From: Gammaproteobacteria bacterium
GTDB lineage: Bacteria; Pseudomonadota; Gammaproteobacteria; Pseudomonadales; Azotimanducaceae
Direction of reading: 5' to 3'
Length of the DNA stretch: 64,000 nucleotides
NCBI GenBank assembly: GCA_038104735.1
Contig: JAYOBI010000007.1
Span: forward strand, 9,780 to 73,779
Below are positions 1-64,000 of the stretch, piece after piece. How positions within the stretch are numbered: position 1 is the stretch's first letter; each line of letters begins with the position of its first letter. The translations under genes were made by a program, and so were the position numbers. The notes below the pieces were generated by a model. That model had not been told where the DNA came from and ran no database searches. It was given only the letters and a program-made list of their open reading frames with translations.

Positions 1-18
1 CAGGACAAGGATGAAAAC

Positions 19-1950
19 ATGCTGCAACAACTAAGAGATCAAACCCAATCCACAGGTTTCAAAATACTGGTGGTGGCGATTATTTTGGTACTGACGTTGT
101 TTGGCTTTGGCGCGACGAACATCTTTCTAGGCTCCACACCGAGTATCGCCGAAGTGGGGGATGTTGCCATTACGGAAGGCGTGCTATCGGTTGAGACTGA
201 GCGTGAGCGCCGGCGTTTACTATCGCAAATGGGTCCTGAGTTTGATCCCAATGATATCGACCGGTTGGAGCTGCAAAACTACGCCTTAGAGCAACTGATT
301 AATCGCCAGGTGCTGTATCAGGCTGCCGGATCCCTGGGAATCAGCCTGTCTGAGAACGCGGTTAACCAACGGTTGCTCGAGAGCCCAATGTATCAAGTTG
401 CGGGCCAGTTCAACGAGGCAGTATACCGACAACAACTCCAGTTGATGGGATTCACGCCAGTGCAGTTTGTCGCCGAGGTCCGGCAGGGCCTTGGCTCAGA
501 GCTGTTGCGAGCAGGGGTTGCCAACACCAGCTTTACCGCGGATTGGGAAATCGCCAGCGCTACCGCGCTGTTAAACCAACGCCGGGATATGGCATTTCTG
601 AGTTTGGAAATCGCCGACTACCTACCGCAGGTAGAGGTAACCGACGATGACCTGCAACTGCGTTACGAAGAGGATCAGAGCGCTTACCTCACTGAGGAGC
701 GCGTGGACGTTGAATGGGTTGAACTGACCTTAGCGTCCCTTGAAGAGAAGGTGGCAATCGACGATAGCGAAGAAACGCTGCGTCAAATCTACGAGCAGGA
801 TATAGCGGCTCGTGGGGATTCTGCGCAGCGTGATTCTGACCACATTCTGGTATTGGTCGATGAGGGCACCGATGAGGCGACGGCCTTAGCAAAAATACGC
901 GATGCAGCCCAGCGCTTGGCCGCAGGAGAAGACTTTGCTGCCTTGGCCCGAGAGATCTCTGAGGATCCCGGGTCAGCAGAGAATGGCGGAAATCTAGGCC
1001 CGGTAACCAAGGGCGCGTTCGATCAGGCGTTCGAGGACGCCTTATGGGCGCTAAGCACGCCTGGCGAAGTGTCTGAACCTGTGCGCACGGAGTTCGGCTA
1101 CCACCTGATTCGCCTCAAAGAAATAAGCGAGGCCGAGGTGCCAACCTTTGAAGCAGAAAGGGCGGGCATTCTCGCGAATCTTCGTGCGGAAGCGGCCCTG
1201 GAGATTTTTGATGCACGAATCGATGAGTTAGAGCAGGGTGCTTTTGAAGAACGATTCGGTCTTGCCCAAACAGCTGACGATTTGGCGTTGCAGATTCAGC
1301 AAACTCAAGGGGTCACCCAGGCCGGCGCGCCAACCTCTGGTGAAGGGCTCTCCACAGTTGCAGGGATATTCGACAATCCGGCAGTGATCGAAGCATTGTT
1401 TTCGCCGGAGGGCATCGACGGGGAGAACAGTCCGGTGCTGCGATTGAGTGACGATCGGGCGGTAGTTGTTCGCGCGTCCAGCCATTACCCTGCAACTCAG
1501 CTCGCCTTTGCCGACGTGAAGGACCAGATCGCCGAGCAGCTGCGGCTGGAGTCTGCCCAAGGCCTCATCGAAGCGGACAAGAATCAGGCTCTTGAGCAGC
1601 TGTTGGATGGTGCGTCGGTGAGCGATGTCGCGAACCAGCTCGGTAAGCGGTGGAATCGGCGAGACATGATTGCTCGTAATCAGGTTGATTTGGCGCCTGC
1701 AGCAGTTTTAGCCAGTGCCTTCGCGCTACCAAGGCCTTCGGCGGGCGGTAAAAGCGTGGACGCCACGGTAACCGAAACGGGTAGTGCTCTGGTCGTGGTA
1801 ACCAAGGTTGTGGCTGGCGACGTTAGTGCAACCCAAGACAACGTCGTGGCTCAGCTCGGGCAGCAGATTCAGGCTCGTGACCAACAGCTGGAATTTGCCG
1901 CGTTTTTTGCTGCAGCGGAAGAGGCCGTGGGAGTCACTCGGCCTCAGTAA
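19..1950 (+). CDS. ppiD: Periplasmic folding chaperone PpiD (SurA_N + parvulin PPIase)
   Basis: N-terminal TM anchor, SurA-like N domain, parvulin motifs (SHIL-like DHIL, FAALAREISEDPGSAENGGNLG, VRTEFGYHLI); 643 aa. Confidence 0.92.
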   Translation: MLQQLRDQTQSTGFKILVVAIILVLTLFGFGATNIFLGSTPSIAEVGDVAITEGVLSVETERERRRLLSQMGPEFDPNDIDRLELQNYALEQLINRQVLYQAAGSLGISLSENAVNQRLLESPMYQVAGQFNEAVYRQQLQLMGFTPVQFVAEVRQGLGSELLRAGVANTSFTADWEIASATALLNQRRDMAFLSLEIADYLPQVEVTDDDLQLRYEEDQSAYLTEERVDVEWVELTLASLEEKVAIDDSEETLRQIYEQDIAARGDSAQRDSDHILVLVDEGTDEATALAKIRDAAQRLAAGEDFAALAREISEDPGSAENGGNLGPVTKGAFDQAFEDALWALSTPGEVSEPVRTEFGYHLIRLKEISEAEVPTFEAERAGILANLRAEAALEIFDARIDELEQGAFEERFGLAQTADDLALQIQQTQGVTQAGAPTSGEGLSTVAGIFDNPAVIEALFSPEGIDGENSPVLRLSDDRAVVVRASSHYPATQLAFADVKDQIAEQLRLESAQGLIEADKNQALEQLLDGASVSDVANQLGKRWNRRDMIARNQVDLAPAAVLASAFALPRPSAGGKSVDATVTETGSALVVVTKVVAGDVSATQDNVVAQLGQQIQARDQQLEFAAFFAAAEEAVGVTRPQ

Positions 1951-1997
1951 AGCTGGTTTGTAACAGCGTGGGGGACACACAGCTTATCCCCCACTGT

Positions 1998-3608
1998 TTA
2001 TCCCCCCACAACGTCCACATAAAGAGTCAGGCCTTGACCGGGCTGCAGGTAGCGTTTGGGTTGAAGGTCGTTCCACTCCAGAATATCGCCCACGCTCAAC
2101 CTAAAGCGCTGGGCGATACGGCTCAATGAATCACCACGTCTCACCCGGTAGTTGATTTTACGAATTTTGTTTGGTGGAAGGTCGGTCGCGGCGGGCAGCA
2201 CACCAGTATCCGGTAAGAGGAGGGTGCGCCCTACCCGAAGAACGTCCCTAGGCCCGATCTTGTTTAAACGCACCAAGGTGGCCACGCTAGTGTCCATTCG
2301 TTTGGCAATCAGCCACAGAGAATCACCCTGACGCACCGTATAAGTCGGCAAGTTGGTAGCTGCCGTATTCCGGCCTCTCGCGGATACCGGTACCTGGAGC
2401 GTCTGGCCAATTTGCAGTAGGTCGGTGTCAAGCTGGTTCAGGCGCAGCAGATCTCTTGCGCTGGCGCTGTGCTCCTCGGCCAGTTCGCTTAGCGTGTCTC
2501 CAGAGCGGACAACTATCGTTTTCCAAGCCATCCGCTCTTCTGGCGAAACGCTCTTTAGGCGCGCCATGGCTTCCTGCTCAGCATCATCCAGGGCCGTTAA
2601 CGTGCTGCCTTCCCCAGGGGCAAAAGTGTCTGCTTCTAAATTTTCGGCAGCGTTAGCTTGCCAATCCTTGCTGGTCCATTTTCTTGGCAGGATCAATTGC
2701 AGCGAATCGGATGCGTTCCAGCGAGCCTGTTTCAACGCCGGATTGAACTCATAGATTTGCGCGGCCTCCATGTTTAACGTTTGCGCAAGAACGCTGACGT
2801 CAAAGGCACCGGGTAATGTCAAAACAAGCAAAGGATCTAAATCGTCAACCACTGGCAGCGTAACGCCGAAAGCTTCGGGGTTGGCAACGATGGCGGAAAT
2901 TGCCAATAGCCTAGGCACATAGGCTTGGGTTTCTCTTGGCAAACGCTGGTGAAAGAAATCCTGACTCTTGTTCCGGCGTAAGGCTTTGGCAACGGTGCCA
3001 CCCCCCGCATTGTAGGCAGCCAGGGCAAGCAGCCAGTCGTCAAAACGCCGGTGTAAATCCTCGAGGAAGTCCAGGGCAGCCCCGGTAGAGGCCACGACGT
3101 CGCGTCGGCCGTCGTACTGGGCCGTCATAACCAGTCCATATTGCTGGGCGGTTGGGCGCATGAACTGCCAGAGGCCATTAGCTCCGTAGGGAGAAAACGC
3201 ATAAGGGTCTAAGGCGCTCTCGATAATGGGCAGCAGCGCTAACTCCGCAGGCAAATTCCGAGCATTCACCTGGCTGAGGATATAGGGCAAATAGCGTTGC
3301 ATTCTGGGTCCCAGCCGAACCCAGTATTGGGGATTTTGCTGCAGCCAGCGCAGTTCCTGAGCGACCCGTTTTTCCTCAACACGATGGTTCAGCCTCATAC
3401 CTCGGCGCAGGTTGTGCCAAAGGTCAGCTTGGGCTTGGGAATCTTTCGTGGTGACGCTGGGGGCGTCCACTGCTGCAGGCTGCAATGAATCGCTGTCGGA
3501 TAGATCCGGCGATGGCGCATTGGGCACTGTGCTTTGCACCTGTGCAGTGGAGGTTTGCGCAGCCGGGTCGCGGGCTGTATCTGTTAAACCAGCGCAGCCT
3601 ACATGCAA
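1998..3608 (-). CDS. mltD: Membrane-bound lytic murein transglycosylase D (SLT + 3 LysM)
   Basis: IES catalytic Glu, GLWQFM, AYNAG, RETQAYVP; three LysM repeats (VRSGDTLS, VRQGDSLW, VRRGDSLS). Confidence 0.93.
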   Translation of the reverse strand: MHVGCAGLTDTARDPAAQTSTAQVQSTVPNAPSPDLSDSDSLQPAAVDAPSVTTKDSQAQADLWHNLRRGMRLNHRVEEKRVAQELRWLQQNPQYWVRLGPRMQRYLPYILSQVNARNLPAELALLPIIESALDPYAFSPYGANGLWQFMRPTAQQYGLVMTAQYDGRRDVVASTGAALDFLEDLHRRFDDWLLALAAYNAGGGTVAKALRRNKSQDFFHQRLPRETQAYVPRLLAISAIVANPEAFGVTLPVVDDLDPLLVLTLPGAFDVSVLAQTLNMEAAQIYEFNPALKQARWNASDSLQLILPRKWTSKDWQANAAENLEADTFAPGEGSTLTALDDAEQEAMARLKSVSPEERMAWKTIVVRSGDTLSELAEEHSASARDLLRLNQLDTDLLQIGQTLQVPVSARGRNTAATNLPTYTVRQGDSLWLIAKRMDTSVATLVRLNKIGPRDVLRVGRTLLLPDTGVLPAATDLPPNKIRKINYRVRRGDSLSRIAQRFRLSVGDILEWNDLQPKRYLQPGQGLTLYVDVVGG

Positions 3609-3753
3609 GGCCCCGGCACAGGTTAGCGCCGCTAATCGGACAGTGATTTGGGTAAAACGGTAGCTTACAAAGTTAATGTTGATGTAGCCTTTTGTCTGAA
3701 ATTTCCAAAGCCGCGAATGCTAGCAGCTTCGCGACCGACAGGGTAAGTAGTCT

Positions 3754-4593
3754 ATGACTCCGAACACGCCGCCAGGCGGCCAGAGCAACCTTTGGCGCAG
3801 TACCCTAGGGCACCGCTTGGCGGAACACCAGGCGACCCTATTGCAGCCCCTGCTGCGACGGATGCTTGGGGACGCCGTGCTTTGGATCGGCGAAGAAAAC
3901 ACGATGCCCAATGCCTTGGCCCAGTGCATGGTGAGACTACCGGTATTTGTCACCAACTCCTCCTTGGCGGCACCCAGAGCAGCCGATGCCGTTCAGTGTA
4001 TTCAAGCATCCTGTGACCACCTACCCTTTGCCTCTAACTCTCTGGATGGCGTTGTTCTGCATCACACACTTGAGACTCACGCAGATCCTCGGGCATGTAT
4101 CCGCGAGGTGGAGCGAGTGCTGAAGCCCGGAGGGCGCTTGCTAATCTGTAGTTTCAACCCATTCAGCTTAACGGGATTGCGCGCATGGCTAGCTCGGAGC
4201 AGGGATAACCCGCTGCGCGGACGCCGCTTAATCAGTCCAATCCGTCTTTTAGACTGGCTGGCGCTGCTAAATCTCAGTCTTGACCAGCCCCCTTGCTACA
4301 GGGTCTTGCCGGCACCGTCAGTGCAAAAGTTTCGGCAACGATGGTCCAGGCGAGGCCATACCAGCGTGGGTAAGGTTATGGTTAGGCCCGGGATTTTTTT
4401 AGGTCAATGTTGGAGTAAGGTAGCGCCGCTGTTGATGCCTTTGTTCCGGCAGCTGCCTGTTGGCGGTGTGGTCGTGTTAAGTGCCTATAAGGTTCGCCAA
4501 GGAGGCAAGCTGATCGGCCGCACGGTGCTAACGCAAACGCGCAAGCGTGGATTGGTGTTGACGCCCACGGTCCAATCACGGCGGGACGGCTAG
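3754..4593 (+). CDS. YafS-like class I SAM-dependent methyltransferase
   Basis: HLPFASNSLDGVVLHHTLE...IREVERVLKPGGRLLICSFNP; conserved position upstream of rnhA. Confidence 0.8.
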   Translation: MTPNTPPGGQSNLWRSTLGHRLAEHQATLLQPLLRRMLGDAVLWIGEENTMPNALAQCMVRLPVFVTNSSLAAPRAADAVQCIQASCDHLPFASNSLDGVVLHHTLETHADPRACIREVERVLKPGGRLLICSFNPFSLTGLRAWLARSRDNPLRGRRLISPIRLLDWLALLNLSLDQPPCYRVLPAPSVQKFRQRWSRRGHTSVGKVMVRPGIFLGQCWSKVAPLLMPLFRQLPVGGVVVLSAYKVRQGGKLIGRTVLTQTRKRGLVLTPTVQSRRDG

Positions 4594-4637
4594 CGTGTTG
4601 AAATTGTTTCTTGCTCGGTACAGGAGCTACAAGATTA

Positions 4638-5078
4638 ATGACGATTGAAGTTTTTACTGACGGTGCCTGTCGAGGTAACCCTGGTCCCGGTGGGTGGGCG
4701 GCCTTGGTGCGCAAGGATGGTGCCGAAGAGGTTTTTGCTGGCGCTGAAGGGCAGACAACGAACAACAAAATGGAGTTGATGGCGGCTATTCAGGGATTAG
4801 AGCAGTTAACCCCAAACTCCCAAGTCAGCTTAACCACAGACTCGCAGTACGTGCGCCAGGGTATCACCCAGTGGATCCACGGTTGGAAGCGCAATGGGTG
4901 GAAGACCTCCCAGCGACAACCCGTCAAAAATCAGGAGCTCTGGCAACGCCTTGATGCTGCAGTGGCTAAGCTCCAGGTGGAATGGCATTGGGTAAAGGGA
5001 CATAGCGGACACCGAGAAAACGAGTTGGTGGACGAGGCTGCCAACGCGGCAATAGACGCTATGGAAGCGGGCCGATGA
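4638..5078 (+). CDS. rnhA: Ribonuclease HI
   Basis: [37 protein letters not shown] at 4638 chosen over the upstream TTG at 4611. Confidence 0.97.
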
Positions 5079-5794
5079 GGCAAGTGGTGCTTGATACAGA
5101 AACCACTGGCCTCGAGGTGCTGAATGGGCATCGCATCATTGAGATCGGAGCGGTGGAGGTTGTGAATCGGCGCTTAACCGGGCGCACGTTCCACAAGTAC
5201 GTGAATCCAGATCGGGAAATTGATGACGGCGCCAAGGATGTTCACGGCATTACTGAAGCTTTCCTCGCCGACAAACCGCGGTTCGCTGACGTTTGGCCAG
5301 AGCTGGATGCTTTTCTTCGGGGCGCAGAACTGGTTATTCACAACGCACCCTTCGACGTGGCGTTTCTAGATTCAGAAATAGCGCGCTTGAGGCCGGCCTC
5401 TAATCAGTCAGTCCAACGGCTTGAGGATTTCTGTCAGATTACCGACTCATTGGCCATTGCTCGACACAAGCATCCCGGGCAGAAAAACAGCCTAGATGCG
5501 TTATGTCGCCGTTACATGGTTGATAATTCCCAGCGTCAGCTGCACGGCGCCTTGCTGGATGCAGAGATCCTTGCTGACGTTTATCTATTGATGACCGGCG
5601 GCCAGGCCCAGATGTTTTCCGGTGGGTCCTCTCAGGAGGGGGAGGCCGCCGCAGAAACTCAGGAACGCCCTCAAGCAATGGACGTGTCGGGCTTGAAAGT
5701 GATCAGCCCGGTGGCTGAGGAAGTCGAGGCCCATGACGCCATGCTTTTGTTGCTGGATCAGCACAGTGACGGGCAGACGCTATGGCGTCGTTAG
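5075..5794 (+). CDS. dnaQ: DNA polymerase III epsilon subunit
   Basis: [24 protein letters not shown]; ATGA overlap with rnhA. Confidence 0.97.
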
Positions 5795-5907
5795 TTTCTT
5801 TAAGCCGCCGACAGCGGCGCTGCCGATAAGGGCGTTAAAGCTCCGTTACGCGCGGCTCTAAAGCCAAGCTGTCGACGCTAACGCGGCCAGCCGCAGGCCC
5901 AGTCGGA

Positions 5908-6546
5908 TTACGCTTCTGCACTCTGGATTTTGACCGCCTCAAAGCTACCCTGCTGCAATGCGGCGACAAGGTCTTGCTCATTGGCTATGGGTTGGTCGAA
6001 CCGCGTGCCGCACCGACCAATGTGGCTGACGATGTGCGCGTCGCTACCGCCAATACCTCGGTAGCCTAATGTTTTGGCCATATCGATTGACACTTGGTCC
6101 TCATTGTCGCGGCTGCCGCCATTATAAATTTCGACGATTTCAACGCCTTCAGGTACGCCAAATTCTTCCAGGTGAGCTGACATTCCAACGCGCTTCCTTC
6201 CCGGGTGGCAAGGTACAGCCACGGCGTTGTGGGCTTTGCAGGCAGCAATCACGTCCGCAAGAGCCAAGTGAATATTAGTAAAGTCGAAAGCTTCCTGAAG
6301 TGCCGGAGTAACCCCGAATACCAGGACATGGCCATACTCAGTCTCGACTTCAGCCCCTTTCAGAATTGTTAAGTCAAATTTTTCCCCCAGTTCAGAATAA
6401 TCGGATTCATTATCGAACTGACGATGTTCGGTAAGCACAAAGCCGTCGATAGGAATATTTTTGGCGCTAATCCACTGACAATAGTTTTGTACCTTAGCGC
6501 GACCGTCGTCGGATTTGATGGAGTGAGCGTGTAGATCCAAAATCAT
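5908..6546 (-). CDS. Stand-alone PHP-domain phosphoesterase
   Basis: DLHAHS (HxH), TEH, HP and GGSDAH (DxH) metal-binding motifs. Confidence 0.85.
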   Translation of the reverse strand: MILDLHAHSIKSDDGRAKVQNYCQWISAKNIPIDGFVLTEHRQFDNESDYSELGEKFDLTILKGAEVETEYGHVLVFGVTPALQEAFDFTNIHLALADVIAACKAHNAVAVPCHPGRKRVGMSAHLEEFGVPEGVEIVEIYNGGSRDNEDQVSIDMAKTLGYRGIGGSDAHIVSHIGRCGTRFDQPIANEQDLVAALQQGSFEAVKIQSAEA

Positions 6547-6577
6547 GGAAAGTTCCCCTGAAAATAAAAGTTAGTAG

Positions 6578-7183
6578 CTAGGTGATGGCGGCCCAAAGCG
6601 CTTCGATCTGCTTCACAAGGTGTGCCTGATCGGCGGAATTATCGATAATCTGGCTGGCGTGTTGACGTCGTTGGTCGTTGCTAAGCTGGGCGTCCAGTCG
6701 AGCCTGTACCGCCGCTGGATCCAGATTGTCGCGGGCGCAGGCTCGTTCAATAGCAACGGTCGGGTCCACCATGGTTACCCACACCTGGTCAACCAGGTCC
6801 AGCCATTGGGCCTCGATTAATACGGCTGCCTCTAAAACCACGGGCCTTGTAGCGTCGGCTTTCAGGGCCGCGGTAATTTCGGCTTCAGCCATCCGACGAA
6901 TGGCTGGCCAGACGATGTCGGTGAGTTGTTTCAATCCGGCCTCATTGCCGAACACCTTGCTGCCCAGAACTCGACGATCGATTTCGCCATCGTCGCCCAC
7001 TACGTCAGTGCCAAAAGTGGTTACCACTTGATTGAAGGCGTCACTGCCCTTGAGATAGGCGGAATGGCCAAGCTTGTCCGCGTCGATCACGTAAGCGCCG
7101 AGAGAGCCTAGTGTTTTTGCTACGGTAGATTTGCCCGATGCGATACCACCTGTAAGACCAATGATCAAAACGACGCTCCCCAA
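6578..7183 (-). CDS. coaE: Dephospho-CoA kinase (atypical, COASY-like)
   Basis: P-loop [26 protein letters not shown], RDNL...QLS; TTG start. Confidence 0.9.
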   Translation of the reverse strand: [201 protein letters not shown]

Positions 7184-7240
7184 AAACTATCAATTCTATC
7201 CGGCTGGTCACGGGAATTCGACCACGGGTATGATGGCGCC

Positions 7241-7579
7241 ATGAATCGTTTTCAACCAACTATCAACATCACCTTCGTCCAACCTGATGGCACTAGGGAA
7301 GTGCACGCCGGGCCGATCGGGGATCATGTAATGGATGTGGCTGTGGATAACGGCGTGCCGGGCATCATTGGGCAGTGTGGAGGCGGCTGCACCTGCTGTA
7401 CCTGCCACGTTTGGGTTGATCCCCAATGGCGGGATCTGGCCGGGCAGCCTCACGGCGACGAAGCGGAGTTGCTAACCTACGCTGCGGGGGTATCCCCGCG
7501 GAGCCGTCTAGCCTGTCAGATGCGTTTGACCGAGGATTTGGATGGCTTAGTGGTAGAGATACCTTTTGAGGCCGGCTAG
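7241..7579 (+). CDS. 2Fe-2S ferredoxin (adrenodoxin/putidaredoxin type)
   Basis: CGGGCTCCTCHV ... SRLACQ. Confidence 0.9.
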   Translation: MNRFQPTINITFVQPDGTREVHAGPIGDHVMDVAVDNGVPGIIGQCGGGCTCCTCHVWVDPQWRDLAGQPHGDEAELLTYAAGVSPRSRLACQMRLTEDLDGLVVEIPFEAG

Positions 7580-7956
7580 AGCAGATTAGCGTCGTGGCCG
7601 ATGCGAGAGGCACTGAAAGCCAGTAGCAATGCGCAAACCAGTTCAAAGGCGATGAATACGGTGGCAAATTCAGCGCCGTAAACTGCCCAGGCTAAAGTGC
7701 GGAAGGTGGCGGCGAGAAAGAGCAAGAGGCCGGCACTTTGCAGGTAGTGGCCCTTCTTTGTAATAGCCCCCATCCAGCACATCACGGCGGTGAAAACAAA
7801 GAAGGCAGTGAAGTCACCCAACTGCGTGCTTCTAGCCAGGCCCTCTAGGTAGGGCATACCCAGGCTCGCCGCTGCTGCGCTGGGATCAAAAATCCAGGAG
7901 ATCGAGTTGAGGGTCATGACGGTACCGATTAGACCGGCGATGATGCGGTAGGCCAC
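7576..7956 (-). CDS. Small 4-TM membrane protein (DUF4345-like)
   Basis: Four hydrophobic segments; GTG start; 4-nt overlap with the end of the ferredoxin gene. Confidence 0.6.
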   Translation of the reverse strand: MAYRIIAGLIGTVMTLNSISWIFDPSAAAASLGMPYLEGLARSTQLGDFTAFFVFTAVMCWMGAITKKGHYLQSAGLLLFLAATFRTLAWAVYGAEFATVFIAFELVCALLLAFSASRIGHDANLL

Positions 7957-8096
7957 AGGTGATTTCCTCTTGCTAGTGGGTACGCTCTAAGACCCAAATC
8001 CTAGCCTTAGCACCCAAGGCTTTTCAATTCCTCGGGGCTAATTGGGTTTCCGCCACAGCCCACGTACTATGAGCGCCAGACAATAAGAGGTCGCAG

Positions 8097-8768
8097 ATGA
8101 AGTTAGCCGAGAAAAAAATCGTTATCACCGGTGGAGCCGGAGTCTTAGGTCAGGGCGTTGCGCGAGTGGCTCAGGCCCAGGGGGCAGAAGTGGTGCTGCT
8201 GGATGTAGTTGTGCCCAACGAAGATACTGTCGGTAGGTTGCTACAGGTAGACCTTACCGACCCCGATGCGCTCTCAGCTTGTTTTGACCAGATCGGTGAC
8301 TTTGATGTACTGGCTAACATCGCCGGTGGCTTCGATATGGGACCGGCGGTTTGGGAAACCGATGACGAGTTGTGGGACGCTTTGTTCACGATAAACGTAA
8401 CCACTCTGCGTCGAGTGCTTAGTGCCGCAGTGCCGCGCCTGGTTGCTCGAGGCCGGGGCAGTGTGGTCAATGTAGGGGCCCTGGGGGCATTAAGAGGTCA
8501 GGGCAATATGGGTGCTTATCTGGCGTCAAAGTCTGTCGTCATGCGCCTTACCGAGTCTCTAAGCGAGGAAGTAAAGACCGCCGGCGTCAATGTGAATGCA
8601 GTTCTGCCAACGGTAATTGACACGCCGCGCAACCGTAAGGATATGCCGGATGCGGATCCTGCCCTGTGGGTGGATCCTGAAGATCTGGGTCAAGTGATTT
8701 GCTTTCTCGGCAGTGACGGCGCCAGGGCCGTGCACGGTGCGCTGGTGCCGGTCTGCGGCTTGTCCTGA
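8097..8768 (+). CDS. Short-chain dehydrogenase/reductase
   Basis: ITGGAGVLG, NIAGG, YLASK (YxxxK), NAVLP. Confidence 0.9.
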   Translation: MKLAEKKIVITGGAGVLGQGVARVAQAQGAEVVLLDVVVPNEDTVGRLLQVDLTDPDALSACFDQIGDFDVLANIAGGFDMGPAVWETDDELWDALFTINVTTLRRVLSAAVPRLVARGRGSVVNVGALGALRGQGNMGAYLASKSVVMRLTESLSEEVKTAGVNVNAVLPTVIDTPRNRKDMPDADPALWVDPEDLGQVICFLGSDGARAVHGALVPVCGLS

Positions 8769-8842
8769 CAGCGCACTAAAACCGCCTGGAGGGCAGGGAG
8801 AGTAGATATCTCTACTGCCCTGGCCGTTACCTTTACCCAGGC

Positions 8843-10342
8843 CTACTCCATGACGGGAATATTGAAGGCTGCGCTCTGGGTCTCACCATCCGGCCAACGC
8901 TGGGTTACGGTCTTGGTTTGGGTGTAAAAACGCACGCCCTCCATCCCGTGTTGATTTGCATCACCGAAAGCCGAGCGTTTCCAGCCGCCAAAGCTGTGAT
9001 AGGCCACGGGTACTGGAATCGGAACGTTAATGCCGACCATGCCCACGTTCACGCGTTGGGCAAATTCCCGGGCAGCACCACCGCTGCGAGTGAAAATGGC
9101 GACACCGTTGCCGTACTGATGTTTGGAGGGTAGCTCCAAGGCCCCCTCAAAAGAATCCTCTCGCAACACTTGAAGAACCGGGCCAAAAATCTCGTCCTGA
9201 TAGCTACGCATGCTTGGTTTTACGCGATCGAATAGGGTGGGTCCGACGTAGAAGCCGTTTTCATAGCCCTGGAGCGAGAAGTTCCGGCCGTCGACGACCA
9301 GTTCTGCGCCTTCATCTACACCCATTTGAATGTAGTCTTCCACGCGCTGTTTATGTGCTGCGGTAACGACGGGGCCATAGTCCGCGGCGGGATCTGTGGA
9401 AATGCCGACGTTGAGCTTGCCTAACTCACCGGTCATCGCCTCCACGAAACGGTCACCGGTTTCGTCGCCGACGGCAACCACCGTTGATAGGGCCATACAG
9501 CGCTCACCGGCGGAGCCGTAAGCTGCTCCGGTGATGTCCTGTACCGCCTGCTGCATGTCCGCATCTGGCAGAATGATGCCGTGATTTTTTGCACCGCCCA
9601 TGGCTTGGACTCGCTTACCCTGGACCGCGCAGCCTTGATAGACGTAGTGGGCAATGTCAGAGGAGCCGACAAAACTAACCGCGCGAATATCCGGGTGATT
9701 GATAATGCCGTCTACGGCCTCTTTGTCACCGTTAACGACGTTAAGCACGCCAGCGGGTGCACCGGCCTCCATCATGAGCTCAGCCAAGCGCATGGGTACA
9801 CCGGGATCTTTCTCCGAAGGTTTCAGGACGAAGGTGCAGCCGGTTGCAATGGCGACACCGAACATCCACATAGGAATCATCGCGGGGAAATTGAAAGGAG
9901 TGATGCCCGCTGCGACGCCAACGGGTTGACGCATGCTATACACATCGATGCCTGGTCCTGCCCCCGGGGTGTACTCGCCTTTGAGCAAATGGGGAACGCC
10001 ACAAGCGAACTCGATGACATCCAGCCCCCGTTGAATATCGCCCAGAGAATCTGCCAACACCTTGCCATGTTCCTCGGACAAAATTTGCGCTAACTCGTTG
10101 GCATTGGCTTCCACCAGGCTTTTGAAGTTGAACAGGACCCGCGCACGACGTTGAGGATTCATGGCGGACCATTCCGGCAGCGCCGCTTTTGCGGCCGTAA
10201 CAGCGTCGTTGAGTTCGTCGCCGGTGGCCAGCATTACCGACCCTGAAACTTCTCCCGTGCTTGGGTTGAAAATATCGCTGCTGCGTCCGGAGGCGCCTTG
10301 GACAACCTGCCCATTGATGAAGTGTTGATAAGATTTGCTCAT
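8843..10342 (-). CDS. mmsA: CoA-acylating (methyl)malonate-semialdehyde dehydrogenase
   Basis: GITPFNFPAMIP, KPSEKDP, GGAKNH, GERCMA, EIFGPV, VGINVPIPVP. ATG at 10342 chosen. Confidence 0.93.
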   Translation of the reverse strand: MSKSYQHFINGQVVQGASGRSSDIFNPSTGEVSGSVMLATGDELNDAVTAAKAALPEWSAMNPQRRARVLFNFKSLVEANANELAQILSEEHGKVLADSLGDIQRGLDVIEFACGVPHLLKGEYTPGAGPGIDVYSMRQPVGVAAGITPFNFPAMIPMWMFGVAIATGCTFVLKPSEKDPGVPMRLAELMMEAGAPAGVLNVVNGDKEAVDGIINHPDIRAVSFVGSSDIAHYVYQGCAVQGKRVQAMGGAKNHGIILPDADMQQAVQDITGAAYGSAGERCMALSTVVAVGDETGDRFVEAMTGELGKLNVGISTDPAADYGPVVTAAHKQRVEDYIQMGVDEGAELVVDGRNFSLQGYENGFYVGPTLFDRVKPSMRSYQDEIFGPVLQVLREDSFEGALELPSKHQYGNGVAIFTRSGGAAREFAQRVNVGMVGINVPIPVPVAYHSFGGWKRSAFGDANQHGMEGVRFYTQTKTVTQRWPDGETQSAAFNIPVME

Positions 10343-10456
10343 AGTCCCCTCGTGTTCCAGCGGTTTCAAACGGTAATCAAAAGTTAGCGGCAAACAGTTT
10401 ATGCTTAGATCACCTGCAAATGCATCTTGACTGCCAAAAACTGCTGGGGAGGGTTT

Positions 10457-11431
10457 GTGAACAAGACAAAACTTCGGGTAGCGCTAACGCGACGATGGCC
10501 CGAACCCGTTGAGCAGGCCCTGAGTCAGGATTTTGATCTGCGAGTTATGCCGGATAACCGCGCTATGAGCGCCGATGAACTGAGTGATGCCTTGGCCTGG
10601 GCCGACGTGCTTTGCCCAACGGTAACCGATGCTATCACCGCTGAACTGCTGGCCGCGCCTGCTGTGAACGCCAAACTACTGGCGAATTTCGGTGTGGGTT
10701 TTAATCACATTGATGTGGCTGCTGCGAGCCAAGCGGGGATTTGCGTCACCAACACCCCCGGTGTGCTGACCGATGCGACCGCCGAGATAGCCCTGACGCT
10801 ACTGCTCGCCAGCGCTCGTCGAGCCAGTGAAGGCGAGCGTTTAGTGCGCTCTGGGGCATGGTCAGGCTGGCACCCAACTCACATGCTATCGACCCAGGTG
10901 ACGGGTAAAACTCTTGGGGTCATCGGGCTCGGTCGTATCGGCCTAGCGTTTGCTCGCCAGGCCCACTTTGGGCTGGGGATGCAGGTGCTTTATCACGGAC
11001 CCAATCCGCGAAGCGCCGAAGTGCTCGACGGGCTGCCAGCACAATATTGCGGTTTAGACGAACTGCTCGATCAGTCCGACTTCGTCAGCCTGCATTGTCC
11101 AGCGACACCCCAGACCCGTCATCTGATCAACGGCGACACCCTGAAATTGATGAAGCCTGATGCACACCTCATCAATACTGCTCGGGGGGATATCGTAAAC
11201 GAGGCCCATTTGGTTACGGCGCTGGCTGAGGGGGTGATTGCCGGCGCTGGGTTAGACGTATACGAGCGAGAGCCTGAATTGACACCGGGCCTGGCACAGC
11301 TGGACAACGTAGTCCTGCTGCCGCATATGGGCAGCGGTACTACTCAAACTCGCATAGCCATGGGTGAGTGCGCTATGGACAACATACGCGCATTTGCCGC
11401 AGGTGAGTCGCTGCCGAATCAAGTAGGCTAG
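10457..11431 (+). CDS. D-isomer 2-hydroxyacid dehydrogenase (glyoxylate/hydroxypyruvate reductase-like)
   Basis: TNTPGVLTDATAE, GLGRIG, INTARG, GLDVYERE, PHMGS; GTG at 10457 follows GGAGG. Confidence 0.9.
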   Translation: MNKTKLRVALTRRWPEPVEQALSQDFDLRVMPDNRAMSADELSDALAWADVLCPTVTDAITAELLAAPAVNAKLLANFGVGFNHIDVAAASQAGICVTNTPGVLTDATAEIALTLLLASARRASEGERLVRSGAWSGWHPTHMLSTQVTGKTLGVIGLGRIGLAFARQAHFGLGMQVLYHGPNPRSAEVLDGLPAQYCGLDELLDQSDFVSLHCPATPQTRHLINGDTLKLMKPDAHLINTARGDIVNEAHLVTALAEGVIAGAGLDVYEREPELTPGLAQLDNVVLLPHMGSGTTQTRIAMGECAMDNIRAFAAGESLPNQVG

Positions 11432-11459
11432 AGCTGCAGAGCAAAGGGAGAGACAAAAC

Positions 11460-11939
11460 ATGGGCACGATAGTGCAACTTAAAGAAGCTGTTATCGAAGA
11501 CTATGGTCGCCGGCCCTTGTGGATGAGCCTGATTTTTTATTTCTGCGTATATATGACGTTCATCTACATGCCCTTTGATATGTTTGTGAAGCCCGTTGCC
11601 GAAGACCATGAAATTTGGTTCGGATTTTCTTTAACGGGTTGGTGGGCAAAGGCGACGGAACCTCTGCACTGGCTGATTTACGGTTTTGGCGCCTATGGAT
11701 TTCGTCATATGAAACCATGGATGTGGCCGTGGGCAGGGGTTTACGCCGCTCAGGTTGTGATTGCCATGGTGGTGTGGAATTTGGTGAATGAGCGAGGCGG
11801 CGGACTCTCTGCAGGTATCATTGCGGGGCTGATTTTCGCCGTGCCCATGGCTGCGCTGTTGGGCGCACGCAGCACCTTTCAACCGGCGTCGCAAAACCAT
11901 GTATCCACAGCAAATCACCCAGGAGGATCCAATGAGTGA
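11460..11939 (+). CDS. Hypothetical 4-TM, Trp-rich membrane protein
   Basis: 159 aa with several hydrophobic helices; sits between the hydroxyacid dehydrogenase and the DDN-family gene. Confidence 0.65.
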   Translation: MGTIVQLKEAVIEDYGRRPLWMSLIFYFCVYMTFIYMPFDMFVKPVAEDHEIWFGFSLTGWWAKATEPLHWLIYGFGAYGFRHMKPWMWPWAGVYAAQVVIAMVVWNLVNERGGGLSAGIIAGLIFAVPMAALLGARSTFQPASQNHVSTANHPGGSNE

Positions 11940-12354
11940 AGACACAACGCTGCCAGATTGGGCGGCAGATCACATGCAACGATATCTGCAGACCGATGGC
12001 GAAGACGGACACATTTGGCGCGGGGTACCAACGCTGCTGCTCACCACCACCGGACGCACCAGCGGCAAACCACGAATGTTGCCCCTAATTTACGGCAAGG
12101 ATGGGGATGATCATATTATCGTCGCCTCAAAAGGTGGGCATGCCGAGCACCCCGCTTGGTATACGAACATAGCAGCCAATGGCGCCGTTCAGGTTCAGGT
12201 TGCTGCAGATAAGTTCGCCGCCGCTGCGGAACTCGTGCAGGGAGCAGAACGTAGTCGTATTTGGCAGGTCATGGCGGAGATTTGGCCCCCCTACAATGAG
12301 TATCAAGAGAAAACCGATCGCGAGATTCCTGTGGTAAGACTGCGACGACAATAA
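11932..12354 (+). CDS. Deazaflavin (F420H2)-dependent oxidoreductase, Ddn/FDOR-A family
   Basis: LLLTTTGRTSGKPR, VASKGG...P.WY.N, YQEKTDREIPVV; AGGAGG RBS at 11921. Confidence 0.88.
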   Translation: MSEDTTLPDWAADHMQRYLQTDGEDGHIWRGVPTLLLTTTGRTSGKPRMLPLIYGKDGDDHIIVASKGGHAEHPAWYTNIAANGAVQVQVAADKFAAAAELVQGAERSRIWQVMAEIWPPYNEYQEKTDREIPVVRLRRQ

Positions 12355-12361
12355 CCGCTGC

Positions 12362-12715
12362 TTAGGGTTCTTTCTGATTCCAAAGAATCGTTCCCACAAT
12401 GCATAGCACCACGACTTGCACCGCTGCGGCCCACAGCGGTGCGCCCACAAGAGGCGTAATGATCGCCAGAACCAGCATCGACGCGGTTGCTATCACTTTG
12501 CTGCGCCGCGATATGGCCCGGTGGGTTTGCCAGTCGTGAATCGGCGGACCTAGGGTCGGGTGATTCAATAGCCAGCTGTGGATCTTTTCTGATCCGCGGC
12601 TAAAGCACACCGCAGCCAGCAGCAAAAAGGGCGTGGTCGGCAGCAGCGGTAAGGCAATGCCGAGTACGCCCAAACCCACGAACAGCCAGCCAAAACCGAT
12701 CCACAAAAATCGCAA
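12362..12715 (-). CDS. YbaN/DUF454 inner membrane protein
   Basis: GIALPLLPTTPFLLLAAVCFSRGS...WLLNHPTLGP. Confidence 0.88.
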   Translation of the reverse strand: MRFLWIGFGWLFVGLGVLGIALPLLPTTPFLLLAAVCFSRGSEKIHSWLLNHPTLGPPIHDWQTHRAISRRSKVIATASMLVLAIITPLVGAPLWAAAVQVVVLCIVGTILWNQKEP

Positions 12716-13033
12716 CGTCGTGACCCTTTCTCAGTATCTTGTCAGCACGAGACTAGCAGGGTTGGCCGCGGTTATTGAGCTTGCTTTTCACTGGCTGGTA
12801 AAGACGCCGTTTTTACTCAAGTACCGCCAAAGCGAAAGAAGCGCGCCGAGTTAATGACAGATGAGGTTTTCTTAGTTGCACCCTCGCTGGGGAGGACGTA
12901 ACGTTCGAGTGCTGTGTTTGGAGGGGTGCAGTGTAGATTCGAAAAACCAACGACCGTTGGGGCCCCTATTTTCACCGCGCGCTCGCCGGCATCACCAAAG
13001 GCCAGCGTTACCATTGAAAAACAGGAGGCCAAT

Positions 13034-14305
13034 ATGAATTTCGATATCCCCCAAGACCTGCAAGATTACTTGAACGAACTCGACGAGTTTATCGAGAACA
13101 CCATCAAGCCCCTGGAGAACGCGGATGACAACATTCGTTTCTTTGATCATCGACGGGAGGATGCGCGGACGGACTGGGAGCGGGGTGGATTGCCCAACGA
13201 GGAGTGGGAGGCCCTGCTGGCCAAAGCGAAACGCCTGGCTGACGAAGCAGGCCACTATCGTTATCCCTTGCCAAAGGAATACGGAGGCAAAGAAGGCACT
13301 AACTTGGGCATGGCCATCATTCGCGAGCATTTCGCAGCGATGGGTCTTGGTCTGCACAACGATCTACAGAATGAACATTCCATCGTTGGCAACAACGTCG
13401 GTCTGTTGTTAATGATCGAATACGGTACCGATGAGCAAAAAGCCGAATGGATTGATGATCTTGCTGAGGGCAGAGCGGGGTTTGCTTTCGGTATTACTGA
13501 GCCCGATCACGGTTCTGATGCCACTCACATGGAGACTACGGCGGTTCGCGACGGCGATGAATGGATTATCAATGGCTCCAAAACTTGGAACACCGGCATC
13601 CACAAAGCCAAGCACGATTTGATTTTCGCCCGTACCAGCGGCAAGGCCGGCGATGGCGACGGTATCACCGCTTTTTTGACGCCTACCAATAGTGAGGGGT
13701 TCAAGGTCGAGGAAATGCTTTGGACGTTCAATATGCCCACCGATCACGGCACCATCACCATGAAAGACGTCCGGGTGCCCCACGAATCAATTTTTGGCGG
13801 CGAAGGCCGGGGGCTCGGTGTAGTACAGCACTTTTTCAACGAAAACCGCATTCGTCAGGCCGCATCGTCTCTGGGTGCCGCTCAGTTTTGCCTCAACGAA
13901 TCCATCGAATACGCCAAGCATCGCGCGCCTTTCGGCAAGCCGCTATCCACCAATCAGGGCATCCAGTTCCCGCTAGTAGAACTGCAGACCCAATGCGAGA
14001 TGCTGCGAGCCCTCATTCACAAGACCGCATGGCAAATGGATACCTATGGTGCGTTTTCGGTGTCCGACAAGGTATCCATGTGCAACTACTGGGCCAATCG
14101 CCTTTGCTGCGAGGCCGCGGATCGAGCAATGCAGGTCCACGGCGGCTTGGGGTACAGCCGTCACAAGCCGTTTGAGCATATTTACCGCCATCACCGGCGT
14201 TACCGGATTACCGAAGGTGCAGAAGAAATTCAAATGCGTCGGGTCGCAGGGTATCTCTTTGGGTTCATGGGCCAGCGCGCACCAAAGGGTGTCAAGGAGG
14301 GCTAG
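13034..14305 (+). CDS. Acyl-CoA dehydrogenase
   Basis: ITEPDHGSDA, NGSKTWNT, FGKPL, QVHGGLG, RITEGA; AGGAGG RBS before ATG at 13034. Confidence 0.92.
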   Translation: MNFDIPQDLQDYLNELDEFIENTIKPLENADDNIRFFDHRREDARTDWERGGLPNEEWEALLAKAKRLADEAGHYRYPLPKEYGGKEGTNLGMAIIREHFAAMGLGLHNDLQNEHSIVGNNVGLLLMIEYGTDEQKAEWIDDLAEGRAGFAFGITEPDHGSDATHMETTAVRDGDEWIINGSKTWNTGIHKAKHDLIFARTSGKAGDGDGITAFLTPTNSEGFKVEEMLWTFNMPTDHGTITMKDVRVPHESIFGGEGRGLGVVQHFFNENRIRQAASSLGAAQFCLNESIEYAKHRAPFGKPLSTNQGIQFPLVELQTQCEMLRALIHKTAWQMDTYGAFSVSDKVSMCNYWANRLCCEAADRAMQVHGGLGYSRHKPFEHIYRHHRRYRITEGAEEIQMRRVAGYLFGFMGQRAPKGVKEG

Positions 14306-14307
14306 CC

Positions 14308-15744
14308 TTGAGCCTATCGCATAGCGAACTGACCGAGGCTCTGGAAGCCCTGCTGCCCCGCGTGATTGATGATTGCCAGCAGCTGCTGCGGCTGGAGCGG
14401 TTGTCCGGCGGGGCGAGCCAAGAGACCTACAGGATTGTTATTCAGGGGGTCCACGGAGAACGCCTGCTTGCCATGCGCCGGGCCGCAGGTGGCGAAGAAG
14501 GGGAAATCACCGCTCAGCATCCTGGACTGGCGGTGGAGGCGAAATTGATGCAGGTGGCCAGAGACCACGGTGTGCCTGAACCCGAGGTGTTTCACGTTTT
14601 GCAACCTGAAGACGGGATCGGCGCTGGTTTCATCATGGAGTGGCTGGAAGGCGAGGCCTTAGGGGCTCGCATCGTCAAAGCCCCAGAACTAGCGCAAATT
14701 CGTCCTCATCTGGCGCGAATGTTCGGAGAAACCCTGGCGCGCATCCACGGCATTGACCTTGAAGTTAGCGGCTTAAAGCAGCACCTCCAGCACTTGAGCC
14801 CTGAGGATTATGTGCAACAAACCTGGGAGCGTTACCAGGCTTATGAGACTCCCCAGCCAATGATTGATTTCACTGCTCGCTGGCTGTTGGACCACTTGCC
14901 AAAGAGCTACACGCCGAGCCTGGTGCACAACGACTATCGCAATGGCAACGTCATGGTAGACGCCTCGGGGATGGTGGCGGTATTGGACTGGGAGGTAGCC
15001 CACATCGGCGATCCCATGCGTGATTTGGGCTGGATGTTGTGTCACTCCTGGCGTTTCGGCCGTGCTCATTTACCCGTGGGTGGTTTTGGTCAAGCGGAGG
15101 ATTTTTTCGCCGGTTACGAATCCGTATCAGGCCAACCAGTGGACCGAGAAGCGGTGAAGTTTTGGCAGGTTTTCGGGTCGTTCTGGTGGGCGGTTGGGTG
15201 CCTGGGCATGGCTGAGCACTTCCGTAATGGGCCAGATCAGAGCGTGGAACGGCCCGGCATTGGCCGGCGCTCCTCCGAGTGCCAAGTGGATTGCGTTAAT
15301 CTGCTGATTCCTGGCCCCGTAGTATTAGTGTCAGGTGATGACGATATAAGCCTTGTTGATATGCCTCGGGCTGATGAACTATTGAGCAGCGTGGTGACAT
15401 TCCTCCGCGAGCAGGTGATGAGCGAAACCCAGGGGCGTACGCAGTTCTTAGCGCGGGTAGCCAGCAACTCCCTGGAAATCGTAGAGCGTGAGATGGTCTT
15501 AGGCAGCGCTGCGGCTAAGGCTGAAATCCAGCGCTTGCGAGCCTTGTGCAATAGCGATGCAGACCAACTGCAAAGCCTTCGCTGGTCGTTGGTAAAACAG
15601 CTGCGTGACGGCAGCATGGCGCTGGAGACGCCGGGTTTGGCAGACCATCTGCGTGGGGCCATCGTCAATCAAATTGCCATTGACCAGCCCCGATACCCCG
15701 GTTTGGCCACCGCACTAGAGGCCGCTTCAGCGCTAACCTCGTAA
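14308..15744 (+). CDS. APH-family phosphotransferase fused to a DUF6285/LvaB-like C-terminal domain
   Basis: LSGGASQET, VHNDYRNGN (HxDxxxxN), VLDWE, GDPMRDLGW; C-terminal helical domain from 15361 (MPRADELL...IAIDQPRY). Confidence 0.85.
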   Translation: MSLSHSELTEALEALLPRVIDDCQQLLRLERLSGGASQETYRIVIQGVHGERLLAMRRAAGGEEGEITAQHPGLAVEAKLMQVARDHGVPEPEVFHVLQPEDGIGAGFIMEWLEGEALGARIVKAPELAQIRPHLARMFGETLARIHGIDLEVSGLKQHLQHLSPEDYVQQTWERYQAYETPQPMIDFTARWLLDHLPKSYTPSLVHNDYRNGNVMVDASGMVAVLDWEVAHIGDPMRDLGWMLCHSWRFGRAHLPVGGFGQAEDFFAGYESVSGQPVDREAVKFWQVFGSFWWAVGCLGMAEHFRNGPDQSVERPGIGRRSSECQVDCVNLLIPGPVVLVSGDDDISLVDMPRADELLSSVVTFLREQVMSETQGRTQFLARVASNSLEIVEREMVLGSAAAKAEIQRLRALCNSDADQLQSLRWSLVKQLRDGSMALETPGLADHLRGAIVNQIAIDQPRYPGLATALEAASALTS

Positions 15745-15876
15745 GCCTCAGCAATTGGCCGAGAACGCTCCGCTCCTGCATCGAGGCAAAACGCCCATAG
15801 AAACAGCGAAGCCGAAAAGGCGACAGACAAGACTACAAACAAGACCACAAACAGATAACAGATAGAGGGACATAGG

Positions 15877-16680
15877 ATGGGAGCACTATCAGACAAAGTA
15901 GCAGTAATTACCGGCGGTATTAGCGGTCTGGGACGAGCCAGCGCCCTTCGCTATGCGGCAGAAGGGGCGCAAGTTGTTGTGGCAGACATCAACGCTGAGC
16001 GCGGCGCCAAAGCTGCAGCGGAAATGTCGGCAGAGGGGGGGCACGTCGAGTTCGTTCAGGTAGATGTGACCTCACAAGCCAGTCAGGAGGCGCTGTTTGC
16101 CGAGGTAGTAGAGCGGTTCGGGCGGGTGGACACCGTATTGGCGGCGGCGGGGGTTTCATCCTCTGGGTACGTCAGCGGTGAGGTTAGTGAAGTCGAAGCC
16201 GACCCCGAGGAGCGTATGTTTCACAATCGCGAATTAGCGGATTGGGAAAAGGTCATGGCGGTGAACGTAACGGGCGTGATGCTGACCAATCAGATCGCAA
16301 TCCGGCACATGTTGGCAAAGCAGACCCACGGTACCATTGTGAACATTGCCTCCATCGCCGGGCGCCGTCCTTTGCCTGGGGCCTCGGACTACTGCGTCTC
16401 TAAAGCCGCGGTCATCATGCTGACTCAGACTGTTGCTGCTGAGTACAGCACCAGCAACATCCGCGTAAACGCTATCGGTCCGGGTTTTATCGAGACGCCA
16501 ATGACGGCAAATATTCGGCAGTCGCCGGAGTGGATGGAAACGGTTATGTCCATGACGCCTATGCAGCGCATGGGTCAAGCCCACGAAATTGCTAGTACCG
16601 CGTTGTTTTTGGCCAGCGCCGAATCAAGCTACTTCAACGGTCAAACTCTGTTTCCCAATGGGGGCATGTTTGTCGGCTAG
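15877..16680 (+). CDS. Short-chain dehydrogenase/reductase
   Basis: ITGGISGLG, NIAS, YCVSK, NAIGPGFIET. Confidence 0.9.
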   Translation: MGALSDKVAVITGGISGLGRASALRYAAEGAQVVVADINAERGAKAAAEMSAEGGHVEFVQVDVTSQASQEALFAEVVERFGRVDTVLAAAGVSSSGYVSGEVSEVEADPEERMFHNRELADWEKVMAVNVTGVMLTNQIAIRHMLAKQTHGTIVNIASIAGRRPLPGASDYCVSKAAVIMLTQTVAAEYSTSNIRVNAIGPGFIETPMTANIRQSPEWMETVMSMTPMQRMGQAHEIASTALFLASAESSYFNGQTLFPNGGMFVG

Positions 16681-17687
16681 GACGAAAATGCATCCACGTA
16701 GGCGCTGAGGCTGGCGCTGCCGCCAGTGTGGATCAAAATTACGTCGTCTAAATGGTTAAGGTTGCCCAAGTTGATTTGATCGATTAGGGCGGCCAGGGCC
16801 TTACCGGAATACACTGGATCAAACAGCAGTCCCTCCAGCTGGGCCGCCATTCTGATAGCCCCAATACAGGCATCGGTGGGTTGCCCGTAAGCGTCGCCGA
16901 AGTAGGCATGGTTGATTTGCACGTCAAAGGGCAACTGCAATTCGACATCCGGCAAGCGCTGAGTCATTTTGTTGGCAAGAGATAAGACCCGGTCTTTCAA
17001 GGTTTGCGGATCCGGGTGGAATACGTTGATACCCAAAATATTTGTGTTCATGCCTAAGGCGCTGCGCCCAAAGACCAAACCCGTTTGCGTACCCGCACTG
17101 GCTGATGCATGGATGATAAGGTCAGCGCTCACGCCCTGATCATTGCATTGGCTTGCCAGTTCGTGGAGACACCGGGTGTAACCTAAAGCGCCAATAGCAC
17201 TGGAGCCGCCGGCGGGAATTTCGTAAACCCGATGCCCATCGCTGCGCAGCTTTTCCAGTAGATCTTTGCGAACCGTGTCGGCATCCTCGACAGAACCGGT
17301 ATGCACGACGGCGCCCAGCAATTCATCCAGCAGCACGTTACCCTGACGCTGATAGCTCTCGTAGGGCCATTCAACACGCTGACTTAGAAGCAAATGGCAG
17401 GGTAGGCCAAGCTTGGCGCAGGCCGCCGCGGTTTGGCGTGCGTGATTCGATTGAATGGCACCATAAGTCACAATACAGGTGGCATTCTGATCCAGAGCAT
17501 CCGCCATCAGGTACTCGAGTTTGCGGGTCTTGTTGCCCCCAGTAGCCAATCCCGTGCAGTCGTCGCGTTTCAGCCAAATATTTGGCCCGCCAAGTTCATG
17601 GCTTAAGCGCTTGAGAGGCTCCAGCGGCGTTGGGCCGTGCCCCAGAGAAATCCTGGGGACTCGGTCTAACCAGTTCAATTCGTTCAT
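16677..17687 (-). CDS. dcyD: D-cysteine desulfhydrase / ACC deaminase family PLP enzyme
   Basis: KRDDCTGLATGGNKTRKLEY (PLP Lys), QSNHAR, DPVYSGKA, HTGG; ATG at 17687 overlaps the pfkB-family stop. Confidence 0.85.
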   Translation of the reverse strand: MNELNWLDRVPRISLGHGPTPLEPLKRLSHELGGPNIWLKRDDCTGLATGGNKTRKLEYLMADALDQNATCIVTYGAIQSNHARQTAAACAKLGLPCHLLLSQRVEWPYESYQRQGNVLLDELLGAVVHTGSVEDADTVRKDLLEKLRSDGHRVYEIPAGGSSAIGALGYTRCLHELASQCNDQGVSADLIIHASASAGTQTGLVFGRSALGMNTNILGINVFHPDPQTLKDRVLSLANKMTQRLPDVELQLPFDVQINHAYFGDAYGQPTDACIGAIRMAAQLEGLLFDPVYSGKALAALIDQINLGNLNHLDDVILIHTGGSASLSAYVDAFSS

Positions 17688-18592
17688 AAATCGGTACCCA
17701 GTTCGTAGGTTTGCGAACCTTGTCGGGCCAGGCAATGAGCTGCCTGTCGGTTGCCTGCGCGAATGATGCTATTTATGTTTTTGTACCAATCGCCTTTTCC
17801 AGCCTTGTCCAGCGCTATCAGCAGTTCGGGCAGGATGCCCGCCGCGAAGGCATCGCCGCACCCGGTGGGGTCCACGTGCTTGGCCGGGGGCACCGGCAGC
17901 GTACGCTGACTACCGTCAGGCAGTAAAGCTCGAACGGGTCGCGGGCCATTGGTTTCGATACTCACCCGGTTCGTCAGACTCTGCGGCGCGATGTTGCGAA
18001 TGTGGCCTATTTCATGACTATTGCCGATGATGACATCACTGAGCGCAGCGCAGGTCACTAGGGTCTGGGAATCTAAAGTGTCAGCGTATTGACCCGGCAT
18101 CCAAACCGTCAGGGTCTCGGGGTTGCGCCGCCGCGCTTCACGGAGCGCAAGGCTCATTAGCTCTTGAGGAAACGGTGCACAAACAAAAATGGATAACGCT
18201 TCCAAGGGCTGATTATTCAAATGCACTTGCCAAGTGTCTGGGTCAATTTGGGGCCCCGGCGCAAACGCTGTGAATTGCTGGCCTTCAGGGTCCGTAATGA
18301 TGGTTGCCCGGGCACATTGGGCGCCGGAAATCACCAAGATGCCGCTGAGGTCTAAGTCCAAATGCTGGGCATAGCGCCGAAAGTCGTCCCCCCCAGCGCT
18401 TGAGACGACTACCCCGGGCGTTTGTTGCTGGGCGAGTCCGTAGGCAATGTTGCCTGCGCAGCCGCCGAAAAATTCTTGCTGGGCGGTAACTTTGCAATTA
18501 AGGCCAGGGCCGTCAGGCCCGAAAACCTTGTCGGTTCTCGCGATTTGATCGTAGGCCAGCGCGCCCATGACGGCTATCCGAGACTCAATCAT
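17684..18592 (-). CDS. PfkB-family carbohydrate/nucleoside kinase (adenosine kinase-like)
   Basis: GGCAGNIA and VDPTGCGDAF PfkB signatures. Confidence 0.85.
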   Translation of the reverse strand: MIESRIAVMGALAYDQIARTDKVFGPDGPGLNCKVTAQQEFFGGCAGNIAYGLAQQQTPGVVVSSAGGDDFRRYAQHLDLDLSGILVISGAQCARATIITDPEGQQFTAFAPGPQIDPDTWQVHLNNQPLEALSIFVCAPFPQELMSLALREARRRNPETLTVWMPGQYADTLDSQTLVTCAALSDVIIGNSHEIGHIRNIAPQSLTNRVSIETNGPRPVRALLPDGSQRTLPVPPAKHVDPTGCGDAFAAGILPELLIALDKAGKGDWYKNINSIIRAGNRQAAHCLARQGSQTYELGTDL

Positions 18593-18872
18593 GTTTGTTG
18601 CCGGTCAGGAGTAGCGCTGCCTGCTTGAGGCCATGACGCAAGCGTTGATTAAGCGGCAGATGACGGCTCTCTTGCACACCGCTGAGGAAACGATTGACTT
18701 GGGGAACCGCCATTAATTTTCGGTGCAGGGTAGGGGATGCCGACGAAAAGCAAAGAACGGCGATGGCAAAAAAAACGAACCCGGGCATAAATGGAATCGC
18801 CAGTCCCACAAAACCAAGCACTGTACAGATCCCACCGGCAAGCAGCAGTAGCGTTTTAGAGGTCAACCACAT
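18585..18872 (-). CDS. Second YbaN/DUF454-like membrane protein (short, divergent)
   Basis: LGFVGLAIPFMPGFVFFAIAVLCFSSASPTLHRKL parallels the DUF454 motif. Confidence 0.65.
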   Translation of the reverse strand: MWLTSKTLLLLAGGICTVLGFVGLAIPFMPGFVFFAIAVLCFSSASPTLHRKLMAVPQVNRFLSGVQESRHLPLNQRLRHGLKQAALLLTGNKHD

Positions 18873-19030
18873 GGAGATTTGCCCGTCGGTGATAACATAG
18901 CCATTCTGACTCAGAGAATGGCAAACACGGTTGCAAGTTTCCACCGCAATTGCCGGGCTTGGGGTCTAAACTCAACAGCGGTAATGGGCTAGCGACCTAT
19001 TTTCGCACCCATAAACGAGGGAGTAGGCCA

Positions 19031-19711
19031 GTGCTGGAAATAGAAATCTTTTCGGACGCCATCTGTCCATGGTGTTTTATCGGCAAGCGGCGTTTAGATG
19101 CGGCGCTAAAGGTGCCGGAAAACCCGAGTATCACAGATCCAGAAGTGAGCCTGCGTTGGCGACCTTATTTACTGTATCCGAATCTGCCACCCGAGGGCGT
19201 AGATCGGGGCGAGCTGTTGCGCCGTCGTTACGGGCCGCGCGGCGATAAAGGCCGGGTGCCAGCGACGATTCTGGCCGAGGCGGAGGCAGAGGGTATTGGC
19301 CTGCGCTACGATTTGATCCAGCGGACTCCCAATACGCTCCCAGCCCACCGATTGGTGGAATGGGTCTACTTACACCAGGGTTGGCGGTCCCAGCACGAAC
19401 TCGTTGAAACCCTATTTCTGGCTTATTTTTGCCAGGGCGTGGATGTGGGTAACCCAGCAGTGCTGCGGGAACTGGCGCAACCCTACGGGCTGAATTCAGA
19501 GCAGCTGGATGGCGTTCTGAACGGCAGCGGTGAGGTTGGGACGCACTTGAATGCGCAAACGCATCGGCAGTTGGAACGTGCCACAGATCTCGGGGTCTCC
19601 GGCGTTCCGGGTTACGTTATGGGCGGGAGCTACCTATTGCCTGGGGCTCAGAGCGTTGAAACCATGCAAGCGATTATTCAGCGGGCGAAAGTTAAGTTCG
19701 CTACTCACTGA
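19031..19711 (+). CDS. DsbA/FrnE-family oxidoreductase
   Basis: EIFSDAICPWCFIGKRRL, PNTLPAH, GVSGVP. Confidence 0.88.
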   Translation: MLEIEIFSDAICPWCFIGKRRLDAALKVPENPSITDPEVSLRWRPYLLYPNLPPEGVDRGELLRRRYGPRGDKGRVPATILAEAEAEGIGLRYDLIQRTPNTLPAHRLVEWVYLHQGWRSQHELVETLFLAYFCQGVDVGNPAVLRELAQPYGLNSEQLDGVLNGSGEVGTHLNAQTHRQLERATDLGVSGVPGYVMGGSYLLPGAQSVETMQAIIQRAKVKFATH

Positions 19712-19738
19712 TTGTCCCTCGCTGATTGCTCCTGAGTG

Positions 19739-20584
19739 CTAGGTCATCGTGTGAGCAGGTACGGCGGCACTGGCGACTTCGCCAACGATGCGAGCCGGGA
19801 CACCAGCCACGGTTACGTTAGCGGGCACATCTTCCAGCACAACGCTACCGGCGCCCACCTTGGCGTTCTGGCCAATCTCAATGTTGCCAATGACTTTGCA
19901 GCCAGCGGAGAGCAACACGCCTTTGCGAATTTTCGGGTGACGATCCCCGCCGCTTTTTCCTGTGCCGCCCAGCGTCACCGAATGCAGCATCGAGACATCA
20001 TCTTCAATCTCACCGATCACGATGCCGGTGGCGTGGTCGAACATGATACCGCTGCCGATTCTAGCCGCAGGATGAATGTCGACCCCCAGGGTCACGCTGA
20101 TTTGATTTTGGAAGAACTGGGCCAGCGTGTGGCGATTTTCTTGCCACAGCCAGTGGGCTATCCGATGCGCCTGAAGGGCGTGATAGCCCTTAAAAAACAA
20201 GAACGCGCTGGATAGATCCCGGCAGGCGGGATCGCGCGTGAAATTGGCGATAATGTCAATCTCCGCTGCATTCAAGATGTCTCCATCCGCTGCCGTCGCT
20301 TCAGCGATCACGTCCCGAATGAGCATGGTGGGCAGCATTGGATTGTCGAGTTTACTGGCCAAACGAAAGCTCAAGGCGTCGCCGAAAGTCTTGTGATTCA
20401 AGATGGTGGCATGGAAATAGCTGCCCAAAATTGGCTCTTCCATAGCCTTGCGCTGAGCTTCTTCGCGCATAACCGGCCAGAGATCTTCAAGACGGTGCAG
20501 TTGCGCCAGAGGATCTGCCTGTTGATCCTGCATGACTTCCTGAAAACGATGTTCCAAGGTGGATGGACTAATTTTTGCTGTCAT
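19739..20584 (-). CDS. cysE: Serine O-acetyltransferase (carries a 3-aa in-frame gap)
   Basis: RDPA, KGYHALQ, VDIHPAA, DHATG, TLGGTGKSGGDRHPKI, GVPARIV. Confidence 0.93.
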   Translation of the reverse strand: MTAKISPSTLEHRFQEVMQDQQADPLAQLHRLEDLWPVMREEAQRKAMEEPILGSYFHATILNHKTFGDALSFRLASKLDNPMLPTMLIRDVIAEATAADGDILNAAEIDIIANFTRDPACRDLSSAFLFFKGYHALQAHRIAHWLWQENRHTLAQFFQNQISVTLGVDIHPAARIGSGIMFDHATGIVIGEIEDDVSMLHSVTLGGTGKSGGDRHPKIRKGVLLSAGCKVIGNIEIGQNAKVGAGSVVLEDVPANVTVAGVPARIVGEVASAAVPAHTMT

Positions 20585-20841
20585 GCTCAAACCCCCTAGT
20601 AATGTGTTGGACTGGCAAAGTGTTGGACTGGCGATGCGCAAACCCGTGCGGTGTCGAAACAAGCGCCAACCACATCGTCAGGGGCGGGGGAGGTTAGCAG
20701 CTACGCGCCCGCGGTGCCAAGGGCTGCCAATTGGCTCGGCTAATTCACCCATTGTGGGGGGGCGTGGCCTTGTGTAGGGTGCCGCATCTGAATTATCCCG
20801 TTATTTAACGAGCATCTGCGCGCCCAAGCTGTGGAGTTTAC

Positions 20842-21753
20842 GTGAGCATATCCATTAACACCGTTGCCATCGTCATTCGGCATTACACGCCTGCAATTAT
20901 GGCCAGCGTTAATGCGGTAGAGGCGTTTATGCAGACCCAAGGCGTGGGTGTTTTGTTCGGCGAGCAAACCCTTGCCGTACTGCCCACCGAGGCTCCGGAT
21001 GGGCGGGCCCGGCGCAGCTGTAGCAACGATGAGATGGGCGATGCTGTAGATCTGGTCATTGTCGTTGGCGGAGATGGCAGTTTGCTAGGGTTTGGGCGCG
21101 AAATGGCGGCGTCTGGCGTCCCCGTAGTGGGTGTTAATCGAGGCGGACTGGGTTTCTTGGCGGCTATTTCACCGGATCAAATCGAGACCAAGTTCGCCGA
21201 AATACTGTCTGGCCAATACGGGGTTGAGGACCACTTTTTGCTACAGGCGTCGGTACTTCGCCATGGCAAGGTAATTGCCCAACAGAGTGCGCTAAACGAC
21301 GTGGTGGTAAGCCCCGGTGGCGTTATGGGTATGATGGAGTTTGCGCTTTGGCTGGATGACGAATTTGTCTACGACCAGCGCTCAGATGGTCTTATCGTTG
21401 CCAGCCCAACAGGATCCACTGCCTACGCGCTCTCTGCCGGAGGGCCGATTATGCACCCGGGTCTTAACGCCTTAGTGGTTGTGCCGATGTTTCCGCATAC
21501 CCTGACCTCACGGCCGCTGGTGGTGCCTGGAGATCAAGTATTGCGCTTGAAGCTTTTGGAGGATCCGGGCACGCCACCCCAGATCAGCTGTGATTCTCAA
21601 GTGCAGATTCGTTTTGAAATCGGCGATGAGATTCAGATTCAAAAACATCCCAGTCAGCTTAAGCTTCTGTATCCCTCGGATCACAGTTTCTACGAGGCCT
21701 GTCGCTCCAAGCTGGACTGGGCCAGTCGGCTTGGTGGCCAGCCGTTGAGCTAG
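20842..21753 (+). CDS. nadK: NAD+ kinase
   Basis: GGDGS, LGFLA, LND, DGLIVASPTGSTAYALSAGGP. Confidence 0.95.
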   Translation: MSISINTVAIVIRHYTPAIMASVNAVEAFMQTQGVGVLFGEQTLAVLPTEAPDGRARRSCSNDEMGDAVDLVIVVGGDGSLLGFGREMAASGVPVVGVNRGGLGFLAAISPDQIETKFAEILSGQYGVEDHFLLQASVLRHGKVIAQQSALNDVVVSPGGVMGMMEFALWLDDEFVYDQRSDGLIVASPTGSTAYALSAGGPIMHPGLNALVVVPMFPHTLTSRPLVVPGDQVLRLKLLEDPGTPPQISCDSQVQIRFEIGDEIQIQKHPSQLKLLYPSDHSFYEACRSKLDWASRLGGQPLS

Positions 21754-22349
21754 GAATGTAAATCGGTTGCGTGATCGATATCGCGCAAAATGCCAGGGTC
21801 GGCTAGCGGGATATCCTCAATCTCGTCAAAACGGGCCTTGAGCAGGTCGCGGGCGCCCTGGTCTCCGGTCAGGTCAGCAAGCGCCGGGAACAGCGTTCGA
21901 TGAAACCCAATAGGATGGCCGTGAGGTGGGTCGCCAGCCGATGACGTCAGCTTGGGGCCGAGCTGGGGGCGCAGGATAGTCTTTTTAGTCACGCCAGCGG
22001 CGTCGACGAGTTGTTGCAGGGTTAGCGGCTGTATAAAGGGCATGTCGGCTAAACCGACAAAGGCCCAATGCCAGTCGAGGCCCGGAATCGCCGCCGCCAG
22101 GGAATGCCCCATTCCGAGGTGAGCCTGGTCAGTAAATATTCGCTCTGCCTGGGCGGGCAGGCGATCTGCCAGTTCCAGATCGTCGGTTCGCAACACGACC
22201 TTGAGGCTAGTAAATACCGAGAGGTAGGTTTGGACCGTTGTCTCTGCTACGGTTTTACCGTTCAGTGGTGCCAGCCTCTTATCACTGCCGAAACGCTTGC
22301 CGAAGCCGGCGGCTAAAATGATAGCGCCTATTTCCAATCGTTCATCCAC
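21750..22349 (-). CDS. MocA/MobA-like nucleotidyltransferase (molybdenum cofactor cytidylyltransferase-like)
   Basis: ILAAGFGKRFGSDK, GMGHSL, LADMP, GHP, GDQGAR, DID; immediately downstream of the xdhC-family gene. Confidence 0.82.
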   Translation of the reverse strand: MDERLEIGAIILAAGFGKRFGSDKRLAPLNGKTVAETTVQTYLSVFTSLKVVLRTDDLELADRLPAQAERIFTDQAHLGMGHSLAAAIPGLDWHWAFVGLADMPFIQPLTLQQLVDAAGVTKKTILRPQLGPKLTSSAGDPPHGHPIGFHRTLFPALADLTGDQGARDLLKARFDEIEDIPLADPGILRDIDHATDLHS

Positions 22350-22381
22350 CGCCGGTGGCGCTGTGACCGTAGCAAACGATG

Positions 22382-23380
22382 TCAGGCAAGAGCAGCAACC
22401 CTCTGCACTGCAGCAACAGCCTGGTTTTTTCGCACAGCGGTGATCTCTGCCAAGATCGCGATAGCAATCTCTGGAGGGGTTTTGCTGCCAATGGGCAAGC
22501 CAATTGGCGCATGCAGCCGTTCAATGTCGGCAGGCTCCACGTCAAGGGCTAACAAGCGTTCACGCCGGGCGGCAGAGGTTCGGCTGGAGCCCATGGCGCC
22601 AATGTAAAAGGCTTCGGTACCCAGGGCTTCCATAAGACCCATATCGTCGATGCGAGGATCGTGGGTGAGGGCAACGATGGCGGTTGCCGGGTCGTTAGCG
22701 TGGGCTCGTACTGCATCATCGGGCATGTCGGCGATTTTGCGCACGCCCGCAACGGCGAACTGCTCGAGCAAATCTTTTCTGGGATCACAAACGGTAATTT
22801 CATAATCCAGGCTCAGTGCCATTTGAGCGAGGTAGGCGCTGACCATGCCGGAGCCAATGATAAAGAGTTGGTGTGCGGGTCCATAGGTGTGCTCTAGTCG
22901 CTGACGCTCTGGATCCCAGACTAGGGGAGCCGGTTCGCTGGGGGCGACGATGGACGCACTCTGCTTGGCGAGCTCTACCACGCGTTTTACGCTTTGGCGC
23001 TGGGCCAGCGCGGTGGACAGCTGCTGAAAGTGCGCCTGACTTTCCCCTGTGGGTTCAACGGGTTCCACCACGATGTAAAGATGCCCGCCGCAGGGCAGAC
23101 CAAGCTTCTCCGTTTCTTCAGCGGTTATCCCGTACTGAAAGAACTCTGGACCCTCGGTGGCCAGTTCCCCGGCAGTGAGCTTTTCCAGTAAGTCATCTTC
23201 GACGCAGCCACCGGAAAGCGAGCCGACTACCACGCCTTGTTCATTGCAGGTGAGCAAGGAACCCACTGGGCGCGGTGAGGAGCCCCAAGTTTGGACCACT
23301 GTGGCTAACCAGCAGGCTACACCGTCGGTCAGCCAAGCGTTAACCTGGTCTAGTACTTCTTTGTCTACAGCCTGCAGCAT
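22382..23380 (-). CDS. XdhC/CoxI-family molybdoenzyme maturation factor
   Basis: TWGSSPRPVGS, GSLSGGCVE, GLPCGG, LTHDPRIDD, YIGAMGS, PIGLPIGSKTPPEIA. Confidence 0.92.
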   Translation of the reverse strand: MLQAVDKEVLDQVNAWLTDGVACWLATVVQTWGSSPRPVGSLLTCNEQGVVVGSLSGGCVEDDLLEKLTAGELATEGPEFFQYGITAEETEKLGLPCGGHLYIVVEPVEPTGESQAHFQQLSTALAQRQSVKRVVELAKQSASIVAPSEPAPLVWDPERQRLEHTYGPAHQLFIIGSGMVSAYLAQMALSLDYEITVCDPRKDLLEQFAVAGVRKIADMPDDAVRAHANDPATAIVALTHDPRIDDMGLMEALGTEAFYIGAMGSSRTSAARRERLLALDVEPADIERLHAPIGLPIGSKTPPEIAIAILAEITAVRKNQAVAAVQRVAALA

Positions 23381-23623
23381 CGGGTGGCCTAACTCGTCGT
23401 TTTCTTGGGAGAGAACCCTAGCGCTTTGCGCGCATTCCTGCCACAGGTGGAGGCGTCGACAGCTTCCCGCCGCTTTGACAGGATTTGTTCGGTATTTTTC
23501 TGAAAACCATCGCTAAAGGCGTTGATGTGCCGTTCAAAGATGGTCGAGATTTACCACGGATCCGATCCTGCCAGGAGCAAGGCTGCTGTAGTAAACTTGG
23601 CGGTTTCAATACCGGTATCGTTC

Positions 23624-26302
23624 ATGTCCAGCGCATCTAACCAGGCTTCCTCGACTGCTAACGAAACATCTAAGGCTGTTTTCCTTGCCGACTATCAGCC
23701 CCCGGCTTACACTACCACCGACGCGCAGCTTCACTTCGACATTCGTGACGGACAAACTACGGTGTCCAGCAGTCTTCAAGTTCAACGTTTAGCGGCCAGT
23801 GGAGATACTCTGGAGCTGCTTGGGGAAGAGCTGGAGCTGGTGTCCGTGGCCGTCGACGGCCGCGCGTTGAGCAGCAATGAGTTTGAAGTGTCGGATCGCA
23901 GCCTGAAAATCTTCGGGCTGGGCGAACAGCATCAAATTCAAATCGTGAACACCATCGTGCCCGAGAACAACACCGCACTGGAGGGTTTGTACCGATCCAG
24001 CAGCATGTACTGCACACAGTGCGAGGCCGAGGGGTTTCGTAAGATCACCTATTATCAGGACCGTCCGGACGTTTTGGCAAAATTCACGACCACGATCCAG
24101 GCGGATGCGCAGCTGTATCCAAATTTGCTCTCTAACGGCAACCTGATTGAGGAAACGCTCTTAGCTGATGGTCGCAAGCAGGCGACCTGGCGTGACCCTT
24201 TTCCCAAGCCCAGCTATTTGTTTGCCTTGGTAGCGGGAAACTTGGCGGTGGTGGAGGACAGCTTTACCACCGTGAGTGGTCGTGAAGTGAAGCTGCAGAT
24301 CTTTTCTGAGCCTCACAACATCAGTCAATGCGACTACGCCATGGACGTACTCAAACGGTCCATGCGCTGGGATGAGGAGATCTTTGGCCGGGAATACGAT
24401 CTGGATATTTTTATGATCGTTGCGGTGGAAGATTTCAACATGGGGGCCATGGAGAACAAAGGCCTGAACATTTTTAATACTTCCTGCGTGTTGGCCTCAC
24501 CGGATACCGCAACTGACGATGCCTATCAGCGGGTTGAGGCAGTAGTGGCTCACGAGTATTTCCACAATTGGTCAGGCAATCGCGTGACCTGTCGGGATTG
24601 GTTTCAGCTCAGCCTTAAGGAAGGCTTTACGGTATTTCGCGATGCCGAGTTTTCCAGCGATATGAATTCGCGAGCGGTAAAGCGCATAGAGGACGTCGGC
24701 TTGCTGCGCGCGGTGCAGTTTGCCGAAGACGCCAGCCCGTTAGCGCACCCGGTGCGGCCCAGCAGCTACATGGAAATCTCGAATTTTTATACCACCACCA
24801 TCTACGAAAAGGGCGCGGAAGTGGTGCGGATGTATCACACGTTGCTGGGTGCTGAAGCGTTTCGGCGCGGCACCGACCTGTATTTCGATCGTCATGATGG
24901 CACCGCAGCCACCACTGATGATTTTGCCCAAGCCATGGCAGACGCGGGCAATACTGATCTGAGTCAATTTAAGCGCTGGTACGAGCAGCCTGGAACCCCG
25001 CGAGTGCAGGTGCAGGAAAGTTATAGCGACGACACGCTAACGCTGGAAATTGTCCAAGCCCCGGCAGAGCTACCGAATCAAGAGCACCAATTGCCTTTCC
25101 ACATGCCGATTCTGCTGGGGTTGCTTGACAGTGATGGTCAGCCGTTGGAATTGGACCCGGCACACCTGCACAGCAGTGCTGAACTGGACATTCGCGATGA
25201 TGCTCGCACACTGTTGGTTGGGGCCAAGGATAAGGTGACGTCGGTCAGCATCGGCGGTCTTGGGGCCAAGCCTGTGGTGAGTTTTTTACGCGGATTCTCG
25301 GCACCAGTGAAAGTGACCCATGAGCGGGATCCCAGGGAACTGGCTTTTATCGTGCAGCACGATTCGGATGGCTTCGTGCGCTGGGACGCCATGCAAACCC
25401 TGTGGATGCAGCATTTTGACAACGCTGTGGAAGCAGCAGTGGATCCGGTGTCGATTCTCGGCCAGTTGGCAGACCAGGCTTTGGCAAGTAGCTCGCCGGA
25501 AGAGCAGCTTTTGGCAGCGACCATGCTGGCGGTGCCGAATGAGAACTATTTGTTTGAGCAGCTTCGAGGCTTTGATGTGGATGCGCTGCTCGATGCTCGT
25601 GATCAAGCCCTCACTGACGCTGCCACAGCCCATGGTGATAGCTGGGAGGCCTTGGTTGAGCGCTACGACAGCCAAGGCGAGTATCAGGCCAATGCAGCGG
25701 GTATTGCGCGACGGGCACTCGGTAACCTGGCATTTTCCTATTTGTGTCGAACGCTGGCAGGGACGACGCTGGAGCAAATCCTGCAGCAACGATACGACCA
25801 AGCCGACAATCTTACTGATCGGCGTACGGTGTTGGGCATTGTCTGTCGGCATGAAGGTGTGAGCCAAGACTATCGAAAGAGCCTGCTCGAGGACTTTTAT
25901 CAGCGTTGGCAAGACTATGCCTTAGTGATTGATCTATGGTTTAACCTGCAGGCGCAAAGCCCATTAACGACGATTGATGGGCTTAAGGCGTTGGAATCCC
26001 ACCCAAATTTTGACGTAAAAAATCCGAATAGAGTCCGGTCTTTGTACGCTGCTTTTGGCATGCTGAATAACCGGCGGTTTCATGCCCTGGATGGCTCTGG
26101 TTACCAGTTTCTCGGTGACGCCATTATGAAGCTTGATGCGTTGAATCCCCAAATCGCCTCGCGGCTTACCATGCCGCTGACCCGCATGGGCCGCTACGAT
26201 GCAGGTAGACAAAAGCTCATGCGAGCACAGCTTAATACCATGTCCGAAAGTCCCGACCTTTCCAAAGACCTATACGAAATCGTAATCAAGAGCTTGGCCT
26301 AA
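23624..26302 (+). CDS. pepN: Aminopeptidase N
   Basis: GAMENKG, HEYFH...E zinc motif, YEKGAE, NPNRVRSL. Confidence 0.97.
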   Translation: MSSASNQASSTANETSKAVFLADYQPPAYTTTDAQLHFDIRDGQTTVSSSLQVQRLAASGDTLELLGEELELVSVAVDGRALSSNEFEVSDRSLKIFGLGEQHQIQIVNTIVPENNTALEGLYRSSSMYCTQCEAEGFRKITYYQDRPDVLAKFTTTIQADAQLYPNLLSNGNLIEETLLADGRKQATWRDPFPKPSYLFALVAGNLAVVEDSFTTVSGREVKLQIFSEPHNISQCDYAMDVLKRSMRWDEEIFGREYDLDIFMIVAVEDFNMGAMENKGLNIFNTSCVLASPDTATDDAYQRVEAVVAHEYFHNWSGNRVTCRDWFQLSLKEGFTVFRDAEFSSDMNSRAVKRIEDVGLLRAVQFAEDASPLAHPVRPSSYMEISNFYTTTIYEKGAEVVRMYHTLLGAEAFRRGTDLYFDRHDGTAATTDDFAQAMADAGNTDLSQFKRWYEQPGTPRVQVQESYSDDTLTLEIVQAPAELPNQEHQLPFHMPILLGLLDSDGQPLELDPAHLHSSAELDIRDDARTLLVGAKDKVTSVSIGGLGAKPVVSFLRGFSAPVKVTHERDPRELAFIVQHDSDGFVRWDAMQTLWMQHFDNAVEAAVDPVSILGQLADQALASSSPEEQLLAATMLAVPNENYLFEQLRGFDVDALLDARDQALTDAATAHGDSWEALVERYDSQGEYQANAAGIARRALGNLAFSYLCRTLAGTTLEQILQQRYDQADNLTDRRTVLGIVCRHEGVSQDYRKSLLEDFYQRWQDYALVIDLWFNLQAQSPLTTIDGLKALESHPNFDVKNPNRVRSLYAAFGMLNNRRFHALDGSGYQFLGDAIMKLDALNPQIASRLTMPLTRMGRYDAGRQKLMRAQLNTMSESPDLSKDLYEIVIKSLA

Positions 26303-26314
26303 CACGCTATACGC

Positions 26315-28039
26315 TCAACTGGGGAATAGTTCGGGTAAAACAGATGCAGGCTGTTGATAGTGCTTTTTACAGTCAGCTAAATAGCGATCAATTGCCCCTT
26401 GACCTAGCAAGCGGTGGTCCTGGGTGAACCTACCTTGAGCGAAGCACGCGGTGTTTAACGCTTCTAGGAAAGCGGCGGCGTCTTCGCTACTGGCAGCAAA
26501 ACGGTCCAAAGCCCTGGCTCGCGGCAAACCGCAAAGACCGGTCAAAAAACTCGCTAATGTCTTTCGCAGGACGGCTGGTTCACCGTCTTTTAAGGCGTTT
26601 TGCAGTTGCTTCAAGGTACTGGCGGCCAGCTGTTCGCTTGCGATTCTTGCGGGAGGATTTGCATTTTCAGCTGGGGGTCGCGTTTGCCTGCGCCTAGCTC
26701 GCAGTAACCCAATTCCGCTTAGCGCGACTAATGCGGCGACTACCGCGGCCCAGTCCAAGCTATTGGCGTGGCTTTGAATGGTGCCGCCAACCTGGGTCTC
26801 TGCAGAACGTGGGGGTGTCGATGCAGTGTTGGGCGGCTGCTGGGTTTGGGTGGCTGGCCCGGTTACCGTTAGGGCCATGGTCTCGATGCTGGTAGTCATC
26901 ACTTGCTCTGTATCGGTATTCCACCACGTGACTGTCCTTGCCGGTAAGCGATGTGCGCCAGGGATGATCGGCACTAAATCAATGGCCTCAGTGCGCACAC
27001 CGAATACGCCGCTGCCGGACAAATCATTTTTGATGTTTATCGGCTGCGAGTAGTCACGGAAAACCTGGGTGTCTACGGTATTGGTGTCCGGGGCAATGCT
27101 TGCTCCGGTATTGCCGCGCACGTTTATCGTTACTACTTGGCGGATGGTATCTCCCACTTTGGCGGGCTGGCTGAGGTCTGGCTGATAGGTCGCGGTAGCG
27201 GTAACAGACTTGGCTGGCAGCCAAGACTGGTCTGCAGGATAGGTAGGAGGAATGGGCTGCACTTTGACGGTTCGCTCCTTGGAGGCCACTTTTACGGTTT
27301 TGCGAGACCGCGTTGTGGCGCCGTTCAAAGGCACACTGGCGTTGATGCTTTCGGCGGGAATGGTCAGTGCGCCACTACGCTCCGGAAATATTGCGTAGCG
27401 CTGCTCGTAGACGCCCATGGTCCGGCCTGCGCGGGTGACGCTGTAGGATCGATCCTCGCCAAGTGTTAGTACTTGAGCGGCTTCAATTTCAGGTGGCGCG
27501 AGTTGTCCCCCGTAAAGCTGAACGCCGTCGACGTAAAAAAGCTTGCGGGTGAGTAGCAGTTGGCTTTGCACATAGATCGTGTCGGCGGAAAGCTCGAGCT
27601 CATAAAAAACGAGGTCGCTGATTTGCTGCAGGACAGCATTGCTAAGCTGACGAACCTGCAGTGTTAGCGGGGCCGTGCGCTTGTTACCGATAACAATGGG
27701 TGCGATGACAACTTGCCCCGTGCGCTTGGGTTGCAGGGTGATCCGGTAGTCCACCCAACTTTGCGCGCGACCGTTAATAAACTGATATTGGCTGCTGGTA
27801 TTCACGCCAAGAATCTGAAAGTTAGCGTCGAGGGCGGAAAGGTCCGGCGTTTGGGTCTCTCGGGATTCAAGGTCTCGAATTACCAGTTGCACCGAATCCA
27901 GCTCCTCGATTTCGCTGGCCGATAGCGCGGTGCGCAGTTCTGCGTAGGTTGGCAAACACGCGAGCAGGAGCATGCTGGCCAGTAACATTCGGGCCGGGCT
28001 GGATTGCATGACTTTTGCTTGGCCTAAATAAGTCACCAA
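26315..28039 (-). CDS. BatD-family protein
   Basis: Last gene of the MoxR/VWA operon; Ig-like beta repeats, C-terminal TM, WLPAK motif. Start may be 28036 or 28009. Confidence 0.75.
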   Translation of the reverse strand: MVTYLGQAKVMQSSPARMLLASMLLLACLPTYAELRTALSASEIEELDSVQLVIRDLESRETQTPDLSALDANFQILGVNTSSQYQFINGRAQSWVDYRITLQPKRTGQVVIAPIVIGNKRTAPLTLQVRQLSNAVLQQISDLVFYELELSADTIYVQSQLLLTRKLFYVDGVQLYGGQLAPPEIEAAQVLTLGEDRSYSVTRAGRTMGVYEQRYAIFPERSGALTIPAESINASVPLNGATTRSRKTVKVASKERTVKVQPIPPTYPADQSWLPAKSVTATATYQPDLSQPAKVGDTIRQVVTINVRGNTGASIAPDTNTVDTQVFRDYSQPINIKNDLSGSGVFGVRTEAIDLVPIIPGAHRLPARTVTWWNTDTEQVMTTSIETMALTVTGPATQTQQPPNTASTPPRSAETQVGGTIQSHANSLDWAAVVAALVALSGIGLLRARRRQTRPPAENANPPARIASEQLAASTLKQLQNALKDGEPAVLRKTLASFLTGLCGLPRARALDRFAASSEDAAAFLEALNTACFAQGRFTQDHRLLGQGAIDRYLADCKKHYQQPASVLPELFPS

Positions 28040-29874
28040 ATTTGCTCGTCTTGACGCTCACTGTAGTCGCCTTGCCGAAGCCGCTGATTAGTTTCGTGCT
28101 GGAATTTTCGGCGTAGCAGGCCTCCGGGATCATCCGGGATCCGTCGCAGCCATTGTTCGAGGGCCTCATCTTTCTCATTGCGTTGTTGCTCATCCTGGCC
28201 CTGAGCTAGGTCCGAGGGGTTCTGCTCGGTTGTCGCATCTGGGTCTTGCTGCCCCTCGTGTTCTTGAGTTTCGTCCTGGTTGCCCGACTGAGACTCTTCG
28301 TCAGCATTTTGTTGCTGATCTCCCTGCGACGATTCCGATTGATCGCTGGCGCTCTGGGACTGCTGGCTTTGCTGTTCCTGCTGCTGTTGATCTTGCTCGC
28401 TGCGCTGTTGCTCTTGCTGGGTTAGCAGTTCCTCCAGCAGAGCTTTATTGAAGGCAGCGTCTTCATGTTGAGGGTCTTTGGCCAATACATTCTCGTATCG
28501 GGCTATGGCATCAGCATAACGTCCCATCTTCGCCATAGCGTTGGCCTGATTGTAAAGACCTCGCTGGCTCGGATCCCGGCGAAAATCCTCAAGCGCCGCT
28601 GAGTAATCGCCGCTTTGATACAGGGCGGAACCGCGCCATTGGGGATGTTCAAATACTCCGGCGGCTTTCGCTGCCTCGCCACGTTGCAGAAATTCATGGC
28701 CTTGTTGGTCGGGTCTTAGCCAAAGCGAACGCCAGCTTTGCAGCCAGCTTGGCTGACTCTCGATAACGCCGCGGCTGACCTGAGTTTGCATCTTGCTCTG
28801 AGTAGGCCCGGTGCCTTGGCTCGGGGAGGCATCCGCCCAGCTCGGTTCTGGCAGCAACAGCAACGCAAGACTGGCCGTGATTAAACCCCGTCGGAAGGAT
28901 GCCAGCATCAGCGCGGCCAACGGCAGGCATAGCCAAAATCCCATATCGGCCCAAACATCAAATTCGCGTTCCACCTCGATGGTGGCGTCCTCACTGGGTA
29001 GTGTCACGGCTAAGGTTACCAGCAGATCCTTGTCGCTGATGGTTACTTGAGAATAACGCCCGTAGCTTTGTTGTGCCGCCTGAATCAACGGTGTCTCGTT
29101 TAGCCTGGCGACTACTGTCTGTCCCAACTCGTCGGTCAAAAAAATTGGCGCTTCGTTGGCCTGCTTGATGGGAATATTGGCACCGTCGTTGGTACCGATA
29201 CCAATGATCGAAATCGGAAACGCGCGATTGCGGAAATCGCTGATGTCACTGGCCCGGCGAATACCGTCGGTTAGCAGTAGAATTCGACCCTCCATCAGGC
29301 CAGCGTTGGCGAACAGCTCTTTCGCAATACGAATACCGCTGGCGGGGCGGCTGCCGAGTACTGGCATCATGGCTGGGTTTAGGGAACTCAGGAGATTTTC
29401 GATGGTGTTGCTGTCGTCTGTAATTGGAACGACAGCATGACCGTCGCCAGCATAGGCGACTAAACCTGTAGAACCCTCGATGCGCAGCCGCAGGGCATCA
29501 ACGATCTTTTGGCGGGCCTTGGCCAAGCGCGAGGGCGCGATGTCCTCAGCATACATGGATAACGACAAATCTAAGACGATGACGAGGGCATCGTTTTTTT
29601 GTGACACGGGCTGGGGCAGTCGCTCCCAGGTGGGACCTGCCAAGGCCAGGCACGTGAAGAGGGCGCCGGCATACAGGCTGGTGCGCAGGATTAGGGTTGA
29701 GCTGCGGGTGTCATCATCTAACAGTGCGGTGAGCAAGTCAGGCGCGATGGCGTCAGACCAGGGGCTGCGTTGGCGGGTGCGCCGAATCCAAAGGTAAATC
29801 AGCAGCACCAAGGGCGGCAGGGCGAGCAGCCACTCAGGCCGCAAAAAATGGAAATTGTTGGCCAGTTCATTCAT
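28033..29874 (-). CDS. VWA + TPR protein (BatB/BatC-like)
   Basis: DLSLSM MIDAS motif, LLTDG, TPR repeats, Gln/Glu-rich tail, WLRRIPDDPGGLLRRKF. Confidence 0.88.
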   Translation of the reverse strand: MNELANNFHFLRPEWLLALPPLVLLIYLWIRRTRQRSPWSDAIAPDLLTALLDDDTRSSTLILRTSLYAGALFTCLALAGPTWERLPQPVSQKNDALVIVLDLSLSMYAEDIAPSRLAKARQKIVDALRLRIEGSTGLVAYAGDGHAVVPITDDSNTIENLLSSLNPAMMPVLGSRPASGIRIAKELFANAGLMEGRILLLTDGIRRASDISDFRNRAFPISIIGIGTNDGANIPIKQANEAPIFLTDELGQTVVARLNETPLIQAAQQSYGRYSQVTISDKDLLVTLAVTLPSEDATIEVEREFDVWADMGFWLCLPLAALMLASFRRGLITASLALLLLPEPSWADASPSQGTGPTQSKMQTQVSRGVIESQPSWLQSWRSLWLRPDQQGHEFLQRGEAAKAAGVFEHPQWRGSALYQSGDYSAALEDFRRDPSQRGLYNQANAMAKMGRYADAIARYENVLAKDPQHEDAAFNKALLEELLTQQEQQRSEQDQQQQEQQSQQSQSASDQSESSQGDQQQNADEESQSGNQDETQEHEGQQDPDATTEQNPSDLAQGQDEQQRNEKDEALEQWLRRIPDDPGGLLRRKFQHETNQRLRQGDYSERQDEQIW

Positions 29875-30889
29875 TAGCAGTGCGGCCTTTAGAGCCCATT
29901 GGGCTCAGCCAGTCGGCCATTAGCAGGCAGATCCATAGCGCCATGCAGGCGCCTAAGGGCCAATGGTACAGTGCCTGAATTGGGCGAAAAGTTTCAGCCT
30001 CCTGCTCAACGGGCTCTAAGGCGTCAATGAGCTCATAAATTGCCAACAACGCACCGGGATCTTTCGCGCGAAAATAGCGACCGCCGGTAACGTCGGCAAT
30101 GGCTTGTAGCGCGTCTTCGTCCAGGTCTGCCGAAGGATTGGTCATGCGCCCACTGATCCGACCCAGCAAGCCGGGCACGCGCATTTCGTCCGCCCCCACG
30201 CCAACGGTGTAAATACGGATGTTGTCTCGCGCAGCCAAGTCTGCGGCCACACTGGGTTCTACCTCACCAACGTTATTCGCCCCGTCCGTCAGCAGAATCA
30301 GCACCTTCTCTTGTTGAGGGCGCAGGCGTAAGCGTTTGACCGCTAGGCCAATGGCATCACCAATGGCGGTTTTCCCTCCGGCAATGCCCACTGGCGCTTC
30401 AATCAATAGCCGGTTAACGCTTTTCAGGTCGAAGGTGAGTGGGGCCTGCAAGTAGGCATTGCTGCCGAATAGCACCAAACCAACACGGTCGCCTACCCGA
30501 GCAGCGGTGAAGTTAGATATCACGGCTTTGACTACAGCGAGTCGCTCAACGTTTTCACCGTCGACGACCATATCTTCCGTAGCCATGCTGCCGGAAATAT
30601 CAACGGCCAGCATCAGGTCTCGGCCAGATGTAGGTAGGCTTACGGGCTCGCCGGTAAATTGTGGTCTGGCCAGGGCAGTCAGCAGCAATAGCCACGCTAA
30701 GGCCATTACCCAAAGACGCCACGGACTCTGTGCTCCAAGGCTGCCCTCCGCGGTACCAACGGACGAAAATGCATCCAGGGACGGTACGGCTAAAGCCGGC
30801 GCCTGCGCTTCGCTCGCGCCAATAAATCGCCGTACAAACCAAGGCAGCGGCAGCGCAAAGAAGGCGTAGGGCCACAGCCATTCAATCAT
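29867..30889 (-). CDS. VWA-domain protein (BatA-like)
   Basis: AVDISGSM, APLTFD, TAIGDAIG, LLTDG. Confidence 0.9.
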   Translation of the reverse strand: MIEWLWPYAFFALPLPWFVRRFIGASEAQAPALAVPSLDAFSSVGTAEGSLGAQSPWRLWVMALAWLLLLTALARPQFTGEPVSLPTSGRDLMLAVDISGSMATEDMVVDGENVERLAVVKAVISNFTAARVGDRVGLVLFGSNAYLQAPLTFDLKSVNRLLIEAPVGIAGGKTAIGDAIGLAVKRLRLRPQQEKVLILLTDGANNVGEVEPSVAADLAARDNIRIYTVGVGADEMRVPGLLGRISGRMTNPSADLDEDALQAIADVTGGRYFRAKDPGALLAIYELIDALEPVEQEAETFRPIQALYHWPLGACMALWICLLMADWLSPMGSKGRTANE

Positions 30890-31407
30890 CGGGCCACCTC
30901 CTCATGTGATGCGCGAATTGCGGCATGGGCCTGGGCCGCATTTCCCGGCTGCAGTTGTTTGAGTAGGCCTGCAACGGCTTGGTGCAGCTGCGCTCGAGCA
31001 ATTGGTTGGTCCGGCGCAAACCGAGCTGTGCCTAAGGCGCGGCCAGGACCCTGACTGAAATTCTGGGTTTGACTGATGCTATCCAGGGCTCGCAGCCAGT
31101 CGTCGCCGCTGAGCTTGCCCAGGGGCTGCATGTCTAGTGCCGCTACTAGAACCCGCTTAAGCAACTCGTTGCAGGCGTGGACCGCCTCAGAATCGGCATT
31201 GCCATGAGCAAACACGGACTGCAAAAGCAGCTCGGCCGCGCGGATTGGTGCGCGCGCCTGCCAGCGCCGCCAAGCCACCCGAGCAGCCCAAACCACCGAG
31301 AGCAAAAGCACAACTGCCAGCACCCACCAGCCCGGCGCCGGAGGCCACCAAGACGGCGCTGCAGGCAGATAGATGTCACGCAGTTGGGCAAGAGGGTCGG
31401 CGTTCAT
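30886..31407 (-). CDS. DUF4381 protein
   Basis: LAQLRDIYLPAAPSWWPPAPGWW. Confidence 0.85.
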   Translation of the reverse strand: MNADPLAQLRDIYLPAAPSWWPPAPGWWVLAVVLLLSVVWAARVAWRRWQARAPIRAAELLLQSVFAHGNADSEAVHACNELLKRVLVAALDMQPLGKLSGDDWLRALDSISQTQNFSQGPGRALGTARFAPDQPIARAQLHQAVAGLLKQLQPGNAAQAHAAIRASHEEVAR

Positions 31408-32444
31408 GATGTCCTGGTGACATGGGCCTGTGCGGCGGTTTCGATATCAAGGAGGTCCCATTGCGGATCATCGGTACCCAGGCGCACCAAGCCAGCTGCC
31501 CAGCGGTGACTGAGCTCTTCAATGGCACGGAGGTGTTGCTGATAGTCCTCGGCATAACGCTGACGCCGTCTTGCATCGCCGGAAAAGAAGCTGAGCTGCT
31601 GCGCTCCCTGACGAATGGTGTAGCTACCGGTGGGTGGCAGAGCCGCATCTAGAGGGTCACTGATCTGGGCCAAAATAACCTGGTGCTTGCGGGCAAGTTG
31701 GCCCAGCGACTGATCCAATAACGGCAGAGCACCGACTCTGCACCAACCGACCAAGTCGCTGATGATAAAGATTCGCAGCCGCTGTCTGCTCAATCGCTGC
31801 AAACCCTCCAGGGCCTGTTCCAGCCGACCCAGCGCCGCACCCTTATCACTGGCGGGATTGACTCGATGCAGGGCCTGATTGCTGCGCGCAACCTGTAGCA
31901 GCAGACGGCCTGTGGCTTTTGCAGTGCGTGCTGGACGAAAGAGGTGATGGCCGCCGTTATCCAGCACCAGCCCGCCAACCCGGTCCCCGTGACCGGTTAG
32001 CCGCCAGGCCAAGCGTCCGGCCAGTTCCGCACTGGCGACGGATTTAAGTCGCTGCTGGGAGCCAAAAAACATGGTCTGGCTTTGATCGACAAAAAGCAGC
32101 GCAGGGTATTCCCGCTCTTCACGGAACACCTTGGTGTGGGGCGTATTTTTGCGTGCGGTAACTCGCCAATCGATGCTGCGAACGTCGTCCCCGGGCTGAT
32201 ACTGACGGACTTCGGCAAAATCGACGCCCCGACCCTTTTGCTTAGATAGGCGCATGCCGGCCAGCGGGCTGGATAGCCCTTGGGGTCGGAGCGATTGGTT
32301 GGAGCTGGGCTGGAGTCGCAGCTGCAGCAGTTGCTCGAGATTGACGTAGGCGCCAGAGATGGCATCACTGCTTGTTTTCAGTGTAGCTCCGGAGTTTTGT
32401 GTAACCGGCCGGGTTTGTTGGTCGAGCTGAGTTGACGTCGTCAT
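31404..32444 (-). CDS. DUF58 protein
   Basis: GRGVDFAEVRQYQPGDDVRSIDWRVTAR, VDQSQTM, ISD. Confidence 0.92.
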   Translation of the reverse strand: MTTSTQLDQQTRPVTQNSGATLKTSSDAISGAYVNLEQLLQLRLQPSSNQSLRPQGLSSPLAGMRLSKQKGRGVDFAEVRQYQPGDDVRSIDWRVTARKNTPHTKVFREEREYPALLFVDQSQTMFFGSQQRLKSVASAELAGRLAWRLTGHGDRVGGLVLDNGGHHLFRPARTAKATGRLLLQVARSNQALHRVNPASDKGAALGRLEQALEGLQRLSRQRLRIFIISDLVGWCRVGALPLLDQSLGQLARKHQVILAQISDPLDAALPPTGSYTIRQGAQQLSFFSGDARRRQRYAEDYQQHLRAIEELSHRWAAGLVRLGTDDPQWDLLDIETAAQAHVTRTS

Positions 32445-32462
32445 AGTGGCGTAAGCAATGGC

Positions 32463-33461
<999 letters not shown>

Positions 33462-33715
33462 GGATTAGGCTCTCAAGAAAATCAAAGAAGCATTGTAGCT
33501 AGCCCTTGAGTGCCAACAAGGCCTTTTGCGTCCGGCGTACCAGCGGTGTCTAGGCATGGGCCTCTGGATGCCCAACAAGTCGCGCAATCGTTGCGGCAGT
33601 TCGTGTAGGACGGGCGCTTTGGAAAAATGCTGTGCTGGCCCTAAAAAAACGGATTCCTACTTTATGAGGGAAGTCCAGAGCTCTAGACTGGCTCACCTGT
33701 TAAAAGGTGTTGTTT

Positions 33716-34726
33716 ATGAGTCTTCTGCAAAAACTCCTGCTCTCTTTGCCACCGGAGACGGCACACAACGCCGCTATGGCCGGGCTGCGGTTTACCGGCC
33801 ACTTCCCCGGGTCTGTTTCGCCTCTTACCGGGGCTCATCGCAAGTTTTTGGGTAAAACCCTGATAAACCCCATTGGCCTAGCAGCGGGCTTGGACAAAAA
33901 CGCTGAAGCGGTGCTGGGCCTGGCGCGCTGTGGGTTTGGTTTTTTGGAGGTGGGCACGGTAACGCCGCTAGCTCAGCCGGGAAACCCGAAACCGCGCCTG
34001 TTTCGTCTGCCTGAACACCAGGCGCTGATCAATCGCATGGGGTTTAATAATCACGGTATGCGGGCCATGGCCACAAAGCTGGCGCGGGTCCGCGCGAGCC
34101 GGCGCCTGCAGGGCGTGCTGTTAGGGGTAAACCTGGGAAAGAACAAAGACACCCCGAACGAGGAGGCCGCGTCAGACTATCTTAAAGGGATGACGTGCCT
34201 GCACAGCTACGCAGACTATTTCACCGTGAATTTGTCCTCGCCGAACACACCGGGTTTGCGTCAGCTTCAACACGGCGAGCCGCTGCGCGCACTTTTGAGT
34301 GACATCAAGGAGCAACAGCTCGCGCTGAGCAGTCAGGGTATGCCGGTGCCGCTCATGCTGAAGATCGCTCCGGATCTGGCTGCCGAGGAGATCTCGCAAA
34401 TTGCCGAGCAGGCGGTGGCCTGCGGCTTCGACGGCATTATCGCAACGAATACCACCCTAGCTCGGGACCAGGTTGCAGAGCACCTCCATGGTCAAGAGAC
34501 TGGCGGCTTGAGTGGTGCACCCTTGACCCAGCGCAGTGTGCAAATCATGACCCAGCTGCGGGAGGCTTTGCCCGCCAGAATGACCTTGGTGGGAGTTGGG
34601 GGGATTGGGCGGCCCGGTGACGCTCGCGCCATGCTGGATGCTGGTGCTGATGCGTTACAAATATACACATCATTTATCTACGAAGGCACCAAAATAGTGC
34701 GGCTTATGGTGGAGGAGACCTGCTAA
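33716..34726 (+). CDS. pyrD: Quinone-dependent dihydroorotate dehydrogenase
   Basis: GLAAGLDKN, NRMGFNN, NLGKNKDT, NLSSPNTPGLR, KIAPD, GGLSGAP. Confidence 0.96.
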   Translation: MSLLQKLLLSLPPETAHNAAMAGLRFTGHFPGSVSPLTGAHRKFLGKTLINPIGLAAGLDKNAEAVLGLARCGFGFLEVGTVTPLAQPGNPKPRLFRLPEHQALINRMGFNNHGMRAMATKLARVRASRRLQGVLLGVNLGKNKDTPNEEAASDYLKGMTCLHSYADYFTVNLSSPNTPGLRQLQHGEPLRALLSDIKEQQLALSSQGMPVPLMLKIAPDLAAEEISQIAEQAVACGFDGIIATNTTLARDQVAEHLHGQETGGLSGAPLTQRSVQIMTQLREALPARMTLVGVGGIGRPGDARAMLDAGADALQIYTSFIYEGTKIVRLMVEETC

Positions 34727-34823
34727 TTTACTTGTGCTGATTGGGGGGTATAAAACGCACAATTTTGTGGCGTTTTGTCCTTGGGTTCGCTTAAATGCTT
34801 GCTCCATTAGAGAGGACGAACCC

Positions 34824-36104
34824 ATGAAAAAATTCTTGCTACTGCTTGGTGGGCTGTTGTGCAGCCAAGCAGCTTACGCTGACGGCATTAGTGGTGCTGA
34901 TACCGCTTGGATCATGACGGCCACAGCCCTCGTGCTCTTCATGACGATTCCCGGTTTATCGTTGTTTTACGCAGGTCTGGTGCGGTCTAAAAACGTGCTC
35001 AGCGTACTGATGCAGTGCTTTACTATCACCTGTCTGATGTCCCTGCTTTGGCTGGTGGCGGGATATTCCCTGGCATTTGGTGACGGCGGGTCGTGGAACG
35101 GTTTTATTGGCGGCTTAGACAATATGCTGCTGGTGAATATCGGTGAGGACACCCCTTCTGGCACCATTCCGGAAAGTGTCTTTGCGTTGTTTCAAATGAC
35201 CTTTGCGGTCATAACGCCAGCGCTGATTGTTGGTGGTTTTGCCGAACGGATGCGCTTTTCCGCCGTAGTTATTTTTTCTGCCGCCTGGTTACTTTTAGTT
35301 TATGCGCCCATCTGCCACTGGGTTTGGGGTGGCGGCTGGCTGAGCGATCTTGGGGTAATGGACTTTGCCGGTGGCATTGTTGTTCATATTACCGCCGGGG
35401 TTGCAGCTTTAGTCGCGGCCGTGGTCCTGGGCAACCGTCGCGGTTTTCCTTCTCAAGCCATGCCACCCCACAACATGACGATGTCGATTACCGGCGCCGG
35501 GATGCTGTGGGTTGGTTGGTTCGGTTTCAACGGCGGCAGTGCGTTGGCAGCCAATGGTGACGCTGGCATGGCTATGCTAGTGACTCACATTTCCGCGGCG
35601 GCAGGGGCGATTACCTGGATGCTGCTCGAGCGCATCAATCATGGCAAAGCATCGGCCCTGGGCGCAGTTACCGGCATGGTTGCGGGCTTGGGCACGATTA
35701 CGCCTGCCTCAGGGTTCGTTGGGCCCGGCGGCGGTTTGATTATCGGCTTGAGCGCAGGCTTTGTTTGCTACTACGCGACAGGGTTTATCAAGCGCACCCT
35801 TAAGATTGACGATTCCCTGGATGTTTTCCCCGTCCATGGCGTGGGTGGCATCCTCGGCACGTTGCTGACAGCCGTGTTCGCGAGCAACGCCCTTGGCGCA
35901 TTCAGTGGTCAGCACGATATCGACATTGGTGCGCAGTTCTCAACCCAGGCCATCGGGGTGGTTGCCGCCATCGTTTACACTGCGGTAATTACTTTTGTTA
36001 TCCTAAAAGTGACAGAAGCCCTGGTGGGTAACCGAGTCGATGACGAAGACGAAATGCAGGGCTTGGATTTGATTTCTCACGATGAGCGGGGCTACGACAT
36101 ATAA
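34824..36104 (+). CDS. amtB: Ammonium transporter
   Basis: FQMTFA, DFAGGIVVH, LWVGWFGFNGGS, DDSLDVFPVHG (twin His); ATG at 34824 follows GAGGA. Confidence 0.96.
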   Translation: MKKFLLLLGGLLCSQAAYADGISGADTAWIMTATALVLFMTIPGLSLFYAGLVRSKNVLSVLMQCFTITCLMSLLWLVAGYSLAFGDGGSWNGFIGGLDNMLLVNIGEDTPSGTIPESVFALFQMTFAVITPALIVGGFAERMRFSAVVIFSAAWLLLVYAPICHWVWGGGWLSDLGVMDFAGGIVVHITAGVAALVAAVVLGNRRGFPSQAMPPHNMTMSITGAGMLWVGWFGFNGGSALAANGDAGMAMLVTHISAAAGAITWMLLERINHGKASALGAVTGMVAGLGTITPASGFVGPGGGLIIGLSAGFVCYYATGFIKRTLKIDDSLDVFPVHGVGGILGTLLTAVFASNALGAFSGQHDIDIGAQFSTQAIGVVAAIVYTAVITFVILKVTEALVGNRVDDEDEMQGLDLISHDERGYDI

Positions 36105-36190
36105 GAGAGGGGCCCATTCGGGGCTTATAAAAAACGTAGTTCCTGTGAGAGAACTGGTCGACGCAGGAAGAAGTCGCTCGAGCAGATTGC

Positions 36191-36216
36191 AACCGCCCCT
36201 AGGGGCGGTTTTTTTT
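36191..36216 (+). terminator. Rho-independent terminator downstream of amtB
   Basis: Palindrome AACCGCCCCTAGGGGCGGTT running into a T8 tract. Confidence 0.9.
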
Positions 36217-36318
36217 GTTCTATTACATTGGGTTGTGGAGTTTAATTCGGTCGCTCGTTAAGTTTCTGTTGACTGCCTGGGCCTGAATTTGGTGCTCTCT
36301 GGCCTGCCTTAGTCGGTA

Positions 36319-37257
36319 TTAGCGTTGGCAGGCGTTGCGGACCAGCGCATCGACTAGGAATGCAAAGGGATAACCAATTGCGGCAGCTCCCTCTGGATAA
36401 AGGCTGGTGGGCGTCATTCCTGGCAATGTGTTTACCTCAAGTAGAAATGCCTCATCCTGCTCCGTGACAATAAAGTCGGCCCTGGATAGGTCCTCAAGGC
36501 CTAGGCAGCGATGGGCCTTCTGGGCAATCTCCTGCAGGTGTTCAGATAAGGCCTGACTCACCGGCGCAGGCATCACATGTTCACTGTGTCCGGGCGTGTA
36601 GCGATGCTCAAAGTCATACCATTGATTGTCTGGGGTGCGTATCTCAATTACCGGGTGCACTTTGTATTGACCCTGCAGGTGCAGTACGCCAACGGTCATC
36701 TCCCGGCCCGCAATAAACGGTTCAACTAGGCACGCACCGTGTTGCAGGCTGGATTCCAGGGCCGCTGCAACGTTGCCGCCTTCAGGTAGCAGTTGAACGC
36801 CAATAGCTGACCCTTGATTCAGTGGTTTGATCGCCACGCCTGTTCCCAGGTGCTGACGAATGTGGCTGACGGCGGCGGCAAGATCTTGGCCCGGGCTCAC
36901 AATAACGTCCGGGCATACCGGCAGTCCTTGTCGCTGGAACAGTGCCTTGGCCAAAGCTTTGTCCATAGCCACGGCGCTGCCGCGCACACCGCTGCCCACA
37001 TAGGGCAAGCCCAGCATCTCGAGCAACCCTTGAACGGTGCCATCCTCCCCCGGAGGACCATGTAAGGCGGGGAAAACGACATCTGGGGCCATGTCCAATA
37101 GGTGCCTTGCGCAGTTGCTGTCCAGTTCAATAACGCGGGTAGCGTGCCCGCTGGCCTTCAGCGCCGCTTGAATTTGCGACGCAGAATTTCGCGACACCTC
37201 GGCTTCGGCAGAGGGGCCTCCAGCTAGAATTGCTACTGACAGCGAGGCTTGGGTCAT
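36319..37257 (-). CDS. ddl: D-alanine--D-alanine ligase-type ATP-grasp enzyme (outside the dcw cluster)
   Basis: [49 protein letters not shown]. Confidence 0.88.
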
Positions 37258-37781
37258 GGTTTTAGTGTCTCTCGGTCTGCACAAATGGACCAACGCTCGT
37301 GGTCCCGCCATTGTCCGTCGATGAAAAGAAAGTTTTGGCTTAAACCCTCGTACTGAAATCCGCAGCTTTCTACCAGAGCTTTAGAGCGTAGATTATCCGG
37401 CTGAATGTTTGCTTCCAAGCGGTGCAGGCCCAAGGTGGTAAAGGCCAGTCGCAACAGCTGCCCTAAACCCTGCTGCATGTATCCCTGCCCTTGGTAAGGC
37501 TGGCCGACGTAGTAGCCCAGCGAGGCATTTTGGAAAGTTCCGCGAACAATGTGATTCAAATTGATAACGCCAACAATGCGCTCATCCTCATTTCGGCAGA
37601 TCGCGAAACCTTCATGATCGCTGCGGCGAATGCGCTGAAGATAGTGCCGAAACATCTGCGGCGTGGTGGGTGGTGTGATCCACGGGCGGTGCGTGTCCAT
37701 GCTTGCACGCATCAAGCCTAGAAATTCCCCTTGGTCGTCACTAACCACTTTGCGCAGATAAACGTTGGTATCAATGTCCAT
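37254..37781 (-). CDS. RimJ/RimL-type GNAT N-acetyltransferase
   Basis: [41 protein letters not shown]. The longer ORF to 38063 overlaps the upstream gene. Confidence 0.88.
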
Positions 37782-38832
37782 ACGCGCCACCGTCTTCTGC
37801 ATTGGTGTTTGCGTGTTGTTGCCCGGCCGGGGCACTTGCGAACACATAAGCACCCCCACGATGGGCGAGCCAGGCCTCGGTGAAGGCTTTGAGAGGATAG
37901 CGCCGAGATACCTGGTCAGGCGTAGCACTCGCCGGGTCCATGACCAGGGCGAAGCCTTGATCCTGATCAAACTCAACGCCATAAAGGACCAGCAAATGCC
38001 CGCCACTTTGAGGCTGGGGCGCTCCTGGCAGCTGATCTTTGGCGTAGCGGATGCTGCAGACAATGGGTTGGCCGGTCTTTAATGCAGTCAAGGCATTGCC
38101 CCAGTCCACAAACGCTTCCACGCTGCCCAACAGCCCATGCTCAGAGGCCCAATAGGTGGCCAGCGGCCATTTGCCGTAGGCCTTGGTAAGCGGGTCGTAG
38201 CAATGCTCTACAGCCTGGGGCCAGTGGGTTGCAGCTGCGCTACCCATGACTGCCATTGCCGTGGCCGTGGGTGAGCAAATACGGCGAGCAATGGTTTTCT
38301 CGGCCTGCATCTGACTCACCGGCGCGGGCCGGGGTGTTCTCACTGCCTCACATGGTGTGGGCAGTTGCTGGATGTCCAGATCGACGGGGCGGACGCTTAC
38401 GGTCATAAGATCCCAGGTCGGTGGTTCTTGGCTCTCGGGCAGGAACAAGCTTAGGTGCAGCATAAGCTCGTCGACGTGAACCGCGCTGTGCCAGCAGTCG
38501 ATTTTTGGTACCAAAGCCTCTGTTTGGGTGCCGCCAGCGTTAAAACTCTGCCAGGGGCCAGTATTAGCGGGTAACACGGGTGACAGGATGCTTTGCTCGT
38601 CGGTACTAGCATCTCCAGCAGTCCATTGATATTGGTAGCCCGGTGACAGACAGGTGTAGCTTGGGACAATAATATGCTGGCCCGGAACCCCCTTGATGCT
38701 GACACAGGCGCGCCATGAGGATCCTTCCCCGGGGCCGACCTCGCTGTGCCGGTGCCACTGTATGGGGCCGTCCAGCGGCAAGGGAAACGAAACCCGTTCG
38801 GGGCAAGTTGCTAGTCGGGTGATGTAATGCAT
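37771..38832 (-). CDS. Peptidase C39-like (papain-fold) protein
   Basis: SQM...ICSPT (Gln/Cys), GGHLLVLYG (His), MDPA (Asp); no signal peptide. Confidence 0.8.
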   Translation of the reverse strand: MHYITRLATCPERVSFPLPLDGPIQWHRHSEVGPGEGSSWRACVSIKGVPGQHIIVPSYTCLSPGYQYQWTAGDASTDEQSILSPVLPANTGPWQSFNAGGTQTEALVPKIDCWHSAVHVDELMLHLSLFLPESQEPPTWDLMTVSVRPVDLDIQQLPTPCEAVRTPRPAPVSQMQAEKTIARRICSPTATAMAVMGSAAATHWPQAVEHCYDPLTKAYGKWPLATYWASEHGLLGSVEAFVDWGNALTALKTGQPIVCSIRYAKDQLPGAPQPQSGGHLLVLYGVEFDQDQGFALVMDPASATPDQVSRRYPLKAFTEAWLAHRGGAYVFASAPAGQQHANTNAEDGGAYGH

Positions 38833-38892
38833 GGCAAGATCTTAGCCCGGCTCGACGCTTCGGGCGACCACTCACTGACCCTATGAACGTTC

Positions 38893-39126
38893 ATGCAGCG
38901 ACTTATTTTGTATAGCACCCAGCACTGTCACCTGTGCGAACAAGCGTTAGATTTGCTGTTGAGTCAGCCAGGCTTGAGGGGGGTGCAGCTCGACGTGATT
39001 GATGTAGCGTCCACGGATGCTTTGATGGAGCGCTATGGGCCGCGGATCCCAGTATTGCGTTTGGGCGATCGAGAACTCGATGCACCCTTTGATAGAGACG
39101 ATTTGGCGCGTTTTTTGATCGCCTAA
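38893..39126 (+). CDS. Glutaredoxin-like protein (DUF836 type)
   Basis: YSTQHCHLCE, RYGPRIPVL. Confidence 0.85.
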   Translation: MQRLILYSTQHCHLCEQALDLLLSQPGLRGVQLDVIDVASTDALMERYGPRIPVLRLGDRELDAPFDRDDLARFLIA

Positions 39127-39228
39127 TAAGGCCAGACAACACCGTCTCGAGGCCAAGGATAGAGGCCTTTTCCAGTCGCCTGACACCAGTTGCCCAGCAT
39201 CGGCGCTTGGTCATTGTTAGCCACCGGG

Positions 39229-41163
39229 TTAGCCACTGGGTATCTGCCACTCATGGTCATTAAGAATAGGGGCTTGTCGCTGGTTCAGATTGCGATAGAC
39301 CACTTCAAAGGCTAAGACGTTCTGAACGTAGTTCCGAGTTTCTTTAAAAGGGATGGTCTCTATCCACACATCCATGGGCAGCCCCGCGCGGTCCCTCATC
39401 CAGCGGTCGGCTCGGCTCTCGCCAGCATTATAGGCAGCGATGGCAAGAGGGCGGTGGCCACGGTACCGCTCCATTAACCAAGAAAAATGATAGGAGCCAA
39501 TTTCGATGTTACGTTCAGGGGTGCGCAGATCGCGCTTGATGGCTTGGCCAACGTCGTCGCCAAGGTGCTTCTTCAACCCGCCTCGCCGAATAGCGATTTT
39601 GCCGGTGGCTGGCATAATTTGCATTAAACCCAATGCGCCGGCGCTGGATTGGGCTTTGGGCTGAAACGCCGACTCCTGGCGCGCAATGGCTCTGAGCAGA
39701 TTCCCATCCACGCCGTGTCGTAAAGCCGCTGCGTCAAATACAGAGCCGTAGGCGTCGGGAAATCGTATTTGCAAGTCGTCTCGAACACCGGCGCTGTTGG
39801 CTGTTTGGATCGCAAGAAACAATCGCCCGATTCGCTGGGCTAGGTGAGCCATGTCGTGTTGCACCGCTTGATCGTGATTGGCCAGCGCCCGATACCACTC
39901 GCGCCGCCCATTTAAGTCATCGCCGACGGCGAATAATTCCACGGCCCTGGCAACTCCGGGAATCTGCATCAGCGCGTTTTCCTCGGCAGCGCCGAATGGA
40001 TGTTCTTGCATTCTCTGCAGTTTAGTCGGTGTGTTCAGTCGCGCGGCGGCCAGGAAACCGTAGTAGCTGCGGTTTTCGGCAAGCCCGCGCAACAGGGCTT
40101 GACCGTCGTTTTGTTGCTCCAGCGCGAGGAGGGCGCGGCCCAGCCAGTATCCGGCGCGGCTGCTGTTTTCCTGATCGGTTTGCATGCGGTCAGCCCAATG
40201 CACGACCTCGGCCCAGTTTTCGTGGGCAATGGCTGCGTTTAGCAGGCCCTCCACGGCGAAAGCAGATTGCACACGGTCACGCTGGTTGTTTGGCGGAAAG
40301 ATGTTGTCCGTTGCCAGCCCCACTGCGATTTGATCGTCCAAGCGCTGGCGCTGGGCCGGAGTAAAACCATGGCTTTGGCGAAAACGCTGCCACGCACTGG
40401 CGGCTTGCTCAGGTGCGCGAGTGCTCAGTCGGGTCAGGCCATAAATAATCGCATCGCGGTTTGGCCCTGTATCCGCAGCAAAGGCGCCGCGCCAGGCGAC
40501 ACGCTGAGGTTGTCGTCGTAGTTCGTAATAGCCTTTGGCGGCGCTGAGATTGTCGCCATCAAGATAACGCTGCAAGTATCTGGCGAGCACGTACTGGCGT
40601 TCCTCCATAGCACCATTAAAGCGCTGCCAAATAAGCGCCTGGGTGAATCTGGGTGTTTTTCGCCAGACCGCGAATAAGGGGTCGCAGGCCTTGGGCTGGG
40701 ATTTCGGCTGGGCCCAAAGCATCGAGGTTGCATCCAAGGCTTGGTCTTTTTCGCCGATACCGTAGCGGGCCCGCGCGAAATAACAGGCGAGCTCTGGGTT
40801 TTGCGTATCGTAGCGCCGGCTGTGCAGGGTCTGCCACTGGCGGCGTTTGCCCTGAAGAATCAGCCAACGTTGGTAGAGCAAGGGTGTTACTGGCAGTTCC
40901 CCGTACTGCTGCCGGAATGCGTCGATAGCAGCAGGGCCTATTTGGCTAAGACGGGCACTCAGCCGGTGATACTCGAGGTAGGGAGCCAAAGGGTAGTTTT
41001 GCAGCTCTGCCGCCATGGCTTTGCTGCGAGACCACTGGCCGGCGCGCAGGTACTCAATGGCCTGAAGATAGTTATCGCGATGGGTCGAGATGGCGTGAGA
41101 GAACTGCAGTGGTATGAGGGTTAATTCGACGAGGACAGTACCTAGGAAAAACGCTCGCGGCAT
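39229..41163 (-). CDS. slt: Soluble lytic murein transglycosylase
   Basis: YPLAPY, SQPKACDP, IARQESAF, GLMQIMPAT, AYNAG, ETIPFKETRNYV. Confidence 0.93.
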   Translation of the reverse strand: MPRAFFLGTVLVELTLIPLQFSHAISTHRDNYLQAIEYLRAGQWSRSKAMAAELQNYPLAPYLEYHRLSARLSQIGPAAIDAFRQQYGELPVTPLLYQRWLILQGKRRQWQTLHSRRYDTQNPELACYFARARYGIGEKDQALDATSMLWAQPKSQPKACDPLFAVWRKTPRFTQALIWQRFNGAMEERQYVLARYLQRYLDGDNLSAAKGYYELRRQPQRVAWRGAFAADTGPNRDAIIYGLTRLSTRAPEQAASAWQRFRQSHGFTPAQRQRLDDQIAVGLATDNIFPPNNQRDRVQSAFAVEGLLNAAIAHENWAEVVHWADRMQTDQENSSRAGYWLGRALLALEQQNDGQALLRGLAENRSYYGFLAAARLNTPTKLQRMQEHPFGAAEENALMQIPGVARAVELFAVGDDLNGRREWYRALANHDQAVQHDMAHLAQRIGRLFLAIQTANSAGVRDDLQIRFPDAYGSVFDAAALRHGVDGNLLRAIARQESAFQPKAQSSAGALGLMQIMPATGKIAIRRGGLKKHLGDDVGQAIKRDLRTPERNIEIGSYHFSWLMERYRGHRPLAIAAYNAGESRADRWMRDRAGLPMDVWIETIPFKETRNYVQNVLAFEVVYRNLNQRQAPILNDHEWQIPSG

Positions 41164-41206
41164 TTGCGAATCCTTATCGTTGGTGCCTGCAGCATAATCC
41201 GCCGGG

Positions 41207-41647
41207 CTAGCTCTCGCCAACCCGAACCGCCAGAACGTCGCAGGGTGCGCTGTCCATCACGCCATTGGCCGTGGAACCAAGCAATCGGGCCAAACCGCTG
41301 CGGGTGTGACTGCCGACAACGATCAAATCTGCACCGCATTCTTCCGCGGCGCGGTGAATTTCACTTTGGGGCCGACCAAAGATCAGATGCTGACGATCTT
41401 CAGGTATGCCAAGCTGGCCGCCGAATGCTGTTAAATGGGCTTTCGCCTGATCCTGAATTTGTTCTTGAACTGGCGATAGATCCATTGGCACATCACCACC
41501 GTATGCCGCACTGAGGGGTTCGATGACATGAACAATGTGGACCGCGCAAGGGGTATCGCCGATTATCTGCTTCATCCGATCTGCAAGTAGGGTCGACTCC
41601 TCGGTCAGATCCGCTGCGAGCAAGACGGTAGAATAAGGTGCCATCAT
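41207..41647 (-). CDS. Universal stress protein
   Basis: DLIVVGSH...LLGSTANGV...CDVLAV. Confidence 0.92.
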   Translation of the reverse strand: MMAPYSTVLLAADLTEESTLLADRMKQIIGDTPCAVHIVHVIEPLSAAYGGDVPMDLSPVQEQIQDQAKAHLTAFGGQLGIPEDRQHLIFGRPQSEIHRAAEECGADLIVVGSHTRSGLARLLGSTANGVMDSAPCDVLAVRVGES

Positions 41648-41788
41648 GTTGTCCCCGACTGGTTGTCTTGGAGCGGAAGATACCTCCTGTTGATTGCCGC
41701 AACAACAGTTTCAATGCCTGCTTTAAGCGCTTCCCCTAGAGTCAAAAAGGGCACAAAATCCTGGGTTTGTTTGCGGTGGGCAATATCG

Positions 41789-42475
41789 ATGGAATGGTTA
41801 ATTATCGTGTTAGCTCTCGGCGTTGCCATTGGCCCGATTCTCTACCTCACACCCTCGGAGCGCGACCGCTATTTGACGGGGCTGCGTGCCCAAGCGCGTA
41901 AACTCGGTTATACGGTGCAACTGGATAAAGTGCTGAAGCTGAACCCAAACGCCGATGAGCGAGTGTCTGCCGGCGGCAGCGTTCGCCAGCTTGCGGTGCC
42001 ATGTACCCGCTATCAACTGCCCCTTGGGGTAACCGTTAATGCAGTGTCACCGATTTTTCTATTACGCATACCCAGCGCCCCGACCATCCCTATCGAGCGA
42101 CTGTCGCCGCATTGGGCGGTAAATGGTTTGGACGTGGGACAACTAAAATCACTGCGCCGCTGGCAAAACGATGCAGACGGTCTGATGGAGCTGGTTGCGG
42201 TGCTGGATCAGATGCCAATGGATGTGCTGGCGGTACAGTTGGATAAGCGATTTATCGCCGCGTTTTGGCGTGAACAAAGACCTCAAGCTGCGGCAGCTAG
42301 CGGTGGAGGAAATACAGCAGATAAGTCGGTAACGCGGCTACCGTGGTTTTGGCCAAATTCCGGCTCGAAGCAGCCTGCCACGCTGGATGAACTACCCGGT
42401 CTGAAAGCCCTAGACGAGGTCATGCGCCGTTTACTCAACACAATAAAGAAGCACTGGGGCACCATCACGCCATAG
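41789..42475 (+). CDS. Hypothetical protein with N-terminal membrane anchor
   Basis: MEWLIIVLALGVAIGPILYLTPS.. anchor followed by a soluble domain; upstream of topA. Confidence 0.65.
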   Translation: MEWLIIVLALGVAIGPILYLTPSERDRYLTGLRAQARKLGYTVQLDKVLKLNPNADERVSAGGSVRQLAVPCTRYQLPLGVTVNAVSPIFLLRIPSAPTIPIERLSPHWAVNGLDVGQLKSLRRWQNDADGLMELVAVLDQMPMDVLAVQLDKRFIAAFWREQRPQAAAASGGGNTADKSVTRLPWFWPNSGSKQPATLDELPGLKALDEVMRRLLNTIKKHWGTITP

Positions 42476-42560
42476 AAACTTGGCGCTGTGCGCCCGTCGC
42501 CACTAACCCGTCAATGTGCTGGGCGAATCACCGTAGAACAGCTTTCCTCCCGCTCATTTC

Positions 42561-42590
42561 TTGACACATAGGATCACCAAAGCCTATAAA
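42561..42590 (+). promoter_or_regulatory. sigma70 promoter of topA
   Basis: TTGACA-N18-TATAAA followed by GC-rich TCGCCG. Confidence 0.7.
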
Positions 42591-42670
42591 TCGCCGTCCT
42601 CGGGATCACCTTGGGCCATTTTCAGGCAAGAGCTAGCAAGCGACACTGACAGCTATAAGGGTTTTTAGAC

Positions 42671-45349
42671 ATGGCACGTTCTCTCGTCATCGTAGAGTCT
42701 CCGGCAAAGGCAAAGACCATAAATCGCTATCTGGGCAAGGACTTCGTGGTCAAGTCCAGTGTCGGTCATATTCGTGACTTGCCCACAGGCGGCAAAGCTG
42801 TGGATCCCAAGGCGCGAGCCGCTGAAGCCCAAAAAACCAAAGCACTCCCCCCGGCCAAGCGTGAGGCCTACAAGAAAAAGCGTGCCCGAGAGCAGCTTGT
42901 GCGACGGATGGGCGTGAACCCTGACAAGAATTGGTCTGCCCAATACGAAATTTTGCCGGGTAAAGAAAAAGTCGTTGATGAACTGAAAAAGCTGGCCAAA
43001 GACGCACCGGCCATTTACCTGGCTACGGACCTTGATCGAGAGGGGGAGGCTATCGCCTGGCACCTGCGCGAAGCCATTGGCGGCGACGAGGGGCGCTATC
43101 GCCGGGTAGTCTTTAATGAGATTACTCGTAAAGCTATTGAAGAAGCGTTTGTTGATCCGGGCGACATCGATATGGATCGTGTGCACGCTCAGCAGGCTCG
43201 GCGATTTTTGGACCGAGTAGTTGGCTTTGAACTGTCGCCATTGCTGTGGGCGAAGGTGGCCAGAGGATTGTCTGCGGGCCGCGTGCAGAGCGTAGCCGTG
43301 CGCCTGATCGTTGAGAGAGAACGAGAAATACGCGCCTTCGTGCCCGAGGAATATTGGGACGCCTTTGCAGACTTGTCTCGCGCACAAGATGACGCGCCAG
43401 TGCGCTTCCAGGTATCGAAATACCAAGGCGCGAACTTTCGGCCGACCAATGAAACAGATGCCATGGGGTTGATGAGCACCCTGCGCGAGCAGGACTTCGC
43501 GATTACCAAGCGCGAAGACAAACCAACCCGTAGCCGTCCCAACGCACCCTTCATCACGTCGACGCTACAGCAGTCCGCCAGCACCCGGCTGAGCTTCTCG
43601 GTGAAAAAGACCATGACCATGGCCCAGCGCTTGTATGAAGCTGGTTACATCACCTATATGCGAACGGATTCCACAAACCTCAGCGCTGAGGCCGTGGAGG
43701 CTGCGCGTACCCTGATTGGCAACGAGTATGGCCCGGAGTATCTGCCAGACAGTCCCAAGCGCTACAACTCCAAAGAAGACGCCCAGGAAGCGCACGAGGC
43801 GATTCGTCCCTCCAACGCCAATACGAAGCCTGAACACCTAACCGGCGTAGATGGCGACGCCGTGCGGCTTTACGAGTTGATTCGGAATCAGTTTTTGGCC
43901 TGCCAGATGACGGATGCAAGGTATCTGAGCACCAGCATTAAAGCCCAAGCAGGAGATTTCGAGCTTTCCGTGCGCGGTCGCATTCTGCAGTTCGATGGGT
44001 TCACCCGAGTAATGCCCGTTAACTCCAAGAAGGACGAGGACGCTACGCTGCCAGATTTTCAGGCAGGGGATGCCCTAAAACTCGCAGACAGCGAAGCAAT
44101 CCAGCATTTCACTAAACCGACGCCGCGATTTGGTGAGGCGAGCCTAGTAAAAGAACTGGAGAAACTGGGGATCGGGCGTCCTTCCACCTACGCAAGCATC
44201 ATTTCCACCATTCAGGACAGAGGCTATGTCCGCCTAGAAGCTCGGCGCTTTTATGCGGAAAAAATTGGCGAGCTAGTGACAGACCGTTTGCTAGAGAACT
44301 TCGACAACCTCATGGACTACCGCTTCACCGCTAACATGGAAGAAGAGCTGGACAAGGTGGCCCAGGGCCAAGCCCAATGGGATGCCGTGCTGAATGAGTT
44401 TTACGGAGATTTCAGCGGCAAGCTCGTCTCGGCAAAAGACGTGGAACATGGAATGCGCGTAAATGCGCCCACAGATACAGACATTATTTGCCCGAACGCC
44501 GACTGTGGCCGGCATATGCAAATTCGCAACGGCTCCACCGGTGTATTTCTGGGTTGTTCTGGTTACGGGCTTAAACCCAAGGAACGCTGCACCAAAACAG
44601 TAAATCTAATTCCCGGCGAAGAAGCCGTGGATGCGGAGCAGGACGACGAGGGCGAGTCCAAGTTACTGCGTAAAATGCGTAAATGTCCTACCTGCCAAAG
44701 CGCCATGCTGAGTTATTTAGTCGATGAGACGCGCAAGCTGCATATCTGTGGCAACAACCCAGACTGTGCTTCTTTTGAGATTGAAACCGGCACCTTTAAA
44801 ATAAAGGGTTACGACGGCCCGCTGCTGGAATGCGACAAGTGCGGTGCCGAGATGCAGCTGAAATCCGGGCGGTTCGGCAAGTACTTTGGCTGTGTGGAAT
44901 GCCCGAATACCCGCAAGCTGCTTCGCAACGGCGAGCCTGCGCCGCCAAAGGCTGATCCAGTACCCATGCCGGAGTTGCGCTGCGAAAAAGTGGACGATCA
45001 CTACCTGCTGCGTGATGGGGCGTCAGGCATATTTCTGGCAGCAAGCCAATTTCCAAAGCACCGGGAAACCCGAGCGCCGCTAGTGGCGGAGATAAAACCC
45101 CACGCCAACGAGCTAGACCCGAAGTTCCGTTACTTGTTGGCGGCACCGGAGCAGGATCCTGAGGGGAACCCGGCAATTATCCGCTACAGCCGTAAAACCA
45201 AAGAGCAGTACGTGCAGTCGGAAATTGAGGGTAAGGCAACGGGCTGGAAGGCTTTTTATCAGGAGCCTAACTGGGTAGAAGAGGGTGAGGTTAAGAAACC
45301 GGCGGTTAAGAAGAAGGCGACTAAGAAGCCCCAGAAAAAGTCTGCTTAG
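42671..45349 (+). CDS. topA: DNA topoisomerase I
   Basis: [32 protein letters not shown] (catalytic Tyr), C-terminal Zn ribbons. Confidence 0.98.
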
Positions 45350-45448
45350 TCTTACTTTAGTCAGAATCCATCCCATCTAGGCCGGTCTAGGCCGATCCCG
45401 TCCGATTCAGGACAGGTTCGGCTTAAGCCCGTGTGCTCGATATAACGC

Positions 45449-46078
45449 CTAGATTTGCTGACGAATAACGCCTACCGATAGCCCCTCTATAGCGAAGCTC
45501 TGCTCCGCCAGATCTACCTCGATGGGGTCGTAGGCCGAATTCTCAGGCAACAGCAGTACCTGGTTGCGTTTTCTGGTGCGCTGAAAGCGCTTTACCGTTA
45601 CTTCTTCCTCGATGCGTGCCACCACAATCTGGCCGTTAGTTGCCTGTTCGGTCTTGTGCACCGCTAGCAGGTCGCCATCAAGAATACCGGCATCCACCAT
45701 ACTGTCGCCCCGCACGCGCAGCAGATAATCGGCATGGGGCTGGAAAAAGCCTGCGGGGAGATCAATGCGGTCTTCGATATTCTCTTCGGCCAAAATGGGA
45801 TTGCCCGCCGCCACGCGGCCCACAATGGGCAAGCCCTCGTCAATCAAGTCGGGCAGGCGAATACCCCTAGAGGTTCCCGGAATCATTTCGATGGCGCCTT
45901 TACGGGCCAGCGCTTTTAGGTGTTCTTCCGCAGCGTTCGCCGATTTGAAACCTAACTCGGCGGCAATGTCCGCTCGGGTCGGCGGGTACCCGGTGTCCGC
46001 TATATAACGCCGAATAAGCGCCAAAATCTGCGCTTGGCGGGGAGTCAGGGCTGGGGTGGGCTTAGTCAGAGCGTTCAT
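45449..46078 (-). CDS. lexA: SOS repressor LexA
   Basis: [12 protein letters not shown] cleavage site, GDSM Ser, TVKR Lys. Confidence 0.98.
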
Positions 46079-46085
46079 GGCATTC

Positions 46086-46139
46086 CTGAATATTTGTACA
46101 GTGCTGGGAGTATAGCCAGCATACTGAATATCTGTACAG
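46086..46139. promoter_or_regulatory. Three tandem LexA (SOS) boxes upstream of lexA
   Basis: CTG-N10-CAG at 46086-46101 (CTGAATATTTGTACAG), 46104-46119 (CTGGGAGTATAGCCAG) and 46124-46139 (CTGAATATCTGTACAG). Confidence 0.85.
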
Positions 46140-46283
46140 GTATGTTTGCAACTTTTTTTTGGGTTTTTGCGGTCAGAGAAATGATCCGTGGTTATCTACC
46201 TGGTTTTGCTACCATAATTCGTGGTCAAGACTGACGGCTCAAGGGAGTTCGGTAGAGATACCAGGATAAGAGGAAGGGAAGCT

Positions 46284-47408
46284 ATGGACGGGTTTTTGGC
46301 GCTGTTTGAACAATACAGCTGGGTATTAGGAGCCTTTGGGGTTCTGCTGCTGGCGGCAATTGTGCGATTCGTAGCCGGCCGGCTGCTGATAAAAGCCGAG
46401 GCTCAGGCCAGTCGCACTGAGAACACCTGGGACGATGCGCTGGTGCGCGGGGCTCGTCGACCGCTTTTTTTGGGGATCTGGGTGATGGCAATTTCGTTTG
46501 CCGTTGACTCTATGGATCTGCAGTCACGAGCGGAAGTGTTCGCGCTGACGGATAACCTGCGCGACATTGCTGTGGTCTGGCTGTTGATTTGGTTTGCGTT
46601 AAATGTCATCCAAAACGTTGAGGCTGCCTATGCCCAGGGTGGTGCAAGCCAAAAGGTGGATCCCACTACAGCCGCCGCAGTAAGCAAGCTGCTTCGCGCC
46701 ACCATTGTGATCACCGGCGTGTTGATGGCCATGCAAGCGCTTGGCTTCTCCATTTCGGGAGTCCTAGCACTGGGTGGGGTTGGCGGCATCGCAGTGGGTT
46801 TCGCAGCGCGCAGTCTGCTGGCAAATTTTTTTGGCGCGCTCATGATTTTCCTGGATCGACCCTTTTCTGTAGGTGATTGGGTGCGGTCGCCGGATCAAAA
46901 TATTGAGGGAACCGTGGAATCCATTGGCTGGCGCGTGACCTTGATTCGAACCTTTGATCAGCGCCCGCTTTACGTGCCAAATTCAGTTTTCACGGAGATT
47001 TCAGTCGAAAACCCGTCACGCATGCACAACCGACGAATTCACGAAACCTTTGGTCTTCGGTACACGGATTTACCCAAAATGCAGGCCATCGTGGATGAGG
47101 TGCGGCAGATGCTGGAGAGCCATGAGGATATTGAGCAGAACCGAACGCTGATGGTGAATTTTGTTACCTTCGGGGCCAGTTCCCTGGATTTCTTTATCTA
47201 CACCTTCACCAAAACTACGGACTGGAGTACGTTCCACCGGGTGAAGCAGGATGTCTTGTTGCGTGTCGCTGACATTGTGGCGGCACATGGTGCTGAATTC
47301 GCCTTCCCGACCCAAACCCTGCAGCTGGAGTCCCTGGAAACTCTGGCTGAGACGGCTGCCAACCCACCAGCACAAAGCGCTCCCGTTGGGTCTGCGCGTG
47401 GAGACTAG
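46284..47408 (+). CDS. Small-conductance mechanosensitive channel (MscS family)
   Basis: GGIAVGFAA, NFFGAL, RPFSVGDWV, GTVESIGWRVT, VPN, FAFPT. Confidence 0.93.
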   Translation: MDGFLALFEQYSWVLGAFGVLLLAAIVRFVAGRLLIKAEAQASRTENTWDDALVRGARRPLFLGIWVMAISFAVDSMDLQSRAEVFALTDNLRDIAVVWLLIWFALNVIQNVEAAYAQGGASQKVDPTTAAAVSKLLRATIVITGVLMAMQALGFSISGVLALGGVGGIAVGFAARSLLANFFGALMIFLDRPFSVGDWVRSPDQNIEGTVESIGWRVTLIRTFDQRPLYVPNSVFTEISVENPSRMHNRRIHETFGLRYTDLPKMQAIVDEVRQMLESHEDIEQNRTLMVNFVTFGASSLDFFIYTFTKTTDWSTFHRVKQDVLLRVADIVAAHGAEFAFPTQTLQLESLETLAETAANPPAQSAPVGSARGD

Positions 47409-47970
47409 CCTGTCTCAGCTGGCGGCCTTGGACAGCCTGCCTGGGGAGGTGTCCAGAGTTATCCATCACGCGCAAACCGTGGCCACGGCAGCGGAAATGG
47501 ACGCCGCGCTGGATCGGTTGGCGGTCCGGCTTACCGCGCTTGGGCAAGACAGAGACCCGGTTTTGCTGACCTTGCTGCCTGGTGGCGCCTATCTTGCCGG
47601 TGCTTTGTTACGGCGTGTGGTGTTTCCGCTGCAGACCGCCTACATCCTTGATGTGCCGGAAGGGATGCTATCAAAAACCCGGGAATTGCTGAGTGTTTTG
47701 CCTGATGTGGCGGGGCGGCTCGTTATTTTAGTGGACGACGGCCTGACCGATAAGCCAAGCATCGACCGCCTGGGCAGCTACCTAGAAGAAGGCGGTGCCG
47801 CCGAGGGTTGGCGTTGTTCTCTGGTGGCGCAATCTGCACAGTCTTCAGCAACCGCAGGTTTTTTTTCCAGTCACTTTTCCGCAGTGGTCGGTGAGGGTCA
47901 TGGGCTCTTCGGCTGCGGTCTTGACGTGCAGGGCTACTGCCGCAATTTACCCAGCCTGCATCGCGGCTAA
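47398..47970 (+). CDS. HPRT-like phosphoribosyltransferase with degenerate PRPP loop
   Basis: LLPGGAYLAG, FPLQTAY, VILVDD, LFGCGLDVQGYCRNL resemble Pseudomonas-type Hpt; GTG start overlaps the mscS end. Confidence 0.65.
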   Translation: METSLSQLAALDSLPGEVSRVIHHAQTVATAAEMDAALDRLAVRLTALGQDRDPVLLTLLPGGAYLAGALLRRVVFPLQTAYILDVPEGMLSKTRELLSVLPDVAGRLVILVDDGLTDKPSIDRLGSYLEEGGAAEGWRCSLVAQSAQSSATAGFFSSHFSAVVGEGHGLFGCGLDVQGYCRNLPSLHRG

Positions 47971-47998
47971 CTTTTGTTTCGTTGCCAGGACTGGCGGT

Positions 47999-49327
47999 TT
48001 ATTCCGGCGCTGCTTCTGACAGTAGTTCGTTGAACTGGGTGAAAAGCATTTGGACTCTCTCGGGGTGCTGGGCTTTGTCGATGCGCACCAGCATGCCGAA
48101 CAGTGGGTGGTCAAAATAATGCAGCTCGGCGCTGCGCATCCGCCGACTCTCTTCGAGCTGCGCGAATGCATCCGCTGCCGGTGATCGCGCGGCGGCGTTA
48201 TGCAGAGAGATTGGATCCGGCCCAGCCTGGCTGGGCGTCAGCCAGAGCGTCGCCTCGGTGTGCAGGTAGCGGCCGAGGGTGACTGCCAGATAGCCTGTCA
48301 GTTCCTCACCAACCTGGATATAGAGGGGTTGGGGGGCACTTCGCTCAGGCACGTGCTGCTGCCAAGCCATATGCTCAAGGATCTGAAATTCTGCGGAAAT
48401 ATCCAGCCTTCTTGCCTGGTCAGATAAGCGCAACTCCGTCATGGGCCGGCGTCGGTACTCGTTCGCTTCCATATCCTCGGCAAAGGCCGTGAGCTGCTGA
48501 ATGAGCGTGAGATAAGGGGTTGTCACCACTGACGATGAGTTGGCTGGCACGGGTCTGGCCAGGGTTCTTAGCGCATCAGTGAACGGGTCCAAGCCTGCTA
48601 GTTCGAGGGTCGATGGACTTGCAGGCGCGGTGTCGCGGCTCGGGTCAAAACTGCTCTGCAACTCGAGTTCTGGGCCAAGAACTGGTGCTAGGTCTGCAAC
48701 GCTGTCTATGGGCTGATCTGTAGCCTGGATTAGGCCTCTGTCGGGATTCGGTTCAGGTGCTTCCAGCGGGTTGATACTCAGGTTGGTGGAAAATGCATCG
48801 TTGTCTTCTGGCGCAATGACTAAAGCGCCCGCCGGCCTTGACGAGTCTCCAGTGTTGGCCTCTGTCGAGGGCAATGGCCAGCACATCGTGGCGTCTGCGG
48901 GGACAAAAGGAGCTGTGGGGGCCTGCTTCGTTTCCGAGGGGCTTAAAACAAACAGGTTCGATGGCAGTTGTCTTGGCGCGTTGAGCAACAGTGGTTCTCC
49001 AGGGTCGCCGAGAACCCCCGGGGGAGCTTGAGCAACACGAAGGTTCGGGCTGAGAGGTTCGTTATCGCCGTCTTGACGGATCGCTAATGAAGCCTGGGGT
49101 GCGTTTAGACGCTTAAAAATTACCACCTCGATGGTGAACAGATTGGCAGGTAAAAGTTCGTCTAAGGACTGGAGTTTGGCCAGCTCGCTTGCGTCATAGT
49201 TCGCCGTGGTCGGCGCTGCATCAGCTTCGGCTGCGGCTGTGATCGGCACAGCACAGATCCAAGCCAGCCAAGCCAGAGACCTGACCCAGCGGGCCGAGTG
49301 GAGGATTGCTAATGCGTTATGTATCAC
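47999..49327 (-). CDS. CsiV-family periplasmic protein with long Pro/Ala-rich insert
   Basis: IEVVIF N-motif; C-terminal LEHMAWQQ, G.L.VTLGRYLH, RRMRSAELHYFDHPLFGMLV; downstream of mfd. Confidence 0.8.
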   Translation of the reverse strand: MIHNALAILHSARWVRSLAWLAWICAVPITAAAEADAAPTTANYDASELAKLQSLDELLPANLFTIEVVIFKRLNAPQASLAIRQDGDNEPLSPNLRVAQAPPGVLGDPGEPLLLNAPRQLPSNLFVLSPSETKQAPTAPFVPADATMCWPLPSTEANTGDSSRPAGALVIAPEDNDAFSTNLSINPLEAPEPNPDRGLIQATDQPIDSVADLAPVLGPELELQSSFDPSRDTAPASPSTLELAGLDPFTDALRTLARPVPANSSSVVTTPYLTLIQQLTAFAEDMEANEYRRRPMTELRLSDQARRLDISAEFQILEHMAWQQHVPERSAPQPLYIQVGEELTGYLAVTLGRYLHTEATLWLTPSQAGPDPISLHNAAARSPAADAFAQLEESRRMRSAELHYFDHPLFGMLVRIDKAQHPERVQMLFTQFNELLSEAAPE

Positions 49328-49372
49328 GACGCTGGATTCTGCCTTGGTCCTATGTTGCGTTCGGCTGAAAAT

Positions 49373-52300
49373 TTAAGCAGCCGGGGCGGACAATACCGCA
49401 AACAGTTCCTGCACGAAGGCCACTCGATCCGCAAATTCCGGTAGCTGTCGATCCACCCGCAGCGTTGAGGCACCGTCCAAGCGGTAGGTGTTCGCCTGCT
49501 GCTGCACCAAGCGCACGATAGCGATGGGTTCTACCGCAGTGGTTTTGCTGAATTCGAGTTTACCCTTTGTGTCACCAATATCGACTTTGATGATACCCAG
49601 CGTCTGGGCCTGAAGCTTGAGAGCCGTAATGGTTAACAGATTCTGCACGGATTGGGGCAGTAGACCGAAGCGATCAATGATCTCGCCTTTCAAATCGTCT
49701 AGCTGGCTTTGCTCCGTTGCGCCGGCAATGCGCTTGTACAAAATCAACCGGCTCTGTACATCAGGCAGATAGTCCTCGGGAATCAGCGCTGCAACGTGGA
49801 GGTTCACCTCCTGACTCACGGGCTCCAGGGGCATGTCGCGATCCGGAATTTTGCCTGCGCGCATGGCCTCCACCGCGCGGTTTAACATATCCATGTAAAG
49901 AGAGAAGCCAATGGACTCAATTTGCCCGGATTGGTCGTCCCCCAGCAGCTCACCAGTTCCGCGAATCTCCATGTCCTGGGTGGCCAAGGTAAAGCCTACG
50001 CCAAGCTCCCCGGCAGCTTCGATTGCCTCCAGGCGCTTAACAGCGTCCGCGGTCATGCTCTTGCGGTCCGGCGTAAGTAAGTAGGCGTAGGCTTGGCGGT
50101 GACTGCGGCCCACCCGGCCCCTGAGCTGATGTAGTTGAGCCAGGCCGAATTTGTCCGCGCGCTCGATGATAATGGTGTTGGCGTTGGGGATATCGATCCC
50201 AGTCTCAATAATGGTGGTACAGATCAATACGTTTAGGCGTCGATGGTAAAACTCCGCCATTACCTGTTCCATATCGGCGCTGCGCATCTGGCCATGGGCG
50301 ATGCCGACGCGTGCTTCGGGAACAAGCTCTTCCAGGCTGGCTGCCGCTTGCTCAATGGTGCGAACTTCATTGTGTAAATAGAAAACCTGACCGCCGCGCA
50401 TCAGCTCACGGCTGATGGCCTCTTTGATGCCTTGATCTCGTCGCGGCTGCACAAAGGTTTTGATGGACAAACGTTTAGCCGGTGGGGTGGCAATGATGGA
50501 GAGATCCCGAAGCCCGCTCAAAGACATGTTCAGAGTTCTGGGAATGGGTGTTGCCGTTAACGTGAGCACGTCGACCTCAGCACGCAGGGCCCGCAGTCGT
50601 TCTTTTTGCCGCACGCCGAAGCGGTGCTCTTCGTCGATAATGACAAGCCCTAAATCTTTGTACTGAAAGTCCGGACTCAACAGTTTGTGAGTACCTATGA
50701 GAATGTCGATGCTACCGGCGCGACATCGATTTCCAATGGCATCAACATCCGCTTGGGTGCGTTGACGGGAGACTACGTCAATGCTCACCGGCCAGTTTGC
50801 GAAACGATCCCGAAACGAATCGAAATGCTGCTGGGCCAGCAGCGTCGTGGGCACCAGCAATATCACCTGCTTGCCGCTCTGTACGGCGGTAAATGCGGCG
50901 CGCATAGCAACCTCGGTTTTACCGAAGCCGACGTCGCCGCAAACCAGCCGGTCCATGGCCTGTTCCTTGGCCAGGTCGTTCAAGGTTTCTTCGATGGCGA
51001 TGCCCTGATCTGGGGTCACTTCGAAGCCAAACTCTGCGGCAAAGGCTTCGTAGTCCGTTGCGCTGGCGCTGAGCTGATGGGATTTTTTTGCTGCCCGGCG
51101 GGCATAGATATCCAGCAATTCCGCGGCCACATCGATCACTTTTTCGGCAGCTTTTTTCTTCGCGCGTTCCCACTGGTCTGAGCCAAGCCGGTGCAAGGGC
51201 GCGTGCTCTTCATCGGCTCCTGCGTAGCGGCCAATCAGGTGCAGGGATGTGACCGGTACGTAAAGTTTGGCGTCACCGGCATACCCCAGGGTCAAAAACT
51301 CCTCGCTGGCATTGTCGATGGTCAGAGTTTGCAGGCCCAGGTAGCGGCCCACCCCATGCTCGACGTGCACGACTGGAGCGCCCATACTCAGCTCCGTGAG
51401 ATTACGAACTATCTGATCGGGGTCTATGACCCGTTTGCCGTTGTCCCGTCGCTTTGCTGTTGGTTTCGTGCCCAGAACCTGGCTTTCGCACACCACGATG
51501 GTGTTTTCGAGCACCAAACTTTCTTGAATTGGCCCCACGCAAATACTGGTTTGCCGGGTCTTTGTGTACTCGGTAAAACCGTCAACGTGCTTGGCCTGTA
51601 TTTGACTTTTGCGCAGCAATTCGTCAAAAACCTCGCGCCGCCCAGCGGATTCCGCCACGAACAACACCGGGCAGGTTTGGGTGGCTAAAAATTCAGATAG
51701 CCTAGCCCCAGGCTGCGCTGCCTTTGCGTCAATGCGCAGGTCAGGAAGCTCTCTGGCGTTGAAAGCCAGTTGGTGTTTTGCGTAATCACCACCTAAGACT
51801 ACCCGGCGTTTTTGCTGCAGCTGATGATTGAGTTCGTCACAGCCAAGGTAGAGCAGGGAGGGCGGCAAGATTGGGCGTTCTACATCGTGACGTAAGGATT
51901 CGTATCGAGCGGCAATGTCCTCTTCGAAGCTGCGCGCGGCGTCAGCGATACCATCTTCGGTGATGAAAATGGCCTGCTCGGGCAGATAGTCGAATAAACT
52001 GGTGAGTTCCCCGAAGAACAGCGGCATGTAGTATTCGACGCCATTGGGCACGATGTAGCTGCTCACGTCCTGATAAACGCTGCATTGGCGCACATCTACC
52101 TGGAATGCGTCGTGCCACCGATCTCTAAACGCTGATATGGCGTCTTCATCGAAGGGAAATTCCTTGGCGGGTAAAAGGCGCAAATCATTGATGCGATCGA
52201 CGGTACGCTGGGAGTCTGGGTCGAAGGTTCGGAGCGTGTCGATTTCATCATCCAGCAGATCGATACGAACCGGCAAGCTTGCGCCCATGGGGAAAATGTC

Positions 52301-52831
52301 CATAAGCGAACCCCGCACCGCGTATTGGCCGCGCTCGGTTACGGTTTCCACACTCTGATAGCCTGCCGCCTCCAGTCGCAATCGCTGATCTGCCACGTCG
52401 AAGGTCTGACCGCAGGCGAGCTCAAAACAAGCGCCATCCAGGTAGCTGACTGGGGGCACTTTTTGCATCAACGTGGACACCGGCACCGTTAACACGCCAT
52501 GGGTTGCCTGACGCAGGTTTTGCAGCGTGCTTAGGCGCTCGGAAATAATGTCCTGATGGGGCGAGAAGGCGTCGTAGGGCAAAGTCTCCCAGTCTGGGAA
52601 GCGAAGATTAGCCAGAGCGCTCGATTCTGCGGCGGCGTAAAAATCGATGCCATCACGCCAGCGATCCGATCGGGCTGGCTCCCGGGTAATCACCACGCAT
52701 AGCTGCTTGACCTGTTTTGCCATCTGAACCACTGCCAGCATGTCGCTGCTGCCGGTGAGCCCGGTCCAATGCAGGCGCATGCCTGAGCGCTGTGGCAGAG
52801 CGATGTCCGGGTTGATCTGGAGCGGGTCCAT
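49373..52831 (-). CDS. mfd: Transcription-repair coupling factor
   Basis: PDWETLPYD, CarD-like VVHVEHGVGRY, GDVGFGKTE, DEEH, TATPIPRT, QLRGRVGR. Confidence 0.98.
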   Translation of the reverse strand: MDPLQINPDIALPQRSGMRLHWTGLTGSSDMLAVVQMAKQVKQLCVVITREPARSDRWRDGIDFYAAAESSALANLRFPDWETLPYDAFSPHQDIISERLSTLQNLRQATHGVLTVPVSTLMQKVPPVSYLDGACFELACGQTFDVADQRLRLEAAGYQSVETVTERGQYAVRGSLMDIFPMGASLPVRIDLLDDEIDTLRTFDPDSQRTVDRINDLRLLPAKEFPFDEDAISAFRDRWHDAFQVDVRQCSVYQDVSSYIVPNGVEYYMPLFFGELTSLFDYLPEQAIFITEDGIADAARSFEEDIAARYESLRHDVERPILPPSLLYLGCDELNHQLQQKRRVVLGGDYAKHQLAFNARELPDLRIDAKAAQPGARLSEFLATQTCPVLFVAESAGRREVFDELLRKSQIQAKHVDGFTEYTKTRQTSICVGPIQESLVLENTIVVCESQVLGTKPTAKRRDNGKRVIDPDQIVRNLTELSMGAPVVHVEHGVGRYLGLQTLTIDNASEEFLTLGYAGDAKLYVPVTSLHLIGRYAGADEEHAPLHRLGSDQWERAKKKAAEKVIDVAAELLDIYARRAAKKSHQLSASATDYEAFAAEFGFEVTPDQGIAIEETLNDLAKEQAMDRLVCGDVGFGKTEVAMRAAFTAVQSGKQVILLVPTTLLAQQHFDSFRDRFANWPVSIDVVSRQRTQADVDAIGNRCRAGSIDILIGTHKLLSPDFQYKDLGLVIIDEEHRFGVRQKERLRALRAEVDVLTLTATPIPRTLNMSLSGLRDLSIIATPPAKRLSIKTFVQPRRDQGIKEAISRELMRGGQVFYLHNEVRTIEQAAASLEELVPEARVGIAHGQMRSADMEQVMAEFYHRRLNVLICTTIIETGIDIPNANTIIIERADKFGLAQLHQLRGRVGRSHRQAYAYLLTPDRKSMTADAVKRLEAIEAAGELGVGFTLATQDMEIRGTGELLGDDQSGQIESIGFSLYMDMLNRAVEAMRAGKIPDRDMPLEPVSQEVNLHVAALIPEDYLPDVQSRLILYKRIAGATEQSQLDDLKGEIIDRFGLLPQSVQNLLTITALKLQAQTLGIIKVDIGDTKGKLEFSKTTAVEPIAIVRLVQQQANTYRLDGASTLRVDRQLPEFADRVAFVQELFAVLSAPAA

Positions 52832-52886
52832 TTGTAGCGAATCCTTGGGCGAAGAGTCCTCTGGGGTAAGCGCTGGCGTTCTAGGC

Positions 52887-53182
52887 AAAAACAGGTCCTT
52901 CGGTTGGGCCAGTCGTGTTCTGGCAAAGCCGTGCAGTCTACCTTTAGCCTGGAGCGGTGTCAGTGTTGTTGCCGCCCATGGAGGCGGTTTTTAGGCGATC
53001 AGCCTGAGTGGCCACTTTTTGTGTACCTTTTCAAGGGAAAAACAGGTCCTTCGGGTGGGCCAGTTGTGTTCTGGCAAAGCCGTGCAGGCTACCTTTAGCC
53101 TGGAGCGGTGTCAGTGTTGTTGCCACCCATGGAGGCGGTTTTTAGACGATCAGCCTGGGCGCCCACTTTTTGTGTACGTTTT
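52887..53182. repeat. Two-copy tandem direct repeat (145-bp unit, 151-bp period)
   Basis: 52887-53031 vs 53038-53182 align without gaps; 9 mismatches by hand count. Confidence 0.95.
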
Positions 53183-53364
53183 GTGAAAATAGGGGGCGCT
53201 GGGTACTAGCGTAACACCCACGGCTGGGCTACAGTCGGCCAGTCTGGGCGGGGGAGTCTAAGCGCCTTAGGACAATAACCGGAGAGGATGACCTAGTTAG
53301 ATAGAGGGGGAGGAGAGGCCCAAAACCCAGCGCGACAGCGCCTGGGTAGGCGTGCCTAGCAGTT

Positions 53365-55149
53365 ATGGAACCGACCAATATTTTTGACCCGAACTACTTT
53401 CACAAAGTAGTGGATTGCCAGTACGCCTGTCCGGCTCATACGCCCGTACCGGAATACATCCGCCTGATCGCGCAGGAAAAGTACACCGAAGCCTACATGC
53501 TGAACTGGGACTCAAATGTGTTTCCGGGAGTATTGGGGCGTACCTGCGACCGACCCTGTGAGCCCGCCTGTCGGCGAGTGCGAACCGAGGAAACTCCCGT
53601 AGCCATTTGCCGCCTGAAACGTGCAGCGGCGGATAACAAGGGTGATGTGAGTGCTTTCTTGCCGCAGGTTCCGGAACAGAAAAACGGCAAACGCATTGCT
53701 TTAATCGGGGCGGGTCCCGCCTCCTTAGCAGTTGCCAGAGACTTACTGCCTTTTGGCTACGAAGTGCATTTATTCGAGCAGGATGAAAAAGGCGGTGGCT
53801 TCATGCGCAGCCAAATTCCTGCTTTTCGTCTGCCCGAGGAAGTGCTGGACGAGGAGGTGGACCGAATATTGGATATGGGCGTGCACTGTCACTTTGGCCA
53901 GGCCATCGACAGCATGAAGGCGCTCATGGAGCAAGACTTTGATGCCTACTTTGTCGGCACCGGTGCTCCAAGAGGACGCGATTTAGAGTTGACTGGGCGC
54001 GACGCGGTGGACGATTACATCCACATTGGCATTGACTGGTTGAGCAGCGTGGCCTTTGGGCATATCTCGGAGATCAAAGGCAAGGTAATCGTCATGGGAG
54101 GTGGCAATACGGCCATGGATTGTTGCCGAACTTCGCTGCGCCTTGGCGCCGAGTCGGTGAAAGTCGTTGTGCGCTCTGCTTTTGAGGTCATGAAAGCCTC
54201 TGAATGGGAAAAAGAAGACGCCATGCGCGAAGGCATCCCGATTATTAACAATCGGCCGCCGAAAGAGTTCGTGCATGAAAATGGCAAGCTAAAAGGTGTG
54301 CTGTTCGAGTGCGTTACCCCAGTCCGGGGCGAGGACGGCCGATTGCGCTATGAACCTTCCGGGGAGCCAGATGAATTCATTGAATGCGACCATGTGTTGA
54401 TGGCCATTGGTCAAGACAATCACTGCCCCTGGATTGAAAGAGATCTGGGCATTGAATTTGACAAGTGGGATTGTCCCACCCTGAATGAAGTCACCCTGCA
54501 ATCCACGAATCCTGATGTCTTCTTCGGTGGTGACAGCGCCTTTGGACCGGAAAACATTATTTGGGCATCAGCTCACGCCCACAAAGCCGCTATCAGCATT
54601 CACTTGTATTGCCAAGGCAAGGACCTAATCAATGACCGCCCTCCGGAAGGGCTGAATCTGCTGTCGACTAAAATGGGTGTTCACGAGTGGGCCTACGATT
54701 CGGCTCATGATCCTGCCCAACGGCATCTGGTGCCGCTGGTAGAGCACGAGTCGTCTCTGAACAATCTGAAAGTGGAGGTGGAACTTGGCTTTGACGCGAA
54801 ATTAGCGGCCCAAGAAGCCCAGCGATGCCTTAACTGTGACGTGCAAACGGTGTTTACAGACAATTTGTGCATCGAATGTGATGCCTGCGTCGACATTTGC
54901 CCCATGGACTGTATTTCTTTTGTTGAAAACCAGCCGGAAGAGGCGCTTCGACTGACCCTGACTGCACCGGCGCAAAACCTCGAGCAGGATTTGTACGTGT
55001 CCGGGGAACTCAAAACTCAACGCGTCATGGTGAAAGATGAAGACGTGTGTTTGCACTGTGGTTTGTGTGCGGAGCGGTGTCCGACCAATGCCTGGGACAT
55101 GCAGCGCTCCATCGTCCACATCCCGCAAATGGGCTCATTTGGAGAATAA
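53365..55149 (+). CDS. GltD-like FAD/NAD(P)H oxidoreductase with N-terminal FeS and C-terminal 2x[4Fe-4S] domains (KorC-like)
   Basis: CQYACP..GRTCDRPCEPAC, IGAGPA, GGGNTAMD, CIECDACVDICP, CLHCGLCAERCP. Confidence 0.85.
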   Translation: MEPTNIFDPNYFHKVVDCQYACPAHTPVPEYIRLIAQEKYTEAYMLNWDSNVFPGVLGRTCDRPCEPACRRVRTEETPVAICRLKRAAADNKGDVSAFLPQVPEQKNGKRIALIGAGPASLAVARDLLPFGYEVHLFEQDEKGGGFMRSQIPAFRLPEEVLDEEVDRILDMGVHCHFGQAIDSMKALMEQDFDAYFVGTGAPRGRDLELTGRDAVDDYIHIGIDWLSSVAFGHISEIKGKVIVMGGGNTAMDCCRTSLRLGAESVKVVVRSAFEVMKASEWEKEDAMREGIPIINNRPPKEFVHENGKLKGVLFECVTPVRGEDGRLRYEPSGEPDEFIECDHVLMAIGQDNHCPWIERDLGIEFDKWDCPTLNEVTLQSTNPDVFFGGDSAFGPENIIWASAHAHKAAISIHLYCQGKDLINDRPPEGLNLLSTKMGVHEWAYDSAHDPAQRHLVPLVEHESSLNNLKVEVELGFDAKLAAQEAQRCLNCDVQTVFTDNLCIECDACVDICPMDCISFVENQPEEALRLTLTAPAQNLEQDLYVSGELKTQRVMVKDEDVCLHCGLCAERCPTNAWDMQRSIVHIPQMGSFGE

Positions 55150-55154
55150 GGCTT

Positions 55155-56981
55155 ATGACGACCAAGATTAATGATTTTGTCATTCGCTTTGCGAATGTGA
55201 ACGGTTCCGGTTCAGCCAGTGCTAACGGCATGTTCGCCAAGGCCTTGTTCCGTATGGGTATTCCAGTGGCCACGCGGAATATCTTTCCCTCCAATATCCA
55301 AGGGCTGCCAACATGGTTTGAGGTGCGCGTCAGCGAGCAAGGCTACCTTGGGCGACGAGAGGGTGTGGATATTATGGTAGCCATGAACGCCGAAACGTTT
55401 GCTGAGGACATTGCCAGCATTCTGCCCGGGGGCTATTTGCTCTACGACAACTCCAAGCCCCTGCCGCGCTCTTTGGTGCGCGACGACATCCATGAGATAG
55501 GCATGCCTATCGCTAGCATGATGCTGCCGGAGTTTGCCGACCCGAAACAGAGAAGCTTGTTTAAAAATATTACGTATCTTGGTGCTTTGGCTGGACTTTT
55601 AAACATTGAGTTTGACGTGATCACCGGCATGGTGGCGACTCAGTATCGAGGTAAGGACGCACTCATTGAGCCCAATATTCGGGCCCTTGAACTGGGCAGA
55701 GACTATGCCTTGGAATACCTCCAGGCGCCGCTACCGCTGCAGGTGCGCGCCAGCGATGCAGTGGGCGATCGAATCATGATGGATGGCAATGATGCTGCTG
55801 GTTTAGGCAGTGTCTACGGTGGCGCAACCGTATGCGCCTGGTATCCCATCACACCGTCTACCTCGGTGGCGGAAAGTTTTGAAAATCACTGCAAGAAGCT
55901 GCGGATTGACCCTGACACCGGGCATAAAAATTACGCTTTTATGCAGGCGGAAGATGAACTGTCTGCCATTGGGATCGTCATTGGTGCCGCCTGGAACGGC
56001 GCTCGAGCCTTTACGGCCACCAGTGGCCCCGGGATTTCCTTAATGTCTGAATTCATCGGTCTAGCCTATTTTGCTGAGCTGCCAGCGGTGATCTGGGACA
56101 TTCAGCGCTCTGGGCCCTCTACGGGTATGCCGACGCGGACCCAGCAGGGTGACCTCATTGGCGCTGCCTATGCCTCTCACGGTGACACCAAACATCCACT
56201 GTTGTTTCCCGCAACGCCAAAGGAGTGTTTCGAATTCGCCGCAGATGCCTTGGACTTGGCGGATCGGCTGCAAACACCGATCTTAGTGCTCAGCGACCTA
56301 GAGCTGGGGATGAACGAAAATCTGAGTGACCCCCTGGAGTGGGATGACGCCCGCCAATACGATCGCGGCAAGGTACTGTCCGCCAGTGATTTGGACGAAG
56401 TGGAGACCTTTGGGCGTTACCTTGACGTTGATGGCGATGGGGTTGGCTACCGAACCTTGCCCGGTACGCACCCGGAGAAAGGGGCCTTTTTTACCCGGGG
56501 CACATCCCGAGACGAATACGCTGCCTACACGGAATCTCCGGAAGCTTACCAGCGCAACATGGAGCGCTTGCAGCTCAAATGGCAAACAGCTAGAGGGCTG
56601 GTGCCCAAGGCCGAGATTCAAACCAGCGGCAACCGGGTAGGGGTATTGTTTTACGGCACCACCGCCTTACCGGTGCCCGAGGCTCTGGATCAGCTTGCCG
56701 TAAATGGTGTGCATCTGGACACCTGTCGGGTCAGAGCTTTTCCTTTTGGTGACGAGGTCGAGCAGTTTGTTGCCGATCACGAGTTGATCTTCGTGGTTGA
56801 GCAAAACCGCGATGCGCAAATGCGCACCTTGCTAATCAACGAGCTGGAGACCAACCCAGCCAAGCTGATCCCGATCTTGTACTTCGCCGGTTTATCGATC
56901 TCTGCGGACTATATCAACGAACAAGTCAGCGCCTATTACGAAGAACATAAACTGGCCCGTTTAACTGAGGTGTCCTCATGA
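55155..56981 (+). CDS. korA: 2-oxoacid:ferredoxin oxidoreductase alpha subunit (KorA-like)
   Basis: NVNGSGS, YPITPS, QAEDE, TATSGPG, QRSGPSTGMPT. Confidence 0.88.
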   Translation: MTTKINDFVIRFANVNGSGSASANGMFAKALFRMGIPVATRNIFPSNIQGLPTWFEVRVSEQGYLGRREGVDIMVAMNAETFAEDIASILPGGYLLYDNSKPLPRSLVRDDIHEIGMPIASMMLPEFADPKQRSLFKNITYLGALAGLLNIEFDVITGMVATQYRGKDALIEPNIRALELGRDYALEYLQAPLPLQVRASDAVGDRIMMDGNDAAGLGSVYGGATVCAWYPITPSTSVAESFENHCKKLRIDPDTGHKNYAFMQAEDELSAIGIVIGAAWNGARAFTATSGPGISLMSEFIGLAYFAELPAVIWDIQRSGPSTGMPTRTQQGDLIGAAYASHGDTKHPLLFPATPKECFEFAADALDLADRLQTPILVLSDLELGMNENLSDPLEWDDARQYDRGKVLSASDLDEVETFGRYLDVDGDGVGYRTLPGTHPEKGAFFTRGTSRDEYAAYTESPEAYQRNMERLQLKWQTARGLVPKAEIQTSGNRVGVLFYGTTALPVPEALDQLAVNGVHLDTCRVRAFPFGDEVEQFVADHELIFVVEQNRDAQMRTLLINELETNPAKLIPILYFAGLSISADYINEQVSAYYEEHKLARLTEVSS

Positions 56982-58033
56982 CATTTGTAGCCAAACCGCG
57001 AATCCATCACCCTAATCTGCCGGTAAACGAGCTGGGGCTAACCCGCCGGGATTACGAGGGTTCAGTCTCTACCCTATGCGCCGGATGTGGTCACGACTCG
57101 GTCAGCGCGGCCATCGTGCAGGCCTGTTCGGAACTATCGCTGCCACCCCATCGCTTCGCAAAAGTTTCGGGAATCGGCTGCTCGTCCAAAACCCCAAGCT
57201 ACTTTTTGAACCGTAGCCATGGGTTCAACTCAGTGCATGGACGCATGCCCAGTGTCATGACCGGGGCGAATTTGGCGAATCGAGAACTGATGTGTATCGG
57301 TGTTTCCGGTGACGGCGACAGCGCTTCAATTGGGCTGGGGCAGTTTGCGCATGTGGTTCGGCGCCGCACGAATATGCTTTACCTCGTGGACAACAACGGC
57401 ACGTATGGCCTGACCAAGGGGCAGTTTTCTGCCACCAACGATAAAGGCTCTACCAGCAAGAAAGGTATTCCTAATCTTTATGAACCCATCGACCTGGTGA
57501 GCATCGCGCTGCAGCTCGGGGCCAGTTTTGTGGCCCGCAGTTTTTCCGGTGACAAGCGCCAGCTGGTGCCGTTAATCAAAGCCGGGTTAAAACACAAAGG
57601 TATGGCGTTCATTGACGTTATTTCCCCTTGTGTCGCCTTCAACAACCACTCGGGCTCTACTAAGAGCTTTGAATTTGTGCGGGAACACAGCAGCAGCGCC
57701 ATTAATGCGGATCTGATTTTGGGCCAACCTGAAATTACCGCGGATTACGCGGAAGGCACCTTCGAGAATATCGCTATGCCAGATGGCAGTACTCTGCGCC
57801 TATATAAGCTAGACGCAGATTATGACCCACATGATCGAATTGGCGCGCTGAACTACGTGCAAAAAATGCATGAACAAGGCCAGGTAGCGACGGGATTACT
57901 GTACGTAGATCCCGATGCCGTGGAGTGCCATGACATTATGGAAACCACGGCCCAACCGCTGAATGAACTCTGCGAGGACGCGCTCTGCCCGGGCAATGAC
58001 GCCCTGGCCGCTATCAATCAGGGGTATCGTTAA
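56978..58033 (+). CDS. korB: 2-oxoacid:ferredoxin oxidoreductase beta subunit (KorB-like)
   Basis: CAGCGH, SGIGCSS, HGR, GDGD...NN TPP motif, SPCVAFN; ATGA overlap with alpha. Confidence 0.88.
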   Translation: MTFVAKPRIHHPNLPVNELGLTRRDYEGSVSTLCAGCGHDSVSAAIVQACSELSLPPHRFAKVSGIGCSSKTPSYFLNRSHGFNSVHGRMPSVMTGANLANRELMCIGVSGDGDSASIGLGQFAHVVRRRTNMLYLVDNNGTYGLTKGQFSATNDKGSTSKKGIPNLYEPIDLVSIALQLGASFVARSFSGDKRQLVPLIKAGLKHKGMAFIDVISPCVAFNNHSGSTKSFEFVREHSSSAINADLILGQPEITADYAEGTFENIAMPDGSTLRLYKLDADYDPHDRIGALNYVQKMHEQGQVATGLLYVDPDAVECHDIMETTAQPLNELCEDALCPGNDALAAINQGYR

Positions 58034-58159
58034 AGCCCGCCGGAGCCCGAGCTTACGGCAACAACGTGACCTTACAGTAGCCAGACATGGGTTCCCGCCT
58101 GTTTCGGTGGGTTCTCCTTCACTGCAGTGTTCTGGGCAATGTTATCCCGCCAAACTTGG

Positions 58160-58168
58160 TGCTAGAAT
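58160..58168 (+). promoter_or_regulatory. Extended -10 element upstream of gap
   Basis: TG-C-TAGAAT followed by GC-rich CGCGCGCC. Confidence 0.5.
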
Positions 58169-58254
58169 CGCGCGCCGTCATAACCTGCCTTTGCGCTCTC
58201 GGTCCAGCAGACCTTGCGTGCCGGCACATCCCAGCGATTGTCCAAGGAGATACC

Positions 58255-59724
58255 GTGGCCCTGAACAACCTCGACGAATATTTTCCCGACTGGAAAGAAC
58301 GGGAAGCGCTAGCCGAAGCGATGATCCCACTGATCGGCAAGCTTTATCGCAAGAACATCGTCGTTTATTGCTATGGACGGGCTCTCTATAACCAGAGTGT
58401 CACCAAGCTGATGAAAGCCCATCGGTATGTCCGTCAGGTGGCGCAAAATGAGTTGTCTGAGTTCGAAACCTTCCCGCTGCTCCAGGCCATCTCCGAATTG
58501 GATCTTGGACCGTGTCACATTGACCTTGGCAAACTGGCTACCAAGTACATGGAAGACGCGGAGGCGTCGAAACTTAGCCCTGCGGATTTTGCCCAGCAGG
58601 AGTGCGCTGGGGTTATTGGTCAAAACACACCGCCCATAGCCGCGCCGCAAGATGTGGTGCTGTATGGTTTTGGCCGAATTGGTCGCTTGCTGGCCAGGCT
58701 ATTAATCGAAAAAACCGGCAGCGGCGGCCAGCTGAGATTGCGCGCTATTGTGGTGCGCAAAGCCAGCGCTGATGATCTGGTGAAGCGCGCCAGCTTGCTG
58801 CGACGGGATTCAGTACATGGCAGCTTTCAGGGCACTATTCGCGTAGACGAAGAAAATCAGTGCATTATCGCGAACGGTAATGTTATCCGGGTGATTTATG
58901 CGCCTAGCCCAGATCAGGTGGACTATGAGTCCTACGGCATCAACGACGCGCTGATTATTGATAACACCGGTGCCTGGCGAGACATGGCGGGCCTGTCTGA
59001 GCATTTAAAGTCCAAGGGCGCGGGAAAGGTCGTACTGACCGCACCGGGCAAGGGCGAGGTCAAGAATGTGGTCTCGGGGATCAACACAGGCGATATAGAA
59101 GACAGCGATCGGGTGATTGCTGCCGCCAGCTGCACAACCAACGCCATCGTCCCCGTGCTGAAAGCCATGAACGATCAGTACGGTATTGAAAGCGGACACG
59201 TAGAAACCGTTCACGCCTACACCAACGATCAAAACCTGATCGACAACTACCACAAGAAAAACAGACGCGGTCGTGGCGCTCCGCTGAACATGGTCATCAC
59301 AGAAACCGGTGCATCTTCCGCTGTGGTGAAGCTGCTGCCGGAGCTTGATGGCAAGCTAACCGGTAATGCTATCCGCGTACCAACCCCCAACGTTTCCTTG
59401 GCGATCCTGAACCTAACCTTGGAAAAAGCAGGCAGTGAAGAAGAGATCAGAGAGTTCCTCAGGGCAACGGCCTTGCACAGCAGTCTGCAGCGACAGATCG
59501 ATTTCACTACGTCTCCGGAGATCGTGTCATCGGACCTGGTCGGAAATCGCCACGCCTGTATCGTGGATGGCGAAGCGATCATCACAAAAGATAATCGTGT
59601 CGTTCTATATGTCTGGTACGACAACGAGTTTGGCTACGCATGTCAGGTGGTGCGGGTTGCACAAAAACTTTCCGGTATTCGCTATCCGTTGATTCCTGAA
59701 GATGTTGTGAAGATGGGCTTCTAG
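58255..59724 (+). CDS. gap: Glyceraldehyde-3-phosphate dehydrogenase, long form with N-terminal extension
   Basis: YGFGRIG, ASCTTNA, RVPTPNVS, WYDNE; GTG at 58255 follows AAGGAG. Confidence 0.93.
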   Translation: MALNNLDEYFPDWKEREALAEAMIPLIGKLYRKNIVVYCYGRALYNQSVTKLMKAHRYVRQVAQNELSEFETFPLLQAISELDLGPCHIDLGKLATKYMEDAEASKLSPADFAQQECAGVIGQNTPPIAAPQDVVLYGFGRIGRLLARLLIEKTGSGGQLRLRAIVVRKASADDLVKRASLLRRDSVHGSFQGTIRVDEENQCIIANGNVIRVIYAPSPDQVDYESYGINDALIIDNTGAWRDMAGLSEHLKSKGAGKVVLTAPGKGEVKNVVSGINTGDIEDSDRVIAAASCTTNAIVPVLKAMNDQYGIESGHVETVHAYTNDQNLIDNYHKKNRRGRGAPLNMVITETGASSAVVKLLPELDGKLTGNAIRVPTPNVSLAILNLTLEKAGSEEEIREFLRATALHSSLQRQIDFTTSPEIVSSDLVGNRHACIVDGEAIITKDNRVVLYVWYDNEFGYACQVVRVAQKLSGIRYPLIPEDVVKMGF

Positions 59725-59736
59725 CTATTGACGTCT

Positions 59737-61233
59737 ATGTCGGTTAGGACACGTATTGCACCGTCCCCAACGGGAGACCCTCATGTTGGGACCGCGTACA
59801 TGGCGCTATTCAACTGGGCCTTTGCTCGCCATCATGGCGGCCAGTTTGTGCTGCGTATTGAAGATACCGACCAAGCTCGCAGCACTGAGGAATCCGAGCA
59901 GGCCATATATGAAGCGCTGGCGTGGTTGGGCCTGGATTGGGATGAGGGGCCCAATGTCGGCGGAACCTATGGCCCTTATCGGCAGAGCGAGCGCAAAAAG
60001 GTCCATCAACAGCACGTGCAGACGTTGCTGGATGAAGCAAAGGCCTTCTACTGTTTCTGCTCCAAAGAGCGGCTGGATGCGGTTCGCGCTGAACAGCAGG
60101 CCAACAAGCAAACCACTCGCTATGACGGGCATTGCTGCGACCTGGACGCTGCGGAGGTGGCGCGCCGGCGTGAGGCGGGTGAAAGCCACGTAATTCGCAT
60201 GCATGTGCCAGAGTCAGGCAACTGCACGTTTACTGACCGCCTGCGGGGTCAAATCACCATTCCCTACAGTCAGGTTGACATGCAGGTGCTGGTCAAAGCC
60301 GATGGCATGCCCACCTATCACCTGGCGGTGGTAATTGACGACCACCTAATGGAAATCACCCATATCCTGCGCGGTGAGGAGTGGTTGAATTCTGTGCCGA
60401 AGCATCAGCTGCTTTATGAATACTTCGGCTGGCCCATGCCGGAGTTGATTCACCTGCCGCTGCTGCGAAATCCGGATCAAAGCAAACTGTCAAAGCGCAA
60501 GAATCCGACCAGCATCACTTACTATCGGGACATGGGCTACCTGCCCGAGGCGCTGCTCAACTATCTCAGCCTGATGGGGTGGTCGATGCCTAACGAAGAA
60601 GAAATCTTCAGCCGCCAGGAAATGGTTGATGCATTTGATATCGATCGAGTCACCACCGGTGGGCCAATCTTTGATTTAGCTAAGCTGAGCTGGCTAAACG
60701 GGCAGTATTTGCGGCGTCTGGACGATGGTGAATACGCCCGCCGGGTGCAAGACTGGGCATTGAACCCTAAGCGGTTAAAGCAATTGATTCCGCTGGTTCG
60801 AGAGCGGGCCGAGCGCATGTCGGACCTATTGCCCCTGGTTAATTATTTGCTGGGCAATCTCCATGAGCTGTCTGAGGCAGACTTCGCGCACAAATCGTTA
60901 CAGCGCGCCGAGGTGCTGAAAATCCTTCACCACACCCTGTCAGCGTTCGATGAGATGCGCCGATGGCAGCGAGATGACTTATTCAACCTGTGTCAGCAGC
61001 TTGCTGCCGCCATGGACTTGAAATTTCGGGATTTCCTGTTTCCGCTATTTATTGCGACTAGTGGTCGGGCGGTTTCCTTACCCTTGTTTGACTCTTGGAT
61101 ATTTCTTGGTGCCGACCTGAGCCGAGCACGACTGCGGGCCGGATTGGATGCCCTGGGTGTGTCTAACAAAGAGCGTAAGCGGTTAGATAAGGAGTATCAG
61201 GCCCTGTTGCCCCTGGGCGCACAAGACCTCTAG
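59737..61233 (+). CDS. gltX: Glutamate--tRNA ligase
   Basis: RIAPSPTGDPHVG, LRIEDTD, RGEEW, KLSKR. Confidence 0.97.
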   Translation: MSVRTRIAPSPTGDPHVGTAYMALFNWAFARHHGGQFVLRIEDTDQARSTEESEQAIYEALAWLGLDWDEGPNVGGTYGPYRQSERKKVHQQHVQTLLDEAKAFYCFCSKERLDAVRAEQQANKQTTRYDGHCCDLDAAEVARRREAGESHVIRMHVPESGNCTFTDRLRGQITIPYSQVDMQVLVKADGMPTYHLAVVIDDHLMEITHILRGEEWLNSVPKHQLLYEYFGWPMPELIHLPLLRNPDQSKLSKRKNPTSITYYRDMGYLPEALLNYLSLMGWSMPNEEEIFSRQEMVDAFDIDRVTTGGPIFDLAKLSWLNGQYLRRLDDGEYARRVQDWALNPKRLKQLIPLVRERAERMSDLLPLVNYLLGNLHELSEADFAHKSLQRAEVLKILHHTLSAFDEMRRWQRDDLFNLCQQLAAAMDLKFRDFLFPLFIATSGRAVSLPLFDSWIFLGADLSRARLRAGLDALGVSNKERKRLDKEYQALLPLGAQDL

Positions 61234-61285
61234 GTTAGGTTGGCTTTGCGGCCAGCTCTGGAGTGCTCCGGACGGCGTTGGTTCA

Positions 61286-61314
61286 TTGACAGGGTGGCGA
61301 CGGCTACCTAATAT
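61286..61314 (+). promoter_or_regulatory. sigma70 promoter for the tRNA
   Basis: TTGACA-N17-TAATAT followed by GC-rich discriminator TCGCGC. Confidence 0.8.
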
Positions 61315-61326
61315 TCGCGCTTCGTT

Positions 61327-61402
61327 GGGGCCATAGCTCAGTTGGTAGAGCGCTTGAATGGCATTCAAGAGGTCGGGAGTTCGACTCTCCCTGGCTCCAC
61401 CA
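61327..61402 (+). tRNA. tRNA-Ala (GGC)
   Basis: GGGGCCA acceptor stem with G3:U70, anticodon arm CTTGA-ATGGCAT-TCAAG, GTTCGA T-loop, encoded CCA; 76 nt. Confidence 0.98.
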
Positions 61403-61418
61403 TCCCTACGTAGCTCCT

Positions 61419-61508
61419 GTAGAACGGGTTGTAACCCGACTTGTCGGGCTCAAGCCCGACCTACTCGAGCCACGTGCATCACCTTAGTAGATCGGTTTTT
61501 AACCCGAT
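61419..61508. repeat. Cluster of GTAG-type REP palindromes (inverted doublet + third copy)
   Basis: GTAGAACGGGTTGTAACCCGAC (61419-61440, +), GTAGGTCGGGCTTGAGCCCGAC (61443-61464, -), GTAGATCGGTTTTTAACCCGAT (61487-61508, +). Confidence 0.75.
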
Positions 61509-61591
61509 AAATCTAACCGCCTGACAAATCCATTCGCCCGACAAACCGTTTTATGTTGAGGCGGTGCGACGGTGGTTTTATATTCAGCCTT

Positions 61592-62695
61592 ATGGATATG
61601 CGCGGCGTTTTTCTTATTGCTTTGGCGGCTTTTTGCGGTGGCTGTGCCACCACGGAGCGAGCTGACCGTGTCCGCTATGCTCCAGAGCTGATAGACGGTA
61701 GAGCAGTTTTTGGTCAGGCCGTTGCTGCTGCACCTGCCCAATCGGTGTTGTCTGTCACGCCTGCAATGAGGGACTTCATTAACAACGATATTGGTAACTC
61801 CGCGTTCCCCCATCAGCGTTTCCGCCGCCTGATGCAAAAGCTCGAAGGGCAGGATTTTTTCGTTAATCCTTATGACCAATCCGCCACATTCTCTGCTGCA
61901 CAAACCTTTACGTCCAAGCGGGGCAATTGCGTCGCCTACACGAATCTGTTTATTGCTCTTGCTCGTGAAGCCAGCCTTGATGCCAGGTATCAAAAGGTTC
62001 ACGTGCCGCCGAAATGGGAACTAAGCTCTGGCCTGTTGTTGCGGGTTAACCACATCAACGTTCACGTGGCCGGGGTTCGACTGCCCGGTGCCGGTAGTGA
62101 TGAACTCAGCGTTGATTTCAATTCGGTAGTGCCCGCAGAGGGTGTGGCAACGGAAATCATCAGCGATGCTCATGCCGAGTCGATGTTTTACGCCAACCTG
62201 AGCATCGATCATCTGCATGAGGGGGACTATGAGCAGGCTTTTGCCTACCTCAAGAGGGCAGTGTTGACGGCGCCAGACAACCCGGATGTATGGACCAATC
62301 TTGGCGCCCTGTATTCGATATTGGACCATGACGCTTATGCAGAGCAGGCTTACCGGGTTGCACGCAGCATCGACGGGAAAGACCCGGCGGCCATGGCCGG
62401 CTTGGCCAAGGCGCTGCGTAATCAAGGGCGCGTGGCCGAGGCGGAAATTTTCACTGCCATGGTGTCGCGCTATCAAAGCGCCAATCCTTACTATCACTTC
62501 GCTAAGGCTGAGCAGGCGTTCAGTGTGGGTGCCTACGACACCGCCTTGGAATCCATTAATCGTGCCATCAAGCTAAAGCGGCGCAGTCCAGAATTTTATG
62601 CGCTTCGGGCGGCGACTGCTCAGCAGCTTGGCAATGCCAGACTTCATGCTAAAAGCATTCGTCTTCAGCATCGTTTCAGCAAAGAAGACTCCTAG
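61592..62695 (+). CDS. Exported transglutaminase-like (Cys-His-Asp) + TPR protein
   Basis: Signal/lipoprotein-like N-terminus, RGNCVAYT, NHINV, VDFN, then several TPRs. Confidence 0.7.
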   Translation: MDMRGVFLIALAAFCGGCATTERADRVRYAPELIDGRAVFGQAVAAAPAQSVLSVTPAMRDFINNDIGNSAFPHQRFRRLMQKLEGQDFFVNPYDQSATFSAAQTFTSKRGNCVAYTNLFIALAREASLDARYQKVHVPPKWELSSGLLLRVNHINVHVAGVRLPGAGSDELSVDFNSVVPAEGVATEIISDAHAESMFYANLSIDHLHEGDYEQAFAYLKRAVLTAPDNPDVWTNLGALYSILDHDAYAEQAYRVARSIDGKDPAAMAGLAKALRNQGRVAEAEIFTAMVSRYQSANPYYHFAKAEQAFSVGAYDTALESINRAIKLKRRSPEFYALRAATAQQLGNARLHAKSIRLQHRFSKEDS

Positions 62696-62842
62696 ATCCT
62701 GCAAAGCAAACTAGCCCGTCGTTAATCTTTAAGTTCTGGCGCTGATGTTCCCCATGAGCAGCTGCACCAGCTGAAGTGTGAAGCTGTTCTGCTTGTAGAA
62801 CTTTTGGCTTGTAATCGCGGGTTGTTTTTCCGAATTTTTTTT

Positions 62843-62864
62843 GCAAATGAGAATCAATCTCATT
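62843..62864. promoter_or_regulatory. Fur box upstream of the TonB-dependent receptor
   Basis: GCA-AATGAGA-ATCAA-TCTCATT, an inverted repeat close to the Fur consensus, 32 nt before the ATG. Confidence 0.85.
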
Positions 62865-62896
62865 AATGTTCGCGTCGTTTATTAAGGATCGACCCA

Positions 62897-64000
62897 ATGA
62901 AAAATTCGAAGCTCGCCATGTCTTTGTGTCTGTTGTTTGCGGCGTCTTTTGCGACAGCAGATGACGCACCCGCTGCGCTGGGCGGAGAGATGGACGAGGT
63001 GCTGGTCCTGGGGGAGGTGCTGTTTCAGGATCAAATCAATGCCTTGAAGACCCCTACACCGATTATCGACGTGCCGCAAAGCGTTTTCGTGATTGGCAGC
63101 CAGGAGATAGAGCGCCGGGGGTTCAGCAGCCTCGGGGACATCATACGCCATGTGCCCGGCGTGAATGCCTCCCAAGGCGAGGGTCACAGAGATTCGGTGG
63201 TTTTTCGCGGTGTGCGCTCCACGGCAGATTTTTTTATCGATGGTGTGCGGGACGACGTTCAATACTACCGTCCCCTGTATAACCTTGAGCAGGTCGAAGT
63301 ACTTCGCGGCCCCAACGCACTGATCTTTGGTCGCGGGGGCACTGGGGGCGTTTTGAACCGGGTCACGAAAAAAGGCGTACTTGATACAAGCTTCACAACG
63401 TTGGGGGTTGCTGGGGATACCTTCGGCGGCGCAATGCTGCAGCTCGACCGCAACGTTGCGGTAAGCGCTGATGCCGCTGTGCGTTTGAATGCCTACTATG
63501 AGCGGTTAGAAAATCACCGGAACCATTTTGACGGCGACCAAATGGGCGTTAATCCCACAGCGAAAATCCGCTTGTCTGATGCGACCACGGTTGATCTCTA
63601 CTACGAGTATCTGGATCAGGAGCGGTTCATTGATCGAGGTATTCCCACAGGCGCAGACGGTCGCCCGGTAGAGAACTTCAAAGACACGGTTTTCGGTGAT
63701 CCCCAGCTCAATACATCGGAGCTTAAGGCTCACCTGATGAAGGCGATGGTCCAGCATCGTTTTTCCGATGCCATGAAAGGCAACATCAGCCTGTTCTACG
63801 GTGATTACGACAAGTCCTATCAAAACTTTTACGCCGCGGCATACGATCAAGCCGCTGCACCAAATATTGTCACCCTGGACGGCTATATCGACACCACCCA
63901 ACGCGAGAACCTGCTAGTTTCTGGTGACTTAGTTGGTGAATTCGCTTTGGGTGCAACGGTCCATACGTTGCTGTTGGGCGTCGAGATTCTTAATACGTCC
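62897..64000 (+). CDS. TonB-dependent siderophore receptor (Fiu/PiuA-like), truncated by the window end
   Basis: Not in the ORF track. Hand translation: MKNSKLAMSL.. signal, DEVLVLG TonB box, DVPQSV, VPGV, FRG...FFIDGVRD, EQVEVLRGPNAL.FGRG. Confidence 0.92.
   Translation, partial: MKNSKLAMSLCLLFAASFATADDAPAALGGEMDEVLVLGEVLFQDQINALKTPTPIIDVPQSVFVIGSQEIERRGFSSLGDIIRHVPGVNASQGEGHRDSVVFRGVRSTADFFIDGVRDDVQYYRPLYNLEQVEVLRGPNALIFGRGGTGGVLNRVTKKGVLDTSFTTLGVAGDTFGGAMLQLDRNVAVSADAAVRLNAYYERLENHRNHFDGDQMGVNPTAKIRLSDATTVDLYYEYLDQERFIDRGIPTGADGRPVENFKDTVFGDPQLNTSELKAHLMKAMVQHRFSDAMKGNISLFYGDYDKSYQNFYAAAYDQAAAPNIVTLDGYIDTTQRENLLVSGDLVGEFALGATVHTLLLGVEILNTS

Follow-up and report, generated by a model that had tools for sequence, protein, structure and literature searches.

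Dephospho-CoA kinase (DPCK, or CoaE), which catalyses the final step of CoA synthesis, tends to be regarded as a single uniform family in bacteria. A typical bacterial CoaE has an H-P hinge and a PLLxE motif; the bifunctional CoA synthase of animals (COASY) has a kinase domain with a W-P hinge. The roles of the P-loop, the catalytic Asp and the hinge Pro of DPCK have been described (PMC6284149). In the window analysed here (the whole stretch of 64,000 nt, part of a gammaproteobacterial genome of 2.68 Mb in 39 contigs), one reverse-strand reading frame had been predicted to encode a dephospho-CoA kinase that resembles the COASY kinase domain rather than gammaproteobacterial CoaE. We denote this gene coaE2, and examine below where it belongs, where it may have come from, and the phosphoesterase gene that accompanies it.

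The longest form of the coaE2 frame spans positions 6578..7183 (-) and encodes 201 aa from TTG 7183; all four protein strings quoted in the original prediction are present in it exactly. A second TTG, at 7168, is preceded by a ribosome-binding site (GGGGAG, positions 7181-7176, 7 nt ahead) and gives a product of 196 aa. Close homologues measure 196-198 aa, with 196 aa in most. The placement of the ribosome-binding site and the length of the homologues therefore suggest that the real start is probably TTG 7168.

CoaE2 belongs to the DPCK family along nearly its whole length, with the CoaE profile PF01121 scoring 158.8 bits (cut-off 27) over profile positions 1-177 of 180, and TIGR00152 scoring 158.2 bits (cut-off 65.55). 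CoaE is the sole Pfam domain found in the protein. The P-loop (G12..G17-K18-S19, preceded by T11) satisfies the GxxxxGK[ST] pattern, D36 within IDADKLGH is the equivalent of the catalytic Asp33 of E. coli CoaE, and the hinge residue P93 within IVWP has its E. coli counterpart in Pro90. Residues R147, R151 and R162 are likewise conserved. Across 150 representatives of its subfamily the P-loop, T11, D36 and P93 are conserved at 90% or more, as are W92, P93, A119, A120, E124, A125 and W127. It is quite likely that CoaE2 phosphorylates dephospho-CoA, and we predict it to be an ATP:dephospho-CoA 3'-phosphotransferase in which the P-loop would bind ATP, Asp36 would activate the 3'-OH on the ribose of dephospho-CoA, and the substrates would be enclosed by the Pro93 hinge together with an Arg-rich lid. 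A role of the locus in defence was considered and set aside, since PADLOC returned nothing for the kinase and weak partial PHP matches for its partner only.

In a comparison with all PDB chains, CoaE2 matches the mouse bifunctional CoA synthase best (2f6r; 167.5 bits, E 3e-48). Aquifex provides the highest-scoring bacterial CoaE structure (2if2, 102 bits), followed by 1jjv (90 bits) and 1vhl (80 bits), so that no bacterial CoaE exceeds 102 bits. By BLASTP, CoaE2 is 44% identical to the mouse COASY kinase domain over 194 residues (164 bits) and 34% identical to the canonical CoaE of its own genome. The mouse chain carries the corresponding motif AAMLLEAGWQSMVHEVW, and judged from this chain the human COASY motifs that had been cited in support of the prediction were right in substance. 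At the level of sequence, the resemblance between CoaE2 and COASY is genuine and far beyond chance.

This resemblance turned out not to be specifically animal-like. CoaE2 has the IVWP hinge and the EAA[VI][LM]xEAxW motif that characterize what we call the COASY-type, or W-P, subfamily, and a DNA-level search with the pattern EAAV[LM][IFL]EAxW found matches in at least 599 prokaryotic species genomes. Among 1.84 billion cluster representatives there are 28,971 CoaE-like matches, of which 352 reach E<=1e-30. The top 150 of these representatives comprise standalone proteins of ~200 aa and PPAT-kinase fusions of 500-580 aa, with the W-P hinge and EAAVLxEAxW common to them. The C-terminal extensions of relatives were also searched for fusions to PHP domains, and none is of this kind; those seen were NUDIX fusions, PPAT fusions and domain-free extensions. 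The named eukaryotic members of the subfamily include a dictyostelid protein and a standalone kinase of Paramoeba.

The bacterial members closest to CoaE2 belong to the Dehalococcoidia (phylum Chloroflexota). When a profile was built without the gammaproteobacterial clade (hereafter the gamma clade), it recovered thousands of proteins, and every named protein in its top 120 matches was from Dehalococcoidia/Chloroflexota. The closer Dehalococcoidia proteins are 51-56% identical to CoaE2 (194-221 bits), against 44% and 164 bits for mouse COASY; one of them (P0371, GCA_041390685.1, annotated 'dephospho-CoA kinase') aligns at 51% identity with zero gaps. In the one Dehalococcoidia genome checked for this, G041, the W-P type is the only CoaE, and a W-P CoaE is found in 91 of the 99 genomes of its order, with 40-58% identity to CoaE2 and up to 221 bits. 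Across a sample of 121 Chloroflexota genomes the W-P hinge at ~145 bits or more occurs only in G041 and G086, and the other Chloroflexota CoaE proteins mostly read IVHP. The W-P signature is thus widespread in one unrelated bacterial lineage, as an objection raised along with the prediction had anticipated, and rare overall, where that objection fails. The best explanation of the likeness to COASY is shared membership of a subfamily, not transfer from animals.

We built a maximum-likelihood tree of CoaE2 and its relatives under LG+C20+F+G4 (PMSF), with 108 rows and an alignment of 201 columns, and a second tree that added 20 sequences from the Dehalococcoidia order. About one-third to one-half of the rows are metagenome proteins; the rows do not extend to DCAKD of eukaryotes, CAB5 of yeast or the DPCK of plants. 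The COASY-type subfamily was recovered as a clade of 90 rows in the first tree (UFBoot/SH-aLRT 98/86) and as a core clade of 81 rows in the second (98/97), with CoaE2 inside it in both cases. As predicted, CoaE2 differs from the ordinary CoaE of Gammaproteobacteria. The gamma clade, with 14 rows in the first tree, received 98/86 there and 98/95 in the second, in which the clade of the Dehalococcoidia order received 99/95 and the H-P-type Chloroflexota proteins formed a grade beneath the subfamily. Gamma and Dehalococcoidia clades were joined at 90/87 in the first tree and at 95/75 in the second.

The eukaryotic bifunctional proteins, which show both PF01467 and PF01121, formed a clade of 22 in the first tree (98/96) and were again a clade in the second (94/97), with the gamma clade outside each time. 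CoaE2 is therefore not nested within COASY, and the interdomain transfer that had been offered as one origin of the gene receives no support from these trees. The other origin offered, a bacterial clade sister to the eukaryotic COASY kinase domain, fared better in part: membership of the same subfamily holds, and the sister position is occupied in the maximum-likelihood trees by Dehalococcoidia instead. A forced grouping of the gamma clade with eukaryotic COASY was nevertheless not rejected by the AU test, in either the first tree (dlnL 3.3, p-AU 0.444) or the second (dlnL 17.1, p-AU 0.267). These single-gene trees, of a short gene with a weak decisive node, favour a Dehalococcoidia affinity of the gamma clade without proving it; published DPCK trees likewise lack deep resolution (PMC6284149).

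The window genome has two CoaE loci. A check for a second, canonical coaE, suggested together with the original prediction, found it on contig 11, between an immediately preceding T2SSF/PilC-like gene and a convergent argJ. Its product scores 216 bits and has the motifs LLHPLI and NPLLLES, in agreement with the H-P and PLLxE described as typical. CoaE2 has neither these motifs nor the pil-coaE location, as had been noted. The presence of a canonical copy at the pilC-like locus means that coaE2 is an extra paralog rather than a relocated housekeeping gene. Two more relatives have two CoaE genes apiece, and nearly all coaE2-bearing genomes of the family also hold the canonical copy, at 30-36% identity. 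That the family has retained both copies throughout speaks against mere redundancy of the second, whose substrate or regulation may differ.

Within the Gammaproteobacteria, coaE2 is concentrated in one family. Among the matches listed, the closest loci belong to the K189A clade, HTCC2089 and Candidatus Azotimanducaceae of the Pseudomonadales, and 20 of 24 relatives within the family HTCC2089 / Ca. Azotimanducaceae carry the gene with 59-94% identity. None of 16 other families of the order has it (0/16). We also searched an evenly drawn sample of 300 gammaproteobacterial genomes from 271 genera, the window genome included, at E<=1e-35; of the 299 other genomes a single one, G365, has coaE2. A 647-aa open frame around the G365 homologue proved to be a high-GC artefact and not a fusion. 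The patchy distribution fits one acquisition close to the root of the family, plus a small number of additional spreads, and does not fit vertical descent.

Directly downstream of coaE2 lies a gene for a PHP-family metal-dependent phosphoesterase of 212 aa (5908..6546, -). The spacer between the two is 31 nt long (6547..6577, -) and contains a ribosome-binding site, GGGGAA, 6 nt before the ATG at 6546; a terminator-like site was sought in this spacer and none was found. The two genes are probably co-transcribed. In the best 80 of at least 599 related loci, the PHP gene lies directly downstream of coaE2 on the same strand in 65, at a distance of 10-111 nt; in 6 it is elsewhere in the locus and in 9 it is unseen, some of these being ended by contig ends. 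Conservation in these 80 loci is 64-98% for the PHP protein and 54-94% for CoaE2. On the other side of coaE2, a 2Fe-2S ferredoxin gene (7241..7579, +; Pfam Fer2 28.4 bits) is divergent from it across a 57-nt gap and occupies the same divergent position in 58 of the same best 80 loci. It is a conserved neighbour of coaE2, and whether it belongs to the module is uncertain.

The co-occurrence of the two genes is nearly complete. In the family of 24, both are present in 20 genomes and neither in 3, the remaining one being a 63%-complete MAG with the PHP gene only; no ortholog of the PHP gene is found in any of the 16 sister families. Three family genomes retain both coaE2 and the PHP gene although the two are unlinked. 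Only 2 of the 300 Gammaproteobacteria have the PHP gene, namely the window genome and G365, the same two that have coaE2, and in G365 the two genes are 11 kb apart. Such joint retention, even when the genes are unlinked, argues for a functional link between them.

The same pairing appears in the Chloroflexota. In the sample of 121 genomes from that phylum, strong PHP orthologs are again limited to G041 (193 bits) and G086 (188 bits), at 44-46% identity, and the next match falls to 77 bits; 89 of 99 genomes of the order of G041 carry the PHP gene. The nearest non-gamma orthologs of the PHP gene lie in the same Dehalococcoidia order, and the two genes thus point independently to one donor lineage. 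In that order the two genes are usually non-adjacent (~300 kb apart in G041); when the PHP gene was sought beside Dehalococcoidia coaE, the neighbours were instead ETF, CbbQ-like AAA, Metallophos and VWA genes. A transfer of the pair in one step therefore needs a linked donor or intermediate. An arrangement of this kind is seen in P0123, basal to the gamma clade and on a 4.1-Mb contig, where the kinase and PHP genes abut, with IS110-family and DDE transposase genes within 4 kb upstream. The pair is thus capable of occurring in a mobile setting.

The PHP assignment of the partner rests on Pfam PHP_C (PF13263, 51.9 bits) and on Pfam PHP (PF02811), the latter at 25.2 bits and so just under its cut-off of 26.4, together with the fold and conserved candidate metal ligands. 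Residues H6, H8, D13, H41, E66, H73, H114 and D169 are invariant among these candidates, and H171 is conserved at 90% or more. The NCBIfam CehA/McbA model scores 69 bits, under its cut-off of 80. A sequence search of the partner against the PDB gave no match. The AlphaFold model (pLDDT 91.9) has as its nearest folds by Foldseek TM0559 (2anu), PsfC (7rty), RNase AM (7ug9/9etk), BAD_1165 (3e0f) and the amidohydrolase 2yb1; TM0559 and BAD_1165 are uncharacterised PHP phosphoesterases, and all of the top 32 matches are PHP phosphoesterases or PHP-bearing DNA polymerase III/PolC chains. The amidohydrolase 2yb1, from Chromobacterium, was crystallised with Mn, AMP and phosphate, and we take it to be the 3',5'-nucleotide bisphosphate phosphatase Cv1693. 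The partner scores 28.8 bits against NF041577 (3',5'-nucleoside bisphosphate phosphatase), far below the cut-off of 400, so that its substrate is a guess. Fold and genomic context suggest that it may act on a 3'-phosphorylated adenine nucleotide, and it would then probably hydrolyse a phosphoester on such a molecule, for example pAp or CoA itself.

Taken together, coaE2 and the PHP gene are most likely a laterally acquired two-gene module, in which the coupling of kinase and PHP enzyme is the new lead. We give a probability of about 0.7 to the reading that CoaE2 is a working COASY-type dephospho-CoA kinase, acquired with the PHP gene from a Dehalococcoidia-like donor and kept beside the native coaE. 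The pair would have entered the ancestor of the marine family HTCC2089 / Ca. Azotimanducaceae (K189A clade of the Pseudomonadales) by lateral transfer. The donor was probably a Dehalococcoidia-like bacterium of the Chloroflexota, both genes being core in one order of that class. In the cell, the two products could form a couple of 3'-phosphate kinase and phosphatase, or a kinase with a partner that clears its by-product. We offer only tentatively, as a possibility we somewhat doubt, the bolder proposal that the W-P kinase and the PHP enzyme are obligate partners, a CoA-related 3'-phosphate couple that is core in the Dehalococcoidia order and has moved as a unit. Such a couple would, for example, set the CoA/dephospho-CoA balance or clear pAp-like products, and, as a corollary, the same Chloroflexota-centred CoaE lineage would be the source of the kinase domain of eukaryotic COASY.

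Other origins of the gene must be weighed against acquisition from a Dehalococcoidia-like donor. A direct link between domains, with the gamma clade either the immediate sister of the eukaryotic COASY kinase domain or itself derived from eukaryotes, would account for mouse COASY being the best PDB match, for the supported subfamily clade that both share, and for the failure of the AU test to reject their grouping. We nevertheless consider it quite improbable: Dehalococcoidia proteins are nearer to CoaE2 in sequence (51-56% against 44%) and are its partners in the maximum-likelihood trees, the gamma clade falls outside the eukaryotic bifunctional clade (98/96), CoaE2 has no PPAT domain, and the nearest non-gamma orthologs of the PHP partner lie in the same Dehalococcoidia order. 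That coaE2 is an ancient gammaproteobacterial paralog, inherited vertically and lost almost everywhere else, could be argued from its prevalence within one family and its occurrence in the distant genome G365. This is very improbable, as it demands a very large number of independent losses: the gene is missing from all 16 sister families and from 298 of the 299 other sampled Gammaproteobacteria, and its nearest relatives belong to another phylum. Least probable, to the point of being negligible, is an artefact, either a mis-binned Chloroflexota contig or an assembly chimera. The 39-contig assembly and the odd labels of MAGs with some related loci (Limisphaerales, Burkholderiales, Alphaproteobacteria) might raise this concern; coaE2 lies, however, 16 kb into a contig of at least 64 kb with even GC (0.53-0.60), relatives show synteny of the adjacent genes rnhA-dnaQ, SDR and ALDH, and in closed chromosomes (4-6 Mb) of relatives the locus occurs along with a canonical coaE. 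Even GC, flanking synteny and these closed chromosomes together mean that the locus is no binning artefact.

A different kind of alternative concerns function only and is compatible with an origin by lateral transfer: in this family CoaE2 may have left CoA synthesis and been neofunctionalised to phosphorylate the 3'-OH of another adenosine nucleotide, such as AMP, ADP or APS, and the PHP enzyme would belong to the same side pathway. The retention of both canonical coaE and coaE2 in nearly all family genomes, over 54-94% divergence, suggests non-redundant roles, the kinase is tightly coupled to a phosphoesterase, and E. coli CoaE is reportedly weakly active on adenosine, AMP and APS. We regard such a change of substrate as unlikely, since the CoA- and ATP-binding residues are conserved and since the W-P type, as the only CoaE found in G041, must make CoA there.

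Genes of the coaE2 type are already annotated as dephospho-CoA kinase in public MAGs. The coupling of a W-P CoaE to a PHP phosphoesterase across two phyla seems, on the other hand, to be undescribed, as does the observation that the closest bacterial relatives of the COASY kinase domain centre on Dehalococcoidia. Our literature searches returned no paper that connects dephospho-CoA kinase either to both COASY and horizontal gene transfer or to the PHP domain, and nothing relevant among papers on dephospho-CoA kinase that mention Chloroflexi. These Dehalococcoidia-centred relatives provide a concrete candidate lineage for a bacterial origin of the COASY kinase domain. The family also illustrates that a W-P CoaE can be added to a genome that already bears coaE and then be kept for long, which implies a non-redundant role. 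The co-travelling PHP phosphoesterase is a testable lead to an undescribed step of CoA or pAp metabolism in abundant marine bacteria; should the coupling reflect only shared ancestry, the finding becomes one of ordinary lateral transfer of a housekeeping paralog.

Compared with the described systems, CoaE2 shares with canonical gammaproteobacterial CoaE (E. coli 1vhl, 1jjv and the contig 11 copy) its family, fold class, P-loop, catalytic Asp and hinge Pro. The canonical proteins differ from it in sequence (34% identity), in having H-P and PLLxE rather than W-P and AAVLxE, and in their pilC-like locus. The PHP partner resembles TrpH/YciV-type PHP enzymes (2yb1, 7ug9/9etk, 2anu) in structure, with a Foldseek probability of 1.00, E 2e-8 to 7e-6 and TM 0.51-0.72. 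The sequences, however, share no more than 15-21% identity, and the partner, with 212 aa, falls short of the 280-287 residues of chains 2yb1, 3e0f and 9etk.

The DPCK domain of mouse COASY (2f6r) has in common with CoaE2 the W-P hinge, the AA(V/M)L(I/L)EAxW motif and 44% identity. COASY, unlike CoaE2, has an N-terminal PPAT domain of ~300-350 aa; the DNA upstream of coaE2 consists of the 57-nt divergent spacer followed by the ferredoxin gene, and CoaE2 branches outside the eukaryotic clade in both trees (98/96 and 94/97). We know of no PHP partner for COASY. The closest likeness is to the Dehalococcoidia CoaE proteins such as P0371, which are also standalone at ~200 aa, have the IVWP hinge and the EAAV(M/L)IEAxW motif, and come from genomes with the same PHP ortholog. 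In these bacteria the enzyme is the only CoaE (G041) and is usually not beside the PHP gene, its neighbours being ETF, CbbQ-like AAA and VWA genes, whereas CoaE2 is a second copy that stands in an operon-like pair with the PHP gene.

In the window, the COASY-type dephospho-CoA kinase gene coaE2, the phosphoesterase gene PHP directly downstream of it and the divergent ferredoxin gene fdx form a core that is, among the matches listed, far more widely kept than a neighbouring arrangement: at 4611-5794 on the plus strand, rnhA, encoding a 155-aa RNase H, and dnaQ, encoding a 239-aa RNase_T exonuclease, overlap by 4 nt, and just a few of the closest relatives share this. Among the surrounding genes at 8843-10393 and 10427-16680 are one that is aldehyde dehydrogenase-like (516 aa) and one for an SDR.

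The pair of coaE2 and PHP also occurs at locus L115 (positions 1-5239), on the 4.1-Mb ENA contig_1; this locus encodes P0123, a protein basal to the gammaproteobacterial clade that contains the window coaE2. There the two genes abut (4609/4610) and are adjoined by a heavy-metal P-type ATPase gene, and no more than 4 kb upstream are genes for two transposases, one of the DDE_Tnp_1_4 type and one of the IS110 family. This proximity to transposase genes suggests that coaE2 and PHP are able to move together as a cassette.

Among the matches listed, coaE2 genes of the same clade, with 54-65% identity, were found on contigs of metagenome-assembled genomes (L032, L066, L073, L087, L088 and L090) labelled as Limisphaerales, Alphaproteobacteria, Rhodospirillaceae, Burkholderiales and Deltaproteobacteria. 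Two of the six, L032 and L088, carry the same PHP gene immediately 3' of coaE2, and L032 has the ferredoxin gene too. These contigs represent either mis-binned sequences or additional transfers.

At the Dehalococcoidia loci L091-L095 and L116-L118, the COASY-type coaE lies within a conserved block ordered Fe-S/CCG oxidoreductase, ETF beta, ETF alpha, coaE, CbbQ-like AAA, large VWA protein; in L091-L095 the VWA gene is preceded by a Metallophos gene. The PHP ortholog in the Dehalococcoidia genome G086 (L110, positions 1492-3076) is followed by two small genes for MaoC/FAS1-like hot-dog dehydratases of the acyl-CoA hydratase type, neighbours that weakly hint at a CoA-thioester context.

The relatives include CoaE-NUDIX fusion proteins of 388-408 aa (P0193, P0216 and P0217), a further physical link of the CoaE kinase family to a nucleotide-diphosphate hydrolase; P0193 comes from G155 (locus L097), a Chloroflexota genome with H-P-type CoaE.

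In both maximum-likelihood trees, the grade directly below the COASY-type subfamily consists of H-P-type Chloroflexota CoaE sequences, and several Chloroflexota clades of the W-P type branch near the base of the subfamily. Tentatively, given the rooting of the trees and the many rows without an organism name, these placements hint at a Chloroflexota-like CoaE lineage as the source of the eukaryotic COASY kinase domain.
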